A DNA stretch of 64,000 nt from a virus (taxonomy: Duplodnaviria; Caudoviricetes): IMG/VR virus record IMGVR_UViG_3300033076_001137, positions 9,406 to 73,405 of that record. One strand, given 5' to 3'. How positions within the stretch are numbered: the first letter of the stretch is position 1; each line of letters opens with the position of its first letter. Of the stretch, positions 1-64,000 are shown piece after piece. Below the pieces are notes generated by a model. The model searched no databases and was not told where the DNA came from. It saw only the letters and a program-made list of their open reading frames with translations. Position numbers and translations under genes: made by a program.

Positions 1-1
1 C

Positions 2-187
2 GGGAAATGACCTCTTGAACGCCTCAACGAAGAAATGCTCCTGCGCAGCGGACATCATGATGTTGCGACGACCAATGTTACCATCGAAGTCCATGGTGTG
101 CTTGTGGTACAACTCCCTGAGGTCAACCATAAAGCTCTGCATGGACTTCAACGCCTGTGACACTTCTTGCTTCGTGATATCGATCAT
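2..187 (-). CDS. hypothetical protein, partial (runs off left edge)
   Basis: Manual translation from ATG at 187: MIDITKQEVSQALKSMQSFMVDLRELYHKH...FKRSFP, open to the window edge; not in the ORF track. Confidence 0.6.
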   Translation of the reverse strand, partial: MIDITKQEVSQALKSMQSFMVDLRELYHKHTMDFDGNIGRRNIMMSAAQEHFFVEAFKRSFP

Positions 188-217
188 ATGCGATCTTAAT
201 CAAGAGATCTTCAATTT

Positions 218-562
218 TCAGCCGCCGACGTTGCCTCGAATATTTTTCGTAATAGCGACGCCCTTTCTAGTCGCGGAGCGAAGAGGCTCAAGTCCAAGCA
301 AAGATCGACACTTGTCGTATTCTTCCTCAGTCAGACCGGCCTTGAGAACCCCAAGATCGACGAATTGGCGCAGATCCATCTCGATGACCGGTACCTCCTC
401 GCCTTCAGATCCTGGCTCAAACTCTCCCGTAGGACGAGAAATGAAGATGAAAAGAAGCTTTGGGTCCTCCTGGTCAGGAGGGACATGGATGAATGGAAGC
501 TGTCCTTCACCCTCTTCATAGACGATCTCCGGTATCCACTGCTTGTTATTACGATTGCTCAT
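218..562 (-). CDS. hypothetical protein
   Basis: 114-aa ORF, co-oriented and tightly packed with neighbours. Confidence 0.7.
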   Translation of the reverse strand: MSNRNNKQWIPEIVYEEGEGQLPFIHVPPDQEDPKLLFIFISRPTGEFEPGSEGEEVPVIEMDLRQFVDLGVLKAGLTEEEYDKCRSLLGLEPLRSATRKGVAITKNIRGNVGG

Positions 563-607
563 ACAGAGATTTTAGACTTTGACTCTCGAACATAAACGAA
601 AAATTCG

Positions 608-1759
608 TTATTTTCCGACTTGCTGAGTGGTCGTCTGAATTTTGTTGAGCAACGAGTCCATCGCGTCAACGTATTGCTTACCCTCAGGTGTTTGAACGAG
701 CAACTTTTTAGCCTCTGGGTCCAATGGGAGATTCATCGACTCGAGGATATTTTTGGATCTTTCTTCGACCATCTTCATCAAAGATTGCTGAGCGGGAGAT
801 TTCACCAAAATGAACGAGGCTTTCTTAAGAAGCTCAAGATCATCTTTAGCTTGAAGATTAGGGAACTTCTTTTTAATTGAAGCAGCTTCTTTAGCGAATT
901 TCTCGGGATCTTCCTTCTGCGTTTTTGCTAGATCTGAGGCTATGGAAGTTTCGACCCCAGCTATCGAGCTCACGTTTATACCGAAATCTTTTAATGCGGG
1001 CGATCCGACGGCTGCTACAAGCTGTTGATAGTCCTCAGCTCGAAGAACTGCGTTCACCGCCTCGATCTGCGGGATCATAGACGCCATGAGCTGATTGGCC
1101 CTATCGATCTGCATCTTAAAAAATTCTTTCGCTTTCTGCTGAAGGCGGCCGGCTGCGGCCTGCTGCTCCTTGCTCAGGACGGGAGCCCGGGCGGGAGCGG
1201 GTGAAGGAGGCGCCGCAGCCTCGCTGAGATTGGAATCCGAGCGGTATCCGAAAAATTTCATAGCCGCGTTTAAGCGATCGCTAACAGCGACCGAAGGCGA
1301 AGAACTTTTCGTGGTCTCAGAGGATTGATCTTTCGGGCTGTCCGACGGACCTCTCAGGCTGCTAGGGCTGCTATCGGGTGACATCATCATCGATGCGCCT
1401 AGAAACGGATTCGCGGCGAAAGCGACTGACATCGCGATCCCTTTCTCAAGTGGGCTGTCGCCGACCGCGCTTCTGAAGTACTTTAAATCGTCCCTCATTC
1501 CTGCGTGTATTTCGTCGCGCTTCGCCTTGAAGTCTTCGAAGTTCTTGTTGATAGCAGCTTGATCACCCTTAAAAGAATTTGCGATAACCTTCGCATTCAG
1601 CGCGAGAGTATGACCGAGCAGCTTTAAAGACTTCCACGAAGAAGTGAATATGGCGCCGAAAGATGAGAGGATATCGCTCGCAGCCTTGCTTGACAGCGTC
1701 ATGTAGCTAGGATAGTAGACTATCCTTTCGCTGAGCAATGTCCTCTCAGATTTTATCAT
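608..1759 (-). CDS. hypothetical helical protein, possible internal virion protein
   Basis: 383-aa ORF, ATGA overlap with upstream gene, LSEA motif before an Ala/Pro linker. Confidence 0.75.
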   Translation of the reverse strand: MIKSERTLLSERIVYYPSYMTLSSKAASDILSSFGAIFTSSWKSLKLLGHTLALNAKVIANSFKGDQAAINKNFEDFKAKRDEIHAGMRDDLKYFRSAVGDSPLEKGIAMSVAFAANPFLGASMMMSPDSSPSSLRGPSDSPKDQSSETTKSSSPSVAVSDRLNAAMKFFGYRSDSNLSEAAAPPSPAPARAPVLSKEQQAAAGRLQQKAKEFFKMQIDRANQLMASMIPQIEAVNAVLRAEDYQQLVAAVGSPALKDFGINVSSIAGVETSIASDLAKTQKEDPEKFAKEAASIKKKFPNLQAKDDLELLKKASFILVKSPAQQSLMKMVEERSKNILESMNLPLDPEAKKLLVQTPEGKQYVDAMDSLLNKIQTTTQQVGK

Positions 1760-2259
1760 CCGCCGACCTTAATAGGAACTGGACCTGGTGTTGGAGCAGG
1801 TGCTGCGGCTGCAGCCGGGGTAGGAGCTTGAGCGGCGTTCGAAGATTTCGCGCCGAGCGACTTCTTGATTTGAAGCGCGTAGGGGTCCATCGGATCTGCC
1901 GCTTCCTGTGAATCGATTCCGCTGGTCAGTATCTGTCCAAGACCCTGAAGGAATGCTAGCAGAGCGGTCTTCTCATCCTCGTCGAATTGATTGACGTACT
2001 CCTCAAGCTCACGTTTCACGTCCAGATCTTTCGTGGATCTTCCGGAGCGCACTACGTTTAGCTTCTCGACGATGTCCTCTACGGTGATAGGCTTTTTTTC
2101 CTCACCAACAGCAGGAGTCGTCTCAGCAGAAGTTTCGGGAGCAGCGGCCGGAGCCTGCGCAGCAGCTGGTTCAGCAGCTGGTTCAGCAGTCGGTTCATCA
2201 GCTTCGCGAAGCATGCGAAGATAGCTGATGAGCTCCCTCTCACTCTTTATTCTTCTCAT
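1756..2259 (-). CDS. hypothetical Ala/Pro-rich protein, possible internal virion protein
   Basis: 167 aa; N-terminal ...YLRMLREAD leader followed by a low-complexity AEPA linker. Confidence 0.75.
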   Translation of the reverse strand: MRRIKSERELISYLRMLREADEPTAEPAAEPAAAQAPAAAPETSAETTPAVGEEKKPITVEDIVEKLNVVRSGRSTKDLDVKRELEEYVNQFDEDEKTALLAFLQGLGQILTSGIDSQEAADPMDPYALQIKKSLGAKSSNAAQAPTPAAAAAPAPTPGPVPIKVGG

Positions 2260-2435
2260 TCGTCACCGCCAGTATTGTAAGTGATTCGATTGTGCTGATG
2301 CTCGCGGTAGCGAGAATTCTGCTGGCGAGCGGGAGTGTCAGCGTGATGATCGGCGTAATGCTTCACTCGGGCACGCTGCTCCTCTTCTCGACGAACGATG
2401 TCCTGCATGAACTTGTCGAAATCGTACTCTGTCAT
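2256..2435 (-). CDS. small hypothetical protein (59 aa)
   Basis: Manual translation MTEYDFDKFMQDIVRREEEQRARVKHYADHH...TGGDE*; TGA overlaps the next ATG; ATATTTA motif 18 nt upstream; below ORF-track cutoff. Confidence 0.7.
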   Translation of the reverse strand: MTEYDFDKFMQDIVRREEEQRARVKHYADHHADTPARQQNSRYREHQHNRITYNTGGDE

Positions 2436-2437
2436 GA

Positions 2438-2737
2438 TTACCTCAGTAGACTTAAATATGCCCGACCAAACTCTAGCTTAAAAATTCTGGCGTTAAACTG
2501 CTCACCCAGAATCAGAACGTTCAGCTGCGAGTTCTGCATTAGGGCTTTCGCGAATTGAGGACGATGACTAGTCACGTCAAGGCAGGCTATCAGCCCGTCC
2601 TTTGAAGTTTCAATCGAGACTAGCTGCTCATCCGACGAGAATGAATCCGACTCAACGTAAGCCGTCAGCGGCTGATCGATAGTGGCTGGAACGCTTTCGT
2701 TCGTTTCTCCGAAATCGACGTCCAGCCCATTAGACAT
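2438..2737 (-). CDS. hypothetical protein
   Basis: ORF 2438..2803 in the track; ATG at 2737 (MSNGLDVDFG) avoids overlap with the upstream gene. Confidence 0.6.
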   Translation of the reverse strand: MSNGLDVDFGETNESVPATIDQPLTAYVESDSFSSDEQLVSIETSKDGLIACLDVTSHRPQFAKALMQNSQLNVLILGEQFNARIFKLEFGRAYLSLLR

Positions 2738-2760
2738 CAGAACATACGATGCTGAATCGT

Positions 2761-3147
2761 CTAACGCCAGTTGAGGCCCATGTCTTCGTGTATCATGTCG
2801 CATTCGTTGGCGTACTCCTTGTCTAACTCGGTGATCGCGTCGAGGTCATGAGTTCTAACCCCGATATGGATCGTTGATCCAGCGATCCGAATGTCGCCGT
2901 GATGATTGCATCGCTCCTCGTAGTCCAGAAGCTGATCTAGAAACGATCTCATCGTGCCACGATCATGAAACTCATAGGTTCTACAAAGGCGCTCTGGATT
3001 TTTTTCGACGTACCACTTGCTGGTGTTTCGAGGTGAGATCGGTAGAGAGCGTGTGTCCGCACGAAAGTCTCTGAGACGGAGATCGGGTTGAGCCATCTCC
3101 ATCTCAAAGTATTCCCTCAGCAGGCTCGAGACCCGTTGAGTTTTCAT
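2761..3147 (-). CDS. pterin-4-alpha-carbinolamine dehydratase-like protein
   Basis: LCRTYEF...F...E..NHHGDI...THD...ITELD pattern typical of the PCD/PhhB family. Confidence 0.7.
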   Translation of the reverse strand: MKTQRVSSLLREYFEMEMAQPDLRLRDFRADTRSLPISPRNTSKWYVEKNPERLCRTYEFHDRGTMRSFLDQLLDYEERCNHHGDIRIAGSTIHIGVRTHDLDAITELDKEYANECDMIHEDMGLNWR

Positions 3148-3150
3148 TCC

Positions 3151-4806
3151 CTATTTCCTCGAAGTTTTTTTAGCAGCCTTTTCAGCATCTGAAGCAGCCT
3201 TTCTGGATGCTCTATCCGCCGTCTTGATCTGCCCGACCATGGGCTCATCTTTGCCCATATAATCAGCGATGTGAAGCTCAGGAGGCTTGGTAGAGGAGGC
3301 TGCTTTCTTCATCGTAGAGAACGCAGGAGCTTCGTAGCTTCCGAACTCTAGCTTGTCGAGATCCTCTGCGGTTAGCGTCGCAGCAGCCGTTAATAGATTA
3401 CGATAGCCATGCTCCGCCGCTTGGTCAAGAATTTCCTCCACAGCATCGACGTACTCGCCACGACGTCCCATGTCTCGTAGCTGCATCTCCTCGTGTGGCT
3501 GAAGCTTCTTGTTCTCATCTCCGAATTCAGTCTGGAAGGCATTGGCGATCTTACGACCGGGACGGCCACCGAAGGGTTTGAAGTTGAGGTCAGCAATGGA
3601 TGAAAGAGCCTCGTACGTTACCGTTCCCACGAAATTTTGGTAAATGTGAGATTGGGCGAGAGCGCTAGGATCGCTCACAAGCTCTCTGTAATCGTCGAGA
3701 CCCTCCTTTTCGAGCAGGGCCTCCAAGAACTCTTGGTTCTCATCGAGCTCGAAAGCATCCTTGAAAGCTGCGTAGATCTGACTTTCAACTTGTCTACGTA
3801 CGGCCGGTGGAGCAACGAAAGCAGCGATCGAGCGGATCGACAGAATGTCTCTGATAAACGACTGACGAAGGCCAGAAGCAGCGGCGTAGCCGAAGGGCTT
3901 CGCAGCGTGCTGGTACTCGAACTTCTGACGTGGCTCTCTCTTGAGAGCGAGGAGCTCCTTCTCACGTGCATCTACAAGCTGCGGGAACTGCTGGATGAAA
4001 TTCACCATGATGTCCCACTTGCCCTGATCTCTGTGAGAATCAGACTCGCGCTGCGCCTTTTCAAAAGACTTCGCGATTCCCTTGTCGCTCATATTTTTCA
4101 GCATCAGATCGAAGAACTCATTGAATTCCTGCATGGTAAGTCCGCTCACCTCGCTGGGATCTTCAACCTCAGAGTTTCTCCTGATCTGCTTGATGATGTA
4201 ATCAGCGAGATTACGATTCTTAATACCGATCGCGCTCAAAGCGTCCTGGAGCTTCCCATATGAAGCGTCCATGCTCTGGGGACGGGCGAAGGCAACGTCT
4301 GCTTGACGACGCAGCTCCTGTCCCATCTCACGTTCCATGCGTGCGAGCTCCTCCTCGTCCTCCTCGAAATCATCGTCCGATGCTTCGCGCATCAGCTTAC
4401 GACTCCTACGATAGAAGCTTTCGAACTTCTTGAGAAGGTCGACGTTTTCGTCAGAATCCTCCTCACTGTCCTCGTCCTCTTCTAGATTCTCTAGAACCTT
4501 CTGGAACTCTCGATATGCCTTCTCCACGAGATCAGCAGGCACCATTTCGGCGAGAGTCTGAACAGCGTATCCTAACTCGCGAGAGTTCTCAGGTACGTAA
4601 TCCGGATCGTCCACAGGGGGACGCTCTGTGTCGAGCTGGACAGACATCCTGTCCGTCGGTGAAAGAGGAAGGCCCTTGGGAAGCGAAGAGTTGTCGGGAC
4701 CAACCGTCAATCTACGTGAAACTCCGCTATCTGGGGCAGGAGACTCAAAAAGATGCTTCTTGATGATACTCTGTAGAACAGACTTTTTAACTTTAACGTC
4801 GGACAT
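3151..4806 (-). CDS. large hypothetical protein, possible internal head protein
   Basis: 551 aa, acidic stretches, N-terminal leader MSDVKVKKSVLQSIIKKHLFES, ATACTTA motif upstream. Confidence 0.75.
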   Translation of the reverse strand: MSDVKVKKSVLQSIIKKHLFESPAPDSGVSRRLTVGPDNSSLPKGLPLSPTDRMSVQLDTERPPVDDPDYVPENSRELGYAVQTLAEMVPADLVEKAYREFQKVLENLEEDEDSEEDSDENVDLLKKFESFYRRSRKLMREASDDDFEEDEEELARMEREMGQELRRQADVAFARPQSMDASYGKLQDALSAIGIKNRNLADYIIKQIRRNSEVEDPSEVSGLTMQEFNEFFDLMLKNMSDKGIAKSFEKAQRESDSHRDQGKWDIMVNFIQQFPQLVDAREKELLALKREPRQKFEYQHAAKPFGYAAASGLRQSFIRDILSIRSIAAFVAPPAVRRQVESQIYAAFKDAFELDENQEFLEALLEKEGLDDYRELVSDPSALAQSHIYQNFVGTVTYEALSSIADLNFKPFGGRPGRKIANAFQTEFGDENKKLQPHEEMQLRDMGRRGEYVDAVEEILDQAAEHGYRNLLTAAATLTAEDLDKLEFGSYEAPAFSTMKKAASSTKPPELHIADYMGKDEPMVGQIKTADRASRKAASDAEKAAKKTSRK

Positions 4807-4836
4807 ATCGTACTCTCTTTAGTAGAAATTCTTCTT

Positions 4837-4843
4837 TAAGTAT
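4837..4843 (-). promoter_or_regulatory. ATAnTTA putative late promoter (ATACTTA)
   Basis: Exact motif 31 nt upstream of the 4806 start. Confidence 0.6.
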
Positions 4844-4855
4844 TTCCAGAAACAG

Positions 4856-4881
4856 AAAAAGCCGCCACATGGACGGCTTTT
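4856..4881. terminator. intrinsic terminator hairpin, possibly bidirectional
   Basis: AAAAGCCG-CCACATGGA-CGGCTTTT inverted repeat flanked by A/T runs, downstream of the lipoprotein gene. Confidence 0.75.
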
Positions 4882-4906
4882 CCCTCCCTCACGCAAGACG
4901 ATGCGA

Positions 4907-5167
4907 TCAGTTCGACTTCGTCTCGGTCGTCGTGGCGGTGGTACCGCTGACGTTGACGTTGACGTTGGTCGTACCGTTGACGACGTCCGTCGTCGTCGCG
5001 TCCGTTGTTGTCGTCACGGAAGCAGCCTCGGCGGCGACGGGTGCGACGGGGGCAGCCTCGACTGCGGGGGCAGCCTCGGGAGCGGCGGCGGGAGCAGTCT
5101 CCTCCTTGCTGCAGGCGGTGAGGAGAGTAAGAGCGCAGAGAGCTGCGGTAGTGGTGACGTTCTTCAT
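4907..5167 (-). CDS. small lipoprotein
   Basis: Signal peptide II: MKN + hydrophobic core + lipobox LLTA-C; mature part Ala/Pro/Thr-rich. Confidence 0.75.
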   Translation of the reverse strand: MKNVTTTAALCALTLLTACSKEETAPAAAPEAAPAVEAAPVAPVAAEAASVTTTTDATTTDVVNGTTNVNVNVSGTTATTTETKSN

Positions 5168-5183
5168 TTTTTTCTTCCTTTTG

Positions 5184-5438
5184 TTAATTGATCAAATCAT
5201 CGTCAGACTTTTTCACTGTGAATGTCTTCCGAGAGTTCTTTTGAGAGATTTCGAGGAGTGCGATGTGTGATGCCACAGTTCGTATGTCCTTCGCCATCTG
5301 CTCACTGAACTTACCTAAGATATTAATCACTTCTGCCAGCTGTTCAAGTTTTTTTTCATTTTCTTCAAGCCGAATACGAAGTTCTTGAAGATCTTTCTCT
5401 CGCTGAAGGAGATCGATCATTTTCGAGAAAGGGTTCAA
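5184..5438 (-). CDS. coiled-coil hypothetical protein
   Basis: 84 aa heptad-like LQELRIRLEENEKKLEQL. Confidence 0.65.
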   Translation of the reverse strand: MNPFSKMIDLLQREKDLQELRIRLEENEKKLEQLAEVINILGKFSEQMAKDIRTVASHIALLEISQKNSRKTFTVKKSDDDLIN

Positions 5439-5695
5439 AGATCTCCCCCATTCTTAGAAATGAAATCGTAGATGTCATCAGAGTCTTGAACGGTTAACTT
5501 CTTTATTTTTTTCTCTCGCTTCAAACGCGCGAGATCATCCATCTTCTTGCCGAGGTATGAGTCATCATCACTCAGCAATCTAGCGAATTCGACGAACATC
5601 TCTTGCAAAGAGAGCTTTTTCTGAAAACCCAAAACTCTCATGCTCGCATGCAACTCAGAAGGCATTTTTATGTGTACACACCTTCTGGGCGTCAA
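5435..5695 (-). CDS. possible ribbon-helix-helix DNA-binding protein
   Basis: VHIKMPSELHASMRVLGFQKKLSLQEMFVEFARLL beta-alpha-alpha pattern; TTG start at 5695 chosen to avoid overlap. Confidence 0.5.
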   Translation of the reverse strand: MTPRRCVHIKMPSELHASMRVLGFQKKLSLQEMFVEFARLLSDDDSYLGKKMDDLARLKREKKIKKLTVQDSDDIYDFISKNGGDL

Positions 5696-5711
5696 AACAT
5701 GTTCAAGCTCT

Positions 5712-6467
5712 TTAGCCTGCAGCTCCACCGCTGCTTTTCGCGCCCGTTGCATATGAGTCAGGTGGTTCTTCCTTCGGTTCCAACCTTATGTCGTAATCTT
5801 TTCCTAGTAAACTGACAAGCTCGTCAGAGTAGCCCTGACCTTTCTTCGGATACTTGTCCTTAAGATATTTCTGAGCTTTTGTCACTACGCTTCCCTTGAC
5901 ATCAACAAGGGACGTGTAATTCTTTATAAGACGAGCGACGTCTCCTGCGAAAGAGTCCATATCGATCTCTGGCTCATCGCCCTCAGCCTCCATGAGGAAA
6001 GAGAGACGACGTTTTCTGAGGCTCTCGGTCTGTGTCTTATTCGACGCTTTCTTTATCGCAAGATCGTCAGCTTTCACCAGAAATTTCTCGATCGGATCAT
6101 CAGCGCTTGGAATTTTGGTTCCTTGAACTGGAGATGCAGTGGGAGTTCCCGGAGCTGGCGGGGCTCCAGGCGCCGTAGGAGCGGGCGGAGCACCTGGGGC
6201 TGCAGCTGGTGCAGCAGCGCCAAGACCTGCGAGAGGATCGGGTGCAGCAGCTCCAGCGGTGGGATCAGGTGCAGGGGCTGCCGCTGCCGCTGCAGGATCT
6301 GCGGGTGCAGCAGTGGGATCCGCGGGCGGTGTGGTGGGATCAGGTGCAGGGGCTGCCGCTGCAGGATCTGCGGGAGGATCGCCCTCAGCCTCAAGCAGAA
6401 AGCGCATGCTGGTCCCGTACATTTCCTTGATGACGCTCTTACGTAGAGCCCTCTTGTCAAGTCTCAT
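5712..6467 (-). CDS. Pro/Ala-rich hypothetical protein, possible internal virion protein
   Basis: 251 aa; leader MRLDKRALRKSVIKE...FLLEAE, a second FLMEAE, and a PADP/APAP low-complexity core. Confidence 0.75.
   Translation of the reverse strand: MRLDKRALRKSVIKEMYGTSMRFLLEAEGDPPADPAAAAPAPDPTTPPADPTAAPADPAAAAAAPAPDPTAGAAAPDPLAGLGAAAPAAAPGAPPAPTAPGAPPAPGTPTASPVQGTKIPSADDPIEKFLVKADDLAIKKASNKTQTESLRKRRLSFLMEAEGDEPEIDMDSFAGDVARLIKNYTSLVDVKGSVVTKAQKYLKDKYPKKGQGYSDELVSLLGKDYDIRLEPKEEPPDSYATGAKSSGGAAG
6259..6375. repeat. intragenic direct repeat in a Pro/Ala-rich linker
   Basis: gggatcaggtgcaggggctgccgctgc occurs at 6261 and 6336 (75-nt spacing), encoding AAAAPAPDPT twice. Confidence 0.7.
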
Positions 6468-7189
6468 TTCGCAGCCTCCACCATACGCTCTATCCTACGG
6501 ACCCTCTCCTCTATGAGCGCCCAACGAAGCTCCTTCATCATAGAAAAGATGTAAGAGCGACGATCCTTGAGGTAGTCACGATAGTATGAGTGCTCCCAGC
6601 AATCAAGTACGATCACGGGATGAGCCGAGAAAGGAATTCCGACGTTGTGAAGATCAACCACCACGTTGACGTAGCGCTTGAGAAGGAAGCTGTAGGCGGT
6701 GACGACCCAGCCATTTCTTGAAGCCATGGCGCATGCGATAAAATCTCGCTGCCAAGCATCGAAGCTTCCGAAATCCCTCTCAAGACGCATGTACGTGAGA
6801 GAGTCCATCGCAATATTCGATCTCACGTCAGAGATATTTTCGAAAAACATACCGTGGAGGAACGCAGCGTTGACGTTGTGAACCTCGTCCAGCTTCAAAT
6901 TTCTGAACGCTGAGTTATTGGGATTCGAATTCTCGCGATCGGCAGTGTCAAGCGCCGCTGAGATCTCGTTGGCAGCCTTAACGTAGCCGTCCATGAGCTC
7001 CTGATGCGCAGCCTTGTTCTCCTCGCTGAGCTTCTCCGTGGTAAGGTCGTACTTATTGCTCGAGAGAACGTAAGCTTCGTTAAGAGGAGCTGGGCGAGTC
7101 TCTTGCTTCTTCGGCAGCGTGAGCGACTCCCTAATTATCGCGACGATGTCCTGGTCCGTTATTCCTTCGATGTTACTCGGCTTTTTCAT
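6464..7189 (-). CDS. sod: Fe/Mn superoxide dismutase with N-terminal extension
   Basis: All four metal ligands recognisable: AAHQEL, NAAFLHGMFFENI, DCWEHSYY; FGSFDAWQRDF segment typical of the family. Confidence 0.9.
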   Translation of the reverse strand: MKKPSNIEGITDQDIVAIIRESLTLPKKQETRPAPLNEAYVLSSNKYDLTTEKLSEENKAAHQELMDGYVKAANEISAALDTADRENSNPNNSAFRNLKLDEVHNVNAAFLHGMFFENISDVRSNIAMDSLTYMRLERDFGSFDAWQRDFIACAMASRNGWVVTAYSFLLKRYVNVVVDLHNVGIPFSAHPVIVLDCWEHSYYRDYLKDRRSYIFSMMKELRWALIEERVRRIERMVEAAK

Positions 7190-7203
7190 TCGAATGTAAT
7201 CCT

Positions 7204-7497
7204 TTACTTAAATTTTGCTTCGAACTCTTCGAGAGAGTAGGATTTCGTGGGTGTACCGACCATAGGACCAGTTATATCCGTAGCAGACATCACGCTGATC
7301 TTCAGTCCATGCTCCGTAGGAATCACGCTGTGTATGGTGAATTTCTCACCTGTAGATTTCTCAGTGACCTCTAGACCAGCAGCGTTCAGTATTTCCTTTC
7401 CTGATTTGCTGAGCTCCATCTCTAGAAGAGTGGAGTAGATTCTGCTTTCGTACTGCTCGCGCATAATCTCGATGATTCCGTCTTTTCTACGCTTCAT
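7204..7497 (-). CDS. hypothetical protein
   Basis: ATG at 7497 overlaps the upstream TGA (ATGA); leader IIEIMREQ...LLEME. Confidence 0.65.
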   Translation of the reverse strand: MKRRKDGIIEIMREQYESRIYSTLLEMELSKSGKEILNAAGLEVTEKSTGEKFTIHSVIPTEHGLKISVMSATDITGPMVGTPTKSYSLEEFEAKFK

Positions 7498-8960
7498 TTT
7501 TCCTCCTTGATTCCAGCGAGCTTCGCCCATCTGTCGATATTACCTTCTTTGCCTTCTGTGAACACGAAGTTTGGACCGACAACCCGATTGAGCTCGCGAC
7601 GCATTGCGTCCTGATCGATCAGGCTCATCAAGCTGCTGAGATTTGAGTTTCGCTCGCCGGGAGTCGCTCCTTTGACTATCGAAGTTGTTCTGATGAAGTT
7701 GTCGAATGATTGTGACCGCGCCGGAGTACCTGAGGATGCTCCCCCACCTCGTCCGCCTCCAGATGATGAGCCTCCTCCGCCTGTGGCACCGCCGCCGCCC
7801 GAGCCACCCGCAGAGGGTCCCGCGCCTGCGCCCGCTGGTGATGTGCCAGGTGATCTAGACCCAGTGAACATCGCAGTGATCGCCCCGAGGCCAGTAAGGA
7901 CCAGAGTATCAGCGAGATCATAGGTTGACATGTCACCCGTATCGTGAGTAGTATTCTCGGTAAATGCTGCAAACATTTCCTTGAAATCTTTGAGAGTCAA
8001 AGCTTTTATTTCACCAGCGAGTGCGGTCGTCGAGAGGAAAGAAGGGTCAGGTTTGAGATCTGGCGGCTTCTCTCTGAAAATACGAAACGCGTTCTCTATC
8101 TTACCAGCCGCCGCAGTGGAGACCTTGAAATTATCCTTCACGACCTTGTTCGTGTTGAACCTCTTGTCCGACTCCCTGCTCCCGATCGTTTGATTCAAAA
8201 CCCCTGGGGACGGAGGAGATGGGATGTTGAGGAAGTTAAGCTTTAAAGCTCCTGATACGGGAGCAGGGTCTCCTTCAGCATCGCGTTGAACGAAAAACAA
8301 TTTGCCAGTTGGAACTCTAGCGAACATCGGAGGAGCACCACGGAGATCAAGTCTCGCTGAAACCAGCGGAGCCGAGGTCTCAGGACCGATAAGCATAAAG
8401 TTCGTTTCTCTGATATAGATCGAATAGTTGTCGCCCAGCGATTTTGCATCAGAAAATGGAACCGTCTTGGCTGGTCCGAATCGCGCGGTGGGAGGAGTCA
8501 CACCCGCAGGTGAAGCAGCGGGGGGTATTATCTGCAGAGCGATCGCCTGATCAGTGTAAAACTTGTCTACCCTATTGTAGTCTGAGAGCAAAAGAAGTCG
8601 TATAGCGTCCATAGCGTTCAGTATGGAGAACTTTAAAACTTCAGTTTTGGTGATGGTATCGATCAAGTCCTTGTGCTTGGATGTCAGACCGACAGCCGAC
8701 ATAATTGAACTGGCCAGACCGGGTGTCTCAGACATCTTGCTGTTTATTAGATTTATAGATTTTCTAATACCAGCTGCCGTTTTTGGCATCTTCGCGCCGA
8801 TCGTACTCTCGATTTTAGACAGTGGCTCTATCGATTTTGTCGCGAGGTCAAGAGCGGATCGATCCGCAGATGCCTCCAGGAGAAAATCCATTTTATGATC
8901 ATGCAGTGACAGTTCAGCCAGCATGACGGAACTTTTCTTCTGCGTCTTGTCAACTTTCAT
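7494..8960 (-). CDS. hypothetical protein, possible internal virion protein
   Basis: 488 aa; FLLEAS near the N-terminus, Gly/Ser linker, C-terminal DRWAKLAGIKE; ATAATTA upstream. Confidence 0.75.
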   Translation of the reverse strand: MKVDKTQKKSSVMLAELSLHDHKMDFLLEASADRSALDLATKSIEPLSKIESTIGAKMPKTAAGIRKSINLINSKMSETPGLASSIMSAVGLTSKHKDLIDTITKTEVLKFSILNAMDAIRLLLLSDYNRVDKFYTDQAIALQIIPPAASPAGVTPPTARFGPAKTVPFSDAKSLGDNYSIYIRETNFMLIGPETSAPLVSARLDLRGAPPMFARVPTGKLFFVQRDAEGDPAPVSGALKLNFLNIPSPPSPGVLNQTIGSRESDKRFNTNKVVKDNFKVSTAAAGKIENAFRIFREKPPDLKPDPSFLSTTALAGEIKALTLKDFKEMFAAFTENTTHDTGDMSTYDLADTLVLTGLGAITAMFTGSRSPGTSPAGAGAGPSAGGSGGGGATGGGGSSSGGGRGGGASSGTPARSQSFDNFIRTTSIVKGATPGERNSNLSSLMSLIDQDAMRRELNRVVGPNFVFTEGKEGNIDRWAKLAGIKEEK

Positions 8961-8984
8961 ATAGAGATTCCTAGCGTGCGTAGT

Positions 8985-9410
8985 TTAATTATCACGCTCT
9001 GAGGATGATTGTCTAACCTTTATACCCGCGCTCGACAGAAGATCGAGACCTGATGTGTCACGATACTTCTCAAGATAGATCACCTCGTCGATTCGAGCAT
9101 TGATGATAGCTTTTGCGCACATGCGACATGGACTGAGACTTACGTACATCTTCTTACGTTTTGGACTGTTAAAATCTAGCTTTATCAAAGCGTTCACCTC
9201 AGCGTGAATAAAACCGGACTCCCCCGGCGCCTCGGACTCTCTGCAATTCGAACCCCCGGTGTGATCACCGTTGTAGCCCAAAGATAGAAGCTGCGTGTTA
9301 TCATCGGTCACGATGATCGCTGCGACCTTGAAGGATGGATCGGAGGAACGTCTAGCGATAGTATTAACGACGTCTCCCCAAACTTGATCCCAAGTTGGAC
9401 GATCATTCAT
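8985..9410 (-). CDS. dCMP deaminase (ComEB/T4 cd-like)
   Basis: Zn motifs HAEVNA and SPCRMC; LSLGYNG. Confidence 0.9.
   Translation of the reverse strand: MNDRPTWDQVWGDVVNTIARRSSDPSFKVAAIIVTDDNTQLLSLGYNGDHTGGSNCRESEAPGESGFIHAEVNALIKLDFNSPKRKKMYVSLSPCRMCAKAIINARIDEVIYLEKYRDTSGLDLLSSAGIKVRQSSSERDN
8986..8992 (-). promoter_or_regulatory. ATAnTTA putative late promoter (ATAATTA)
   Basis: Exact motif 26 nt upstream of the 8960 start, overlapping the dCMP deaminase stop. Confidence 0.6.
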
Positions 9411-10255
9411 GCGCCAGCTCCATCGAAAATGCTCTCAATGCTTACGCTCGGAGGAAGCGAAAACCCAGCTGCTTTTCTATGACCCCCGCCTCCGAATCGT
9501 TTTGCGACTTCACTGACGTCAGCATCATCATGATGAGCTCGAAGACTCACCTTCACCTGTCGAGTATCGTGATCGTAGTACCAGATGAGTGCGTAATCGC
9601 ATCTTGGTGAAAGAGCGTTTCCAATCTCGGACATCCAGTGAGGAGAATTAACGACAAGAACATCCTTACCGTCAATCTTCCTCGGAGCGGCGTGCTTTGC
9701 GATCTTGGAAATAACAGTCTTCGAATATGCTAGGATGTAGGCCCCGCGTTCCTGAGCGTTATCGACCGCAGAGTCATCGAGGTACTTGTCGAACTCCTCG
9801 AAGTCGAAAGGAACCATGTCAAAAGCTGCGGCGAACTCTTTGCTGTACGGGATCTCCCACTTCCAGAGGTCCCGATCTTCGATGTGACGGATCATTCGTG
9901 GAGGTTCCTTGCCCGGATGAAAGAACTTCCATGCCAGCATTGCACCGCTGTGATTCATATCGAAATGAGTGCAGGAAATGTCGTGAAGCTCCACCATAGC
10001 AGATTTATGATGATCGATGACGATGAGACCCTTCGCGTCCTTTATCATCCTCTTAGTCGTAGAGTTATCATAAGAGAAATCCACAATGACCACATTCTTG
10101 CCCTTTACGTCCGGAGGAGCCTCTCCATATTTCGCAGCGTGATACTCAGCTCGATCTCCGAGAAGCTTCCAGGCTGCGTAAGCAGCTCCGAAACCGTCAG
10201 TGCAATTTCCGTGATAAATGACAAGCTCAACGCTAGACGGCTCTAGAATAGACAT
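9407..10255 (-). CDS. DHH/DHHA1 phosphoesterase (nanoRNase-like)
   Basis: YHGNCTDG, IVDFS, IDHH and C-terminal GGGHRKAAG motifs. Confidence 0.9.
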   Translation of the reverse strand: MSILEPSSVELVIYHGNCTDGFGAAYAAWKLLGDRAEYHAAKYGEAPPDVKGKNVVIVDFSYDNSTTKRMIKDAKGLIVIDHHKSAMVELHDISCTHFDMNHSGAMLAWKFFHPGKEPPRMIRHIEDRDLWKWEIPYSKEFAAAFDMVPFDFEEFDKYLDDSAVDNAQERGAYILAYSKTVISKIAKHAAPRKIDGKDVLVVNSPHWMSEIGNALSPRCDYALIWYYDHDTRQVKVSLRAHHDDADVSEVAKRFGGGGHRKAAGFSLPPSVSIESIFDGAGA

Positions 10256-10272
10256 GTTCCCTCTTCACCAAA

Positions 10273-10848
10273 TTATTCCGCAAGAAGGTCGGAATTACAC
10301 ATGATGGGATGATGACGGAAACATCTCGGCTCGTACATGCTCTTTCCCCCCACTTCGATCTCAAGATCACTATCGCTTAGCTTTGCGGTGTAATACGCAT
10401 CGTTTCCGCAAACCGGGCACACGGCCGAGCATTTCTCGATCTTGGTAGCGTATGGCATCAATCTCTCGATCTCGTCGAACGGCTTGCATCGTGCACTAAG
10501 ATCAAGACTGGCGACCAACACTGTAGTGCCCCTCCGCATGATCTGGAGGACCGCTGAGGTCACTCCATCAATCATGAAGGCTTCGTCTATAGCCACCGCA
10601 TCAATTGTCTCCTCGTATGACTGGAAGTGGTTCCAGAGCATCTGCCCAGAATTGACGCAATGGGCTGGCCACTTGGCGCCTGAATGGGTGGTGATATGGG
10701 AAAGCGAATACCTCTCATCCATCGTTGGTTTGTAAGCAATTACCTTCCTTCCCTGGAGCTTTAATCTCTCCATGGAAGCAACGAGACGTGTGGTCTTAGA
10801 TCCCCACATAGGTCCAGTATAGATGATAAGATCAGGGTTGTTTGGCAT
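10273..10848 (-). CDS. tdk: thymidine kinase
   Basis: GPMWGSKT P-loop, IDEAF, CSAVC...C Zn site, EVGGKSMYEPRCFRH; ATG at 10848 preferred (track gives 10872). Confidence 0.9.
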   Translation of the reverse strand: MPNNPDLIIYTGPMWGSKTTRLVASMERLKLQGRKVIAYKPTMDERYSLSHITTHSGAKWPAHCVNSGQMLWNHFQSYEETIDAVAIDEAFMIDGVTSAVLQIMRRGTTVLVASLDLSARCKPFDEIERLMPYATKIEKCSAVCPVCGNDAYYTAKLSDSDLEIEVGGKSMYEPRCFRHHPIMCNSDLLAE

Positions 10849-11245
10849 TCGCTCTTCCATAATCGTCCTCAATTCTTATGGGTTCATTATCATGACGATC
10901 ACCGATCTCGATCAGCTTACAATCCTCGAGAGCGGTCAATCGATACGGACACTCCGACAGTACGTGAATAACGTCGCCCTTCCGTAGAATTCTTGATTGC
11001 ATCGGGTGCTTTTCTGGACGGTTCATTGTTTCAGAATTTCCAAAATCGACCCTGACGGTTCCATCCAAAACAACGAAAACTTCGTTCTTCAACGTATGAT
11101 ACTTTAGACTTGTCCTGTGACCCTCGCGAATATGAATGATCTTGCCATGAGTTCCGTGAACACCGTCCCAAACGTAGGACTCCCCCCAGGGTCTATTCTC
11201 GAACCGGGCTGTCGAAGTCCAAATATGCTTAGGCGCTCTTCCCAT
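10832..11245 (-). CDS. cupin, type II mannose-6-phosphate isomerase-like
   Basis: RPWG...GKIIHIREGHRTSLKYHTLKNEVFVVLDG resembles the ManC/MPI C-terminal cupin. Confidence 0.7.
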   Translation of the reverse strand: MGRAPKHIWTSTARFENRPWGESYVWDGVHGTHGKIIHIREGHRTSLKYHTLKNEVFVVLDGTVRVDFGNSETMNRPEKHPMQSRILRKGDVIHVLSECPYRLTALEDCKLIEIGDRHDNEPIRIEDDYGRANAKQP

Positions 11246-12248
11246 CGAGTCCCCACCATCTTAGTGTAATTTCGAGACCTTCCTCGAACTGCACATGCGG
11301 TACCCAACCAAGAGCCTGATTGATGATGTTGACATCAGCAAGCGTGTCCCTCACATCGCCCGGGCGTGCTGGAGCATGTGCAATCTCGAGATTGGGAAAT
11401 CGATCCTTGAACATATCGAGAACCTCGATATTCGCGTACGACTTTCCAGATCCAACATTGAAAGCGTGACCCCGGAGATCATGCTGCGTCTCAGCTGCCA
11501 GACGATTGGCTCGAGCAACGTCGCCAACGAATACAAGGTCACGTGTCTGGTACCCATCACCGTCCGAACGGAGAGGACGACCTTCCTTCAACGCGCTGCA
11601 CCAGGCTGCAACGGCGGTGGAGTATGGTGACTTACCGTCCTGACCCGGTCCATACACGTTGAAGTAACGAAGGCACACGCTCTTCTGCTGATACAGACGT
11701 CCGAATAGCGTGAGATAGTCCTCGATCATGCGCTTCTGAAGACCGTAAGGAGACTGCGGGTTCGAAGGAGCGAACTCGGTGGTGGGAAGCTGCTCGATGT
11801 CACCATAGATCGCGGAGGAGGAAGAGAACACGAACTTCGTGCTTCCGCCGCGGAGGGCGTCGAGAAGTGCAAGAGTGCGTGTGACATTGAGATCATTCGA
11901 TTCGAACGGGTACTCAACAGAGAACCCAACGCGTGGCATCGCTGCAAGATGGAAGATGACATCATAGCGTCCGGACTTCGAATGTCCTAGGACTTCTCTA
12001 TGTGCAAAATCACCCTCAATGACAAGCACGGAGCCCGTCTTTCGCTCCGACTCTGGATGCTTCAGCTCGAAATCTGGGAGCAGATCTGCAGGACATGCTC
12101 GAAAATTGAGACCATTCAGAGCATCGAGAGAGCCGTTGGACATGTCATCGACAACATCGACAGTATAATCATGAGCTACGAGCTCACGAACGACGTGGGA
12201 ACCAATAAAACCGCATCCGCCCGTTACAAGGGCTCGCTTATTACTCAT
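11229..12248 (-). CDS. NAD-dependent NDP-sugar epimerase/dehydratase
   Basis: TGGCGFIGSH, SSSSAIYG, YGLQK (YxxxK), YFNVYGP, GDGYQTRD. Confidence 0.92.
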   Translation of the reverse strand: MSNKRALVTGGCGFIGSHVVRELVAHDYTVDVVDDMSNGSLDALNGLNFRACPADLLPDFELKHPESERKTGSVLVIEGDFAHREVLGHSKSGRYDVIFHLAAMPRVGFSVEYPFESNDLNVTRTLALLDALRGGSTKFVFSSSSAIYGDIEQLPTTEFAPSNPQSPYGLQKRMIEDYLTLFGRLYQQKSVCLRYFNVYGPGQDGKSPYSTAVAAWCSALKEGRPLRSDGDGYQTRDLVFVGDVARANRLAAETQHDLRGHAFNVGSGKSYANIEVLDMFKDRFPNLEIAHAPARPGDVRDTLADVNIINQALGWVPHVQFEEGLEITLRWWGLDGKSA

Positions 12249-12251
12249 TTG

Positions 12252-13238
12252 TTACCTCTTGAAAAAGTGATAGCCAGGATGTTCAGTGCTGACAATTAGA
12301 CGACGAGCGTGACTCTCGTCCTTCATCTTTCTAGCGCGAAAAGAGATGAGAATGTTAGACCAATCGTTCACGAGCGATCGAGCCGCAGGATCTTCTAGAG
12401 CATCGCTCAGTTTTGGAGATACAAGCACGAATCCGTCCTTGATCGCTCCCTCGCTCGCTTCCCACACCGCTCTTTCGACGCTCATCAAATCATTGATGGG
12501 AAAGCTCTTGGGAAGAGCTGGCATCGGACGACCTAAGTTATCGCTTGAATTTGCGATCGCGTTGAGCATCTCGAAATCTCGCTCATAGCAGTGGAGGGAA
12601 TTGGAAGTGTGAACGTACTCTCCAAGATCAACCTCAAGCTCATTCGCAAGAACTTCCTGCATAATCGTAAAAGCAGGAACGTCGTACGCGATTCCGAGAA
12701 TGATATCGCTGGAGCGCATGTTAACGTGCAGATGAAGTTTGCCATCACGGATGAAGAACTGGAGCGCAAGTGTGCATGGTACGTCCTTAACAGCGTGAAG
12801 AGAGTCATCGGGAGTTCTGATATGGATGACAGCACGACGGCTATCAGGATCACGCTTGAGTTCTTCCTTCACGTACTTCCACTGATTCAGACCGCCGTCG
12901 GCAATTCGCGGATGCAGCTTGAAAATTCTAGCGCCGTAAGCTGAATTTGCCGTCAGACCGTCATCACTGATGTCCTTCCAGAAAGAAGCGTAACGGGAGA
13001 TCCACTCGGTGGAATTGTTACCGCTCATATACCATAACGTCTCAGCCACGAAATACGATAGCGAAAAATTACGAGCTTCGATATGAGGAAGACGATCGCG
13101 AACGTTTCTGATCCTAAACTGAACGCCTAGCTTCTCCTTGATCTTCATACCGCGTGGTGATGAGACGAAATCCGACTCATCACGAATCATGCGGCACAGA
13201 TCAACGTAAGCGTGCGAGAAATTTCCGTAAGTCTTCAT
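12252..13238 (-). CDS. thymidylate-synthase-fold dCMP hydroxymethylase (T4 gp42-like)
   Basis: DVPCTLALQFFIRDGKLHLHVNMRSSDIILGIAYDVPAF: catalytic Cys present; Asp (AYD) replaces the ThyA Asn (PFN) that specifies dUMP; ATG at 13238 overlaps the kinase TGA. Confidence 0.8.
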   Translation of the reverse strand: MKTYGNFSHAYVDLCRMIRDESDFVSSPRGMKIKEKLGVQFRIRNVRDRLPHIEARNFSLSYFVAETLWYMSGNNSTEWISRYASFWKDISDDGLTANSAYGARIFKLHPRIADGGLNQWKYVKEELKRDPDSRRAVIHIRTPDDSLHAVKDVPCTLALQFFIRDGKLHLHVNMRSSDIILGIAYDVPAFTIMQEVLANELEVDLGEYVHTSNSLHCYERDFEMLNAIANSSDNLGRPMPALPKSFPINDLMSVERAVWEASEGAIKDGFVLVSPKLSDALEDPAARSLVNDWSNILISFRARKMKDESHARRLIVSTEHPGYHFFKR

Positions 13239-13750
13239 AGCTTCAGCCACTCCCTAATTTCGAGCGTCTCACGCTCGAGATTTTCGTCATCAACCCAGAT
13301 CGTAAGGACCTCACACTTCGTCCACTTCTCAAACTCTGCATAGAGGCCGTCAAGCCTCTCGAGCGCGTGAGAGTCAATGTAACTGTGGAGGTCGTCACAT
13401 ATCCCATTATAACTCTTCCTGCGGCAGATAACAATCTTACCGTTGGCTTCCGCAAACTTTTCGTCAACCTTACGAAGAACCTCGTCATCTGTCTCACGGT
13501 TGAAGTGCCTTGAGTAAACCCATTCCGACGCATAATTCCTGTCCATGATGACACTAGCGCGTGTCTGATGGAGAAAATCAGTCAGGAATGTGGCTCCGTA
13601 TTTCAGAAGATTCTTGAAATAGCTCGGATCACGTAGATCAGTGAACCACTCTCCCGAATTCTTGAATACTGGGAGTCCCAGTTGACGGGAAAGTTCAGCA
13701 GCGACTTGCGTCTTTCCCGTCATATCTGGACCTTCGAGTGCGATCAACAT
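13235..13750 (-). CDS. dNMP (thymidylate-type) kinase
   Basis: LEGPDMTGKT P-loop, MDRNYASEWVY. Confidence 0.85.
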   Translation of the reverse strand: MLIALEGPDMTGKTQVAAELSRQLGLPVFKNSGEWFTDLRDPSYFKNLLKYGATFLTDFLHQTRASVIMDRNYASEWVYSRHFNRETDDEVLRKVDEKFAEANGKIVICRRKSYNGICDDLHSYIDSHALERLDGLYAEFEKWTKCEVLTIWVDDENLERETLEIREWLKL

Positions 13751-13751
13751 C

Positions 13752-14807
13752 TTAACCTCGCTTTGCGTGTTGTTCGATCATATCAATCTTATGCTCGGGA
13801 CTAAAATCTACAACCTTCCGGAGAGCCTCTTCCTGGCGAGCGATAATATCAACTCGCTCAGCGACGGTCGTCTGGGAAAGTCGAGTCACTGCTCGTACGA
13901 CGTCCTCGGGATCATTGACAAGAAACTCTCCAAGCCCTACGGGTCGAGCGTGAACGTATTCATTAGGAATGAGCGATACGACACCTGCCTGGATCGCCTC
14001 GGTGAAGCGCATGGTGATGTTGCCGTACGGTGTGTAATCATCACGTGTGATGTGCGTCACGGCAATCGAGTTGTTGATGATTCCGAAGATCTCCTTGTAC
14101 GCGAGACGATGTCCGAAGGCAACATGTGGATTCTCGCGGAGAAGGACGCTCGGATCCCTGCGCTCAGGGCTTCTCTCCAACCAGTTGCCCCAGACCTTTG
14201 TCTGAATTCCGCGCTCTCGAAGAGCGCTGCTTGGCTGCGAATAGTACTTCTTAAATTGTGGATCACGATCGTAGTTGTTACCAACGTATGTGTAGTTGTA
14301 CGAGTACTCAGCCGGCTTGAAGAGTCGACGTGCAGAGGATGCCCACGGCATAGAAATACGCGAACGCGTCTGCTCTCGTGGATTGATGCATGCATCAGCG
14401 AGCTGAGCGTTTGGCCACCGTTGTTCCTCCTCGGGTGTCATCTTCAGATCGCCATCGTGAATGATGATGGGAACTCCCTTCTCGTGATAGTAATCAAGGA
14501 GAGCACACTGGCGTCGATAATCAGGTTCGGTCGCTCGATCACCACCGAGAGTAGAATCATTCTTCCAAGTTGGCCAACGCCACTCAACGAAAAGAACGTC
14601 GCCATCAGGAAATCCGGTGTCATCGTACTGAACGCCCGGATAAGGATCATCATCACGACGCTGCTGAACCTGGATCACCGTATGTCCACGGCGTTGCATC
14701 TCATCCACAAGATCAACTCGACCTCCTCGATAGTGATCTGGTGTTGCGGAGACAGTCTGCTTTTCGAAAGGGGTCACGAAGCCCCAGAAAGAGTATAGAA
14801 TTCGCAT
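13752..14807 (-). CDS. GT-B DNA glycosyltransferase, T4 beta-glucosyltransferase-like
   Basis: 351 aa; C-terminal domain YVGN...VWGN...AFGHRL...NSIAVTHI...DY...ITMRFTEAIQAGVVSLI parallels the recalled T4 BGT pattern (FFGN...SQAIAALI...NY...ITLRVWE). Confidence 0.7.
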   Translation of the reverse strand: MRILYSFWGFVTPFEKQTVSATPDHYRGGRVDLVDEMQRRGHTVIQVQQRRDDDPYPGVQYDDTGFPDGDVLFVEWRWPTWKNDSTLGGDRATEPDYRRQCALLDYYHEKGVPIIIHDGDLKMTPEEEQRWPNAQLADACINPREQTRSRISMPWASSARRLFKPAEYSYNYTYVGNNYDRDPQFKKYYSQPSSALRERGIQTKVWGNWLERSPERRDPSVLLRENPHVAFGHRLAYKEIFGIINNSIAVTHITRDDYTPYGNITMRFTEAIQAGVVSLIPNEYVHARPVGLGEFLVNDPEDVVRAVTRLSQTTVAERVDIIARQEEALRKVVDFSPEHKIDMIEQHAKRG

Positions 14808-14815
14808 GATTTACC

Positions 14816-17800
14816 TCACATAACCTTGATTTTCTTACCTTTTGTCGACAACCCGAAGTCAGAACGATCAACCTCGGCAACGCATAGGGTGTATGGTTCG
14901 AATCCAATCTTACCATCCCAATCCCACATGAACATCTTTTCCGTATTTCCGGCCTCACCCATCACCTGAAGCATCAAGTAGGGCTTTCCATTCTTTGTCT
15001 TCTTCTCGACCGAGCTCACGATGACAAACCAGTAGATGTCAAGTCTCTCCCAACTGTCGATGGAGTAAACCTCCTTGTCTTTGAACTTTTGACGAAGCTC
15101 AGGAGACACGAGAGAGAGTGGATCCATCTTACCAGAAAGTTCGATCTGCATAAGTGCCATCTCGCGACGGGTCCATTCGGGCATACCCTCAGTCTCGACT
15201 ATGAGCTCTCGGAACTTCTTAATTCCACGCTGCGGATCTTTCTTGGCCCACTTCTTGATATCCTCGGCATTTTCGACAAGAACGTGGTGCATCTGCTTCC
15301 ACGAAGAGAACTGCCTATCCTTTCCGACAACTTTCATCGACTCGAAAGCGTTAGCCTTGATAAGAGCCTCGAGGGCTCGACGGTTGAATTTCGATGGACG
15401 CCACTGACCGTCCTCCTTCCACAGCATCTCCTCGATGCTTCGGTACGGACGACATGTCACGATCTCCTCGATCGCCGTCTCGCCAACGCCCTTAATCGTG
15501 TTGAACGATGGAATAAGCAGCTTGCGCTCCGAATCAACGGACCACTGGTTCGTGGAGAGATTGATATCGACGTTGCCGATTTCGTACCCCATCTTCTTCA
15601 CGTCAGAGATTGCCTGAGATCGATCGTCTGGATTGCCAATCATCGATTCCATGTAAGCGCAGAGCCACTCAGCCTCGTAGTAAGTCAGCAGCCAGGCGCA
15701 GTAGAAAGAGTCGATAGCGTAGGCCAGAGCGTGTGAGAGGTTGAAGCCGTAACCTGCGAAGAAGAGGATGTCATCCCAGAGCTTCGAAGCGACAGATTCC
15801 TTGATACCGTTGCCGACCGCGCCGTTGACGAAGTTGTCCTTCATCGCCTTCGCTTTCTTCATCGATTCCTCAGGGTTGCCGCCCTGCCGCTTCAGGATGT
15901 TCTTACGTACCTTGTCACACTCGGACTTCGGGAACCCAGCCACCACGTTACAGAGCTGCATGAGCTGCTCTTGGAAGATGATGCACCCGAACGTCGGCTC
16001 GAGAACCTGCTTGATGAGCGGGTGCTTGTAGTCGATATTTCGAGGGTTCGCTTTCGCCTCGAGGTAGAGCTTATCAACCTTTGCTGCAAGAGGACCGGGT
16101 CGGAAAACCGAGGTCAGGGTTGCGATATCGATGATCGATCTGGGCTTCGCGTTCTGGAAGAGACGTTGGGCTCCCTTGCTGGTGAGCTGGAATACACCGG
16201 GAGTTCTGGAAGTTGCCTCGTGGTAGACATTCTCATACACCTTCTGATCATCGAAGTTGATCACGTCAGTTGCCATATGTTGATCGAACCACGTCTTAAC
16301 CTCTTGGAACGTCGGATTCTTGATCCCATGATGACGCTGGAGGATGAGCTCAATCGTTCGATGGATGGTTCGAAGAGTTTCAAGCCCTAGCAGGTCGAAC
16401 TTAACCCAGCCCAACATCTCGAGATGTTTATAGTTCATACCCTCGACCCACGGCGTCTGCTGCTCACCCTTCGCCATGATGAGTGGCATTCGCTCCTGGA
16501 TGCGCTCCGAGATGATGACACCACCAGCATGTCTACCAAGCGCCTTGTTCTGCCGGAAGAGAACCTTGATCGATTCGGAAACCTGTGGGTATCGATCGAT
16601 GAATTCTCGGAAGCTCTGGCAGTGCTCGTAGCTGTCCTCGAAAGTCAGGACGAAGAGGTTCTTGTCATCGCCAACCTTCTTGGTTGCCTCCATGACCTCT
16701 TTCTCGACAGTCTTCAGGGCTGCGTTGACCTCCTCGAGCGGAATATCGTACAGTCGAGAAACATCTCGGATGAGTGTCTTGAGCTTGAAGGTGTTGTAGT
16801 TCGAGATCGGAACGATGTTCTCGCCGCCGAACTTCTCGCGTAGGATCGAGAGGAGCAGGTCGCGGTTCTCAACGTCGGTATCGATGTCAGGCAGACCCTC
16901 ACGGTCGGGCGACAGGAATCGCTCGAAGAGAAGACCGTACTTGATTGGATCAACGTCGGTGATGCCAAGTACGTAGCAGACGAGGGAGCCGGCACCGGAT
17001 CCTCGACCGACGCCGACGAACATCTGCTCCTTCGCGGCAGAGATGATCTCCTTCATCGTGAGGAAGTAGGACGCGAAATCCTTCTGCTTGATGACGTCAA
17101 GCTCGTAACGGGCACGCTCGACGTACTCGGGATTCTTATCGAAACCCTTCGCAGCGAGACCAGCCTCGACCGACTCAACGAGAGCCTCATTCGCGGTCTT
17201 GCCCTTCGGGATGACGTAGCTCGGTAGCTTCACGGATCGATCAGGCTGAACGTCACCGATCTCCTCGTGAGCAAGATGCCAGGTACGCTCGACCGCCTTG
17301 CGAACAAGCTCCTCCTCACCGCGGTAGAAATCATCGGTCCCACGGGAGATCATGAACTCATCCCAGACCTGAGTCGCGTTCTTCGGGTAGAGCTCACACT
17401 TCAGCTGGTCCTTGCTCTTCGGGATCGAATCCGCCGAGAGGTCAGCGTAGTTGAGCCAGCCGAGCTTCTTGTAGATCTCGCGTTCCTTCCAATGCTCCGG
17501 ACGCGCGTAGTGGGAGTCGCAGGTGACAACGAGCTGGTCAGTCATGCCCTGACGCTTGGCGAACTCCATGATCGCTCGATTGACGATGTGCTGGGCTGGC
17601 AGACGGTTGAACTGAAGCTCGAGCATCACGTTCTTACGACCCACCGCCCAGGCAAGGCTGTCGAACGAATTTCCCACACGATTGATAACACGTTCCATGA
17701 TCGAGGGATCATTGAGGAGTCGGCTGTTCAGACTCTCAAAGCTGTGCTCCTGCAGCTCACGGAAGACCTCAAAAGCGAGTGGACCACCGATGCAAGCAGT

Positions 17801-18457
17801 CGAGACGATGAAATTGTCATCCTCCTGCGCCTCCTTAAGCATTGCCAGGTCGACTCGAGGGAACTTGTAGAAACCCTCGGAGTAACCGCGACTCACTAGA
17901 CCGAAGAGGCGCTCAAGACCCTTGCTGTGTCGCGGGAGGACCACGAGGTGGTGACGACGGTTGATCGGGTTGAAGTGCTTCGTGCTCTTCGTCTCGTCCT
18001 CGTTCTCGATAGTGAGAGCCGAAGCGTCGGTATCGATGCCGATCGTCTCATCATTCTCATCGGTGACAGCGATGATGGGAGTCACCACGCTCTCGGGCTT
18101 CTCCTTCGCCTTCGCGTGACTCTTACGATCTCGCTTGAGCTGCTGCCACTCATGATACTCAGCCTGCCAGGCGTTGAGATCAGGGTGGATGTACATCTCA
18201 CAGCCTGGAATGAACTTCAAGTTCTTCCCAGCCTTCTTCAGCTTATCAGCGTGAAGCCACGCGTGACCGAAGCCGTTCATCTGACCGTGATCGGTCAGGC
18301 TCCAACCATCGAGACCGTTCTCAAGACAGAAGTCGATGTGTTCTTGCGGGTAACCAAGTCCGTCGAACGTGGTTACTTAGGAGAATCCGCTGTGCGAGTG
18401 AAGCCCAAAGAAGCGGCTCGGCACTCGCACGGGATTCTCATTTCCTCCGGTGCTCAT
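14816..18457 (-). CDS. dnaE: DNA polymerase III alpha subunit, interrupted by an in-frame TAA in a 9-nt insertion
   Basis: GRGSGAGSL, PDIDTD, GRHAGG, KFDLLGL, IIFQEQ, YGFNLSH and an OB fold. In-frame upstream of the track start (18280): ATG 18457 MSTGGNENPVRVPSRFFGLHSHSGFS*VTTFDGLGYPQEHIDFCLENGLDGWSLTDHGQ. Confidence 0.92.
18371..18379 (-). other. 9-nt stop-containing insertion TAAGTAACC in dnaE (candidate recoding/bypass element)
   Basis: Removing it restores HSHSGFSTFDG, matching the DnaE PHP consensus spacing HxH(S/T)x(Y/F)SxxDG. Confidence 0.8.
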
Positions 18458-19332
18458 GTTGTTTCCCAGTTGATAAGGTTTGCGTACGTTATGTACAATT
18501 CATTATACTCTGGTGCGCCAATCATTTGCACGATTTCAGCCGGATGCTCGTGTCGAAATAAATCTAGCTTTCTACGAGCAGAATCAGTCATGTATCCCTT
18601 GATTTCGTAAAAAATCCCATCGACCTTGAAATCTGGGGTGTAAGTTGTTCCGTCAGAGAGCGTGAAGGATTCTGATTCATATTCGAAATCTTTTCCCTGA
18701 AGCTTCAGGATTCTAGCGAAGTTCGCTTCCCACGTGCTTCTCACGTAGAAACCAAGATCTTCTCTAAAACCTCCACGGCCGCGATGATTTCTTAGTCGTC
18801 CCTCTCTCACTCGCTTCGCAGCAGAAAGACTCATTTTCATTCTAGATTCATCTCCCATCTTCTTACCTCGACGGAGATTTGAAACTCTAGCGCGACCCTC
18901 TTCAGTCTGTGTCCAATGAGTTTTATTTCTCATCTTTCCAGAAGACCATCTTTCTTTCATCAGTTTGGAAAGTTTCTCACGATGTTCGGCGGTGTTCGGA
19001 TCCCATCCATCTTCATAACGTTTTTTCATGGATGCGCTTTTCGCAAGACGTTGAGCTTCGTCTTGAATGTAACCGCCCGTTGCTCGTCGAGTAGACACCA
19101 TGTTCGATTTAATGCAAATCGGACAATTTTTCGAAGTTTGGCGGCGAGTTACGTCGACGAAAGGCTTGAAACATGTTTCGCAATCCTTTTGAACGCCCTC
19201 AGTTTTCACTAAAGTTTCAGCTTTTCTCTGTGATCTTAAAGCATAAGAGCACTCTTTTCTTCCACAAGTCTCACGACTGGATCTCGCGACTTGTGCATCA
19301 ATCCCGCAAATTCGACAAATGATAATTGGCAT
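18454..19332 (-). mobile_element. free-standing putative homing endonuclease (CxxC pairs + NUMOD3-like repeats + PD-(D/E)xK domain)
   Basis: CRIC, CGRKEC, CETC, CPIC; HREKLSKLMK and RGKKMGDESRMKMSLS; RSTWEANFA...YTPDF...YEIKGY; visibly more AT-rich than neighbours. Confidence 0.75.
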
Positions 19333-19347
19333 CGATCACTCCGACGT

Positions 19348-19354
19348 TAATTAT
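19348..19354 (-). promoter_or_regulatory. ATAnTTA putative late promoter (ATAATTA)
   Basis: 16 nt upstream of the endonuclease ATG. Confidence 0.6.
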
Positions 19355-19381
19355 CTCATTGTACGCATACTCATAAAGGAT

Positions 19382-19612
19382 TTAGCAGGGGTTATTCTTG
19401 TACCACTCAATGAGCTCGAGAATTCGTGGAAGCTCATCGTCGTCACAATCCTTGTAGCTTCGGCCGAGGCGCGCCTTCAACCTCTCCCAGATATGAGCGT
19501 ACGAGTTACGCTTCTTCAGGAACTTACAAGGTGGCAACTTACCGTCGAGATGATCGCCCGCGTCCTTCGCGAAAGCGCGAACAATCTCTATATTTTCTTT
19601 TGACAGGGCCAT
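19382..19612 (-). CDS. hypothetical protein
   Basis: 76-aa ORF with GGAGAG upstream. Confidence 0.7.
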   Translation of the reverse strand: MALSKENIEIVRAFAKDAGDHLDGKLPPCKFLKKRNSYAHIWERLKARLGRSYKDCDDDELPRILELIEWYKNNPC

Positions 19613-19633
19613 GACGCTCTCCTGTCGTAATAT

Positions 19634-19655
19634 TAGGGACGACCGTCCCTATTTT
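19634..19655. terminator. hairpin / putative terminator
   Basis: TAGGGAC-GACC-GTCCCTA followed by TTTT on the + strand. Confidence 0.55.
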
Positions 19656-19662
19656 ACCCGCC

Positions 19663-19896
19663 TCAACCACGTTCCTTGATACGCTTTCCCTTACGAAGGA
19701 CCACATCCTCGTACTCGAAACCAGCAGGACTTTGAGGATCCTTCGTCGTCTGGCCAGGTATAGCTGGGCGATCAATATCGTAGCCGCCGAGCTCGTCAAG
19801 CTCATCGTCTTGAACTATGAGCTTCTCCTTCTCACGATCGATGGATTCGATCTCCTCTCTCACTATCCTACGAAGAATTGACTCGCTGATGCGCAT
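19663..19896 (-). CDS. small acidic protein with N-terminal leader motif
   Basis: MRISESILRRIVREEIES... Confidence 0.7.
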   Translation of the reverse strand: MRISESILRRIVREEIESIDREKEKLIVQDDELDELGGYDIDRPAIPGQTTKDPQSPAGFEYEDVVLRKGKRIKERG

Positions 19897-19911
19897 GATG
19901 AACCTCGTTCG

Positions 19912-19918
19912 TAAGTAT
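19912..19918 (-). promoter_or_regulatory. ATAnTTA putative late promoter (ATACTTA)
   Basis: 16 nt upstream of the 19896 start. Confidence 0.6.
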
Positions 19919-20649
19919 TAACGCCGAAGCATCTTCTGCGGTCGCTCTCCGGGCTTTCTACGATTTCTCACGCGGCGTGTCTCGGGCTCCGGAAGATCGT
20001 ATGTCATTTGACCGCCGATGAAACCATTCGCGACCCATGCCAAGATGTCGTCGATAAGATTGGGATTTTTCCCCGACCATCCAGAAACGCGAGCGACATG
20101 ATCAAGAATCTCACGCTGCTTTCCTTCACCCCAGACCCACGCAGCCGTGCCCTTGATCTGTGACATTCTATCCTCAAGATCACTAGCAAGACGTTCCATA
20201 GAGGCGATATGCTCGTCTACAGGAGCGTCTTCAATGTCGATATCGAGCTCTGCAGCGATCTCCAGCAGTCGACCACCTTCGCGTTTCTCGAGGGCGGACC
20301 TGGCGTTCTGAAACATCTTCGATCTTTCGATTCGTTCACGCTCGCTGAGCTCTTCACGAAGCAGAGCGTCAGGATGAGTTTTCATCGAAATCTTTCGAAA
20401 GAGTTTGCGTTGCCAAGCAGGAATCTCGGCATCGGCCTCTGAAGATGTGTCTTCTTCACCGTCAGTCGATTGCGATTTATTTTGCTGAGGTTGTTTGAGA
20501 AGCTCACCAGATCGTGATAGGAGTTCGATCACTGCTCGCTGGAGCTGCCAGCCTCTGCGATCGAACTCCTCCTCGAGATCGTAGAGCTCTTCACGAAGAT
20601 AGCTGATCTTTAGTGATAGCTTCTTAAGTTTACGATCACCGTTACTCAT
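19918..20649 (-). CDS. J-domain (DnaJ-like) co-chaperone
   Basis: RKLFRKISMKTHPD helix II plus HPD motif, followed by helix III MFQNARSAL. Confidence 0.7.
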   Translation of the reverse strand: MSNGDRKLKKLSLKISYLREELYDLEEEFDRRGWQLQRAVIELLSRSGELLKQPQQNKSQSTDGEEDTSSEADAEIPAWQRKLFRKISMKTHPDALLREELSERERIERSKMFQNARSALEKREGGRLLEIAAELDIDIEDAPVDEHIASMERLASDLEDRMSQIKGTAAWVWGEGKQREILDHVARVSGWSGKNPNLIDDILAWVANGFIGGQMTYDLPEPETRRVRNRRKPGERPQKMLRR

Positions 20650-20697
20650 CTTGCTCCATCAAGAGCAAGAGTTCCTAGAGATCCGATGCTCTTTCGT

Positions 20698-20704
20698 TAA
20701 TTAT
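20698..20704 (-). promoter_or_regulatory. ATAnTTA putative late promoter (ATAATTA)
   Basis: About 50 nt upstream of the J-domain gene start. Confidence 0.5.
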
Positions 20705-21144
20705 CAGATGCTAGAGCTTTCAAGACCATCGATAAGCGTTGATTTGACCATAGCTTCGAACTTCTCAAGTTCCTGAATTCGAAGTTTACCCGTGCTCTTT
20801 ACAGCCTCCAGAGCGCGTCTCATTCCGTCTTGCGTGGCTTCCAATCTTACGATATCTTCTAAAGAGCTCTTTGAGTTGGACTCAAGAGCGACGATAATCG
20901 ATGTGATAGATCCAACGAGATGCTCAAATTTGGCCGCAGGATCGACAGAACAATTAGCTGAGCTTGTGAGGCTCTCCTTGAGCTCAGCGATGAGATCATT
21001 CGTCAGCTTCTCATTCGCAGAGACCGCCATCTTACGCTCCAAAATAACCTGATTATTCGTCTCCAGCTTGCTGATGAGCTCTTCTGCAAGACGAATGATC
21101 TCGATCGATGTTTGTCTGCTTCTATCTAACTCTTCCTGTGTCAT
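20704..21144 (-). CDS. coiled-coil hypothetical protein
   Basis: 146-aa helical ORF. Confidence 0.7.
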   Translation of the reverse strand: MTQEELDRSRQTSIEIIRLAEELISKLETNNQVILERKMAVSANEKLTNDLIAELKESLTSSANCSVDPAAKFEHLVGSITSIIVALESNSKSSLEDIVRLEATQDGMRRALEAVKSTGKLRIQELEKFEAMVKSTLIDGLESSSI

Positions 21145-21175
21145 GGTAGAAATATAACAGGAAAAAGATCAGATA

Positions 21176-21202
21176 AAACGGCGGAATATAATTCCGTCGT
21201 TT
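21176..21202. terminator. intrinsic terminator
   Basis: AAACGGCGGAAT-ATA-ATTCCGTCGTTT hairpin; followed by TTATCTGATCTTTTT on the minus strand. Confidence 0.75.
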
Positions 21203-21453
21203 CAGCTTTTACCGCGAAGAGCGCGCCAAATCTCGACGGGCCAAAGCAATGATTCCTTGTAACGATTGCGAATGTTAACTTTCATCTTCTGGCATTCGAT
21301 CTTGGTCTCCTTGGATCGGGCAGTGTTACCAAGGTCTACCAAAAAATTGAAAAGAATGATTTTCGAGACGAGAGAAGCGAATGAGATCGCAATGTACTCG
21401 ACAGGGATGACGAAGCAGAGAACGTACAATACGGTGGAATAATTTTCAGGCAT
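21202..21453 (-). CDS. small membrane protein
   Basis: Hydrophobic N-terminal half (VLYVLCFVIPVEYIAISFASLVSKIILFNFLV). Confidence 0.6.
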   Translation of the reverse strand: MPENYSTVLYVLCFVIPVEYIAISFASLVSKIILFNFLVDLGNTARSKETKIECQKMKVNIRNRYKESLLWPVEIWRALRGKS

Positions 21454-21468
21454 AATCAACTCCTGAGT

Positions 21469-21475
21469 TAATTAT
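21469..21475 (-). promoter_or_regulatory. ATAnTTA putative late promoter (ATAATTA)
   Basis: 16 nt upstream of ATG 21453. Confidence 0.55.
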
Positions 21476-21996
21476 TCGTCTTCATTATCCTTGTCGAGGC
21501 TTTCCGCAGCTTTCTTCCGAAGCTCTGATGCCTTCCTCTTTATTCTCAGAGATTCGGGCCTATCACCCAACTCTCGCTTAGCATCGATCGGTTCTTCGCT
21601 CGTCGCAAGAGTCTCAATGCGTTCAGCCTCGCGGAGGAGCGCGGTTCCGATTCCTTCGACGAGAGACGCTGCTGCGTTTAAACCCTCAGCGTATCCAGAG
21701 AGACGATTGCTCAAAGACGATTTGGAATCCCTTACGTTTCGAGCTGCGGTGAGGGCGTCATTGATCGATGAGGCCATCGACTTCAGCGCCTGGTCGGAAG
21801 GGAGGTTTCCCAGCTCGTAAACGCGCAGCGCTGGTATGAGATGACGTTCGATCTGATCAGCGAACTCGCGCGACAATGCAGCATCATGCTCACGGGTCTT
21901 GAGAGCGTCGCCCAGGACAGCACGTTTCTTTCGAATCTCGTCCGCAGCCGAGGTAAGAGCGCTTGACATGTCACGTTCTTTCTGCGATTTAATCAT
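21472..21996 (-). CDS. coiled-coil hypothetical protein
   Basis: Track ORF starts at 22053 inside a terminator; ATG at 21996 or 21969 is more likely. Confidence 0.65.
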   Translation of the reverse strand: MIKSQKERDMSSALTSAADEIRKKRAVLGDALKTREHDAALSREFADQIERHLIPALRVYELGNLPSDQALKSMASSINDALTAARNVRDSKSSLSNRLSGYAEGLNAAASLVEGIGTALLREAERIETLATSEEPIDAKRELGDRPESLRIKRKASELRKKAAESLDKDNEDE

Positions 21997-22037
21997 GTCA
22001 AATGATACGAACGAAAAGTGATCGAGTAAAACAGAAA

Positions 22038-22066
22038 TGGGGCGGGGACTCATCGTCCCCGCCCCA
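22038..22066 (-). terminator. intrinsic terminator
   Basis: Perfect 12-bp stem TGGGGCGGGGAC/GTCCCCGCCCCA with a 5-nt loop, followed by TTTCTGTTTT on the minus strand. Confidence 0.9.
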
Positions 22067-22112
22067 ACCCGTGAATGACCCGTTGCGGGGTCAGATCATC
22101 GGGTGGCCTTCA

Positions 22113-23753
22113 TCAGGCCTTCTGCATCACGACCACGTCGCCAGCCTCAAGACCGAACGCGAAGGAGAGGGCGCTGGACGTGAGAGTGTAGTCGTCGCCG
22201 GCGATCATGAGCTGACCGTTGACGAAGATGAGGGCGTTCGCCGCGCTCAGGGAGCTCATGAAGCTGATGTCGCCCGAGAACTCCGTGGACATGTCGTTGG
22301 TCGCTTCGACGGGCACTGTGATCTTCGCAACAGCCTTCTTGGGGGCCACGGCGGCGTCGAGCGCATCGATCTGGGACTGGAGGCCCTCCTCAACGCCCAT
22401 TGCGCGAGTCACCTCGTCAGCGAGGTCAGAAGCGAGAGCAGCCTCGGCGTCCGTTGCGCGAGTCACCTCGGCAGCGAGGTCGTCGGTGAGGACGCCCTCA
22501 GCGGTCTGAGCGCGGCTGACTTCGTCAGCGAGGTCAGAAGCGAGAGCAGCCTCAGCGGTCTGAGCGCGGCTGACTTCGTCAGCGAGAGCAGCTTCGAGGT
22601 TGGAGATGTCGGTGTCGATGGCAGAGACGTCGATGACGAGCTTGCCGGAGACAACGCTCACGCCCACGGAGCCAGAGCCGTCGATCAGAGCATCGAGGTC
22701 GGCGGCGTCAGCAGCGATGATCTCGCCTGAACCGTTGGACTTGAGGAGCGTCGCGCTCTGGACAGCGCTGGCCAGGATTGCAGCCTCGAGCTTCTCGGAG
22801 GCAACCCACTTGCTACCAGTCTCGTTCCACTTGATGGAGGCGAGCTCGGTGCCCTCCTGTCCACCAACGTAGAAGCCTGAGTCGTTTCCGACGTCGCCCG
22901 CTGTGGCGTTAGAAGCGACCACGAACGACTTGTCAGCGATCGAGACGATCGTCGAGTTCACTGTGGTTGTGGTACCCTGCACCGTGAGGTTACCGGCCAC
23001 CGTGAGTGCGCCACCGACGGCGACGTTATTGTCGAACTGAGCGCGATCTGCGAGGACGGGGCCGCTGAAGGATGCGCTAACAGCTGCAACCTCGCCACCG
23101 ACGACGGTGAGGAGCGTATGACCGTTGAAGGTACCAACCGTCAGGTTCGCGTGATCTTCGATGTTGGTGTTCGTGCCCGAGCCGCCGACGTAGTAGAGGT
23201 GACCAGCGGTGTCACCGCTGATCTTGATCTGGTTCGCCGTGACACCGCCGTTGAAGGTGGCAGCGCCACCGACAGTGAGGGCGCCGGGTGTGTAGAACTG
23301 ACCAGCGTTGACGCCCATGGAAGCAGAGAGCGAACCGGAGAGTCCGACCACGAGCATCGGCGCCATCGGATCGAGGATCTGGAACTTGTAGGAGCTCATG
23401 AGGTCGCCAGTGGAGCTGCCGAACACGAAGGCGCCGTTCTTGTTGAGGTCCTCGACCATCGCGTGGGAGGCTGTCACTCCAGAAGCGATGTCGAGTGAGC
23501 CGAGCACCTTGAGCTGGCCACCGGCAGCGGCATCAGCCTCGATGTGCTTCGCGAGGTCGAGGAGCTGGACCTTGCCGGCATCCGCGGGGACGTCCTGATT
23601 CCAGGTTCCACCGATGATCTCGGCAACCTGGGTCTTGAGTGCGTCAAGATCGTCGGAGAGAGCACCACCGGAGACGAGCTCGGCCTTGATCTGCTCTGCG
23701 CGGATCTTGGTGAAGGGGCTGGAAGCAGCGGGTGTGAAAGTCTTTGTAGACAT
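22113..23753 (-). CDS. fibre/spike-like virion protein
   Basis: 546 aa; beta-rich GGALTVAGNLTVQGTTTTVNST segments, a coiled-coil repeat, and a C-terminal IFVNGQL...DDYTL module. Confidence 0.7.
   Translation of the reverse strand: MSTKTFTPAASSPFTKIRAEQIKAELVSGGALSDDLDALKTQVAEIIGGTWNQDVPADAGKVQLLDLAKHIEADAAAGGQLKVLGSLDIASGVTASHAMVEDLNKNGAFVFGSSTGDLMSSYKFQILDPMAPMLVVGLSGSLSASMGVNAGQFYTPGALTVGGAATFNGGVTANQIKISGDTAGHLYYVGGSGTNTNIEDHANLTVGTFNGHTLLTVVGGEVAAVSASFSGPVLADRAQFDNNVAVGGALTVAGNLTVQGTTTTVNSTIVSIADKSFVVASNATAGDVGNDSGFYVGGQEGTELASIKWNETGSKWVASEKLEAAILASAVQSATLLKSNGSGEIIAADAADLDALIDGSGSVGVSVVSGKLVIDVSAIDTDISNLEAALADEVSRAQTAEAALASDLADEVSRAQTAEGVLTDDLAAEVTRATDAEAALASDLADEVTRAMGVEEGLQSQIDALDAAVAPKKAVAKITVPVEATNDMSTEFSGDISFMSSLSAANALIFVNGQLMIAGDDYTLTSSALSFAFGLEAGDVVVMQKA
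22390..22595. repeat. 54-nt (18-aa) tandem repeat, about 4 units
   Basis: tgcgcgagtcacctcg at 22401 and 22455; gcggtctgagcgcggctgacttcgtcagcgag at 22501 and 22555; encodes LADEVSRAQTAEAALASD-like units. Confidence 0.85.
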
Positions 23754-23986
23754 TTGTTTATTCCTTGTGTTAGAGATACACTATCGCACGTCGAACCCAT
23801 CCACCATTGGTAGGAACGAACGTACTCTCCAACCGAACACGAACTGGAACTCGGGAGCCAGCGTCGAACGCATGACGACCAGTCCCATCGAATACAATTA
23901 TACTCGATCGAACCAAACTTCTAACCGTATTCGAAAAAAACGTAACGAAAACAAACAGTTACAAATAACCAAACTGAGATACTATC

Positions 23987-24205
23987 TCACGCTCCGTACA
24001 GAGCCTTCTTCAACGCGCGAACCTGGGAATCGTACATGCTAAATTCACCGTTCACGAACTCAAGCGCGAGCATGGAGCAGGTGCCATCATCCTCGAATTC
24101 GAAGTTGAATCTTCCGCCGCTTGCCCTGTTAGCTGTGAGGAGCTTCCTACCCTTCATCTTCAGGAATGCTGCGAGTGCTAGATCTGATGTGTTGTACGTT
24201 CTCAC
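23987..24205 (-). CDS. small DUF5659-like protein
   Basis: TSDLALAAFLKMKG...FNFEF pattern; GTG start. Confidence 0.55.
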   Translation of the reverse strand: MRTYNTSDLALAAFLKMKGRKLLTANRASGGRFNFEFEDDGTCSMLALEFVNGEFSMYDSQVRALKKALYGA

Positions 24206-24232
24206 GGGTTGTTCCTTTACTTCCTGTGCTTC

Positions 24233-24239
24233 TAAGTAT
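24233..24239 (-). promoter_or_regulatory. ATAnTTA putative late promoter (ATACTTA)
   Basis: 28 nt upstream of the 24205 start. Confidence 0.6.
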
Positions 24240-24277
24240 TACTAATTTTCGTGCAACTTTGTTCATGTCAAAGAAAA

Positions 24278-25696
24278 TTAAGCGACGTATGAGTATGTCG
24301 CCCGCACCACATCCTCAGACATAACAGGGGCGCGAAAAATGACGTCTCGACCATTGAGGTAGTAGTCGTAATCATTGCCCTGCGTGAGCAGCTGACCGTT
24401 CAAGAATAGCATCAGGGAGCTGCTTGGATCGGGCTCATGTGGAAGGGTAAGACCTTCCATCATGTTGTTGACTATTGCTATCTGAGCAGGTGCTGCATTC
24501 ATAGCGTAGAGCTTCGCAGACACGTTTCTCGAGTACATCGCCCTTAGAACGTCTCCCTCTAAAGGAGCAGCTCCTGGAATCAGCGTGATCTGTTTGCCAG
24601 CAAGAGAGTAATCCAAACCCTGCGTGAGCAGTTGACCGTTGAACCAAAGCATGAATGAGCTCGGATCGACCGGAGCGTCAGTGAGCTCAAACAATAAATT
24701 TTGACCGTTTTGGACTCCTGAGGGAGAAGCGTTCATGACGAGCTCGGTCACGAAGCCCGCTGCGGATGTCACATTGGAGGTGATCTCAATTTGACCGTTG
24801 GAACCCGTGACGATCTTGATTCCAGTTCCAGCTTTCAGATATGGAGTTGTACCATCCGCGAGAGTAGTTAGCGATCCGCTTAGACCTCCGCGAGCGACAA
24901 TTTGCCCCGTGAATATTGATCCATCCAGAAGGGCTAGTCCGGTCTTATCCAGGGATAATGTGAGCGAATCACCGCTGATAGATCCATTGATGCCATCAGT
25001 CGCGATCACATTACGCGCAGAGCTTCCCGTAACAGTCGAAGAGATAGTAATCTCTCCGTTCGAACCTGTTACGAATGAGATTCCGTCACCGGCGGCCAGT
25101 GATAATCTTTCTGGGATGAAGCTAGTATCGAGAGATAGTGAAAGCTTTCCATCACCTGTCGCCGTCCCGATTAAACCGCTACCGGACGGGACGATGACAC
25201 CAGCTTCGGTGGCAGCTATGTAAGCTGCGTCAAGCGTGAAAGTGTAAGAGTTCGCAAGTCGATTGATCTTTACGCCAGCTCCCTCAATAAAATGTGGGAG
25301 GGTCGTCTCGCGATTGAGAGACAGTGTGAGTATCCCATTCGAGATCGATGATTCGAGACCGTTTCCGGGCTTGATGAGCGTCTCGATACCACCTGAAGAT
25401 GATCCTAACGAAACTGTGACCGTTCCGTTTCCTGTGTCAGAAACTTTCAAACCGTTACCAGCTCTAAGAGCCAGTGAACCGTCCGGGAGCTTCAACGCGC
25501 CGCGGACACCGCCAGCAACCTCCAGGGAGCCGTCTATATAGCCGCTGCCCTTGACCTTTAGAGACGTGTCCTTGTAACCGTCGATCCCGATCTGCAGCTC
25601 ATGAGGCGCGACGATCTTCGCGATATCTAGGTTATTTTTTTCCTTGACGACGATGAAGTCCTGCTTTCTAACGTCGTTCTTGGTGATTGGAGGCAT
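24278..25696 (-). CDS. virion structural/fibre-like protein
   Basis: Repeated (A/P)G(N/D)G(L/I)x(I/V) units and two C-terminal DPSSxMLxxNGQLLTQGxDY modules. Confidence 0.7.
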   Translation of the reverse strand: MPPITKNDVRKQDFIVVKEKNNLDIAKIVAPHELQIGIDGYKDTSLKVKGSGYIDGSLEVAGGVRGALKLPDGSLALRAGNGLKVSDTGNGTVTVSLGSSSGGIETLIKPGNGLESSISNGILTLSLNRETTLPHFIEGAGVKINRLANSYTFTLDAAYIAATEAGVIVPSGSGLIGTATGDGKLSLSLDTSFIPERLSLAAGDGISFVTGSNGEITISSTVTGSSARNVIATDGINGSISGDSLTLSLDKTGLALLDGSIFTGQIVARGGLSGSLTTLADGTTPYLKAGTGIKIVTGSNGQIEITSNVTSAAGFVTELVMNASPSGVQNGQNLLFELTDAPVDPSSFMLWFNGQLLTQGLDYSLAGKQITLIPGAAPLEGDVLRAMYSRNVSAKLYAMNAAPAQIAIVNNMMEGLTLPHEPDPSSSLMLFLNGQLLTQGNDYDYYLNGRDVIFRAPVMSEDVVRATYSYVA

Positions 25697-25704
25697 CTCG
25701 GCTC

Positions 25705-25711
25705 TAAATAT
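25705..25711 (-). promoter_or_regulatory. ATAnTTA putative late promoter (ATATTTA)
   Basis: 9 nt upstream of ATG 25696, right after a terminator. Confidence 0.55.
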
Positions 25712-25714
25712 GAC

Positions 25715-25739
25715 AAGGGACCGAATCGCTCGGTCCCTT
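25715..25739. terminator. intrinsic terminator hairpin
   Basis: AAGGGACCGA-ATCGC-TCGGTCCCTT perfect 10-bp stem. Confidence 0.8.
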
Positions 25740-25742
25740 TTA

Positions 25743-26126
25743 TCAGTAGCCGTCCCTCAATCTTCGGCAGATCTTATCATGCTTTCGAAGATACGCTGAG
25801 TGGAGCTCGTCGGGTGTGATTCCGACCAGCTTCAGTGTTGTGTAGAAGTACTTCATCGCGTCAACGATCTCCTCGAGAAATGCCTCCCGATCGAGATGAG
25901 GAACATCGGTCTGCCGATGCGACTTTGCATTCTTCAGCTCCTGGAGAGCCTCGAACATCTCCTCAACTCCTTTCAAGGTAACGTCCCTGAGGAGGATTTG
26001 AGATTCCTTCTTCGTCACATCAACGGGCCATTCTGGGTAATAGCCCTCGAAGCGTTGACACAGAAGATGCATAAACTCCTCGCGGAGCTCAAACATCTCA
26101 TCAAGCTTGTCAGCTGGCTTCGACAT
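25743..26126 (-). CDS. all-alpha NTP pyrophosphatase (dCTPase/dUTPase, T4 gp56/MazG-like)
   Basis: Acidic helices EEMFEALQEL and FLEEIVDAMKYF; C-terminal AYLRKHDKICRR. Confidence 0.75.
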   Translation of the reverse strand: MSKPADKLDEMFELREEFMHLLCQRFEGYYPEWPVDVTKKESQILLRDVTLKGVEEMFEALQELKNAKSHRQTDVPHLDREAFLEEIVDAMKYFYTTLKLVGITPDELHSAYLRKHDKICRRLRDGY

Positions 26127-26367
26127 TCCGCATGCCCTCAGCAGCTAGCTCATCGACACGTTCCTGGAGACGATGAACAGCCTCATTGAAAGCTCGATTA
26201 TCGTCATCGCTGATGGTGAGCTTCGAACCGTCAACAGTCAGTCGAAGGGTCCTGAGGTTGTCGATGATGTCAGTGCCTGTCAGGAGAGCGAGCTGAAGGA
26301 GGTCGACGATACGGACGATGGCATGATCTGAAAGGGTGACAGTGTTGTTAACTACAGTGCTATCCAT
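26110..26367 (-). CDS. hypothetical protein
   Basis: 85-aa ORF with GGAG upstream. Confidence 0.7.
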   Translation of the reverse strand: MDSTVVNNTVTLSDHAIVRIVDLLQLALLTGTDIIDNLRTLRLTVDGSKLTISDDDNRAFNEAVHRLQERVDELAAEGMRNVEAS

Positions 26368-26417
26368 GTGATTAGTCTCCGTTGAGATTATAGAAGGTGC
26401 ATGAGCAGTTTATAGGC

Positions 26418-27227
26418 TCAGCTCTGTCGAGTGGGTACCCACCAGGTGGTTCTTCCATCGAGAGTCTCCTCTCTTACCACCTCTTCTCCGTCATCATCTT
26501 TATCTCTTCCATAACAAAGAAACATCTCTCCGTAACCACCTGACTCGTTATTAAACCCTTTATATGATTTGATTGTCGCCCCCTGAGACTCGTATGAGTC
26601 CTTGAGCACTCTCTTGATGCTGTCGTTGAGAGCTTCGAACTCCTCCAGGCTCAGAGAGTCGACCTTTCGATGGGGAGAGAGCCGGGCCATCCAGAGCGAA
26701 TCAGCCTTCACGTAGTTGCCGACCCCGGCGATCACGCTCTGATCCATGAGAGCCTGCGCGAGGGTCCACTTCGGCTTTCGCATCATCGCGGCCTGGAAGC
26801 GCTCATGGGTGACATCATCGCCGAGCATATCGGGTCCCAGCGACTTCAGCTTCTGGGAAAGCATCCGCCGACCCTGGGACCACTTCAGAGTCCCGAAGTT
26901 CCGGGTGTCATTGTAGTACACGTCCGTCCCATCGTCGAGGCTCAGACGAACTCTGGCGTGGTTGGAAGCGCTTCCTGACCAATGACCTGTCATGCCTAAC
27001 GTCGACCACAGCGATGAGTCACCGCCATCGAGCAGGATATAGATGAATTTACCATGACATCCAGCACCGATGACCCGTTTAGGAAGCTGGGCAACAAGGT
27101 CAGCGTAACCATCGAACGGCTTCTTCTTGTAGCGACCCGATAGGATCTCGATTCTCTCGATTGTCCGGCCCGACAGCACATGAGCAAGAGCTTCGGCCGC
27201 CAGCTTACATTCCGCGCCCTCAGGCAA
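26418..27227 (-). CDS. Fpg/Nei-family DNA glycosylase/AP lyase with a zincless finger
   Basis: N-terminal MPEG, GKF, LGMTG, D.RNFG, LGPD, MDQSVIAGVGNY (H2TH); C-terminal GRTTWWVP..Q without the four Cys. Confidence 0.9.
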   Translation of the reverse strand: MPEGAECKLAAEALAHVLSGRTIERIEILSGRYKKKPFDGYADLVAQLPKRVIGAGCHGKFIYILLDGGDSSLWSTLGMTGHWSGSASNHARVRLSLDDGTDVYYNDTRNFGTLKWSQGRRMLSQKLKSLGPDMLGDDVTHERFQAAMMRKPKWTLAQALMDQSVIAGVGNYVKADSLWMARLSPHRKVDSLSLEEFEALNDSIKRVLKDSYESQGATIKSYKGFNNESGGYGEMFLCYGRDKDDDGEEVVREETLDGRTTWWVPTRQS

Positions 27228-27651
27228 CTTTCACCTCCTCATTGTAGATCTTCTTTAGATGATCATGATAGTCGTTAAGCGCGTGATCCTTCGGCTGCAC
27301 AGCGCGCCAGTCGCCGAGGATGAAGATCCGATAGGCATCATCTCCGTACTTGCCCACACCGTGGAGCTCCTTCGCCTGCTTCCAACCCCCCGCAGCGTAC
27401 TGAGCTGACATCCGCTTGAGCGTCTGCGTTCGCTTGCGCTGCATGCCGAGAGGCTTGATGAGCACCTCGAGGTCATCATCGGGTGCTGCAGCGAGATCCT
27501 GCGGAGTTGGCCAGCGCTGGAACATCTCCTCGACGACTGGCTCCATCTGCGCACGTTTCGTTAGGTTGAGGCATAGGCAGCAGACGAGGATCTTCCAACC
27601 GTCGGGCCAGTACTTTTCCTGAATGAGACCGAATTTAGGGGGAATCCACAT
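27220..27651 (-). CDS. MBD4-like HhH mismatch DNA glycosylase
   Basis: LCLN.T, LIKPLG, ELHGVGKYGDDAYRIF, PKDHALNDYHDHL closely parallel the MBD4 catalytic domain (ELHGIGKYGNDSYRIF...PEDHKLNKYHDWL, recalled). Confidence 0.85.
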   Translation of the reverse strand: MWIPPKFGLIQEKYWPDGWKILVCCLCLNLTKRAQMEPVVEEMFQRWPTPQDLAAAPDDDLEVLIKPLGMQRKRTQTLKRMSAQYAAGGWKQAKELHGVGKYGDDAYRIFILGDWRAVQPKDHALNDYHDHLKKIYNEEVKVA

Positions 27652-27690
27652 ACTATCATTTTACGTGGAATTCCCTATTTTACAAGCCGA

Positions 27691-28068
27691 TTATCCGACG
27701 CCCGCGAATCCTGCTGATCCTGTCACGATGCTGAAGCTTGAGGTCGGAACGCTCGTCAATCCTGCTAGAACGACGAAGGGTATGGAAGCTCCCGTCGAGC
27801 TGGAGAGGAAGAGCCTATCAACCCTGAACTCATTCGAGTAGCTGCTTCCGGAGGGAACGACAAAGTAATTGGTTCCCTGGACACCGAGCTGCGTAAAGCC
27901 CACACGAAGCTCAAGAGCGCTACGATTCTGGACAGTGAAGAACCGTGTCACAAACGGAAAGGTCACAGCTTGAACTGTCGTCACGTTGGAGGCTGTGACG
28001 AAAGGAGTCGCTGAGACCTGGTAAGCTGGGACGTATCCCTCACTCATAACTGGATTATTTAAGCCCAT
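27691..28068 (-). CDS. hypothetical beta-rich protein, probably virion-associated
   Basis: 125 aa, Ser/Thr/Val/Gly-rich, ATATTTA upstream. Confidence 0.7.
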   Translation of the reverse strand: MGLNNPVMSEGYVPAYQVSATPFVTASNVTTVQAVTFPFVTRFFTVQNRSALELRVGFTQLGVQGTNYFVVPSGSSYSNEFRVDRLFLSSSTGASIPFVVLAGLTSVPTSSFSIVTGSAGFAGVG

Positions 28069-28089
28069 ATTGTTGTCATCCTACGAGCT

Positions 28090-28096
28090 TAAATAT
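28090..28096 (-). promoter_or_regulatory. ATAnTTA putative late promoter (ATATTTA)
   Basis: 22 nt upstream of the 28068 start. Confidence 0.6.
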
Positions 28097-28106
28097 ACGC
28101 TCCCTA

Positions 28107-28910
28107 TCAATACGGCGGAGTATACATTCCCTCGGGGAAATGACCGAGACTTAGTATAATCTCATCGATGGCTTTCGCCGTCTGCTCACAATCTTGCACC
28201 TTAATCGATCGATTGAAAGATTTGAGTGCCTCGTATATCTCGAAGTCATTTCCCATAGGATCACAGCGATCGCCCACGAACCAGACCACATCTGATGGAA
28301 AATGACGAAGGACATACGACTTGTCCCATCCCTCTGGGTAAATGTCGAACGATGTCGAGCCGCCGAGCTTGACCGTAAGTTTTTTGCTAAGAGCGTACAG
28401 ACGATCACGAAGAGTGACCAGGGTCGCAATTCTCAAGTTTGACTTCTTGTCGATCCTTTCGAATTCCTCACGATCTTCATGACCTGCCTCACGCCCAATT
28501 GGACACCAGTTCATCATAGAACCACGATACGATACGAACTGACCCGTTAGAGGAAGCTCAGGAACGACCTCCATGAGGTCTCCCTGCATCGAATGCAGTA
28601 TCTTGTGAAACTGACGCCAATCATTTCCTAAGTAATCTCTCATCGAGATCGATGGAACCTGAGATTTCCATGATCCTTCCGCATAGATCCAGTGCTCGGT
28701 TCCATTACAGGAAAAAACCTCTAGACCCTTCTCGAAAAGTTCATGATCTACCTGCTCGATAACGTACGCCAGAGTGGAACCAGTTACTATTCCGACCCTG
28801 GCACATTGCAAGAGCTCGATCAGCTTGTCCTTATTCTTTCTCGTGATCTTCTTACGTGGAGGAGTTAGCGTCCCGTCGAGATCGAAGAGAACTATCGTTC
28901 TATTGTTCAT
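28107..28910 (-). CDS. HAD-family, eukaryote-type phosphomannomutase
   Basis: LFDLDGTLT, VGIVTGS, NG, R.SM.NWCPIGR, GGSTSFDIYP.GWDK, FVGD...GNDFEIY. Confidence 0.85.
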   Translation of the reverse strand: MNNRTIVLFDLDGTLTPPRKKITRKNKDKLIELLQCARVGIVTGSTLAYVIEQVDHELFEKGLEVFSCNGTEHWIYAEGSWKSQVPSISMRDYLGNDWRQFHKILHSMQGDLMEVVPELPLTGQFVSYRGSMMNWCPIGREAGHEDREEFERIDKKSNLRIATLVTLRDRLYALSKKLTVKLGGSTSFDIYPEGWDKSYVLRHFPSDVVWFVGDRCDPMGNDFEIYEALKSFNRSIKVQDCEQTAKAIDEIILSLGHFPEGMYTPPY

Positions 28911-28919
28911 GCTATACAA

Positions 28920-29552
28920 TTAGTATCCAAATGCTTCTATCGTGTGTTTGAAAGGATCACCAGGGATCGCGCGGACTTGACAAAGCATCTCCTCCGCAAG
29001 CCAGCAAATCTCACGTTGAGCGTCTGGCTTCATCCGAAGACCGAGGAAGTGGTTGAAAGAGCGCCAGTTGAACATGAGATCTGCGGTGATCTGATTACCA
29101 TATGGAAGGTAAAAGCGAGCGCTTTCCTTAGCTCGCTTTCGACTCATGCCACCTTCGACAAGACGCTCGAGTGTCTCATGATAACGCATGAGAGCGTCCT
29201 CCATGAAAGCGATGTATCTCGCCTGCTCCTCAAGCGGCCAATCCTTTGGGAGATAGTACTTGTCATCCTTGAGTTCCTTGTAACGTGCCGACTCTGCGTT
29301 GATCGAGACACCAATCCGATGCTTGAGAAGCTGGATGTGAGTCGCGATGTCTGTAGTGACAAGGAAGCTCAGAGAGCTCTTCTCGAAGGGGGTCTCATGT
29401 CCATTCTCGGCCAGCATTCTCAGGAGCGAGGGGACTCGTGTCTGCTTCTCTGCCGTGAGTTCCCGACTCGTGCTTGTCCATGCCGAGAGCGCGTGGCTCT
29501 CGTCGCCACCGTACCAACCGACCAATTCTACCTTGTTGTCCTGAAAGGGCAT
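28920..29552 (-). CDS. thyX: flavin-dependent thymidylate synthase
   Basis: GHETPFE, KHR..S...ESARY signature, AKESARFYLP, FLGLR...AQREI. Confidence 0.9.
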   Translation of the reverse strand: MPFQDNKVELVGWYGGDESHALSAWTSTSRELTAEKQTRVPSLLRMLAENGHETPFEKSSLSFLVTTDIATHIQLLKHRIGVSINAESARYKELKDDKYYLPKDWPLEEQARYIAFMEDALMRYHETLERLVEGGMSRKRAKESARFYLPYGNQITADLMFNWRSFNHFLGLRMKPDAQREICWLAEEMLCQVRAIPGDPFKHTIEAFGY

Positions 29553-29757
29553 GTCTTAATTTACTCCTGATATGCTTATCCCAGATGATCTCGAAACCCC
29601 ACTGCAGGAGGGTCAGAGTGGAGCCCGTTAGGAACACGATTCCAGCTGACTCTCCTGCGTTGTTTGTGAACATGTAGGCGATCGAGAAGCCATAACACAT
29701 GGAGAAGAATCTCCATGTGATGACCTTTGTTAAGAGCTCGATCTTCGCAGTTTTCAA
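29395..29757 (-). CDS. small membrane protein (DUF2061-like), overlapping thyX
   Basis: TTG start just after the clpP stop; KVITWRFFS...IAYMFT...AGIVF...FEIIWDK two-helix pattern; frame stays open 158 nt into thyX. Confidence 0.45.
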   Translation of the reverse strand: MKTAKIELLTKVITWRFFSMCYGFSIAYMFTNNAGESAGIVFLTGSTLTLLQWGFEIIWDKHIRSKLRHALSGQQGRIGRLVRWRREPRALGMDKHESGTHGREADTSPLAPENAGREWT

Positions 29758-29758
29758 T

Positions 29759-30361
29759 TTAGTCCAGGGTGTAGTTGAGTTCGATCTTACAGGTGAGAGT
29801 CGGGACCCTAAGCTCATTGGCGATGTTATGCAACTTCGCCTCTTGGCTGTCGAGGTACCAGTCTGCGTGACCCTTCTCATGGACGAGCTTCAGGAAGTAG
29901 TCCGAAGGCTTCCCACAATTGCGAGCCATCATCTCGTAGACTTTCTTGTTGAGGCGCTCGACCTCCTTCGCGTTTGTCTTGATCTCCTCGACCTTACCGA
30001 AGGATCCAGAGGAGACATCATGAATCATGAGAGTAGCATCCGGATCCATGAATCTCATGCCCTCGGCTCCGAAACTGAAGAGAAGTGCGCCACAGCTCAT
30101 CGCCTTGCCCTCGACGATGGTCGCCACAGGAACTCGAGAAGCCTTGATCGCAGAGATCATGGCCATGAGAGAGTACACTTGACCGCCATAGGAATCAATG
30201 ACGACAGGAATCACCGACTGACCCGTATTCTGCGCTCGGCTCATGAGATCCACGAATTCCTTCGCGGATTCCTCATCGAACTCGTTGACCCTGATAATGA
30301 TTGGATCAACCTTGAGTTCAACTGCCTTGATGTGATGAGAAACGTCTGCGATAAAGTTCAT
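29759..30361 (-). CDS. clpP: ClpP-like protease
   Basis: IDSYGG, GKAMSCG (catalytic Ser), LMIHD (catalytic His), WYLDSQEA; start moved to ATG 30361 to avoid overlap with nrdJ. Confidence 0.85.
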   Translation of the reverse strand: MNFIADVSHHIKAVELKVDPIIIRVNEFDEESAKEFVDLMSRAQNTGQSVIPVVIDSYGGQVYSLMAMISAIKASRVPVATIVEGKAMSCGALLFSFGAEGMRFMDPDATLMIHDVSSGSFGKVEEIKTNAKEVERLNKKVYEMMARNCGKPSDYFLKLVHEKGHADWYLDSQEAKLHNIANELRVPTLTCKIELNYTLD

Positions 30362-30410
30362 TGCGTATCCTGTCTGTGTTAGGTTAATGATTTTTTCTAC
30401 TGTTCGTTCT

Positions 30411-32912
30411 TCACTTGCACTTCGAATAGCCGCACGACTTACAGGAAAGGCAGCCTTCCTGATAGACGAGCTCGGAATTGCCACACTCTGGGCACCCCTT
30501 TTCGCTTGACTTAGTACCATCCTTGATGTATCCCTTGAATACCCGGGCGATCACCCGAGCATATGAAAACATATCGCTATTCTTATCCTTTTGCAACTGC
30601 TCGACAACATAATGAAGCGGAACCTCATGCCGAAGAGCGAGGGAGATGGTTCTCGTGAATGCTCCTTGTGTCGGATTGTCGAAAAGGTTCACGATGTCCT
30701 TGAAGATGAGGTTATCATCCTCTGCAACTGGAACGAGAAGGTTATAGGTCGCAATTCCATCACGTTTTCCATTCTTAACGAGCGTTCCCGACTTGTACTT
30801 CTTGGGAATCTCGATGTTCTCGGGAATTCCGCAGAAAACCTCGTATGGCTTCCCGTCGTTCAGACCGATGAGCACGAGCCAAGATTCTGGAACATCGCCA
30901 TTTCTGATGTTGACCCTGTGAATATCACAAGGAAGCGATTTCGGACGCTTCGGAACCAGACGCCCATCGTCAGCCCTCTTGCTCTCCTTCTTGGGTTCGT
31001 CGGTAGCGACAAGAACACCTGCTCGACAGCCATCACGGTAAACTGTGAATCCCTTGCAACCCGTCTTCCAAGCTTTCATGTAGACGTCATTGACCGTTTC
31101 TCGGGTCGCCGAGTTAGGAAGGTTGCAAGTCTTAGAGATCGAGTGATCGATCCACTTCTGGGCTGCTGCCTGAATCTCAACGCTCTTGCTCCAGTCGATG
31201 TCGTTCGCTGTTCCGCCCCAGTAAGGGCTCTCCTGCGGATCAGACTTGCCCGTCACGTCCATCCACTTCTTGAACCAGTGGTGGTAAACCGTGTACTCTT
31301 GCCACTTATCGCCCAACGGGTCCACGTAATCCACCCTGGAGGTAAGATCGCCCTGCGTGATCTTACGCCGGCGCTTGTAAGAGAGCATGAACGCTGGCTC
31401 GATTCCCGACGTCGTGCGCGTGAGGCACGAGACGGAGCCGACTGGTGCGGTGGTGGTGAGCGCAATGTTGCGTCGACCAGTCTTCTTCCACATATCGATC
31501 GCATCGGGATGGAGCGAGTTCGTAGCCTCCATGACGCCCTTCAAATACTTGTGATCCTTCTCCTTCTCATAATCCCAGACTGGGAACGCGCCACGTTCCT
31601 GAGCCATCACGAGAGAAGAATAATGAGCGTACTTCGCGAGCCAGCTGTAGATCACCTCGGTCATGTGAATCGAATTATCAGATCCGTACTTGAGACCGAG
31701 AGCTGCGAGAGCGTCTCCAAGACCTGTGATTCCGAGACCGGTCCTGCGACCGTTGAGACCGGCAGCTCGGATCTTGTTCCAAAGATCGCGTTCGATCCTC
31801 TTCACGTGATCAGGCTGCGGATCCTTCTCAATTTTAGCTAGAATACGATCGACACATTCAACCTCAAGGTCGACGAGATCGTCCATGAGACGTTGCGCTG
31901 CGTAAACCGTCTTGCCGAATTCAATGAAATCAAACTCAGCCCGGTCGGTGAAAGGATCTTTCACGAAAGACGTTAGATTAACGACCATGAGACGACACGA
32001 GTCATACGGGCTGAGTGGGATCTCGCCGCATGGATTGGTCGAGATCGTCTTGTACCCGACGTCACGATAGCAATCGACCACTCCATTATCAACCACAGTA
32101 TCCCAGAAGAGAGCACCCGGCTCAGCGGAGGCCCAAGCAGCGTCGATGAACTTATCCCAGATTTGCTTCGCGTTGACGGTCTTCGTGATCTCAGCATCAG
32201 CAGGATCATTTTCGACAGGCCAACGCAGCGTGAAATCACTGTTTGTTTCAACTGCGCGCATGAACTCGTCTGTGAACCGGATCGAGATATTGGCACCCGT
32301 CACCTTCTTCAGATCACGCTTGATGTCGATGAAGGTCTCAATCTCGGGATGACGACAGTCGATGGTGAGCATGAGCGCACCGCGGCGACCGCCCTGAGCA
32401 ACCTCACGGCAGGAGTTTGAGAAGCGCTCCATGAAGACGCCGATGCCATCAGTTGTTCGCGCAGCGTTCGAAGTCGGTTGTCCCTTCGGACGAATGGTGG
32501 AGATGTCGAATCCGACCCCACCGCGCCTCTTCATGATCTGAACCTGCTCCTGGTCCGAGAAAAGAATACCACCGTATGAGTCGTTCGGCTGCTCGATGAC
32601 GAAACAGTTCGATAACGACTGGAGCTGGTACGGGTTTCCGATTCCGGACATCGGAGATCCCTGCGGAACGACGTACTTGAAGTCACGCAGCAGATTGTAA
32701 ATGCTCTCCTCGCCCATCGGATTCGGATACTTTCTCTCGATCCTAGCAAATTCACGAGCAAGACGACGGTGCATCATGTCAGGATCCGCCTCGAGCAGGT
32801 TATCGTCAGCGTCACGAAGCGCGTACTTCATGAAAACGTCTGGTGCGAGCTCATCATTCTCAAAGTAAGCGTTGGTACGCTCGCGAACTTCATTCTTGGT
32901 GTAAGACATCAT
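30411..32912 (-). CDS. nrdJ: class II (B12-dependent) ribonucleotide reductase
   Basis: SNCFV, RRGGVG, TNPCGE, RRTGLG, APVGSVS, KTCNLP, KGFTVYRDGCR and a C-terminal CPECG...CKSCGYSKC Zn ribbon; no small subunit nearby. Confidence 0.93.
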   Translation of the reverse strand: MMSYTKNEVRERTNAYFENDELAPDVFMKYALRDADDNLLEADPDMMHRRLAREFARIERKYPNPMGEESIYNLLRDFKYVVPQGSPMSGIGNPYQLQSLSNCFVIEQPNDSYGGILFSDQEQVQIMKRRGGVGFDISTIRPKGQPTSNAARTTDGIGVFMERFSNSCREVAQGGRRGALMLTIDCRHPEIETFIDIKRDLKKVTGANISIRFTDEFMRAVETNSDFTLRWPVENDPADAEITKTVNAKQIWDKFIDAAWASAEPGALFWDTVVDNGVVDCYRDVGYKTISTNPCGEIPLSPYDSCRLMVVNLTSFVKDPFTDRAEFDFIEFGKTVYAAQRLMDDLVDLEVECVDRILAKIEKDPQPDHVKRIERDLWNKIRAAGLNGRRTGLGITGLGDALAALGLKYGSDNSIHMTEVIYSWLAKYAHYSSLVMAQERGAFPVWDYEKEKDHKYLKGVMEATNSLHPDAIDMWKKTGRRNIALTTTAPVGSVSCLTRTTSGIEPAFMLSYKRRRKITQGDLTSRVDYVDPLGDKWQEYTVYHHWFKKWMDVTGKSDPQESPYWGGTANDIDWSKSVEIQAAAQKWIDHSISKTCNLPNSATRETVNDVYMKAWKTGCKGFTVYRDGCRAGVLVATDEPKKESKRADDGRLVPKRPKSLPCDIHRVNIRNGDVPESWLVLIGLNDGKPYEVFCGIPENIEIPKKYKSGTLVKNGKRDGIATYNLLVPVAEDDNLIFKDIVNLFDNPTQGAFTRTISLALRHEVPLHYVVEQLQKDKNSDMFSYARVIARVFKGYIKDGTKSSEKGCPECGNSELVYQEGCLSCKSCGYSKCK

Positions 32913-32918
32913 TTCTCC

Positions 32919-34310
32919 CTATTTGCTGCCCGTCACTTCTTGCCACTTCTTACGCAAAAGCTTTTTTGCGTCATTTCCGTCTTGAGTCATAGATTCCTGC
33001 AAAGTCAAGCTATTCTCATCAAGAATCTTAATCCTAGATTGCGAAGTATCGATGTGAATAGGAAAAAGAATACCGTCTCGACCAGCTCGATTTTTCGCCA
33101 CGAAAAGCCGACCTGAACCGTCAGCTTTTTCGCTGGGCTTTCTCGATATAGACATAACGACATCTGCGACCATTGCCTTTCCGTAAGCCTCACTCATATT
33201 CTCGAGACCGACGACCTCAGCACCCGACGCTTCACGATTCGCCTGCGAAGCGGTCCAGATTGGAATGTTGAGCTCCATAGCTAGATTTCTGAGCTCCTCG
33301 TACACAAGCTTCAGCTCATGTCTGAGAGAATCGAAAGTCCTGGAAGATCTCATGATGTCAGCGTAGTCGATGATGATCAAGCTCGGTACAAAACCTTTCA
33401 GGTTTAACTTTTCGATATGATTTCTGAGCATCTGGACCGTTGCTGTGCCGGTTGGGTATTCCTTGATGATCAGACGACCAAGATCCATCGTCTCGTAATT
33501 CTTTAGAATCTCTTCCTTCATATCGGGAACGTCATTCGACGGAACACCGCAGAGGTTCGAATCGTAGCGAAGGCCGACAGCCGTTTCCGTAAGCTCGAAT
33601 GTGTAGTGCACAACATTCTTACCCATCTTGAGAGCATGTGCCCCCATCGCCGTGAGCCAGTGACTCTTTCCAACGCCAGTCGGAGCTACAACGACGCCGA
33701 GCTCTCCCCTACCGAGACCACCACGAAGGATGTCCTTACCATCGAGAACGTCCAGCCCAGTGGGACATGGATTGCGATTGATCTTGACAAAACGTGCCTC
33801 GGCATCCTCGAAAAAATCGTGACCCGTCGTATTTGCCATACCGACCGAGACGGCTTTCTTCATGAGGTCGACGACGGACTCGAACTTGTCGGTTGCCACC
33901 ATCTCGACTGCCTTCTCGAGCGCCTCACGGAAAGCCTGCCTCTTGCAGAAATCCAGCGACTTTTCCTTCACGTAACCAAGATCGCCCGGATCTGGGTTAG
34001 CGCGCATGCGATGCAAGAAATCGATGATCTGATCCTTGAGAATCGCGTCGGGGCCCTGCTGCAGATCCTCCTTGATGATCGACACCAATAGCTGCATCGT
34101 CGGGAAGCATTTGAACTTTTCGAAATGCTTGAAGTAACGATCAGTCAGAAACGCTAGGTACTTCAAATCGAAGTAGTCTGGTCTCATGACCTCAACCATC
34201 TGAGCTGCCCAGATGTGATCCGTTAGCAGACTCTGGAAGATTTTTTCTTGAAACGACTTGCCGTACTGACGAAACAGAGCTTCGCCTGCGTTGATTTCGT
34301 TCTGAGTCAT
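32919..34310 (-). CDS. replicative DnaB/gp41-like helicase
   Basis: APTGVGKS Walker A, IIIDYADIM, WTASQANR, VAKNR.G. Confidence 0.92.
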   Translation of the reverse strand: MTQNEINAGEALFRQYGKSFQEKIFQSLLTDHIWAAQMVEVMRPDYFDLKYLAFLTDRYFKHFEKFKCFPTMQLLVSIIKEDLQQGPDAILKDQIIDFLHRMRANPDPGDLGYVKEKSLDFCKRQAFREALEKAVEMVATDKFESVVDLMKKAVSVGMANTTGHDFFEDAEARFVKINRNPCPTGLDVLDGKDILRGGLGRGELGVVVAPTGVGKSHWLTAMGAHALKMGKNVVHYTFELTETAVGLRYDSNLCGVPSNDVPDMKEEILKNYETMDLGRLIIKEYPTGTATVQMLRNHIEKLNLKGFVPSLIIIDYADIMRSSRTFDSLRHELKLVYEELRNLAMELNIPIWTASQANREASGAEVVGLENMSEAYGKAMVADVVMSISRKPSEKADGSGRLFVAKNRAGRDGILFPIHIDTSQSRIKILDENSLTLQESMTQDGNDAKKLLRKKWQEVTGSK

Positions 34311-34318
34311 AGGCTCTC

Positions 34319-35281
34319 TTAAGTATGAAGAAGGTGACTTGTCAGTTGGAAGAAAGCTCGCTCTCGATCGAAATTATTGATTCCGGACTTGACGAGCAAC
34401 CTGAGATACTCCATCTTATTAGCCTCTGGCCTAAATGATTCGAGTCCGGATTCAATTTTTCCAACCTGATTTCCCGAGAGTGAGGAGACGTCGAGGTTCA
34501 TAAGTTGCCAATTGAGACGCGCCTCGTCGGCTCCCTCCACTATGCTTCGGAACAACTGCGGACCCTTCGGGGTGGCCCGCGCAACCGCCATGTTGACAAT
34601 GTCATCCGGGCCCAGCAAAGCCTCCCCCGCGACCTCTGGAAAGCGTTTAGCCATAGTCTTCCAGCCGGCTCCCTCAATGCCCGGGATTCCGTCTGCACCG
34701 TCGCCGACAAAGCATCGAGTGGCGACAAAATTTCTGGCTGTGCACCCAAATCGAGTCAAGACGTCGACCTCGTTAACGAAAGATTTCGACGTAGGACTCC
34801 AGATCCTGACGCGATCATCGAGAAGCTGGTAGTAATCCTTATCGGATGACATAATGACACACGGATCGTCTTTTAACCTGTATCGAGCCACGTAAGCGAT
34901 CACATCGTCAGCCTCGCAGTCGGTCACATAGCTCTGCTGTACTGGGAGAAGCTTTAGAATCTGCACGAGGGTGGCAACCTGCCAATTTCGATTACCGACG
35001 GTGTCTGGGATATCACCCTCGTAGTAGCGATTTAACTTCTGCGGCTTTCGTTTCGTCTTGTACTCAGCAAAGAGAGCACGTCGTCTGGGAGAGCCGCCTC
35101 CTTCCCAGACGACGATGACCCGTCGTGGGCTCAGAAACTCGCATTTCTGCCCCAGCTCGTTCAGAAAACCCACGATCCCACCGATAGCCTGCCCGTTGGC
35201 TCCGAGCGTCGGGTTCGCGCAGAAATGTCGTGTGAAGCAGTTAAGTCCGTCCACCAGTAGAGTGGGTCTTCCGCCGAGCAT
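34319..35281 (-). CDS. 5'-3' exonuclease/flap endonuclease (T4 RNase H / Pol I N-terminal-like)
   Basis: LLVDGLN, YKTKRK, EADDVIAY, SSDKDYYQL, GDGADGIPGI. Confidence 0.9.
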   Translation of the reverse strand: MLGGRPTLLVDGLNCFTRHFCANPTLGANGQAIGGIVGFLNELGQKCEFLSPRRVIVVWEGGGSPRRRALFAEYKTKRKPQKLNRYYEGDIPDTVGNRNWQVATLVQILKLLPVQQSYVTDCEADDVIAYVARYRLKDDPCVIMSSDKDYYQLLDDRVRIWSPTSKSFVNEVDVLTRFGCTARNFVATRCFVGDGADGIPGIEGAGWKTMAKRFPEVAGEALLGPDDIVNMAVARATPKGPQLFRSIVEGADEARLNWQLMNLDVSSLSGNQVGKIESGLESFRPEANKMEYLRLLVKSGINNFDRERAFFQLTSHLLHT

Positions 35282-36481
35282 TTACGCCTCCGGATCGATG
35301 TCAGCGCCGACCATCTGATCCTTGAGAGCTCGCATCTCCTCGTAGGACTCAGGATCAATGTCAAGATCGCTCACATTCACCGAAGTCCTGATTAGCGCTT
35401 TCTCCAGAAGCCCGTCAATCCATGGCTTATACTGGGGATCTTTCCACAGGTCTCCAAAATCAGCCTTGTAGAACTTCTTCTCAAGGATGTTCTCGTTCTT
35501 CTCGTTGGTGACCTTAATCGTCTTCCACGCGCTGGTGCCCTCGACCGAGACTTGATGATCGTTAATCATATCAGGTCCATGCTCACGAAGCACGTCGAAT
35601 ACCTCCTCATGCTCTTCGATGCCCTTACCGAAGATGATCCTGAATTCAACCTTTCGGAATGGAGGCGCAACCTTGTTCTTGATGGTCTTCGCCCAGACGT
35701 TGATGCCGATCGCTTCACCTTGCTTGTTCTCAATATGAGAACCAGCTCCGAGCTTGAGACGGACCGAGGCATGGAACGGGATCGCCATACCACCGGGAGT
35801 GGTTGTCGGGTCACCGTGCATTACACCGATCTTCGTGCGGATCTGGTTGAGGATGACGAAGAGCACGTTCTGGTCGCCGATGACGCCTGTGATCTTTCGC
35901 ATGCCCTTGGAGATCGCGCGAGCCTGGAGACCGATTGTGTCCTTGTCGTATGCTCCTTCAAGCTCTGCCTTGGGGGAGCTAGCAGCCACCGAGTCCCAGA
36001 TGATCGTGATCGGGACATCCTTCTGCATCGCTTTCGCCTTCAGGATCGTCTTCTCGGCGATATCGAGCACCTCTTCAGTGCAGTGAGTGTCGACGTAGAC
36101 GAACCGCTTCGAGACGTCGACGCCGAGCGCCGCAAGGTTCTCGACCGAGGTGCCGTTCTCAGTGTCAATATAGACCACGATGCCGCCCATCGACTGGGTA
36201 GAGCGTGCGATCTGCGTTGCGATATGGCTCTTACCAATGGATGGTGGACCGAAGATCTCTACGATTCGACCCTCGGGTAGTCCACCCTTCGCTCGATTCG
36301 ATACAATGAGATCGAGCTGCTTCGAGCCGCTGGAGATCCAGCGCTTCACGTGGGTCGGAGATGTATCGACCGCAAGATTGTACGCGATTCGAGAGCCGTG
36401 GTCCTTATTGAGTGATGAGATGAGATCACTGGTAAAATCATCAGCAGCAGTCTTCACTGCTGCAGTATCCTTCTTTGCCAT
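35282..36481 (-). CDS. recA: RecA/UvsX recombinase
   Basis: GRIVEIFGPPSIGKS, IIWDSVA, LNQIR.KIG, TTPGG.A..F, KNKVAPPFR. Confidence 0.95.
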   Translation of the reverse strand: MAKKDTAAVKTAADDFTSDLISSLNKDHGSRIAYNLAVDTSPTHVKRWISSGSKQLDLIVSNRAKGGLPEGRIVEIFGPPSIGKSHIATQIARSTQSMGGIVVYIDTENGTSVENLAALGVDVSKRFVYVDTHCTEEVLDIAEKTILKAKAMQKDVPITIIWDSVAASSPKAELEGAYDKDTIGLQARAISKGMRKITGVIGDQNVLFVILNQIRTKIGVMHGDPTTTPGGMAIPFHASVRLKLGAGSHIENKQGEAIGINVWAKTIKNKVAPPFRKVEFRIIFGKGIEEHEEVFDVLREHGPDMINDHQVSVEGTSAWKTIKVTNEKNENILEKKFYKADFGDLWKDPQYKPWIDGLLEKALIRTSVNVSDLDIDPESYEEMRALKDQMVGADIDPEA

Positions 36482-36524
36482 TTCTACTCCTTCAATATTC
36501 TAATTTCACGCTGCAGAATGTGCA

Positions 36525-36559
36525 AAGGGCGGGGAAGCTTATTCAACTTCCCCGCCCTT
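36525..36559. terminator. intrinsic terminator hairpin
   Basis: Perfect 13-bp stem AAGGGCGGGGAAG/CTTCCCCGCCCTT just downstream of the SSB gene. Confidence 0.85.
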
Positions 36560-36576
36560 ATCTTCAGATCGTCAGA

Positions 36577-37413
36577 TCAGAATCCGCTGTCCTCAAGATC
36601 AGCGAAAGCGTCATCAAGATCACGAGCAGCAGCCTTCGGACCGGAGCTAGTCTTCTTCGCGGGCTTGAGATCATCATCATCATCGAATGCAGCGAGCTTG
36701 TTATCCGTCTCGGTGCGAGGAGCCGGACCGCCGCGAGTGGTGCCAGTATCGCTCGAGCCACCACCGTTGATCCAATCGTTGACGATCTTCTCGATCTCGT
36801 CGTAGGACTTGAGATTCGCGGCCTCATCTACCTCTGGAATCGACTCGAGCCACTTCTTGGCCTGAGCAGAATCACGACTGAGGGGCTCAACTTTCGCGCG
36901 GGGAGAGATCTTCGTGTCGGCAAACTGCTTACCAGGAAGCTTCGAGACTGTGACACGGATATCACGACCCTCGAGCGGATCCGTGATGTCGCCATAGTCC
37001 TCATCGAGCATGAGATTCAGGATATCCTGATAGACCATCTTTCCAAACGACCAGATGCGGACGCCCTTGTCCTCCTCACCACGAACGATGACGGGAGCGA
37101 AGGTACGCATCTTCGGAGCGACCTTCTTCGCAAGCTCGCGGCTCGTGTCGCTGCCCTCGTCGTAGAGCTTGCTGCGAAGCTCCTTGATGGGATCGGGCTT
37201 GCCGAACTGGAAGGGAGCAAGGATACCCGGGCTGTTGCCAACACCGTAGTAGTACCAGCGATCCTTGAAGGGCTGACCGTCGTTATTCTGGAATGCCAGG
37301 AGTCGAACCGTGTACTCCTTGCCCTCCTCGGGCTTCCACTGCTGGTCACGCTTATTGTTCTTGCCGGAGAGTTCACCGAGCTTGCGGCGGATTGCGTCGA
37401 GATCGATTGCCAT
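36577..37413 (-). CDS. gp32-like single-stranded DNA-binding protein
   Basis: WKPEEG...VRLL, RTFAPVIVRGEE..GV.IWSFG, DITDPLEGRDI, acidic C-terminal tail. Confidence 0.85.
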   Translation of the reverse strand: MAIDLDAIRRKLGELSGKNNKRDQQWKPEEGKEYTVRLLAFQNNDGQPFKDRWYYYGVGNSPGILAPFQFGKPDPIKELRSKLYDEGSDTSRELAKKVAPKMRTFAPVIVRGEEDKGVRIWSFGKMVYQDILNLMLDEDYGDITDPLEGRDIRVTVSKLPGKQFADTKISPRAKVEPLSRDSAQAKKWLESIPEVDEAANLKSYDEIEKIVNDWINGGGSSDTGTTRGGPAPRTETDNKLAAFDDDDDLKPAKKTSSGPKAAARDLDDAFADLEDSGF

Positions 37414-37556
37414 GATAGTTTGTATGTCCTTGAATGATTGATTGTTGTTGATAGACGGAGAGTTTCTGCTTGCGCTTCCCCTCTCCGGAGTTACCCGATG
37501 TCCCGCCTTTCGAGCCAGAACATAGGGAGATTGTATGATGTGGGTTGATTTTTTTC
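37414..37556 (-). promoter_or_regulatory. sigma70-like promoter and structured 5' leader of the SSB gene
   Basis: CTGAAA-17 nt-TACAAT, then hairpins CCCTATGTTC/GGACATCGGG and CGGAGAG/CTCTCCG, then an unstructured CAA-rich stretch before the ATG. Confidence 0.5.
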
Positions 37557-37800
37557 AGCGCTTCTTGTGTTTTTTCGGTAATCCACCGAATGAGCGACGA
37601 GCGACTTTGGTAACATCGCGACGTGGACCTGGGGGTCTCATCCCGAGCGGCAAAGTATAGCCCGCCACCGCACCAGCTCCTGAGAATTCATCGAGCTCTT
37701 CCTCACTCATGCACGCATCGCCCTCATCCATCCCACATGAGATCTCATCGAGAGCTTCGATAATCATGAGTCGAAGAGATTTTCTGTCCAATGTTTCCAT
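37555..37800 (-). CDS. small protein with N-terminal leader motif
   Basis: METLDRKSLRLMIIEALDE...LDEFSGAGAVAGYTLPLG. Confidence 0.7.
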   Translation of the reverse strand: METLDRKSLRLMIIEALDEISCGMDEGDACMSEEELDEFSGAGAVAGYTLPLGMRPPGPRRDVTKVARRSFGGLPKKHKKR

Positions 37801-37805
37801 GATCT

Positions 37806-37812
37806 TAATTAT
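37806..37812 (-). promoter_or_regulatory. ATAnTTA putative late promoter (ATAATTA)
   Basis: 6 nt upstream of ATG 37800. Confidence 0.5.
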
Positions 37813-38393
37813 TCGCTTCCAACCTTTCTGACCAGGATATCACGTGCCGATCGTAGAAGAATGGTGAGAGTCGGCTCAGCTGTCGGAGCAAGACGGCTCT
37901 CGACCCAATCGGGTGGGCGGCTCGGGCCACGGATCGCCATGAACTCCTCCTCGCTGAGCTTTACACCGTAGTGATTTAGAAGGAAGAGCGAACGCTCTGG
38001 GATCGTCATGCGATTGAGACGCTCGTTGGGCTTATAGAAAGCCCCAAGCTTTTCTCGTCGCCAACTCTCTTCCTCTGGAACAAAATAAGGCTCCTCGAGA
38101 CTTCCAACTTTCCCGATCTCATGTAGGAGACCAACTACAAGGATGGACTCCGTTGAAGCTCCCAGCTCGAAAGCGTCATTGATGCGCTTCATGCCCTTCG
38201 CTACCGTGATCGCTTGTTGAACGAGCCCACCCGGCTCGCAACCAGGACTGTCATTTCGAGGTTCAGCTGGACACATCAGAAGTCGCTCGCCAAGGTCGTC
38301 CAGCAACTGCTGGAGTCCGGATCCACGATTGATCTTATCAGCAAGCTTGGCGTAACTTGTCCAGAGGTCAGTAAGCTCTCGTTCGTTCATCAT
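37809..38393 (-). CDS. HD-domain-like protein, degenerate motifs
   Basis: GGLVQQAITV and LLHEIGKVG in place of the usual GGLxxH and HDxGK; ERSLFLL..YG..LSEEE..AI. Confidence 0.65.
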   Translation of the reverse strand: MMNERELTDLWTSYAKLADKINRGSGLQQLLDDLGERLLMCPAEPRNDSPGCEPGGLVQQAITVAKGMKRINDAFELGASTESILVVGLLHEIGKVGSLEEPYFVPEEESWRREKLGAFYKPNERLNRMTIPERSLFLLNHYGVKLSEEEFMAIRGPSRPPDWVESRLAPTAEPTLTILLRSARDILVRKVGSE

Positions 38394-38424
38394 GATTAGA
38401 ATCTAAACGAGAGCACCAATATTT

Positions 38425-38853
38425 TCAGCTGACGATCATCTTTACGATAACTTTGTTTCCCGAGCGCTCAACAAATGTCCGCTGGGGAAGAGCGATCCGA
38501 TTCATGAGCTCAGCGACAGCGAGAGTGTCACGGATGAAATATTCTCCCATCAGACCTTGTCGAAAATTTGAAAGGTCACGTGACATTGGAAGAACGATGT
38601 AGTACTCCCCGCCAGATGTCTTCATGTTAATGTCTTCGAAAAGTCCGTCAAGGGGCTTCGATTGAATCGCTCGCTCCAGAACTTCATAAGCTTCTTTATG
38701 AAAATCCTCTCCCTTTCCATAGTAAGATCCCAAATTTAAGCCGCCGATCATCGATGCTGGATCTGACTTAACTTTACCCGATGCGCGACTTGAGAGTTTC
38801 GCTTCGCCGAAACGCGGATATTTAGATTTGAATTTGTTCCTGAGCGCGCTCAC
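38425..38853 (-). CDS. hypothetical protein
   Basis: 142-aa ORF, GTG start with GGAG upstream. Confidence 0.65.
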   Translation of the reverse strand: MSALRNKFKSKYPRFGEAKLSSRASGKVKSDPASMIGGLNLGSYYGKGEDFHKEAYEVLERAIQSKPLDGLFEDINMKTSGGEYYIVLPMSRDLSNFRQGLMGEYFIRDTLAVAELMNRIALPQRTFVERSGNKVIVKMIVS

Positions 38854-40017
38854 TCATCCCTCCTCATCTACATAGGCCGGTTCGAAGGAAAGGTAAAAAT
38901 GTCCAAGCCGATCTATATCCACTCCTTCGCTAACGATCTCTCTCATGCGATCGATCGAGTCCGGATGGCAATCGATGAGCAGAGCATCGTGTAATACAAA
39001 CACGGGCTGCACCAGAAGATCCTCAGATTCGATCCTGTCCATGATGATGCTGAATCCCATGAGCGAGACATCGACTGCCGTTGACTGCGTGTAGTGAGAT
39101 ACAGCGAGGTGAGGATCACGAGCCTCAGATATCGGTCTCCCCCAAAAATTCTTGGGTTCGTCAGATTCTACGATTCTGCGACGAAGTGACTCTAAACCGA
39201 AGTAATCGTTGATCTCCTTCATCAATCTAGAGGCATCAGCTCCCACTTCCTCTCGAACAGATTGGCCTGACGCGCCGTAGAGGGACTTCAGCGTCGCAAG
39301 CTTCGCGTGACGTCTGTCGACGCCCTTCAGACGCTCGGCGATGGCTCCGTAGATGTCAGCTGGCGCCTCGCCGCTTCTGAGGAGTCTGAGAACTCTGGGC
39401 TCAAGCGAGACGAAATCGATCTGGTAGACTCTCCCACCGTCATATCGACTCGACAGGATCTTCCTGTGAGCTTTCTGAAGCGTAAGGATTCTGGGACCCT
39501 CCGCGACGGTTAAGCGTCCCGTCGCAGTCCTGTGAGAGTAAACCACAGGTTCGGCCATGCTGTCGGGTCCTGGTTCGAAAGTCTCCAGCACGTTGAACTG
39601 CTGCGATTCAGACTGAGCGACGCGAAGCGCAGCAAGGTCGATCCGACACGGAACCAAGCGCTCGAGAACGGAACGACCTGCGACCAATGTCTCAGAATAA
39701 TCACCGACAACCGCCAGAAGCTCGTCGAGCTCATCCGAGATCGTAGACAGATTCTCATATAGGACCCGTTGCGGGATGACCAGAGGCCACGGCACGGCCC
39801 CTCTTGACAACCCATCCATCGAACTGACAAACTCAGGGGGTATGAGACTCGGAAGATCCCTATCACACGATTCGTAGATTGACTCGATCGAACGAGACGT
39901 TGAACGATCACCGATACACCACGCGTCAGATGATACGCTTTCGGACCAGATGATCTTGTTGTCTCTCAGGATGGCATGCTTCGGTGAATTTAAAGCCAGT
40001 CTCGATGCGTATATCAT
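38854..40017 (-). CDS. family-A DNA polymerase catalytic domain without exonuclease domains
   Basis: TATGRL, motif A IDFVSLEPR, motif B AK...LYG, QSTAVD, motif C LHDALL. Confidence 0.8.
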   Translation of the reverse strand: MIYASRLALNSPKHAILRDNKIIWSESVSSDAWCIGDRSTSRSIESIYESCDRDLPSLIPPEFVSSMDGLSRGAVPWPLVIPQRVLYENLSTISDELDELLAVVGDYSETLVAGRSVLERLVPCRIDLAALRVAQSESQQFNVLETFEPGPDSMAEPVVYSHRTATGRLTVAEGPRILTLQKAHRKILSSRYDGGRVYQIDFVSLEPRVLRLLRSGEAPADIYGAIAERLKGVDRRHAKLATLKSLYGASGQSVREEVGADASRLMKEINDYFGLESLRRRIVESDEPKNFWGRPISEARDPHLAVSHYTQSTAVDVSLMGFSIIMDRIESEDLLVQPVFVLHDALLIDCHPDSIDRMREIVSEGVDIDRLGHFYLSFEPAYVDEEG

Positions 40018-40047
40018 ACGAAATGATAATATGTCGAGAGGTTATTT

Positions 40048-43000
40048 TCAGATCGATCCAATCACCGGAATGACTTCATCATTGAAAATAAGCTCAGCGA
40101 GTGTTGGGTCATTGCTTCGAAGGGCTAAGAGAGCATCGTTCAACGAATTAACAGCGTCTATATTAGACTGCGCGTCACGAGCAAATCTTTCAGCCTCCTC
40201 TTGCGCGCGTAGAAGCTCAATTTTCGCAGTTTCAGCAGCTTGGATCGCAGAAGATCCAACTGCCGCGCGCGCGGCGTCTTGGACTGCTCTTTCAGCCGCA
40301 GCTTTAGCAGAGTTAAGTTTCCATTGAGCTGTAATTTGAGCTTGAGCGACCTTCTCATCAATTGCGCTCTTGACTTCCTTGAGATTTTCAATCGCCTTTC
40401 TAACGTTTAACACCCCGTCTTGCAAGTCGAACTTTTCTTTATCGGAGGCGTTATTGGTCGCTGTAACTTGATCTATTTCGTTAAAGGGCGCGTTGTATTG
40501 GACTTTCTGGGTTTCTAGAGTGTTTCCACGTACCACCGACAGCGCTGCAGCTAGATTCTGAGCGAGGCTAGTGTAGGTGGCGAAGCCTTGTCCATAACTC
40601 ATCTTGACCTCAGACTTAAAGCCGTCGCTTCCTATCGTGTGATCGATCTGAGTCACGAAATAGACGTTATCCGCCGTCGTGCCCGTTCCAAAATCAACAA
40701 AGAGACGCTGCATCGGGAAAAAGAGTGGGCAGCCGACGGTGCTGAGGCTCAGTTGTGACGGTACGATCTGCATCGGAACTCCAGCATCTACAGCAGCAGG
40801 ATCGTAATCACCTGCAGCGTTGAAGGCGCGTTGGAGCATCACGTTTCCGAGACCCGCGTTGTTGTTCGATTGCAGGTTCGCTGTCGTAATCGCCGAATTC
40901 TGACTACCGTATACTATGTACGGCATGCCAGCAGACACACGTGATTTAATCTCTTCATAAGTCCCGTTGACTTTGAAACAGTTGTCAGGAATCCCTTCTG
41001 CATTAACTTTTTGAAGTATTGGATTGAGACCTTCTGAAAGCTGAGTAATGATGGCTAACGTTTCGTCTTTCTGTTTTTCAGAAACGCCGCCCGGAGCGGA
41101 AGCCTGTTGATTGAACTCCGAAGTAGGAATTCGAACGACATTGAGCTGGTCGTCACGAGTCGCCGCAAGTATCTCGCCAAGTGTGGAGAATGGATCCTGA
41201 GCTGCATCGTAGATATGCAGCTTTATCATCGTTTTCTCAGCAATTTCGTTGTTATTGGCGTCCAGAAGCGGGCATGCCTCAACCTCTATCTGTATGTTGG
41301 GCTGAACGAATTTTCCGGTAGTAATACCAACGCTCTTCAGACGATTCTCACGTGTCGTTTCGTAGTTTGGCTCTATTTTGTAGCCGTTGCTCTTGACGGC
41401 GACCAGGTTGGATTTCACTCCCTTTAGTTCATTTATCTGCGTTTCGATCGGTGAGGCCTTACCGGGATCTGTTACTGTTTTAAGGCTTTCACGTAGTTCA
41501 TTTATTCTCTTATCAATTTTTGTGATATTCTCGTCAACGGCTGCTTTGTTTAGGGAGACTGAGAGCTTTTCGAGCTCTGCTTCACCTTTCTGGGCCTTCG
41601 CAGAGTTGTAGAAATTCGACATCAGATACGCACGGTCAGCGGGAAAGCTCACGAATCTATCGTTGATTATCGAGATCACGTCTCTTAGGGAAAGATCTTG
41701 GACTTTACCCGCCGATGTTGCGATAGCGGTGTTAAAAAGATTCGACTCAATCGGAAAGCAGCTCACGGGTAGTGAATTGACAGCACCGGCGTATCTGTTG
41801 AAAGGATAGAATATCAGCTGAATCTCATCATAGAGCTGAGATTTTGCCAGCTGAGCGCCCACGATATTGCTGAATATTGCCCCAAGTGAAATGAAGTCGG
41901 AGGGATTCTTAGTATCTGTTATAACCTTGGTGTAATCATCGACCGTGAGTGGGTTGTTCATATCGCTGAGGCCACCGCCCAGCGTAGATTGAGATTCTGT
42001 GAAGAGAGATCCCGGATAGTAATTGCTGCTTCCCAAAGCGGCGTTCATATTAGCGAAGCGACCCTGAGACTTCATGTCGGAGGCGAAAGGATCAACGTCC
42101 ATCTTGGGAATGTCAGATACGATCTTGGAATAATCCTGTTTCATTGAAGTTTTATACTTCGCTACGAGGCTTTCATGATCGATTTCATATAAATTGCTCT
42201 CACCCTTACGCTCAACTTTCCCGTAGGCGGATGCAAGAAGAGCGCGCGCGGATGCTGGAACTGCGTTTGACGTCAACGCTTCGGAAATCTGTTTTAGGAC
42301 GCCCTGATCATCTGCGGCCGATAGGATCGAGTTCGGGTCAGTGAATTGAGTGATAGTATCGATCTTTGAAAGTGATGGAGTTTTTGGAAGTCTTTGGTAT
42401 TCCTGCAGAATATCAGAGAGTTGACGCGCCAGTCTCTCCAGCTGATTGTAGATCGAAACGTTTCCTCGCATACGAAGAAATAGAAGATCCGTGCTTCCCA
42501 CGGTAGCCAAGCTCAGACTCACCTTAACCTGACCGACATCGTCGAACGTGTAAGACGAGTTGATGATCCTATAGCGCTGCTTCACCTTGAGAGCATCTAG
42601 GAGAGTCCCGTAAGCGTTGCTCGATGCTATTCCTCCATCGATGTGTGACCATCCATATGTGATATCCATGAACGTCAAGCCGTACAGGTCGGGTCGCACG
42701 AAATCAACGAAATCACGAAGCCGAGAGCGATCATGTATCACGATCTCGAGGCGCGCCGTGGCGAAAGAAAGACCACCACCGGCAGTACGAAGCTTGTTGG
42801 AAACCTGAAGCTGTCCCAAGCTCATCGGAGGCCTGAAGCGATCAATCACAGGGACGTCCTCCTTGCCCCTTGCAGCAGCGTCCATATTGGTGAGGGTCGC
42901 CGGAGACGTGAACATTTCCATGCTGGACTTCGCGCCAATTAACGGGGTTCCTCCCTGCGTGATTGCACCCGCCTCGGTGACGATCCTAGTGTTTTGAGCT

Positions 43001-43719
43001 GATAGAATACCTTGATCTACGGCGCTTAGCGATCCCGGATTTAGGAACTTTAGAAGCGTTATTCCCTCGCCCAAGCCCTTCTCATCAGGAGCAAGAGCGC
43101 TTCTGGGGGTAATCACATCGATATCGACGTACGGGACGCACTTGCTGAACTCGATATTAGGAATCCCATTCAGAAAAATCTGCAGCGCGCCAACATCACG
43201 AGTAGCAGGGCCTAGATAAGGATTCTCGACGTTAATGGCGTAGAGATTTGGTCGCTCCTTTGTCGGTCGCAACATGTAAGTGTTTGGTTGATTCCGCGGT
43301 GAAAATATTTTTTTCGGAACTATGGTGCCCGCAACGAAAATGTCTTTCGCTGGATTAAGAATGCTGTCATAAACACCGTAAATTTTCACCTGCTCGAGTC
43401 TTCTTCGATCAACGGGAATATTTCCTTCTACTATCAGAGAACTTACCCTCTGATTAAAATAGACGATCCCACGACTTCCGAAGATCAGCTCTGCGAGCTC
43501 GTCTTCGAATGAAATTCCAACTGAAACATCAGTGTTTCCTGCGTCTATAACTCTCTGATATCCCGTAACTTTGTCTGATGCGCTCTTATCCGTCAGATCA
43601 TTTGAGGCCTGCTCGGCTGCGATCAAACGTGACTTAGCGATGTACTCTGACGTTGTCGTAGCGCCAAAATACACCGAAAGCTTTCTAACAGCCTGCGTTA
43701 TCAGAGGACTACGAGGCAT
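40048..43719 (-). CDS. large baseplate hub/tail protein
   Basis: 1223 aa between baseplate genes; C-terminal GCPLFFPMQRLFVDF...YFVTQIDHTI...FKSEV resembles hub (gp27/late control D-type) termini. Confidence 0.6.
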   Translation of the reverse strand: MPRSPLITQAVRKLSVYFGATTTSEYIAKSRLIAAEQASNDLTDKSASDKVTGYQRVIDAGNTDVSVGISFEDELAELIFGSRGIVYFNQRVSSLIVEGNIPVDRRRLEQVKIYGVYDSILNPAKDIFVAGTIVPKKIFSPRNQPNTYMLRPTKERPNLYAINVENPYLGPATRDVGALQIFLNGIPNIEFSKCVPYVDIDVITPRSALAPDEKGLGEGITLLKFLNPGSLSAVDQGILSAQNTRIVTEAGAITQGGTPLIGAKSSMEMFTSPATLTNMDAAARGKEDVPVIDRFRPPMSLGQLQVSNKLRTAGGGLSFATARLEIVIHDRSRLRDFVDFVRPDLYGLTFMDITYGWSHIDGGIASSNAYGTLLDALKVKQRYRIINSSYTFDDVGQVKVSLSLATVGSTDLLFLRMRGNVSIYNQLERLARQLSDILQEYQRLPKTPSLSKIDTITQFTDPNSILSAADDQGVLKQISEALTSNAVPASARALLASAYGKVERKGESNLYEIDHESLVAKYKTSMKQDYSKIVSDIPKMDVDPFASDMKSQGRFANMNAALGSSNYYPGSLFTESQSTLGGGLSDMNNPLTVDDYTKVITDTKNPSDFISLGAIFSNIVGAQLAKSQLYDEIQLIFYPFNRYAGAVNSLPVSCFPIESNLFNTAIATSAGKVQDLSLRDVISIINDRFVSFPADRAYLMSNFYNSAKAQKGEAELEKLSVSLNKAAVDENITKIDKRINELRESLKTVTDPGKASPIETQINELKGVKSNLVAVKSNGYKIEPNYETTRENRLKSVGITTGKFVQPNIQIEVEACPLLDANNNEIAEKTMIKLHIYDAAQDPFSTLGEILAATRDDQLNVVRIPTSEFNQQASAPGGVSEKQKDETLAIITQLSEGLNPILQKVNAEGIPDNCFKVNGTYEEIKSRVSAGMPYIVYGSQNSAITTANLQSNNNAGLGNVMLQRAFNAAGDYDPAAVDAGVPMQIVPSQLSLSTVGCPLFFPMQRLFVDFGTGTTADNVYFVTQIDHTIGSDGFKSEVKMSYGQGFATYTSLAQNLAAALSVVRGNTLETQKVQYNAPFNEIDQVTATNNASDKEKFDLQDGVLNVRKAIENLKEVKSAIDEKVAQAQITAQWKLNSAKAAAERAVQDAARAAVGSSAIQAAETAKIELLRAQEEAERFARDAQSNIDAVNSLNDALLALRSNDPTLAELIFNDEVIPVIGSI

Positions 43720-44012
43720 TAAAGCAGCCTCATAACAGCGTTGATATCGATCGGAACTAGGATTCTAGTTCCCGGAGGGGATTGCAACCACCATCCGATT
43801 CCGCTGGCAGCAGCAATGACCCACCACATCTTGCCATCGCCGTAGGAATCGAAAGCGATCTGGTCAAGACGTTGACCTTCGACCATCACGAACTCGTTGC
43901 AGAGCAGGCTGCCAGCGCTCACTGCTTCTTTTATGCGTCGAGCAGCCGCCGGAGTCGCAAGGCGACGCTGCGTGTCCAATATGGGAGTTCTAGAGTATCT
44001 GCTGGTCGACAT
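43719..44012 (-). CDS. LysM/tail-X-like baseplate protein
   Basis: RLDQIAFDSYGDGKMWWVIAAAS...G..I.VP. Confidence 0.8.
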   Translation of the reverse strand: MSTSRYSRTPILDTQRRLATPAAARRIKEAVSAGSLLCNEFVMVEGQRLDQIAFDSYGDGKMWWVIAAASGIGWWLQSPPGTRILVPIDINAVMRLL

Positions 44013-47000
44013 CAGGTCCTTGTCTTAGGTGCCTTATTGTATTCATTGTAAGCCACTTGATTAGTGCGCGTTCCGCGACCATACGGACTTGTCTCTCCAC
44101 CTTCAGTAATCTTTGTAATCGTCTCTCCAACTGGGTACAGCGGCGCGCGGTTGAATCCTTCGTGATCGAGACCTGGGGCGATGTCGTGCATGACGTCGAA
44201 CTGCATGTCGACTGTGCAATAGCGCGGAGCACGATTTCCAGGGCCGTCATCTCCAGCTCCCCACGGAGCGTCCATCCATCCGAATTTTAGTGAGGTGCAG
44301 ACTGCGGGAAGTCCCTTGCCCATCGTCGACTCGAATGAACGTATGATCGCGTTACCGTCGGGATCGTAAAAGGTCTTTTTGTCCATGGCGGGACCAGATG
44401 TGGTTGATCCGCTTGTCACGACGTAGGACTCAGATATCATTTTATCGATCATCCTTGTCTCTGGAGTCTCGACTTTCGTCGATCTCACTGCGCCATTGAA
44501 TTCTGACGCGAAATGTCGATATTTTTTTCCGCCAACGCTAAACTCGTACACAGACTTGCCGTCTTGCTTTGCGCCGGCGCTTAATTTAGTTCCGGAGGGA
44601 ATGGTCACGGGTTCCGTCCCGCCGCCAATGATCCGAACATTACTAAATTTTAATTCCGTAGTCGTGACAGTCGGGCCGTCTTTCGAGCTTGTGTAAGACT
44701 CTTTTATCTGAACGACGTTCCCGCTAGCGTCACGTTCTGGAACCATTCTCGTCGCTGTCACTTCCTCGTTCACGCTGGTGAATTTCAAATTTGAATTTTC
44801 GTTTTGCTTGCTTGATACATCGGGATCAGCGAACCCAAAGAGCCTCTTCAGATTGAAACGCGAGTAATTGGAGCGGATCAGGTCACCGACACGAACCCTG
44901 ATCACTGGCGTCGCTGTAGGAATTTGGGAAAATGGCTGGATAAACGGGAACTTCACCTGGGTTCCACCTGCGTTGTTGGTACCCTGATTTATGCTAAGTT
45001 CCCGACCCTTCGACCATTGCGGGTAGACCATCGTCGTGAGCTTATTGATCTGCCACCACATGTGCTCGAAATCCTGCGGGTTGGCTGCAAACAGGTGGAA
45101 TTTCACGCTGAGAGATCGTTTCGTCCCCTTGTAGATCTTCGCATCCTCGATGCGACCGTATCCTGATATCGATGAGTACTCCGCTTGAAACCCGTCGCTG
45201 ACGTCGTCCAAGAAAGCGTTGAATGAGATGATTTCGTTTGTTCTAAGATCTTGGAAGTAGAATGGCATATATTCGGAATCAAGAAGCTGCTCGATCTCAC
45301 CAACTTGCTCTGGGGTGAAACGATTTTTTCCTTTTGGTGAATCGCCAAAAAACAACTGAGTTTTCAGATTCGAAGTCTCTAAAGCTTCATTAATTTTTAT
45401 CTTATATTGCGTGGGCAACAATCTCAGAGCGGGTATGTTATACCCGTCGAGTGATGTTATTTTTGAGCCCGCGGAAGCTTTGGGTGATCTTATTCTGCTC
45501 GAGGCAAAGGAGACGTTGGATTTATGATCTGCGGTCTCATTAATGCTATACTCTCTCGATGCATCATATCGAAGGTAGATCATATCGCCTGATTTAGCAA
45601 AAACTTCAACAATGTCCACTATTCCAGCAGAGAATATCGATTCTACGACGCCGGAAGTTGCGAAACTGATCACGTCCGGTGTCGACCTGACCTCAGCTGC
45701 TATCGAGTTGATATTCTTTGATATGTTTCTAAAAATCGTCTCGTAATAACCTCGCTCCTGCTTTAGGGCGGCGAGCTCTAGCGTTCTTGCTGCTAGACCC
45801 AGGGAAATCTCAAGAAAAGAGAAAGCTTTATTTTGATCGGGTGAAGAGTCAGGATTGACGCCCATGAAAGCTGAAAAGCCGAGCATCGCGCATTCAAAGT
45901 ACCCACGCCTAGACACCGGCCTGTAGAACTCTGGCGCGCCGGCGCTTTTAATCAAGTTCGAAGCGAAAGACATCAGACGATCAAACGTGCCATCATCTAC
46001 CGCCGGTTTAACACCGTACTTCCCCAGGACGAGAGAATCATTTTCGGATCCTAACGTGCTATCGTGAGCTCCTATGACAGATGGTGGCGCGCCGTCCGTT
46101 CCAAAAAGATTCTGAGCTCCAACGATCACCGCAGCTACAGCGGTGATGGAAGCATAGATCGCGATTGAAGTGATCGCAAATGTCGAGATGTTCGATTGTG
46201 GAGCTGTGAAGGGCTCAAGTGGGCTGTACGCCACACCGGATGACTTACGGGCGTACCTATCTTCTCCGATTCCGTCCGTGGTGATCACGGCGTCAGTTGA
46301 GCCCGTATCACCTGACATACGACGCGTCGTTGAATTCATACCCTGCAAAGGAACATATTTCGCGGGGCGCAGATCATCAACATCGACTCGTGATATTCCA
46401 GACTGAACGGTAGAAGGTTCAATGCCCGCCTTGAGCGGGTTGTTCTCGTATTCCGCTGGATCGCCGTGACCTTTATTCTTTCCGGTCGCTGCGAGAAGCA
46501 TATCGAGAGTCGAGTTTCTGATATCATCGATCGATATTCTCGCAGCTCTAGGGTCGTAAGAGCTGCTGAGACCCTCCTCACTCAAAGTGTCCGAAACGGT
46601 CGCTCTCGATGATGCTGTTGTCGTGTCCTGATCCGGAAAATTCGGACGAGCCGGTGACGCAGCGTTGCTGCTGTCCACCACTTCAGCACCCGCCCGGGCC
46701 GTTGCGGGTCGATTAAGCATATAGTGACCGAGAGTGCTCGGTCTCGTGGTCGGATTGTTGCCCTCCCCGAGTGTTCCCTTATCAACAAGATCGTTGAGAT
46801 CGCCACCGGGACGACCGTCGAACTTACCCGAGTTCGAATACTCGAAAGTATCGGCGATACGATCACCGATCATGTCGGTGAAGCCCTTGGTCCTGATCTC
46901 ATCCTCAGCGATCGGAAACGTGTTTGATCGTTCCGGGATCGAACCGGCGAACTCGATCACCTCATCTCTCGGAACACGACCACGAGTGATCGAAGCGAGG

Positions 47001-47119
47001 TAGGAACCTAACGTTCTCTTCTGGTCACGGGAGACATCATTCTCACCAGGAACGACGTACCCATCGCCATCGGGATCCTCGAGCTTTGGATAGGGCGGAT
47101 CAAAACGTGTTGTCGACAT
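44012..47119 (-). CDS. baseplate/tail-associated protein
   Basis: 1035 aa, downstream of the tape measure; tube-initiator-like YGRIEDAKIYKGTKRSLSVKF...LTTMVYPQW...PVIRVRVGDLI. Confidence 0.65.
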   Translation of the reverse strand: MSTTRFDPPYPKLEDPDGDGYVVPGENDVSRDQKRTLGSYLASITRGRVPRDEVIEFAGSIPERSNTFPIAEDEIRTKGFTDMIGDRIADTFEYSNSGKFDGRPGGDLNDLVDKGTLGEGNNPTTRPSTLGHYMLNRPATARAGAEVVDSSNAASPARPNFPDQDTTTASSRATVSDTLSEEGLSSSYDPRAARISIDDIRNSTLDMLLAATGKNKGHGDPAEYENNPLKAGIEPSTVQSGISRVDVDDLRPAKYVPLQGMNSTTRRMSGDTGSTDAVITTDGIGEDRYARKSSGVAYSPLEPFTAPQSNISTFAITSIAIYASITAVAAVIVGAQNLFGTDGAPPSVIGAHDSTLGSENDSLVLGKYGVKPAVDDGTFDRLMSFASNLIKSAGAPEFYRPVSRRGYFECAMLGFSAFMGVNPDSSPDQNKAFSFLEISLGLAARTLELAALKQERGYYETIFRNISKNINSIAAEVRSTPDVISFATSGVVESIFSAGIVDIVEVFAKSGDMIYLRYDASREYSINETADHKSNVSFASSRIRSPKASAGSKITSLDGYNIPALRLLPTQYKIKINEALETSNLKTQLFFGDSPKGKNRFTPEQVGEIEQLLDSEYMPFYFQDLRTNEIISFNAFLDDVSDGFQAEYSSISGYGRIEDAKIYKGTKRSLSVKFHLFAANPQDFEHMWWQINKLTTMVYPQWSKGRELSINQGTNNAGGTQVKFPFIQPFSQIPTATPVIRVRVGDLIRSNYSRFNLKRLFGFADPDVSSKQNENSNLKFTSVNEEVTATRMVPERDASGNVVQIKESYTSSKDGPTVTTTELKFSNVRIIGGGTEPVTIPSGTKLSAGAKQDGKSVYEFSVGGKKYRHFASEFNGAVRSTKVETPETRMIDKMISESYVVTSGSTTSGPAMDKKTFYDPDGNAIIRSFESTMGKGLPAVCTSLKFGWMDAPWGAGDDGPGNRAPRYCTVDMQFDVMHDIAPGLDHEGFNRAPLYPVGETITKITEGGETSPYGRGTRTNQVAYNEYNKAPKTRT

Positions 47120-47370
47120 CAGAATCTCCTAGGAGCTCGCTTTGTGGGTGTAGAACCGTCGCCGTCTATTGATTTCACCGGCTCTTCGCTTGACATTGCT
47201 CTCGACATCTCTGTCAAAGTCCCACCAGGGAGTGCGGAGGTAACAGCGTTGTAGTGTTGCAGGATTGAGGCGAGCTGCTCCTCCACGAGATTTCTCTCGT
47301 TCTCAGGTACCTGTTCCATCATTGACCTGTAGAACGGGCTTGACTTTATCATGTCGCTGAAGTTTGTCAT
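47119..47370 (-). CDS. hypothetical protein
   Basis: 83-aa ORF packed between the tape measure and baseplate genes. Confidence 0.65.
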   Translation of the reverse strand: MTNFSDMIKSSPFYRSMMEQVPENERNLVEEQLASILQHYNAVTSALPGGTLTEMSRAMSSEEPVKSIDGDGSTPTKRAPRRF

Positions 47371-47373
47371 CTA

Positions 47374-50300
47374 TTATTTCCTAAACTCGCCTGTTTCTGC
47401 GCTTCTGCTGGATCGAACCAAGCTCTTGTTAGATTCGATGAATTTCTCCGTGCTGAAGAAGTCGTCAACGCCGTCGGTTGTCGTGAGGAACTTCTTGAAT
47501 TGATCCGTCGGATTCACGTAACCGCTCATGACAAGCTCTTCACTCATCTTCTGAGCGTTCATGTTGACCGTCATCGCAACCTTAACGACCACTGCACCAC
47601 CGTTAACGCTCATCGTTGTCTTTGCGACATTCATGTTCTCCGACATAGCGTCAAGGGTCGCGTCGAGCGGGATGGTGTCAAGGTTCTCCATGATCTCACG
47701 GATGGACGTGATGTGACCGGTGACGGCCTTGAGTCGATCCGTGAACTGATCGAGCTTGTAGCCCGCGAGTCTCTCGCTGACACTCTCAGCGCGATCAAGG
47801 TAAGAATCCAAAGGATCAAAGACACCATCGAAGCTGAGATTTGAGCCTACGTTCTCATAAGCCAGTAGAGATAGAGCGCCCATTCCGTTGGGATTTATCG
47901 CAGCGTCCTGGAAGAGCCACGACAGTTCTGAAATGGGCCCGCCCTCTTCGCCTAGAGCTTTCATCGATCTTGCAGCGCGTCTCTGATCACCGACCGTTAT
48001 CCCTGATAGCTTTTGGACCAGCTCGGAAACTTTCTCTATCACGCTGGTCATGCTCAGCATCGAATCAACTTTCTGCTGCATCGAAGCCGTGTCCACGTTC
48101 GGGATGCCGCGTAGTATATCCTGAATTGATTTTTGTGTCCCGTCCTTCGTCCCAACACTAGCGAATAGCTGCATCGCTCTCGACATCGAAGACTTCATCT
48201 TCGTGATGCTTTCGCTTGTTATGTTGGTGCTACCAACGTTCTTAGCGATATCAGCGATTGCAGAAATTACTTTCGATATCGAGCCCAAAGCATTCGCTTT
48301 CGCTTCGAGACGGGCGGCGTTGAAATCTGGTATAATCTCCAAGTACGACTGTATACCGACGTGTTGACCGTTTGAAGAAACTGCGTATCTAAAGAGATCG
48401 ACGAAATGAGCAACTACTGCTTTGACTCTTCCGATCTTATCTCCCATGGATGTTTTTCCGCCTGCGTCACCGAACGCGTCGAATGATTTCATTGCGTTGC
48501 CGATCGACACTACAGCTTTTCCAAGAGATTCAATGACCTGGCTCAACGCTGTGATGCTTCCGATCTTTCCTGCCATCGAAGAACCGACGGAAGCTGCGTT
48601 ATTAATTGCCATCTTAAAATCGTCGCCGCCCATTATATCAACGATTCCGATGATGAGAGCTCTCATAGATGTCAGCAGCGACTTGATGGTTGACGTTCCT
48701 TCCGTCTCGCCCTCTTCCTTCTTGCCACCAGGGAGAAACGACTTTATCGCCGCGAGCGCGCCTGCACCCGCAAGCACCACCCCGACAGCGCTGGCTGGCA
48801 TCTTGGATATAGCGAATCCGACCGCAGCGATAATTCCACCAACCGCCAACATTATTGAACCGAGAACACCACCCAGAACTAGAAGTCCAGTCACGCTCAC
48901 GCCGCTTAATTTATTCGCTGCCTGACCGATGTAATCGACAAAGCTCTTACCGTCCTCGCCAGGTTTTATGAATGATTCTATCGCGTCCTTCACGGCAGCC
49001 GAGATCGTCTTGATTCCATACGCGATCGCCGTGTATGTCGCGGCAGAGCCCATTGCCTTGACTATCACGGCAAGAGCCTCCATCATGCCGCTGCTTCTCT
49101 CAGCCATCGCTGTCGTTGCACCCGCGACTCCCGTTCCCGTGCCTCCGCCAGTGCCCGGTGAACCGATTGCTTCGGTGGCCGCTCTCATGTCTGAGGCTGT
49201 GCTGGAGAGTTCTGTTGGAACGGCAGAACCACCCGTGAATATGTTCTTGATGAACTCGATCAGGTTTCCAGCGAATCCGCTGACCATCGAAAAGATAGGA
49301 CCGCCTGCGACGAACAGCCCACCCAGTGCCGTCGCGATCGGATACTCTTTGAACATACGGATCAACATGTCCATGAGCGCGTCACCGAATTCAACGATGA
49401 GAGGCATCAGCGTCGGCAGTTGATCTATCAGAGTGTTGAAAGCATCGATGATTGCAGTCATGAGCTCGCCGAGGATGCTTCCACTTGTCTTCGGTCCGGG
49501 CTGGAATGCGCCCTTCATCGCGTCTATCATCGATTGCAGGCCAGTCTTGATCATGGGTACGAGACTCTTGATGATGGACGGTAGCGCCTTAAAGACTTCG
49601 GTGAATATCTTCCCGATAACAGAGAGCATCGTCGAGATTATTCCAGAGAGAGTTGATCCCGAGCCTGACAGCAGGTTCATCAGGCCACCTTTGCCATCCT
49701 CGCCCAGTATGAAGTGCTCGATCGCTTGTCCCAGCGTCTTTCCAGCCGTGAGATCGCCCGCAAAGATCTTGGCTAAATTCGAAAACCCCTTTGAAAAGTC
49801 GCTGATCAGCTTGATAAAGCCGCTGATTCCATCTCCCATCTCAGAATTCATGAATATCGATCCGATCATTCTGCCGACGTCGACTCCGATGTGGAAAACC
49901 TCTCCAAGAGCGATCGCCAGATCAGTGATTATCGGCATGAGCGACGTTCCGAAACCACGCATGAACCCCTTCATGAACGCGTCAATGAAGTTCACGAAGG
50001 GCTCCATCCTGACAATGACATTCTCGATGTTATCGGCGAGCTCTGATATGATCTGCTGCTGTGACTTCTGCTGTTTCGCAGCAGCGTCCGCTTTCCCCGA
50101 GACCTGGTCATAGCTGAGACCCATTCCTTTCGCGGAGAACGCGAGCATCGCTTGCTGCTCATCGAGCCCTGCAGAGTCAGCGAGAAGCTTTCTTTCAGCC
50201 CTGCTCATCGACTCGATGGAACGGCCGGTTGCCGCGAACGCCTTTCTCATCTCATCGAGACGTTTCGCTGGGTCCTGCTCACGCATCATCTTCAGGGGAT

Positions 50301-51345
50301 CGATGACCAGACCGAACCCCTGGGCGAGCTGCGCCGCAGCTTCGGCCCCCTGCTCGAAGTCGTCGAACTTGCCCGCGAGGTTAGCTAGCTCGTTGAGCTC
50401 GATGCCGAGCTTACGTGTGAACGCAGCTGATATGATCGTCTGCTTAACATAATCACCCGTCGTCTTGCCAAGCACCTGGAAGTTTGTGATCGCAGCGGCG
50501 ACGTCCTTACCGAGAAGCTTCGTGGATATCCCAAGTGATCGACCGATCTTGTTAACGTTGTTGAGGATGCCCTGACTGAAGTCTTTCAAGCTCAGGGATG
50601 ACATTCTCGAGAGAACGCCGACCTTCTTCAGCTGCTCACCGCTGAACCCAAGCGACATGTTAAGCATGTAAGTCTGAGCGGTAGCTTGACTGAAGTCCTC
50701 GCCTAGGACGTCAAAGACAGCTCCAAGATCAGAGGCATATTCCTTCATCAGTTCAAGACGCTCTATCGTTCCTTCGATGCCTGGGGCAAATTTGGAACCG
50801 AAGTAATAAGCGCCATCGGCCGAAGCTCTCAGCTGACCGTCAAAATCTCCAAGAGCGCGTTTGACTCGTCCTGATGTGTTTTCCGCGAAACTTCCAAACG
50901 CTTTTCGAACTTGCTCGAAAGCTTCACGTAGGGCGTACATCGATTCGATCAGCTTGTTAGCCATCTCGAGCGCGCCTTCGTACGCCTGGCCCAGAAACCC
51001 TTTAATCGCGTTTATTGGAGTCGTGATCGCTGTGAACAGGGAGCTCACATTCGTCTTAAGAAGCTCCCATGAGTTCGACAGCATGTCGGTGACGCTGAGG
51101 CCTTTGGACATCGTGTCGAATGTTCCCGCAGCTGCGGTCGCAGCGGCATCTGCAGCGGCAGCGAAATCATTAGTTGCGTTTCCTGCGTCGCGCATGGAAC
51201 CAGCAGCGATACCTCCCGCCTCCTTGATCTCGCGGAGTATCTGGAGCTGCTCGCCCATCGCGTTCGTCATATCACGCGTATTGGCAGCGTTCTCAGCGAG
51301 AAGACGCCGCATCTGCTCCATAAGCTCTATCTGTGCTGGATCCAT
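47374..51345 (-). CDS. tail tape measure protein
   Basis: 1323 aa, Ala/Gly-rich amphipathic helices, located after the tube and chaperone genes. Confidence 0.85.
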   Translation of the reverse strand: MDPAQIELMEQMRRLLAENAANTRDMTNAMGEQLQILREIKEAGGIAAGSMRDAGNATNDFAAAADAAATAAAGTFDTMSKGLSVTDMLSNSWELLKTNVSSLFTAITTPINAIKGFLGQAYEGALEMANKLIESMYALREAFEQVRKAFGSFAENTSGRVKRALGDFDGQLRASADGAYYFGSKFAPGIEGTIERLELMKEYASDLGAVFDVLGEDFSQATAQTYMLNMSLGFSGEQLKKVGVLSRMSSLSLKDFSQGILNNVNKIGRSLGISTKLLGKDVAAAITNFQVLGKTTGDYVKQTIISAAFTRKLGIELNELANLAGKFDDFEQGAEAAAQLAQGFGLVIDPLKMMREQDPAKRLDEMRKAFAATGRSIESMSRAERKLLADSAGLDEQQAMLAFSAKGMGLSYDQVSGKADAAAKQQKSQQQIISELADNIENVIVRMEPFVNFIDAFMKGFMRGFGTSLMPIITDLAIALGEVFHIGVDVGRMIGSIFMNSEMGDGISGFIKLISDFSKGFSNLAKIFAGDLTAGKTLGQAIEHFILGEDGKGGLMNLLSGSGSTLSGIISTMLSVIGKIFTEVFKALPSIIKSLVPMIKTGLQSMIDAMKGAFQPGPKTSGSILGELMTAIIDAFNTLIDQLPTLMPLIVEFGDALMDMLIRMFKEYPIATALGGLFVAGGPIFSMVSGFAGNLIEFIKNIFTGGSAVPTELSSTASDMRAATEAIGSPGTGGGTGTGVAGATTAMAERSSGMMEALAVIVKAMGSAATYTAIAYGIKTISAAVKDAIESFIKPGEDGKSFVDYIGQAANKLSGVSVTGLLVLGGVLGSIMLAVGGIIAAVGFAISKMPASAVGVVLAGAGALAAIKSFLPGGKKEEGETEGTSTIKSLLTSMRALIIGIVDIMGGDDFKMAINNAASVGSSMAGKIGSITALSQVIESLGKAVVSIGNAMKSFDAFGDAGGKTSMGDKIGRVKAVVAHFVDLFRYAVSSNGQHVGIQSYLEIIPDFNAARLEAKANALGSISKVISAIADIAKNVGSTNITSESITKMKSSMSRAMQLFASVGTKDGTQKSIQDILRGIPNVDTASMQQKVDSMLSMTSVIEKVSELVQKLSGITVGDQRRAARSMKALGEEGGPISELSWLFQDAAINPNGMGALSLLAYENVGSNLSFDGVFDPLDSYLDRAESVSERLAGYKLDQFTDRLKAVTGHITSIREIMENLDTIPLDATLDAMSENMNVAKTTMSVNGGAVVVKVAMTVNMNAQKMSEELVMSGYVNPTDQFKKFLTTTDGVDDFFSTEKFIESNKSLVRSSRSAETGEFRK

Positions 51346-51373
51346 CTAGTACAGAACCTAACCTTTCTGAGCT

Positions 51374-51380
51374 TAACTAT
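51374..51380 (-). promoter_or_regulatory. ATAnTTA putative late promoter (ATAGTTA)
   Basis: 29 nt upstream of the tape measure start. Confidence 0.6.
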
Positions 51381-51395
51381 GCCCGGAGCAAAAAA

Positions 51396-51671
51396 TCAGA
51401 GCTTCCACATGATGCCGGTAGCTTTCCAAAAATCGTCAGCTGCTGCTCTTTTTTCCTCGGCAAGTTCAATCGCCCTGGGAACAGTGGTGCCATCGTTGCT
51501 CAGAGCCTCGTACAGGGCTCTTGACGTCTCGATCGCTCTCTTCGCAGCGTCAACCTGCGTCGGATCACCTGAAAGCTTTGGAAACTTTTTATTCTCGCCC
51601 AGGATGTACTTGGCCGATTCGATGAAAAGCTCGGCGACAGTGTGGTCGTTGCCCTTTACCTTCTTGCTCAT
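51396..51671 (-). CDS. hypothetical tail-region protein
   Basis: ATG 51671 (MSKKVKG...FWKATGIMWKL). Confidence 0.7.
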   Translation of the reverse strand: MSKKVKGNDHTVAELFIESAKYILGENKKFPKLSGDPTQVDAAKRAIETSRALYEALSNDGTTVPRAIELAEEKRAAADDFWKATGIMWKL

Positions 51672-51690
51672 TGAAAACAATCTCCGGGCT

Positions 51691-51697
51691 TAAATAT
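51691..51697 (-). promoter_or_regulatory. ATAnTTA putative late promoter (ATATTTA)
   Basis: 20 nt upstream of ATG 51671. Confidence 0.6.
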
Positions 51698-51964
51698 CAC
51701 GAGAATCGACGAAGTCGAGCAGGAGTTTCGCCTCTATGCATCCCGAGCATCGCTCGAGTCTGAGCGTCGTTCTGATGGGCAGCTCTTGTCGGATCACCCT
51801 TCTCGGAAGCTCTTGTGAGCTCCTTGTTGAGACGGGTGATGAACCACGATCTATACTGCACCGGAATGTTGTAGCATTCCCAGTAGCTGAATCCCATGTA
51901 ATACATGAGAAGGAACGACTGCTCGAGGTAGTATTCCCTATCGTTCGGCGTCAGGCCAAAAAAA
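51697..51964 (-). CDS. probable frameshifted C-terminal extension of the tail assembly chaperone (GT-like)
   Basis: +1 frame open across the T7 run (FFGLTPNDREYYLEQSFLLMYYMGFSYWECYNIPVQYRSWFI); no good start codon with an SD. Confidence 0.55.
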
Positions 51965-52783
51965 GCTTGCCCCAAGCGGGATTCGCACCTCCGACAGCTC
52001 ATTGCATGATGGGCAGTCAAGCTCTCCCTTCATGTCGATACCAGGCTCACTGGAATCGATATGACGACGGAGCTCCATGGAGTCGCGGGCTGGCATGTTT
52101 CTAATGAAACCGTTGATCGCAGCCCGGTCGGTCTTACCATCGATTGCAACGATGGAGTACTGGAGGCGGGAGGTGACGAGATTGTCGGCCATCGCGCCCT
52201 GCTTCTTGGCACGCTCGAGGACCGTGTTGATCTCCTCCTCATCACGACCGGTGAGGAACTTGAAGTGAACGGTCTTCTTCGTGATCGGGAGCTTGAACTC
52301 GAAAACGTTCCTGCCGTTCTCGATCGGAGCAGTCTCGAGACGCTTGATAGGAAGGGTCGAAAGATCGAAAGTCTGCTTAGACCTAGCATTACACTTCGGG
52401 CACTCGGCCTCGACGTTGTAATCGGAGCCGTACCCTGTGATTCGAAGAGCGACCATGATCGCGTTCCTATCTCCGACAAGCATGTCAGCCACGTTAATAC
52501 GCTTGTCAGTGAGGCAGCTCTTGATGAGCTCCGTGATAACAGTGCCCTTCTTGATGAGAGCACGGGAAGTGAGGATATCCTCCTCACGAGCTGTCATCGC
52601 ACGAATGTCAATCGTCTCCTGACCATGAAGAGGAGACTCTGGGGAATACGCGACACCGTTCGATGGAAGTGGAACCGATTCGATCGGTACCTCATAACCG
52701 AAATCGTCCTTCATAACGTCGCGGGTCTGAATGCCTGCGGGAACCGCGCCACCGAAGAGAGCGCTACGATCTGTCTCTGCCAA
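51938..52783 (-). CDS. tail/baseplate hub assembly chaperone (T4 gp26/gp51-like)
   Basis: VPLPSNG..Y, IRAMTAREEDIL, GDRNAIMVALRI.GYG, CPKC and CPSC pairs, ends ...GASFFWPDAER; TTG start with AGGAG. Confidence 0.8.
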   Translation of the reverse strand: MAETDRSALFGGAVPAGIQTRDVMKDDFGYEVPIESVPLPSNGVAYSPESPLHGQETIDIRAMTAREEDILTSRALIKKGTVITELIKSCLTDKRINVADMLVGDRNAIMVALRITGYGSDYNVEAECPKCNARSKQTFDLSTLPIKRLETAPIENGRNVFEFKLPITKKTVHFKFLTGRDEEEINTVLERAKKQGAMADNLVTSRLQYSIVAIDGKTDRAAINGFIRNMPARDSMELRRHIDSSEPGIDMKGELDCPSCNELSEVRIPLGASFFWPDAER

Positions 52784-52860
52784 CTGAATGCTCCTAAAAG
52801 TTGCTAATGCAATTCTTCATCATAGCTGGAACTAGTAAACAAGACGCAGCCCAAAAGAAA

Positions 52861-52892
52861 TCAAGCTCCGGAGATTAACTCTCGGAGCTTGA
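52861..52892 (-). terminator. intrinsic terminator after the tail tube gene
   Basis: TCAAGCTCCGGAG-ATTAACT-CTCGGAGCTTGA, followed by TTTCTTTT on the minus strand. Confidence 0.85.
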
Positions 52893-52933
52893 TAACCCTT
52901 CAATTCGATAGAAGAATCTATCGAATCCTCACG

Positions 52934-53422
52934 TCAATACTGAAGCACACAGTTGTCGAAGCGAAGTGTGAGCGAGATTTCCATGGGATCATCACCGTCG
53001 TAGGCGAGATCACCGAAACCAGCCGACGTGATGAACGCTCCCTTGATGTCCCAGAGCTCGACGACGGTGCCGACAGGATCGAGCATCTTGAGCTGGCAGT
53101 CACGCTTGTAGAAGTCAGCGTAGCCCGCGCGACCGGATACAGACTCGAAGTGGGTGCGGACCCATTCCATGACCTGCTGAGCTCCGGACGGTGCGATAGC
53201 ATCGTAGAGGACCACGTCGAGAGTGTCGAATGTGGTCTTACCAGCGATGTAGCGGCGGGAGTTGATCCATGGGATCTCCTTCTCCTCAGTCTTCACGCTG
53301 GGACGCTTCGTCGACTTGATGAGGTAAGCGTCAATTCCTTCGATCGCGAATACCCATCGGTTCTTCCTCTTCGGTTCGAACTTATTGGGTAACATGTCAG
53401 TGACTGAGAGTGTCTCGGCCAT
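52934..53422 (-). CDS. tail tube protein (gp19-like)
   Basis: FEPKRKNRW, YIAGK, LYDAIAPSGAQQVMEW, YKRD..L.MLDP.G.VVE.W...GAF, L.FD. Confidence 0.9.
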   Translation of the reverse strand: MAETLSVTDMLPNKFEPKRKNRWVFAIEGIDAYLIKSTKRPSVKTEEKEIPWINSRRYIAGKTTFDTLDVVLYDAIAPSGAQQVMEWVRTHFESVSGRAGYADFYKRDCQLKMLDPVGTVVELWDIKGAFITSAGFGDLAYDGDDPMEISLTLRFDNCVLQY

Positions 53423-53438
53423 TTTATCTCCTGTTCCT

Positions 53439-53445
53439 TAACTAT
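53439..53445 (-). promoter_or_regulatory. ATAnTTA putative late promoter (ATAGTTA)
   Basis: 17 nt upstream of the tube ATG, upstream of an AGGAG SD. Confidence 0.65.
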
Positions 53446-53463
53446 TGTGTTTATCTTAAAATC

Positions 53464-56400
53464 TTAGAAACTCGCGGCGTTTCTTGCTTCAAAGTCGATT
53501 GAGATGAACTCTGCCGACTTTGTGGGCTGGAGGAAGATCTTTCCGCGGATGGTGTTGTTCTCGATGTCTGCCTGCGTTGTCGTTGTCGTATCGATCTGAA
53601 CACGATAACGGTCAACACCACGCTGCTCCTGAACCTGCTTCATGATTGGCGAGACTGCTGCATTGAAGCGCGCGATCGTCGCCTCCCTGTTTGGCTCAAA
53701 GAGGATCGTGTTGGCAACGGCGCGGACGCGACGACGAACTTCGATCAGGAGACGACGAACGTTGATTCGATCGAGCGAGCTACCCTCGGCGAGGAGAGTG
53801 CGCTGACCATTCACGACCGGACCGACGCCTGGCGCAGCAACGAGCGGGTTGATACCAGCGTCATAGACCGTGTCAACGTTCTCGACAAGGAACTTAGTTC
53901 CCAGTTCCTCAACGTTGAGAATGGCGCGGTTGTAACCAGCAGGTGCGGTCCACGCGTATCCGAGAGAATCGTTCTGTGCGAAAGCTCCAAGAACTGGAAC
54001 GGAAGCGGGAACTCGAACACGACGTGTTGGGTCAGCGGGAAGTCCCATGACCGCGTCCGGGAAGTAAGCAGCTCCGAAGGAGTTGTTAAGACCACGATTC
54101 GCGAATCGTGTTGTCGTGTAACTGACGTTGACTGCGGGATACGAGCTAGCCCCAAGAGAAGCAGTGACGAAATTATTCTGGCTGTCCTTGTGCTCAACGT
54201 CCATGATGTAGAGCGCGTCGAAACGTGTCTGCATCGCAGAGAGAGCGTAATCAGTGACAACAGGATGACGTTGTCCTGGGATCGCGAGAAGGTGAACATC
54301 AGCGAACGATTTCTCGCCCATGATGTCGACCGCCTTCCTGTAAGCAGCGACTGTGGGTCCAGAAAGACCACCCTGGTTCGAGTTGTCCATCTCACGACGG
54401 ACAGCAGCGTCAGTCATGCGGAGCTTATTAGCGTCAAAGATGTTGACACCATCGAATCCACCCTGCATGAATGTTGTGAACTTCAGATAGCTTCTGACAG
54501 ATGCATTCGAGAAGTCGGTCGGTGTGGTGATGAATCTTCCACCGATAGAACTATCGATGACACCGTCTCGCTGATACACCGCTTCATCCCAACGCGTTCC
54601 ATCGATCAGACCGTCAGATCCGGTTGGGACCTGAACTCTTTCGAGTGTGAAGCGGTTGTTGTTGAAACGATCTGCATCGAGGATCGAACCGCTGACGTCT
54701 GCCGCGCCGGCGTTGTCACCGACCCAAGGGTTCTGGTAGGCAGTGTGGAATCTTGGGAAGTACTTCGTCTGCTGGGCGAGTGAAGCGTCGCGAGTAGCAG
54801 CTGTCGTTGTTGACACGCCATCATTGGGACGTGAGGTTGAATTCGCAGTGTCGAACTGGACGCCCCAGTAGTACTTGCTTTCTCCGACAGCCGTCGTTGC
54901 ACCAGCTGCGCCGCCTACGTTGATAGAGCGACGGAACGGAATCGGAGGCTGACGGGCGTCAGTCACCGGAACGCTGAGATGCGCCGAGCCGTCCAAGCTT
55001 CCAGTAGACAGGAAACCCGTTCCGGCTGTGACGAGGTGGTAATGACCGCGGAATCCAACGGGCAGTGAGTTAACTGGCACAAGCTTGTCGACCACTTCGT
55101 CAGAAAGCTCGATTCGAACGCGCTGGGAGACCTTACCGTACAGTCCTTCTTCAACTATCTTCTGCGATCCGGCCGCGCGGTCGAAATCATAGTAGGTGTT
55201 GAGATCGCCGATTTTCTTGCCGACGAAGTTGTCACTGTCGGGATCAAGATCGCAATCGAGATAGGACTCAAGAACGATCGGAGAGTCATCGGTATCATTC
55301 CAGTCACGAACTTCGACCGTGAATCTACCATAAGCTCCCTCCGTCGTGGGAGCCTTGATGTTCTTGATCGAGACCTTGTAAAGATCATTCGCGTATGCGC
55401 CATCAGAACGTGCGTGAATTCTGAAAAGATCCTTGGGACTATTGCCCTGCGAGATGAAGAACGGGGTGGAAGCGTGAGAGAAACGATCCTCGAAGTTCTC
55501 GTAATTCGGATAGATTACAGTTCCATTATTGTAAGACTGCGATCCGGTTAGGCAGAAAGCGACTTCCTCGACTTCACGACGATCGACGTAGCGACGAACG
55601 TTAGACTCGGACGCGATGCCCGATCCAGTGACCACAGCGTACGCATCAAAGATGTCGTAGTGTGAGTATAGAACGTAACCAGCTCTCTCAACAGCTAGTG
55701 GATCACGATTGAACGTGTTCGCAAAGTATCCCTGATCCTTCGGATTGAATGAAGCCGTGAGGATGCTGGGATATTCTGCAGAGTCAACGTGACCATTAAG
55801 AAGAAGGACGAAATCCTGCTTTCCGCTGCGAAGATCAACCGATCCAGTGAACCAGCCCTTCGTGGGAGATGCGCCAACTGGTGCGGTGCTGTAAGCGCTG
55901 GAATCGACTCCCGGCGCCGAGCTTGAAAGAGTGATCTGGACACCTGACGCCGCGAGAAGAACTCCTCGAACGACCGGAGCAGCTGCAGAAGTTGTTTGAA
56001 TTCCTGACTCTGAGAAAACCCATGAGCCCGCAGATTCTGACATGTAGCAACCGAGGAAGTACGTTCTTCCATTGATGCCACCTGCCACGGCGTATGGGTT
56101 ATTTCCAAGCTGACCGTTCCCTTCCTGCACCTGCTTGGATCCAATAACGAATCCCGCGTTCGCAACTCTTCCAGCGTTGTTTCCGCTTGTCGTACGCTTA
56201 TTTCCATCGCCGGCGCCAAGAACTCGAACGTAAGTTCCAGCTGACGCGTTTCTTAACCACTCGTTGAGAGCTAGCGGAGCAAACGTATCTGCGTCTGCAT
56301 TTCCGAACTCTCTGCTAAATTGTGAGTTATTGGCGAAGGTGACAGGGACGAACGCAACGCCCTGATTCGCAGTTCCAATAACACCAGCCGAGCGACCAGA

Positions 56401-56466
56401 GGGCTGCGCCTCGACCACTCCACCTGTGCTGTCAATCTCCCTAACGCTTATGCCTGGGGCTGCCAT
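53464..56466 (-). CDS. tail sheath protein, paralogue 2
   Basis: PGISVREID, GTANQG.AFVP, YVRVLG, WTAPAGYNRA, DRINVRRLL, LFEPN, FLQPTKSAEFI. Confidence 0.92.
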   Translation of the reverse strand: MAAPGISVREIDSTGGVVEAQPSGRSAGVIGTANQGVAFVPVTFANNSQFSREFGNADADTFAPLALNEWLRNASAGTYVRVLGAGDGNKRTTSGNNAGRVANAGFVIGSKQVQEGNGQLGNNPYAVAGGINGRTYFLGCYMSESAGSWVFSESGIQTTSAAAPVVRGVLLAASGVQITLSSSAPGVDSSAYSTAPVGASPTKGWFTGSVDLRSGKQDFVLLLNGHVDSAEYPSILTASFNPKDQGYFANTFNRDPLAVERAGYVLYSHYDIFDAYAVVTGSGIASESNVRRYVDRREVEEVAFCLTGSQSYNNGTVIYPNYENFEDRFSHASTPFFISQGNSPKDLFRIHARSDGAYANDLYKVSIKNIKAPTTEGAYGRFTVEVRDWNDTDDSPIVLESYLDCDLDPDSDNFVGKKIGDLNTYYDFDRAAGSQKIVEEGLYGKVSQRVRIELSDEVVDKLVPVNSLPVGFRGHYHLVTAGTGFLSTGSLDGSAHLSVPVTDARQPPIPFRRSINVGGAAGATTAVGESKYYWGVQFDTANSTSRPNDGVSTTTAATRDASLAQQTKYFPRFHTAYQNPWVGDNAGAADVSGSILDADRFNNNRFTLERVQVPTGSDGLIDGTRWDEAVYQRDGVIDSSIGGRFITTPTDFSNASVRSYLKFTTFMQGGFDGVNIFDANKLRMTDAAVRREMDNSNQGGLSGPTVAAYRKAVDIMGEKSFADVHLLAIPGQRHPVVTDYALSAMQTRFDALYIMDVEHKDSQNNFVTASLGASSYPAVNVSYTTTRFANRGLNNSFGAAYFPDAVMGLPADPTRRVRVPASVPVLGAFAQNDSLGYAWTAPAGYNRAILNVEELGTKFLVENVDTVYDAGINPLVAAPGVGPVVNGQRTLLAEGSSLDRINVRRLLIEVRRRVRAVANTILFEPNREATIARFNAAVSPIMKQVQEQRGVDRYRVQIDTTTTTQADIENNTIRGKIFLQPTKSAEFISIDFEARNAASF

Positions 56467-56486
56467 TAAAAGCTCCTATCCTCGTG

Positions 56487-56493
56487 TAACTAT
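56487..56493 (-). promoter_or_regulatory. ATAnTTA putative late promoter (ATAGTTA)
   Basis: 21 nt upstream of the sheath-2 ATG, upstream of an AGGAG SD. Confidence 0.65.
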
Positions 56494-56499
56494 TCTGGA

Positions 56500-59400
56500 T
56501 CAGACGAACTCGACGCCCGCCGGGGTGATGATAAAGTCGACCGCGATGAATTCGACTGCGCGGGTTGGGACGAACACGATACGACCGTTGAGTCTGTTGG
56601 CTGCAATGTCGGCGGGCGTGTTGTTCGTCTCGTCCATGACGATTCTGAACTGCTCGATTCCGGCCTGGGCACGGACGAGATTCAACAGTGGTGTTGCCTG
56701 ATCGATGAAACGCTGACGTGTTGTCTTGTCGTTCGGTTCAAAGATGAGACCGCGAGCGACAGCTGCGATGACTCTCTTGAGCTCGAGGAAGAGACGACGG
56801 ACGTTAACACGATCAAGCGCCGACTTAGAAAGCTGAAGTGTCTTCTGACCGAAGATCACGAAACCGCTTCCAGGGAATGTGCCGATCGGATTGATGTTCG
56901 CCTCATACAGGCTATCGCGATCTGCCGTGCTGAGTCGGACCTCAACATTCGAGACGAAATCAAGCGCTCCCCTGTTAAATCCTGCCGGAGCGTACCAAGG
57001 ATATGCAACCTTGTCGCTGTAAGCGAGAGCGCCGAGTGCCGCGATCGAGGCTGGTACCTTAACACGACGAGAAGAAGCGGTGTCGTTGACGTAAACGTCC
57101 GGGAAGTAAGTCGCGACGTAGCTGTTGTTGATACCACGAGCCGTGAAAGCGTCGATCGTCTTGGAAACATTGGGACGTCCGCTTGAATCGTCGAAGAGTC
57201 TGATGTTGTTGTCGTCGTAACCCGGAGCGTCCATCACGTACATACCGAAAGCGTAAGAATCAAGTCGACGAGAGAGGTAATCGGTGACAAGAGAATCCTT
57301 GACACCGGGCACCGCTATCATGTTGACGTTGACCGTCAACTTGTCGGTCATCATACGCGCTGCAGCGCGGTAGGAATTAACGGCGTTGTTAGCGAGCTCC
57401 TCTCCACCCGCGTTGTAACCGAGACCTGACGCTGCGATTGGAGCTGCTCCGACAGCGGCGCGCCCACCAGCCTCAGTTGAGGTAGCACGATCACCAAGAA
57501 GAGCCGCGGCCTCATCGAAGATGTTAACGCCATCGAATCCGCCGTAGAACATTGTCGAGAACTTCGCGTATTCAGCGAACTTGTTGAATGTTTGCGCCGA
57601 CCCAGAAAGAAGAGAGGCAAACGTCAACCTATCGATTGAAGCTCCCGCATCATTGATTCTGTAGTCAGTCGTCGAGGGAACGCCGTTTCTGATGTAAGCT
57701 GCTTCCTTGATGTGCGATTCAACGGTTCCCGTGATGTCGGAAAGTGTCTGGTTAGAGAAAGCTACACGAGCAAGCGTGAATTTGTTAGCGTTGAAAGCGT
57801 CGGCGTCCGAACCAGTGACCAAAGCGTCAAGCTTCTGGATGCCCTGCATCTTCGCGTAAGAAGCGATGAGAGGATTGAACTCGGTGCCAGCGTTCGCGTT
57901 CATGACAGAGTTAGTCACTGAGCCAGTGGATGGCAGACGCTCGAACTTAACTCCCCAATGGAGTCTCGAGTCCGGCGTCTCCAGAGGATCAGCAGATCCG
58001 ATGTAGGCGGTTCCGTTCAGCGCACCCTGAGTGACCTTGAATCGGAAAGGAAGCGGCGGAACGATGGCTGAATCGAGCGTATTGAAAGTTCCGACACCCT
58101 GAAGTCTTGTCGAACCACCTGGCGTACCGTAAGAACGACCACCGAGCGAGAGCGTAGCTGACGTGTCGGTAAGAGTCTGAGTAGTTCTGACGACTGGAAT
58201 TCCCCTGAATCCGAATGGAAGGGCAGAAGCTGGAACGAGTCCTGAATCAAGCTGGGTAGAAGGAACGACCCTAATCCGGCGGCTGACGTTCGGATAACGA
58301 CCGCTTACCTGCAGACGACGCTCTGATTCATCAACAGCGTCAAAGTTGAATGTGACCTTCTTATCTCCGATCTTTCTCGCGATAAAGTTGGCGCTGGACG
58401 GATTTAGATCGCATCCACCGAAAACCTCGAGTATCCTTGGATTTGTATCGGTGTCGTAAAGATCTCTGACAATAACGTCAAATGTTCCGTAAGGATTTCT
58501 TGGATCGACGGAAGCTCTCACGTTTGCGATCGAGACCTTGCAAATCTCATTGGCGCCAGCGCCATCGGAGGTCGTCTCGAAGTTGAAAAGGTCATACTCC
58601 ATGGACCCGTAGGGCTGGGAAATAATAGCTGGAGTCCTGGCGTTCGAGTAGCGCGTATCATAACGACCAAAATTCTGCAGGTACGTGCTTGAGCCGGAAA
58701 GAATTGCGACCTGACCCATTCCAGCCGTGTCAATTCCTGTGAGCTCATCCTCGACTGCGAAATCCAGGTAGAGGCAGTGCTGCTCTTCTTGGAGACGACG
58801 TGGATCAGTATTTAAAACCTTTCCGAAATAATCGGAGGAACGAGGATCAAGAGAAGCAGTAACTATCTTGAGTCCGCTGACGCCATCGGTTGATGAGAAA
58901 GTTGAGCCGAGAGACGAGGAAATTACGAACTTGAACTTCTTGTAGGTCGAAGAAGAGCTGTCAAGGTCGGTGGAGGCAATATCGTCGAGTGCCGCGCCAG
59001 ATCCCGTCCATGCCGCACCGGAGCCCGTCATATCGAGCAGCATGCCGCGGGCGCCAGTGGGGAACATGAGGACACCTCGGACGATGTTCAGGGTGTCAGA
59101 AGATCCGGGATTAAAGCTCGGATTATCGCTGAATACCGGGAATCCCTTCCACTCTGAAGGGGATACCGTATCAGCCGGCAGAACGTGACGCGCTGCAAGA
59201 AATTGAACGGTGCTTGTCTTGCGTAGATCGCCGGGTGGAAGACCAACAGTCGAGCCAACAACTTTGAAGCCCGCGTTTCTTACTGTTCCCTGTGAAAGTG
59301 TGGTATTAAAATCTGACGTGCTCGCGTTCGCGCCAGCACCGAGGACCCGGATGAAAGTAAGGGACCCCTTGTGCTTTAAAAATTCATTCGCTGCGTAAGA

Positions 59401-59598
59401 AGCGGGGAACTTGGGATCAAGTCCACCGAATCTAGCCTCGAAGTCCGAGAATGATGCCACCGTGGTGGGTACGAAAGCGGGACCGGCGGCCGCCGCGCCG
59501 ATAAGCCCACCCGGCACACCTGTGGGCTGCGCGCCCGGGGCGGCGAGTTCAATCTCCTGCTCAAAGAAACCAGGAGAGCGGAAGGTCTGTTCGGACAT
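56500..59598 (-). CDS. tail sheath protein, paralogue 1
   Basis: SPGFFEQEI, GPAFVP, FIRVLG, WYAPAGFNRG, DRVNVRRL, IFEPN, VPTRAVEFI. Confidence 0.92.
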   Translation of the reverse strand: MSEQTFRSPGFFEQEIELAAPGAQPTGVPGGLIGAAAAGPAFVPTTVASFSDFEARFGGLDPKFPASYAANEFLKHKGSLTFIRVLGAGANASTSDFNTTLSQGTVRNAGFKVVGSTVGLPPGDLRKTSTVQFLAARHVLPADTVSPSEWKGFPVFSDNPSFNPGSSDTLNIVRGVLMFPTGARGMLLDMTGSGAAWTGSGAALDDIASTDLDSSSSTYKKFKFVISSSLGSTFSSTDGVSGLKIVTASLDPRSSDYFGKVLNTDPRRLQEEQHCLYLDFAVEDELTGIDTAGMGQVAILSGSSTYLQNFGRYDTRYSNARTPAIISQPYGSMEYDLFNFETTSDGAGANEICKVSIANVRASVDPRNPYGTFDVIVRDLYDTDTNPRILEVFGGCDLNPSSANFIARKIGDKKVTFNFDAVDESERRLQVSGRYPNVSRRIRVVPSTQLDSGLVPASALPFGFRGIPVVRTTQTLTDTSATLSLGGRSYGTPGGSTRLQGVGTFNTLDSAIVPPLPFRFKVTQGALNGTAYIGSADPLETPDSRLHWGVKFERLPSTGSVTNSVMNANAGTEFNPLIASYAKMQGIQKLDALVTGSDADAFNANKFTLARVAFSNQTLSDITGTVESHIKEAAYIRNGVPSTTDYRINDAGASIDRLTFASLLSGSAQTFNKFAEYAKFSTMFYGGFDGVNIFDEAAALLGDRATSTEAGGRAAVGAAPIAASGLGYNAGGEELANNAVNSYRAAARMMTDKLTVNVNMIAVPGVKDSLVTDYLSRRLDSYAFGMYVMDAPGYDDNNIRLFDDSSGRPNVSKTIDAFTARGINNSYVATYFPDVYVNDTASSRRVKVPASIAALGALAYSDKVAYPWYAPAGFNRGALDFVSNVEVRLSTADRDSLYEANINPIGTFPGSGFVIFGQKTLQLSKSALDRVNVRRLFLELKRVIAAVARGLIFEPNDKTTRQRFIDQATPLLNLVRAQAGIEQFRIVMDETNNTPADIAANRLNGRIVFVPTRAVEFIAVDFIITPAGVEFV

Positions 59599-59633
59599 TA
59601 ATTTGCTCCTAAGCGTAAGGATAGTTCAGAAGC

Positions 59634-59640
59634 TAAGTAT
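59634..59640 (-). promoter_or_regulatory. ATAnTTA putative late promoter (ATACTTA)
   Basis: 36 nt upstream of the sheath-1 ATG. Confidence 0.6.
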
Positions 59641-59665
59641 CACGCTTGGAGTGAAACTTCGCAGC

Positions 59666-60928
59666 TTATGTGATATCCTTGTTCGATCTGGCTGTAGTAG
59701 TGACGGTAGTCAGAACCTCCTCTCCGTGTGTCTTGGAGACGTTTCGTACTTTGACTGTTACATCCATTGGCTTGCCAGTCATCGGGTCAACAGAGAGGTT
59801 CCTGGTAGTGCTGGTGACCTTGATAGATGATGACTCGGTCCCGCCAAGAGCTGTCGACTCAGATGGAGCAGAAGAGGTACCTTTTTTTTGCGATCCGCCC
59901 GCAGAAAATTCTGTCTGGTTCACGGCTGGGGATCCGACAGCACCTGTGGATGTTGGATCTTCTACTGTCACGATTGGATCCAATATTCTGGAATTCTGAC
60001 GCATGTCCTGAACGTTCCCGGGAAAATTGGCAGGTACTGCGGGATCTTCGATTATTCCAAACGAGAATTGGGTCGCAGAAATGTGCCTGCGGGTTCCGTT
60101 GGGAATTCCGGGAAGCTCAGGGGAAATAATGTACGCGGAAACCTCAGCGGTCAAGGTGCTCTTGATAATCCTTTCTTCATCCGACATATTATCGAAATTA
60201 TTTTCAGAACTTATGCCAGTCTCGAAAGTCGCTACGAACCAATACCCCGCCGGAGTCTCTATCCTGTAAGTGCGAGCTCTAGTGTTGTGATACCCACTCA
60301 TGATCGTCGTCAAGATCGAGTTGCTGTGCTGGGTATACTGAGTCCACAACGTGATCTCGTACTTCGCAGTATAAAACTTCGGCGTTGGAATCGTGATAGT
60401 CTCGTAAAGACCACCGGCCAAGTTGGGCTCTAGCAATCTACCGCCTGTCTTACGCGCAGGTCTCGAAAGAGACTCAGATCGATTACCCGCTCCAGTTTGA
60501 GCGTTCTCTAGATTTAGGGAATTGACGACGCGTTGATAGAGAGGATCGTCATTCGAGATTCTTCTCTTTATGGAAATCGTTCCAGCATCAGGCACCTCTA
60601 TTATCTTGGGAGCTTGCTGCTCGATTCCAGTTCTCGTCATAGTGACGAGCGGAAGGATAAGAGCTCCGTTCTTATCACGTAGAGGCTCTTTTCTACGATT
60701 AATCGCGAATCTTTCGCCGGTGGCAAATATGACAGGGACTTTGCGGGTCGTGCCATCTTTCTGCTGATATACTAGCGGTATATCATTATCGAAGAGCCTG
60801 AACATGGCACGATCGACGTCTTCTAGACCGCACGAGGGAACGAGACGCTCGGGGGTGTTAGCTCCCTCGTACCCTAGGTTCAGAGACTCTACTCCGTATT
60901 TTTTTGTAGTTGAGAATCTGGTGCTCAT
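59666..60928 (-). CDS. tail completion/terminator protein (gp15-like)
   Basis: EDVDRAM, KVPVIFATGERFA, LPL.T..R, Y.ITLWTQY...N.I; located between neck and sheath. Confidence 0.7.
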   Translation of the reverse strand: MSTRFSTTKKYGVESLNLGYEGANTPERLVPSCGLEDVDRAMFRLFDNDIPLVYQQKDGTTRKVPVIFATGERFAINRRKEPLRDKNGALILPLVTMTRTGIEQQAPKIIEVPDAGTISIKRRISNDDPLYQRVVNSLNLENAQTGAGNRSESLSRPARKTGGRLLEPNLAGGLYETITIPTPKFYTAKYEITLWTQYTQHSNSILTTIMSGYHNTRARTYRIETPAGYWFVATFETGISSENNFDNMSDEERIIKSTLTAEVSAYIISPELPGIPNGTRRHISATQFSFGIIEDPAVPANFPGNVQDMRQNSRILDPIVTVEDPTSTGAVGSPAVNQTEFSAGGSQKKGTSSAPSESTALGGTESSSIKVTSTTRNLSVDPMTGKPMDVTVKVRNVSKTHGEEVLTTVTTTARSNKDIT

Positions 60929-61581
60929 TCGTCACCGTAGAATGACGAATTGATTCCATCTGGTGACACCTTCTTCGGACCCGTGAGAGGCGCGTCAAGC
61001 TTACCGTCAGCCTGAAGTTCTCGACGATCGGCGGTCTCTCCAAGTTCATTCGTAGCAGAACCTCTCTGCTGAACGAATGTATCCTGCGTGACTTTGTTGG
61101 CGTCGAGATTCTGGGCTGCAGGCCCAAGCTGCGTAATCCGATTGATGAGTCCTTCGCGAGCCTGCTTACCAACGAGCTTGTATCCTGTCACGTGCTCGAC
61201 CTGCCCGAAGATCTTGCTAATCGAAATGACTTGCGCGATCTCGAACATGATTGATCCATATGACATGAAATCTCCCATTTTCATGCGAAGATTTTTGTCA
61301 TTCAGATCCTGCGCGTGTACGCGAACCTCGATTGAATGATATTTCTCGCTTCCGAACTTGTTCGTCCTTACCTCTCCGGGTGACCATTCAACGAGAGCGT
61401 CTATTTCTATCGGAGGGTCGAAAATCTTCTCGATCGATTCTTCGTAGACGTCGTGAACCGAAGTTATGTCGGATCTTACAGGGTAATAATAGATCTTTTG
61501 ACCTATCACGTCTTTCATGACCTCTTTGGTGAGATCACTTATTAAATCTAGCTCTCTAGGAGTGATGAAGAGTCTTGCCAT
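60925..61581 (-). CDS. neck/head-tail connector protein (gp14-like)
   Basis: GQKIYYYP...VYEES..KIFDPPIEI.ALVEW...GDF..YG...FEI. Confidence 0.75.
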   Translation of the reverse strand: MARLFITPRELDLISDLTKEVMKDVIGQKIYYYPVRSDITSVHDVYEESIEKIFDPPIEIDALVEWSPGEVRTNKFGSEKYHSIEVRVHAQDLNDKNLRMKMGDFMSYGSIMFEIAQVISISKIFGQVEHVTGYKLVGKQAREGLINRITQLGPAAQNLDANKVTQDTFVQQRGSATNELGETADRRELQADGKLDAPLTGPKKVSPDGINSSFYGDE

Positions 61582-61585
61582 CTCA

Positions 61586-62764
61586 TTATCCTATGGTGAT
61601 GACACGACCCATCGGGATCGGCGTCGCTCTCAGTATCTTCTGCAGGTTATCAATCTCTGCAGCCTTCGTCTCTATGAGCTTGTTATAGGTGAGAGTGTCA
61701 AGCATCTCTCGAAGATCAGTCTTAAGCTTATCTTTTTCCTCTTTGGCGGTACTTTTTAAATCGTTACCGTCAAGCTGAAGCTCTCCACCTGGTATCGGAA
61801 CGGATCCGAATTTAGACCTGATCATACCCAAAAGCTCCTTACAAAGAGCTAGAGTGTACTGCCTGACCCATTGACGGGCTATGGAGTTCACCTTGGAATA
61901 AACAAAATTACCGTAAGGAACATTTGATAAGTTCGAGACGCCATTTATCGAGCCGTCGCCCTCAATTGCTGATGACAACGGATTGCTTTCAAATCCGACC
62001 CTGACCCAAAGCTTTAAAGGATTATCAGCGGTGGGCATAGGGAATATCCTGAGCTTCGTTCCCGTCACGCGATAGCTGTAATTCGAACGACGGACTCTGT
62101 TCGATATATTCATCTGCCCACCGCGAAGGATGTCTTCGAAGACTGGTAGGACGTAAAATACAGTCTCTGGTGTGAAGGACTCGAAGCTGAACTCGTTGTT
62201 CAGGTAGTTTATCGCAGATGTTGTATCGAAGAAACGGTACGCAGCCATCGGGTTGAAATGCATGATCTCAAAAATACGCATTTTCCGATGCTCAGGATTC
62301 AACGACGAGCTCACAACGGGAGTTCCCGTGGAAGGATCGATCAGGTCAGTGTACAGGTCATAATCCTGCACGTTCTGACGAAGTTGAATGGCTCCTGAAA
62401 CGGCATTATATGTGCCTCCCAATCCAGCCTCGACTGCGTATGGTTCGGCCATGCGAATAACGTAGTTGAGAGTGTCTCTCGGGAACTTTTGAGTTGCTTC
62501 GTTCAAGCTACCCGTCTGCATCCCGAGGAGAGAAAGCAATTGACTTCTAGCCTGGTACTGATTAACAATCGAGGCGTACTCGAGGAAAGCTTCCTCAAAG
62601 CACGCCCAGATCTGCTTTTTCGTGAGCTCAACGGACAGAACGTCATCGCCGAGACGACGCTTCACGAATGTAACCATCGCGTCGGCCTCACCCTGAAAAT
62701 CAGAGTCAGAATCGAAAAATCCGAATGGAGTCGGGTTGAGGGTTAGTGTAAACGTCGTCGACAT
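61586..62764 (-). CDS. neck/head-tail adaptor protein (gp13-like)
   Basis: RRLGD....VELT..QI.ACFEEA; WVRQYTLALCKE.LG..RSKF...P.PGG....DG..L. Confidence 0.8.
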   Translation of the reverse strand: MSTTFTLTLNPTPFGFFDSDSDFQGEADAMVTFVKRRLGDDVLSVELTKKQIWACFEEAFLEYASIVNQYQARSQLLSLLGMQTGSLNEATQKFPRDTLNYVIRMAEPYAVEAGLGGTYNAVSGAIQLRQNVQDYDLYTDLIDPSTGTPVVSSSLNPEHRKMRIFEIMHFNPMAAYRFFDTTSAINYLNNEFSFESFTPETVFYVLPVFEDILRGGQMNISNRVRRSNYSYRVTGTKLRIFPMPTADNPLKLWVRVGFESNPLSSAIEGDGSINGVSNLSNVPYGNFVYSKVNSIARQWVRQYTLALCKELLGMIRSKFGSVPIPGGELQLDGNDLKSTAKEEKDKLKTDLREMLDTLTYNKLIETKAAEIDNLQKILRATPIPMGRVITIG

Positions 62765-62791
62765 GCTGGCTCCCTGATGTAAATAGGAGCC

Positions 62792-64000
62792 TCACTCGTC
62801 TTTCGCTAGCTGCCTCTTCAGAGCTTCATACAGGACCTGAGCAACAGTTCGATTTCGAGAGTCTTGAACCCGTCCATACTCATTCTTCAGAATTTTCCAA
62901 TATTGGCCCTTCATTTCTGGGCTCAAGGTAGATGGCACGAACTTCTCGAAACTTTCCTTATCATCGTTCTTCAAGAATTCGCGCATCCTAGTTCCTGAGA
63001 TAGAAACAGTTTCGCTTCTGGGTACGGGTCTCTGACGAAATTTTTCGATAACGATCGGATCCCTGATCATAGCATCCAATTTCTCTCGAGAGTATTTGCT
63101 CGCGCTATCCTCATCATCAGCGTAGAATACGAAGGAGCTGACCACGTTCTTAAGATCACGCATCTTGTCGACAGCTAGACCGAGAGGAGAATCTGGAGTT
63201 ATCACCAGGGTCGCGTTGGGATAGTCACGATGGAACTGAGGTTCTAGAACAACGCGCCACGCATCTATCATGACTCCGGGAGGAAGCTCATCACGACCAG
63301 ATGTCGATGTTAGGACGAGAACCTCATCGCACTCTTTTGTCGCAAGATCGATGACGCCCCAGTGGCCTGCATGCACTGGCTTTCCGGACACAACAAAAAT
63401 TCCGAGAGTGAATCCGCTCTTGTCGCCGATCTCGAGACGCTTCATGATGCGGCTCTTCGTGGTCAAGAAAAGATCCTCTTGCCTCTGGATCAGAGACTTC
63501 GGATGTTCAAGACGACCAAGTCTATTCGATATTGCAAGGTCAAAATAGCATTTATTTCTGATTGTTTCCAGAATACCGTCAAGATCATTTTCCGGGATGT
63601 TCTTGCGCGATTCCGGAGCTAGCTCACGAGCCAGTTCATCTGCGATGATAATGATAGAATCCCAATACGACTGTTCCTTCTGAGGATCTTCAGCCCTGAA
63701 TTTCTTCTTCATTCCAGTGCGATGCTCGACATCATGCTGATCGAACCTGAGAGCTTTGTACAGAGTCTTCGCTAGAGAGGGCTTAAATACAGACCCTTCA
63801 GCCGCAGCGGTCTCTGACTCTGTCGATAGCGTCGTGTCAAAATCAGAGAAAATATCGTAGATAGCCTCGACGATCTTGATCGGACGGTCAGGACCCGGCT
63901 CGTCATATGCAGCTCGCAGCTTGTCCATCGAGCTTTCAATTCGACGCTTGATGCTTGGGCTCTTCACTCCGTTGATCAGACCGTCGATGCTTCCGAGATT
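62792..64000 (-). CDS. protein with a C-terminal HIGH-motif nucleotidyltransferase domain, partial
   Basis: KPVHAGH motif and ISGT.MR; the frame stays open from 63967 to the window edge (NLGSIDGLINGV...), so the true start lies outside the window. Confidence 0.7.
   Translation of the reverse strand, partial: NLGSIDGLINGVKSPSIKRRIESSMDKLRAAYDEPGPDRPIKIVEAIYDIFSDFDTTLSTESETAAAEGSVFKPSLAKTLYKALRFDQHDVEHRTGMKKKFRAEDPQKEQSYWDSIIIIADELARELAPESRKNIPENDLDGILETIRNKCYFDLAISNRLGRLEHPKSLIQRQEDLFLTTKSRIMKRLEIGDKSGFTLGIFVVSGKPVHAGHWGVIDLATKECDEVLVLTSTSGRDELPPGVMIDAWRVVLEPQFHRDYPNATLVITPDSPLGLAVDKMRDLKNVVSSFVFYADDEDSASKYSREKLDAMIRDPIVIEKFRQRPVPRSETVSISGTRMREFLKNDDKESFEKFVPSTLSPEMKGQYWKILKNEYGRVQDSRNRTVAQVLYEALKRQLAKDE

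Follow-up and report, generated by a model that had tools for sequence, protein, structure and literature searches.

A stop-led nine-nucleotide break in a phage dnaE gene as the probable coding gap of a short translational bypass carried by a mobile endonuclease cassette

The dnaE gene on the minus strand of the window, by which is meant the whole 64,000-nucleotide stretch of Caudoviricetes phage DNA analysed here, is broken after codon 26 by nine bases led by a stop codon. The break is confirmed as real. Comparison with related loci suggests that these nine bases are probably the coding gap of a programmed translational bypass that travels on a mobile homing-endonuclease cassette, an independent and short counterpart of the bypass in T4 gene 60 and its mobA element.

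Twenty-six codons are read from an ATG (18457-18455) that overlaps the TGA of the upstream open reading frame as ATGA. They end in ...HSHSGFS with TCC, after which come TAA (18379-18377), GTA (18376-18374) and ACC. Past ACC, the codons ACG TTC GAC GGA (TFDG) begin 1184 open codons that run to a stop at 14818-14816. The first-pass annotation of this locus, made from the letters alone, had described the same start, the ATGA coupling and the TAA GTA ACC break, and this reading was reproduced; the second TAA that it placed in the +1 frame is present as AAG TAA. The TAA after codon 26 is the sole stop within the 1214 codons of the gene, and the frame of the second segment is open from the landing codon on. 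The two segments jointly encode one conserved protein, with GFS closing the first and TFDG opening the second. The product is a Pol III alpha subunit with core, finger and HhH regions and an active-type PHP domain (Pfam matches in segment 2: DNA_pol3_alpha 1.7e-60, finger 4e-34, PHP 1e-16, HHH_6 2e-12). All the PHP metal-ligand motifs that had been reported as intact (HSH, FDG, TDHG, GCE, RHH, TAC and CDSH) are readable in the translation, and motif I lies upstream of the gap.

Two other metagenome assemblies (L131 and L132) carry the same cassette, including TCC TAA GTA ACC ACG, with only synonymous differences downstream; the break is therefore not an assembly slip. No gap-free allele with the flanks of the window was found by a pattern permitting 0-14 nt between them. 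A blastn search of the region against 50,697 phage records gave zero matches and tblastn gave only distant DnaE matches with less than 33% identity, so no cultured relative is available. Rfam has no match within 18000-18800. The genetic code of the phage is standard, and reassignment of TAA is ruled out because this codon is an ordinary terminator that closes 18 of the 41 long open reading frames. The 73-kb record (the window and the remaining 9.5 kb) has no tRNA genes, hence no suppressor tRNA there. A small +1-frame open reading frame from the ATG inside GGAGGAAATG was set aside, as it is not conserved in other lineages. The features of the locus are collected in Table 1.

Table 1. Positions of the dnaE segments, the proposed bypass elements and the adjoining endonuclease gene in the window
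Feature	Position	Strand	Remarks
Free-standing endonuclease gene, 292 aa	18454..19332	-	TGA overlaps dnaE ATG; N-terminal part with CxxC zinc motifs
dnaE segment 1	18380..18457	-	Start codon + 25 codons; cassette-borne N-terminal extension, then PHP motif I region (RFFGLHSHSGFS)
Internal Shine-Dalgarno-like GGAGGA	18443..18448	-	4 nt 5' of the 5' stem-loop
5' stem-loop, 59 nt, about 22 bp	18381..18439	-	Fold -46.8 kcal/mol, z -5.1
Proposed take-off codon TCC (Ser26)	18380..18382	-	TCN at this position in 26/26 gap-bearing loci
Proposed untranslated gap TAA GTA	18374..18379	-	Stop in A site at take-off; with the next base, second TAA in +1 frame
Proposed landing codon ACC	18371..18373	-	Near-cognate to take-off codon: bases 2 and 3 common to both
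3' stem-loop (GUAACCA/UGGUUAC + GUUC/GGAC)	18350..18376	-	Begins right after the stop; -11.4 kcal/mol; reaches into coding sequence
dnaE segment 2	14816..18370	-	1184 codons + stop; rest of PHP domain, Pol III alpha core, fingers, HhH

The gap is polymorphic among relatives, as the first-pass annotation had thought it might be. A set of 59 related dnaE 5' ends contains 33 that are uninterrupted and 26 that bear a gap at this site, and one shifted variant (L012) exists besides; the 26 gap loci and L012 were drawn from more than 20 metagenomes. It had been claimed that deletion of exactly nine bases restores the canonical PHP spacing, and this is the spacing of all 33 uninterrupted relatives, in which GFS-xFDG is contiguous. 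No relative in the set has extra sense codons at the gap site, three or any other number. The gaps measure 5, 7, 9, 10, 11, 12, 16 or 39 nt and fall in all three frames. TAA, TAG or TGA stands straight after the take-off codon in each of the 26 loci and in L012, and several gaps contain tandem stops, or stops in the frame read before the gap as well as in the one read after it. These lengths together with the tandem and dual-frame stops mean that neither readthrough nor a single frameshift can be the mechanism shared by all. The gaps are rich in A+T (79% versus 50% in the flanks). Upstream, HxH...S is retained in every gap-bearing locus with varying codons, and just past the gap segment 2 differs from L131 and from L003, a related gap-bearing locus, mostly by synonymous changes. 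Both flanks of the gap are thus under protein-level selection. The dnaE genes of L011 and L012 are also broken by inteins.

The codon before the gap is a restricted one. TCN is used for take-off in 26 of 26 gap-bearing loci and AGY never, whereas the gap-free alleles have TCN in 17 and AGY in 16 (Fisher p 1.3e-5). In 25 of the 26 loci, frame and spacing are restored at the first downstream triplet that is either TCN or NC followed by the third base of the take-off codon. This rule was formulated after the data were seen, and the chance that the first re-pairable triplet restores frame and spacing is about 0.11 per lineage. The landing triplet is TCN in 17 loci; in the window and seven others it is ACN with the third base of the take-off codon, so that two of three bases match. 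The near-cognate class comprises TCC to ACC, found in L003 as well as in the window, and TCG to ACG in six loci. L013 has neither triplet, and no landing rule fits it. In the window, ACC is the first and only triplet after take-off that satisfies the family rule, and its use gives GFS-TFDG. Take-off at TCC with landing at ACC had been one of three routes to full-length DnaE put forward by the first-pass annotation, and it is the one favoured by the comparison, given stop-led gaps of 5-39 nt in all frames with a re-pairable triplet that restores frame. Since ACC is not a serine codon, landing there would involve a first-position mismatch, which we infer from the parallel TCG to ACG class.

The strongest signal at the locus, absent from the first-pass annotation, is a 5' stem-loop, conserved and covarying, that reaches the take-off codon. 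In the window its 5' arm is formed by the ENPVRV codons and its 3' arm by the HSHSGF codons and the first two bases of the take-off codon. A stem-loop of 55-68 nt, terminating 0-3 nt away from where the take-off codon ends, is present in 26 of 26 gap-bearing alleles and in 0 of 33 gap-free ones. The minimum free energy is -24.9 kcal/mol or lower in the former and -24.3 kcal/mol or higher in all of the latter (U=0, p=6e-11). In the alignment 86% of cells are paired, compared with 26-57% when the pairing is slid, and 0 of 500 shuffles scored as high; nine pairs have compensatory change on both sides. The stem-loop follows the gap and not the nuclease: it is absent from gap-free alleles that adjoin the endonuclease gene and kept in gap-bearing alleles that have no endonuclease. 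A test of strand asymmetry counted 14 G.U and 10 A.C cells in helices 1-2 (p 0.54), or 22 and 13 when helix 3 was included.

All 26 gap-bearing loci have a Shine-Dalgarno-like core (GGAG-like) 4-12 nt before the 5' side of the hairpin, and its codon phase differs among them. It is 65-75 nt before the take-off codon; counted by hand across the closed stem, it is 9-23 nt from the landing, and this range does not support a fixed effective spacing between the two. The first-pass annotation had also proposed that the insert pairs with downstream coding sequence. The 7-bp pairing GUAACCA/UGGUUAC is present in the minimum-energy fold, however, the inner helix is GUUC/GGAC and not GCGG/CCGC as it had been described, and the stem is confined to the lineage of the window. 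It is kept in L003 through change on both sides and has no equivalent in the other ten lineages folded, so this 3' stem-loop was rejected as a general signal. Gaps of 2-13 nt are too short to hold a take-off stem-loop of their own, and only L012 has one, its 39-nt gap being itself a 12-bp hairpin. No common nascent-peptide signal was seen in the N-terminal extensions, which differ between clades (ENPVRVP, ERRYLEKVELDML, SYLKLESVRPP and others); their conservation follows RNA pairing and not the peptide.

The gene upstream of dnaE encodes an endonuclease whose C-terminal part is a T7-endonuclease-I-like PD-(D/E)xK nuclease domain by profile and structure matches. Residues 198-280 match T7 endonuclease I (PDB 1m0d, E 1.4e-5), PHROG 945 'endonuclease' is matched at 9e-13, and the Pfam Phage_endo_I match (E 3e-6) is just under the curated cut-off. 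Alignment A4 shows no variation at the catalytic residues D234, E243 and K245 (PD...ExK), and the copy of the window has all three. Homologues lie immediately upstream of dnaE in 30 other loci. The first-pass annotation had suggested that gap and endonuclease might co-occur, and they do: the gap and the T7-endonuclease-I-like gene go together in 7 of 9 independent pairs and are opposed in about 0.2 (median p 0.016), and in an unbiased sample the association has a Fisher p of 3.6e-4. In the closest-relative comparison, L002 and L004 (96% identical in DnaE) have a 76-aa open reading frame abutting dnaE, no nuclease and no gap. On the DnaE tree, gap-bearing alleles are dispersed, and their distribution requires at least 11 changes. 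There is also a mosaic breakpoint at the gap. Segment 1 has 97% nucleotide identity to L003 and only 42% to L001, the nearest DnaE kin of the window, and across the gap these values change to 77-80% and 85-100%, respectively. Judged by this patchy occurrence and mosaic boundary, the gap-bearing cassette is mobile and moves horizontally.

A mechanism that would join the two segments can be proposed. The cassette would consist of three parts, namely the endonuclease gene, a 5' end of dnaE that replaces the resident one, and the gap; its point of entry into dnaE would be the stretch of the PHP domain that is most highly conserved. After translation of 26 codons, UAA would occupy the A site while the P site has peptidyl-tRNA-Ser on UCC. 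The stop may be decoded slowly, so that the tRNA lets go of its codon. The strong stem-loop, whose 3' arm comprises the last ~20 translated bases, would then re-zip just behind the ribosome and pull the mRNA through by a few bases; since most of this arm would be inside the ribosome at take-off, the zipper model is a mechanical inference. The tRNA would re-pair with the first compatible triplet, ACC, through two of three bases and decoding would restart at ACG, giving a single DnaE chain (...GFS-TFDG...) with canonical spacing. The endonuclease's own target is probably disrupted by the gap at the DNA level, in which case the carrier would be immune while gap-free alleles would be cut and converted, as proposed for T4 mobA and gene 60.

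Other explanations of the break must be weighed against the proposed bypass. The possibility of an assembly or sequencing artefact, or of a dead gene in a defective phage, is practically nil, as the two further assemblies have independent synonymous differences, 26 other variants occur across more than 20 metagenomes, and the break is the single disruption in 1214 codons. Stop-codon readthrough at this locus only, with UAA occasionally read as sense to yield DnaE with three extra residues (GFS-x-VT-TFDG), would suit the gap of the window, which is in frame and has a single in-frame stop. However, sister cassettes with the same N-terminal extension, stem-loop and ACN landing are out of frame (TCG TA ACG, 5 nt) and other cassettes carry tandem stops. 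Readthrough had been offered as an alternative by the first-pass annotation, but it cannot serve these frameshifted and double-stop variants of the same cassette. The additional residues would also fall inside a metal-binding motif, and neither a relative with extra sense codons, nor a suppressor tRNA in the record, nor any use of TAA other than as a normal terminator speaks for this reading, which is scarcely likely. RNA-level repair is very unlikely as well. Here a short stretch would be excised from the mRNA and the ends joined, or the message edited in another way, and normal translation would then give full-length DnaE, with the flanking hairpins as processing signals. Such repair would accommodate any gap length or frame, and it is in keeping with the strong structures that flank the gap of the window, where only C UAA is unpaired, and with the hairpin that makes up the L012 gap. 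It explains neither the stop directly after TCN, nor the ban on AGY, nor the re-pairable triplet at the 3' edge, and excision, which had been among the first proposals, accounts for fewer features than bypass. Removal of 5-39 nt from an mRNA is not known from any bacterial or phage system. There is no Rfam match to support such repair, and no RtcB-type ligase is present in the 73-kb record, although the record represents 22% of the genome and the absence is therefore a weak argument.

It is also unlikely, but less so, that the segments are not joined at all. The 26-residue peptide would then be separate or useless and DnaE would be made from an internal start such as the ATG at 18280. On this view the invading endonuclease would have left the break as a scar that the gene tolerates, and the inverted repeat would be either a signal of the mobile element or a by-product of it at the DNA level. 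Gene callers would indeed choose the 1154-aa open reading frame from 18280, a nuclease of the junction-cutting T7 endonuclease I type makes a DNA cruciform role of the inverted repeat conceivable, and the G.U and A.C counts of the stem (p 0.54) favour neither this role nor one as sense RNA. Against this, no lineage has a start codon in the DnaE frame near the gap, and for this reason initiation just past the gap, including a split Shine-Dalgarno-hairpin-start arrangement through the conserved GGAG, was rejected. From the gap to the first ATG there are 30 codons, including those of the ligand motifs FDG and TDHG, and changes among them are mostly synonymous; the upstream HxH is conserved in every lineage. 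The landing triplet is precisely where the frame becomes open, in many cases right after a stop in that frame, and compensatory change has preserved the stem-loop in loci that no longer have the endonuclease.

Further points count against the bypass itself. The nascent chain is only 26 residues long and, unlike that of T4 gene 60, has no peptide motif shared across clades. It would be costly for an essential replicase to rely on an inefficient hop. The G.U and A.C counts of the stem fail to mark a sense RNA over a DNA inverted repeat. A broader proposal can be made only tentatively, and we consider it possible though not the likelier outcome: the cassette may be a minimal portable recoding module in which refolding of the mRNA stem-loop behind the ribosome, and not a nascent peptide or an in-gap hairpin, powers a hop of 5-16 nt and sets its length. 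The Shine-Dalgarno-like GGAG would help, for instance by delaying the following ribosome or by anchoring the closed stem, a first-position mismatch (TCC to ACC) would be tolerated, and the module would be a second, independently evolved natural phage bypass system.

Bypass is a very rare mode of gene reading, and in bacteria and phages programmed translational bypass has so far been represented by a single family, that of T4 gene 60 and its topoisomerase-gene homologues. A 2022 survey of the gene 60 family still termed the cassette unique (bioRxiv 10.1101/2022.08.31.505936). A literature search for bypass in dnaE or PHP domains, in which subscription journals were poorly covered, returned only the gene 60 family and reviews. 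If the present reading is correct, there would be an independent family in a replicative polymerase, with other codons, another nuclease, much shorter gaps and an upstream stem-loop as the main conserved signal, and selfish nucleases would have repeatedly reprogrammed the ribosome to enter an invariant motif while sparing the host. The natural series of 5, 7, 9, 10, 11, 12, 16 and 39 nt, with cognate and near-cognate landings, would be a ready mutant set for the study of the sliding force and the choice of landing site. There is also a consequence for annotation, as such dnaE genes are now called from an internal ATG and lose the first metal-binding motif.

The closest known system is the bypass of T4 gene 60, which lies within a MobA homing-endonuclease element (Huang 1988 and Bonocora 2011, as cited by Manning and Atkins, bioRxiv 10.1101/2022.08.31.505936). 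MobA elements consist of a nuclease ORF that overlaps a new N-terminal extension, a homologous replacement region and a gap closed by the landing codon (bioRxiv 10.1101/2022.08.31.505936). The dnaE cassette shares this plan of a free-standing nuclease, an overlapping new N-terminal extension, a replaced target region and a stop-led gap that extends to the landing codon. In gene 60 a single tRNA can read both the take-off and the landing triplet, and the same may hold in dnaE, where some of the landings are near-cognate. In both systems an essential DNA enzyme has the insertion within one of its metal-binding motifs, the gaps are A+U rich, and the spread is patchy, with the nuclease lost in places and the gap retained. 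No sequence homology between the two cassettes was seen, and the differences are many. The site is PHP motif I of dnaE and not topoisomerase II; the nuclease is of the T7 endonuclease I-like PD-(D/E)xK type and not HNH; the codons are for Ser and not for Gly or Asp; and the hop is 5-16 nt, compared with 20-50 nt in the gene 60 family. The dnaE gaps, L012 excepted, have no in-gap stem-loop, the mini-Shine-Dalgarno is not 6 nt before the landing, and no nascent-peptide motif is common to the clades. The 5' stem-loop is conserved and covarying in dnaE but is not conserved in the gene 60 family. Finally, the nuclease does not divide dnaE into two open reading frames, as only the 5' end is replaced.

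Short tRNA 'hops' over stop or hungry codons have been described in E. coli constructs (Weiss 1987, O'Connor 1989 and Kane 1992, as cited in bioRxiv 10.1101/2022.08.31.505936). As summarized there, these hops resemble the proposed one in that a few bases are skipped past a slowly decoded codon, including a case of 9 nt specifying one amino acid, with re-pairing at a matching triplet in any frame. They are, by that account, low-level events in artificial or overexpressed genes, whereas in dnaE an essential protein could be made in no other way than by the hop, which would have dedicated, conserved RNA signals on a mobile element. The 'byp' elements of Magnusiomyces mitochondria, as the same survey presents them (bioRxiv 10.1101/2022.08.31.505936), are also numerous, short, mobile and A+U-rich gaps that are bypassed with tolerance of wobble and larger deviations between take-off and landing. 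In that description they are 27-55 nt GC-cluster hairpin inserts in many mitochondrial genes and have no endonuclease; the dnaE gap is shorter and at one fixed site, and its structure is upstream and not within the gap. In marine phage metagenomes, fractured genes, including DnaE, are found with free-standing Vsr-like or GIY-YIG homing endonucleases (Dassa 2009, PMC2677866). There, too, free-standing PD-(D/E)xK-type nucleases target conserved sites of phage replication genes such as dnaE. In the fractured genes the protein is restored by split inteins, whereas there is no intein at the dnaE site described here, and restoration must occur during or before translation.

The first-pass annotation proposed that dnaE is interrupted by a 9-nt stop-containing insertion, and this proposal is borne out. 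Two more metagenome assemblies, represented by the related loci L131 and L132, carry an identical cassette with the identical nine bases, and their only differences from the window are synonymous changes just downstream of the gap. The gene order of L131 is that of the window. A pattern search allowing 0-14 nt between the window flanks found no allele in which these flanks are uninterrupted. The nine-base break is real. In the window translation, the TAA is the sole stop within 1214 dnaE codons, and segment 2 is a complete Pol III alpha (Pfam: DNA_pol3_alpha 1.7e-60, finger, PHP and HhH). The window phage uses the standard genetic code, since TAA closes 18 of its 41 long ORFs. The source contig is viral, 73 kb in length and an estimated ~22% of a genome; no tRNA genes were found in this 73-kb record.

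Features at the dnaE locus of the window, all on the minus strand
Feature	Position	Strand	Description
Upstream 292-aa ORF	19332-18454	minus	its TGA overlaps the ATG at 18457
dnaE segment 1	ATG 18457 to TCC 18382-18380	minus	26 codons ending in PHP motif I, HSHSGFS
5' stem-loop	18439-18381	minus	59 nt; last pair involves base 2 of the take-off codon
+1-frame ORF	18375-18442	minus	22 codons
TAA GTA ACC	18379-18371	minus	directly after TCC 18382-18380
dnaE segment 2	opens at ACG TTC GAC GGA (TFDG), stop 14818-14816	minus	1184 codons
Gene just 3' of dnaE	13752-14807	minus	glycosyltransferase-like (marginal)

The +1-frame ORF starts at an ATG within GGAGGAAATG and terminates in the gap, at the second TAA. 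Being shared with the related locus L003 and missing from the other lineages, it is probably incidental. The gene 3' of dnaE, which is only marginally similar to Glyco_trans_1_2 (26 bits against a Pfam cut-off of 25), also adjoins dnaE in L001-L005.

Searching viral contigs with the N-terminal half of DnaE gave 44 loci, and a search with the aligned upstream nuclease added others, for a comparison set of 59 distinct dnaE 5' ends. The insert is polymorphic among these relatives, a point that the first-pass annotation had raised. Thirty-three 5' ends have no interruption and read HxHxGFS-x-[FMY]DG with a single fixed spacing. The other 26, the window included, have a short insertion at exactly the same codon boundary. 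A shifted variant, L012 (IMGVR_UViG_3300022752_006360), comes in addition to these 26, its insertion sitting a few codons before the common site. With the landing triplet, where the tRNA is proposed to re-pair, included in the count, the insertions are 5, 7, 9, 10, 11, 12 and 16 nt long, and 39 nt in L012. The take-off codon, the serine codon before the gap, is TCN in every gap-bearing locus, while AGY is used in 16 of the 33 gap-free alleles (Fisher p 1.3e-5), and the triplet right after it is a stop in every gap. The gaps are 79% A+T, compared with 50% for the flanks. Scanning forward base by base for the first TCN, or for a triplet matching the second and third bases of the take-off codon, picks, in 25 of 26 loci, the triplet that would restore frame and canonical spacing if used for P-site re-pairing, L013 being the exception; this rule was framed after the data were seen and has a per-lineage chance of ~0.11. 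Landing is on a serine codon in 17 loci and has a first-position mismatch in the window and L003 (TCC to ACC) and in six loci with TCG to ACG.

The gap of L012 (L012:2940-3020) is in the same motif but follows HAHS rather than GFS. It consists of TCG, TAA, a perfect 12-bp hairpin with an AAUAAA loop and a landing TCA, a 39-nt hop, and its own 5' stem includes the start codon and GGAGG. L011, a close relative in the same metagenome, has the 5-nt gap type. In both loci (L011:3064-4719 and L012:3061-4716) the dnaE frame closes inside an intein-like insertion after FERFLNPHR, at the following C, which suggests a split-intein 'fractured' gene of the kind described by Dassa in 2009. In three other gap-bearing loci (L038, L039 and L016) dnaE also terminates, after 515-548 codons.

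The strongest signal at the dnaE gap is the upstream stem-loop, in which the window's ENPVRV codons are the reverse complement of the HSHSGF(S) codons. The 106-nt fold around it has an energy of -46.8 kcal/mol (z -5.1). When 11 lineages are aligned without gaps, 86% of cells pair, compared with 26-57% when the partner is slid. Both sides have changed in nine pairs, and none of 500 shuffles reaches the observed covariation. Loci with HGH in the PHP motif have a 5' arm that codes VSM in place of VRV, and in L013 the motif Phe is replaced by Arg and the partner bases have changed along with it. For the 78 nt ending at the serine codon, all 26 gap-bearing sequences fold at -24.9 kcal/mol or below (mean -31.5) and all 33 gap-free ones at -24.3 kcal/mol or above (mean -13.3), a complete separation (Mann-Whitney U 0, p 6e-11). 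The stem-loop tracks the gap and not the nuclease: seven gap-free alleles adjoining a nuclease gene lack it, and the gap-bearing loci L003, L011 and L031, which have lost the nuclease, retain it, as does L012 in its own register. Counts of G.U and A.C do not single out the acting strand. All 26 gap-bearing loci have an SD-like GGAG core 4-12 nt 5' of the stem, in varying codon phase. The downstream stem noticed in the first-pass annotation (GUAACCA/UGGUUAC) exists, and L003 preserves it through a double change, but none of the other ten lineages folded has an equivalent.

CxxC motifs mark the N-terminal part of the upstream protein, and its C-terminal part is a T7-endonuclease-I-like PD-(D/E)xK domain with D, E and K intact; full-length homologues are nearly always encoded immediately 5' of dnaE. 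The co-occurrence of insert and endonuclease, also raised earlier, was found: counts in the unbiased DnaE-seeded sample are 7, 4, 2 and 29 (Fisher p 3.6e-4), and among phylogenetically independent pairs differing in the nuclease the gap is concordant in ~7 of 9 and opposite in ~0.2 (median p 0.016). The gap requires 15 changes on the DnaE tree, and well-supported branches force at least 11 of these. The closest kin of the window, L001, L002 and L004 (DnaE 96% identical), are gap-free; in L002 and L004, which have no nuclease, a neighbouring 76-aa ORF abuts dnaE. Between start and take-off, the 78 nt of the window share 97% identity with L003 and 42% with L001, and just past the gap the identities are 77-80% to L003 and 85-100% to L001. 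This switch indicates a recombination boundary at the gap.

L001 (IMGVR_UViG_3300027754_004885), the nearest relative by DnaE (96-97% identical), has a dnaE with neither gap nor stem-loop. Its nuclease gene (L001:1949-2884) is ~80% identical to that of the window over residues 31-135 and far more diverged in the nuclease domain, with the first zinc motif missing and a 15-residue deletion; it may be a cassette that has lost its gap and whose nuclease is decaying. Six loci (L057, L065, L067, L072, L075 and L077) have a gap-free dnaE beside a full-length nuclease homologue, and in five of them the motif serine is AGY. Immunity may also be reached by another route, synonymous recoding of the target site. 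The C-terminal nuclease domain (YEIKGYM...PTWE) also occurs alone in L047-L051 and L084-L130 as a short free-standing gene not adjoining dnaE; such small PD-(D/E)xK genes form a broader family spread over many other viral contigs.

Every possible frame relation between segments 1 and 2 is represented among the gap-bearing loci; several gaps have tandem stops (TAG TGA, TAA TAA) and others have a stop in the incoming frame and one in the outgoing frame, so no single readthrough, +1 or -1 frameshift event can serve all variants. In the window itself the gap keeps the frame and holds a single stop, so stop readthrough at this one locus is disfavoured only by analogy with the sister cassettes. RNA-level excision of the gap would cope with all gap lengths but does not account for the stop or for the rules on codon choice.

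Comparison of the loci shows the gap and its rules, the covarying stem-loop, that both flanks are under selection, and an association with a mobile nuclease. The bypass that we infer would begin when peptidyl-tRNA-Ser quits UCC with UAA waiting in the A site. The inner stem helices, by then outside the ribosome, would nucleate closing of the outer 8-bp helix. As the 3' strand of that helix still occupies the exit channel, its closing would pull the mRNA forward, and the tRNA would re-pair on ACC. By hand count, the landing triplet lies 7-10 nt from the closed stem in most loci, about the length of mRNA from P site to exit, and thus the hop length could be set by stem closure; the 5-nt and 16-nt gap classes fit this more poorly.

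The literature searched contained no dnaE or PHP bypass, and a 2022 survey described the cassette of gene 60 as found in topoisomerase genes only (bioRxiv 10.1101/2022.08.31.505936). The window cassette has the same architecture as T4 MobA elements, in which the nuclease ORF overlaps a new N-terminal extension, a conserved target region is replaced and the gap ends at the landing codon (bioRxiv 10.1101/2022.08.31.505936). The layout of the L012 gap is far closer to that of T4 gene 60. For gene 60, pairing of the exiting mRNA has been proposed as the forward drive (bioRxiv 10.1101/2024.12.09.627546); however, the 5' stem-loop is not conserved in the gene 60 family, whereas that of the dnaE gap covaries.
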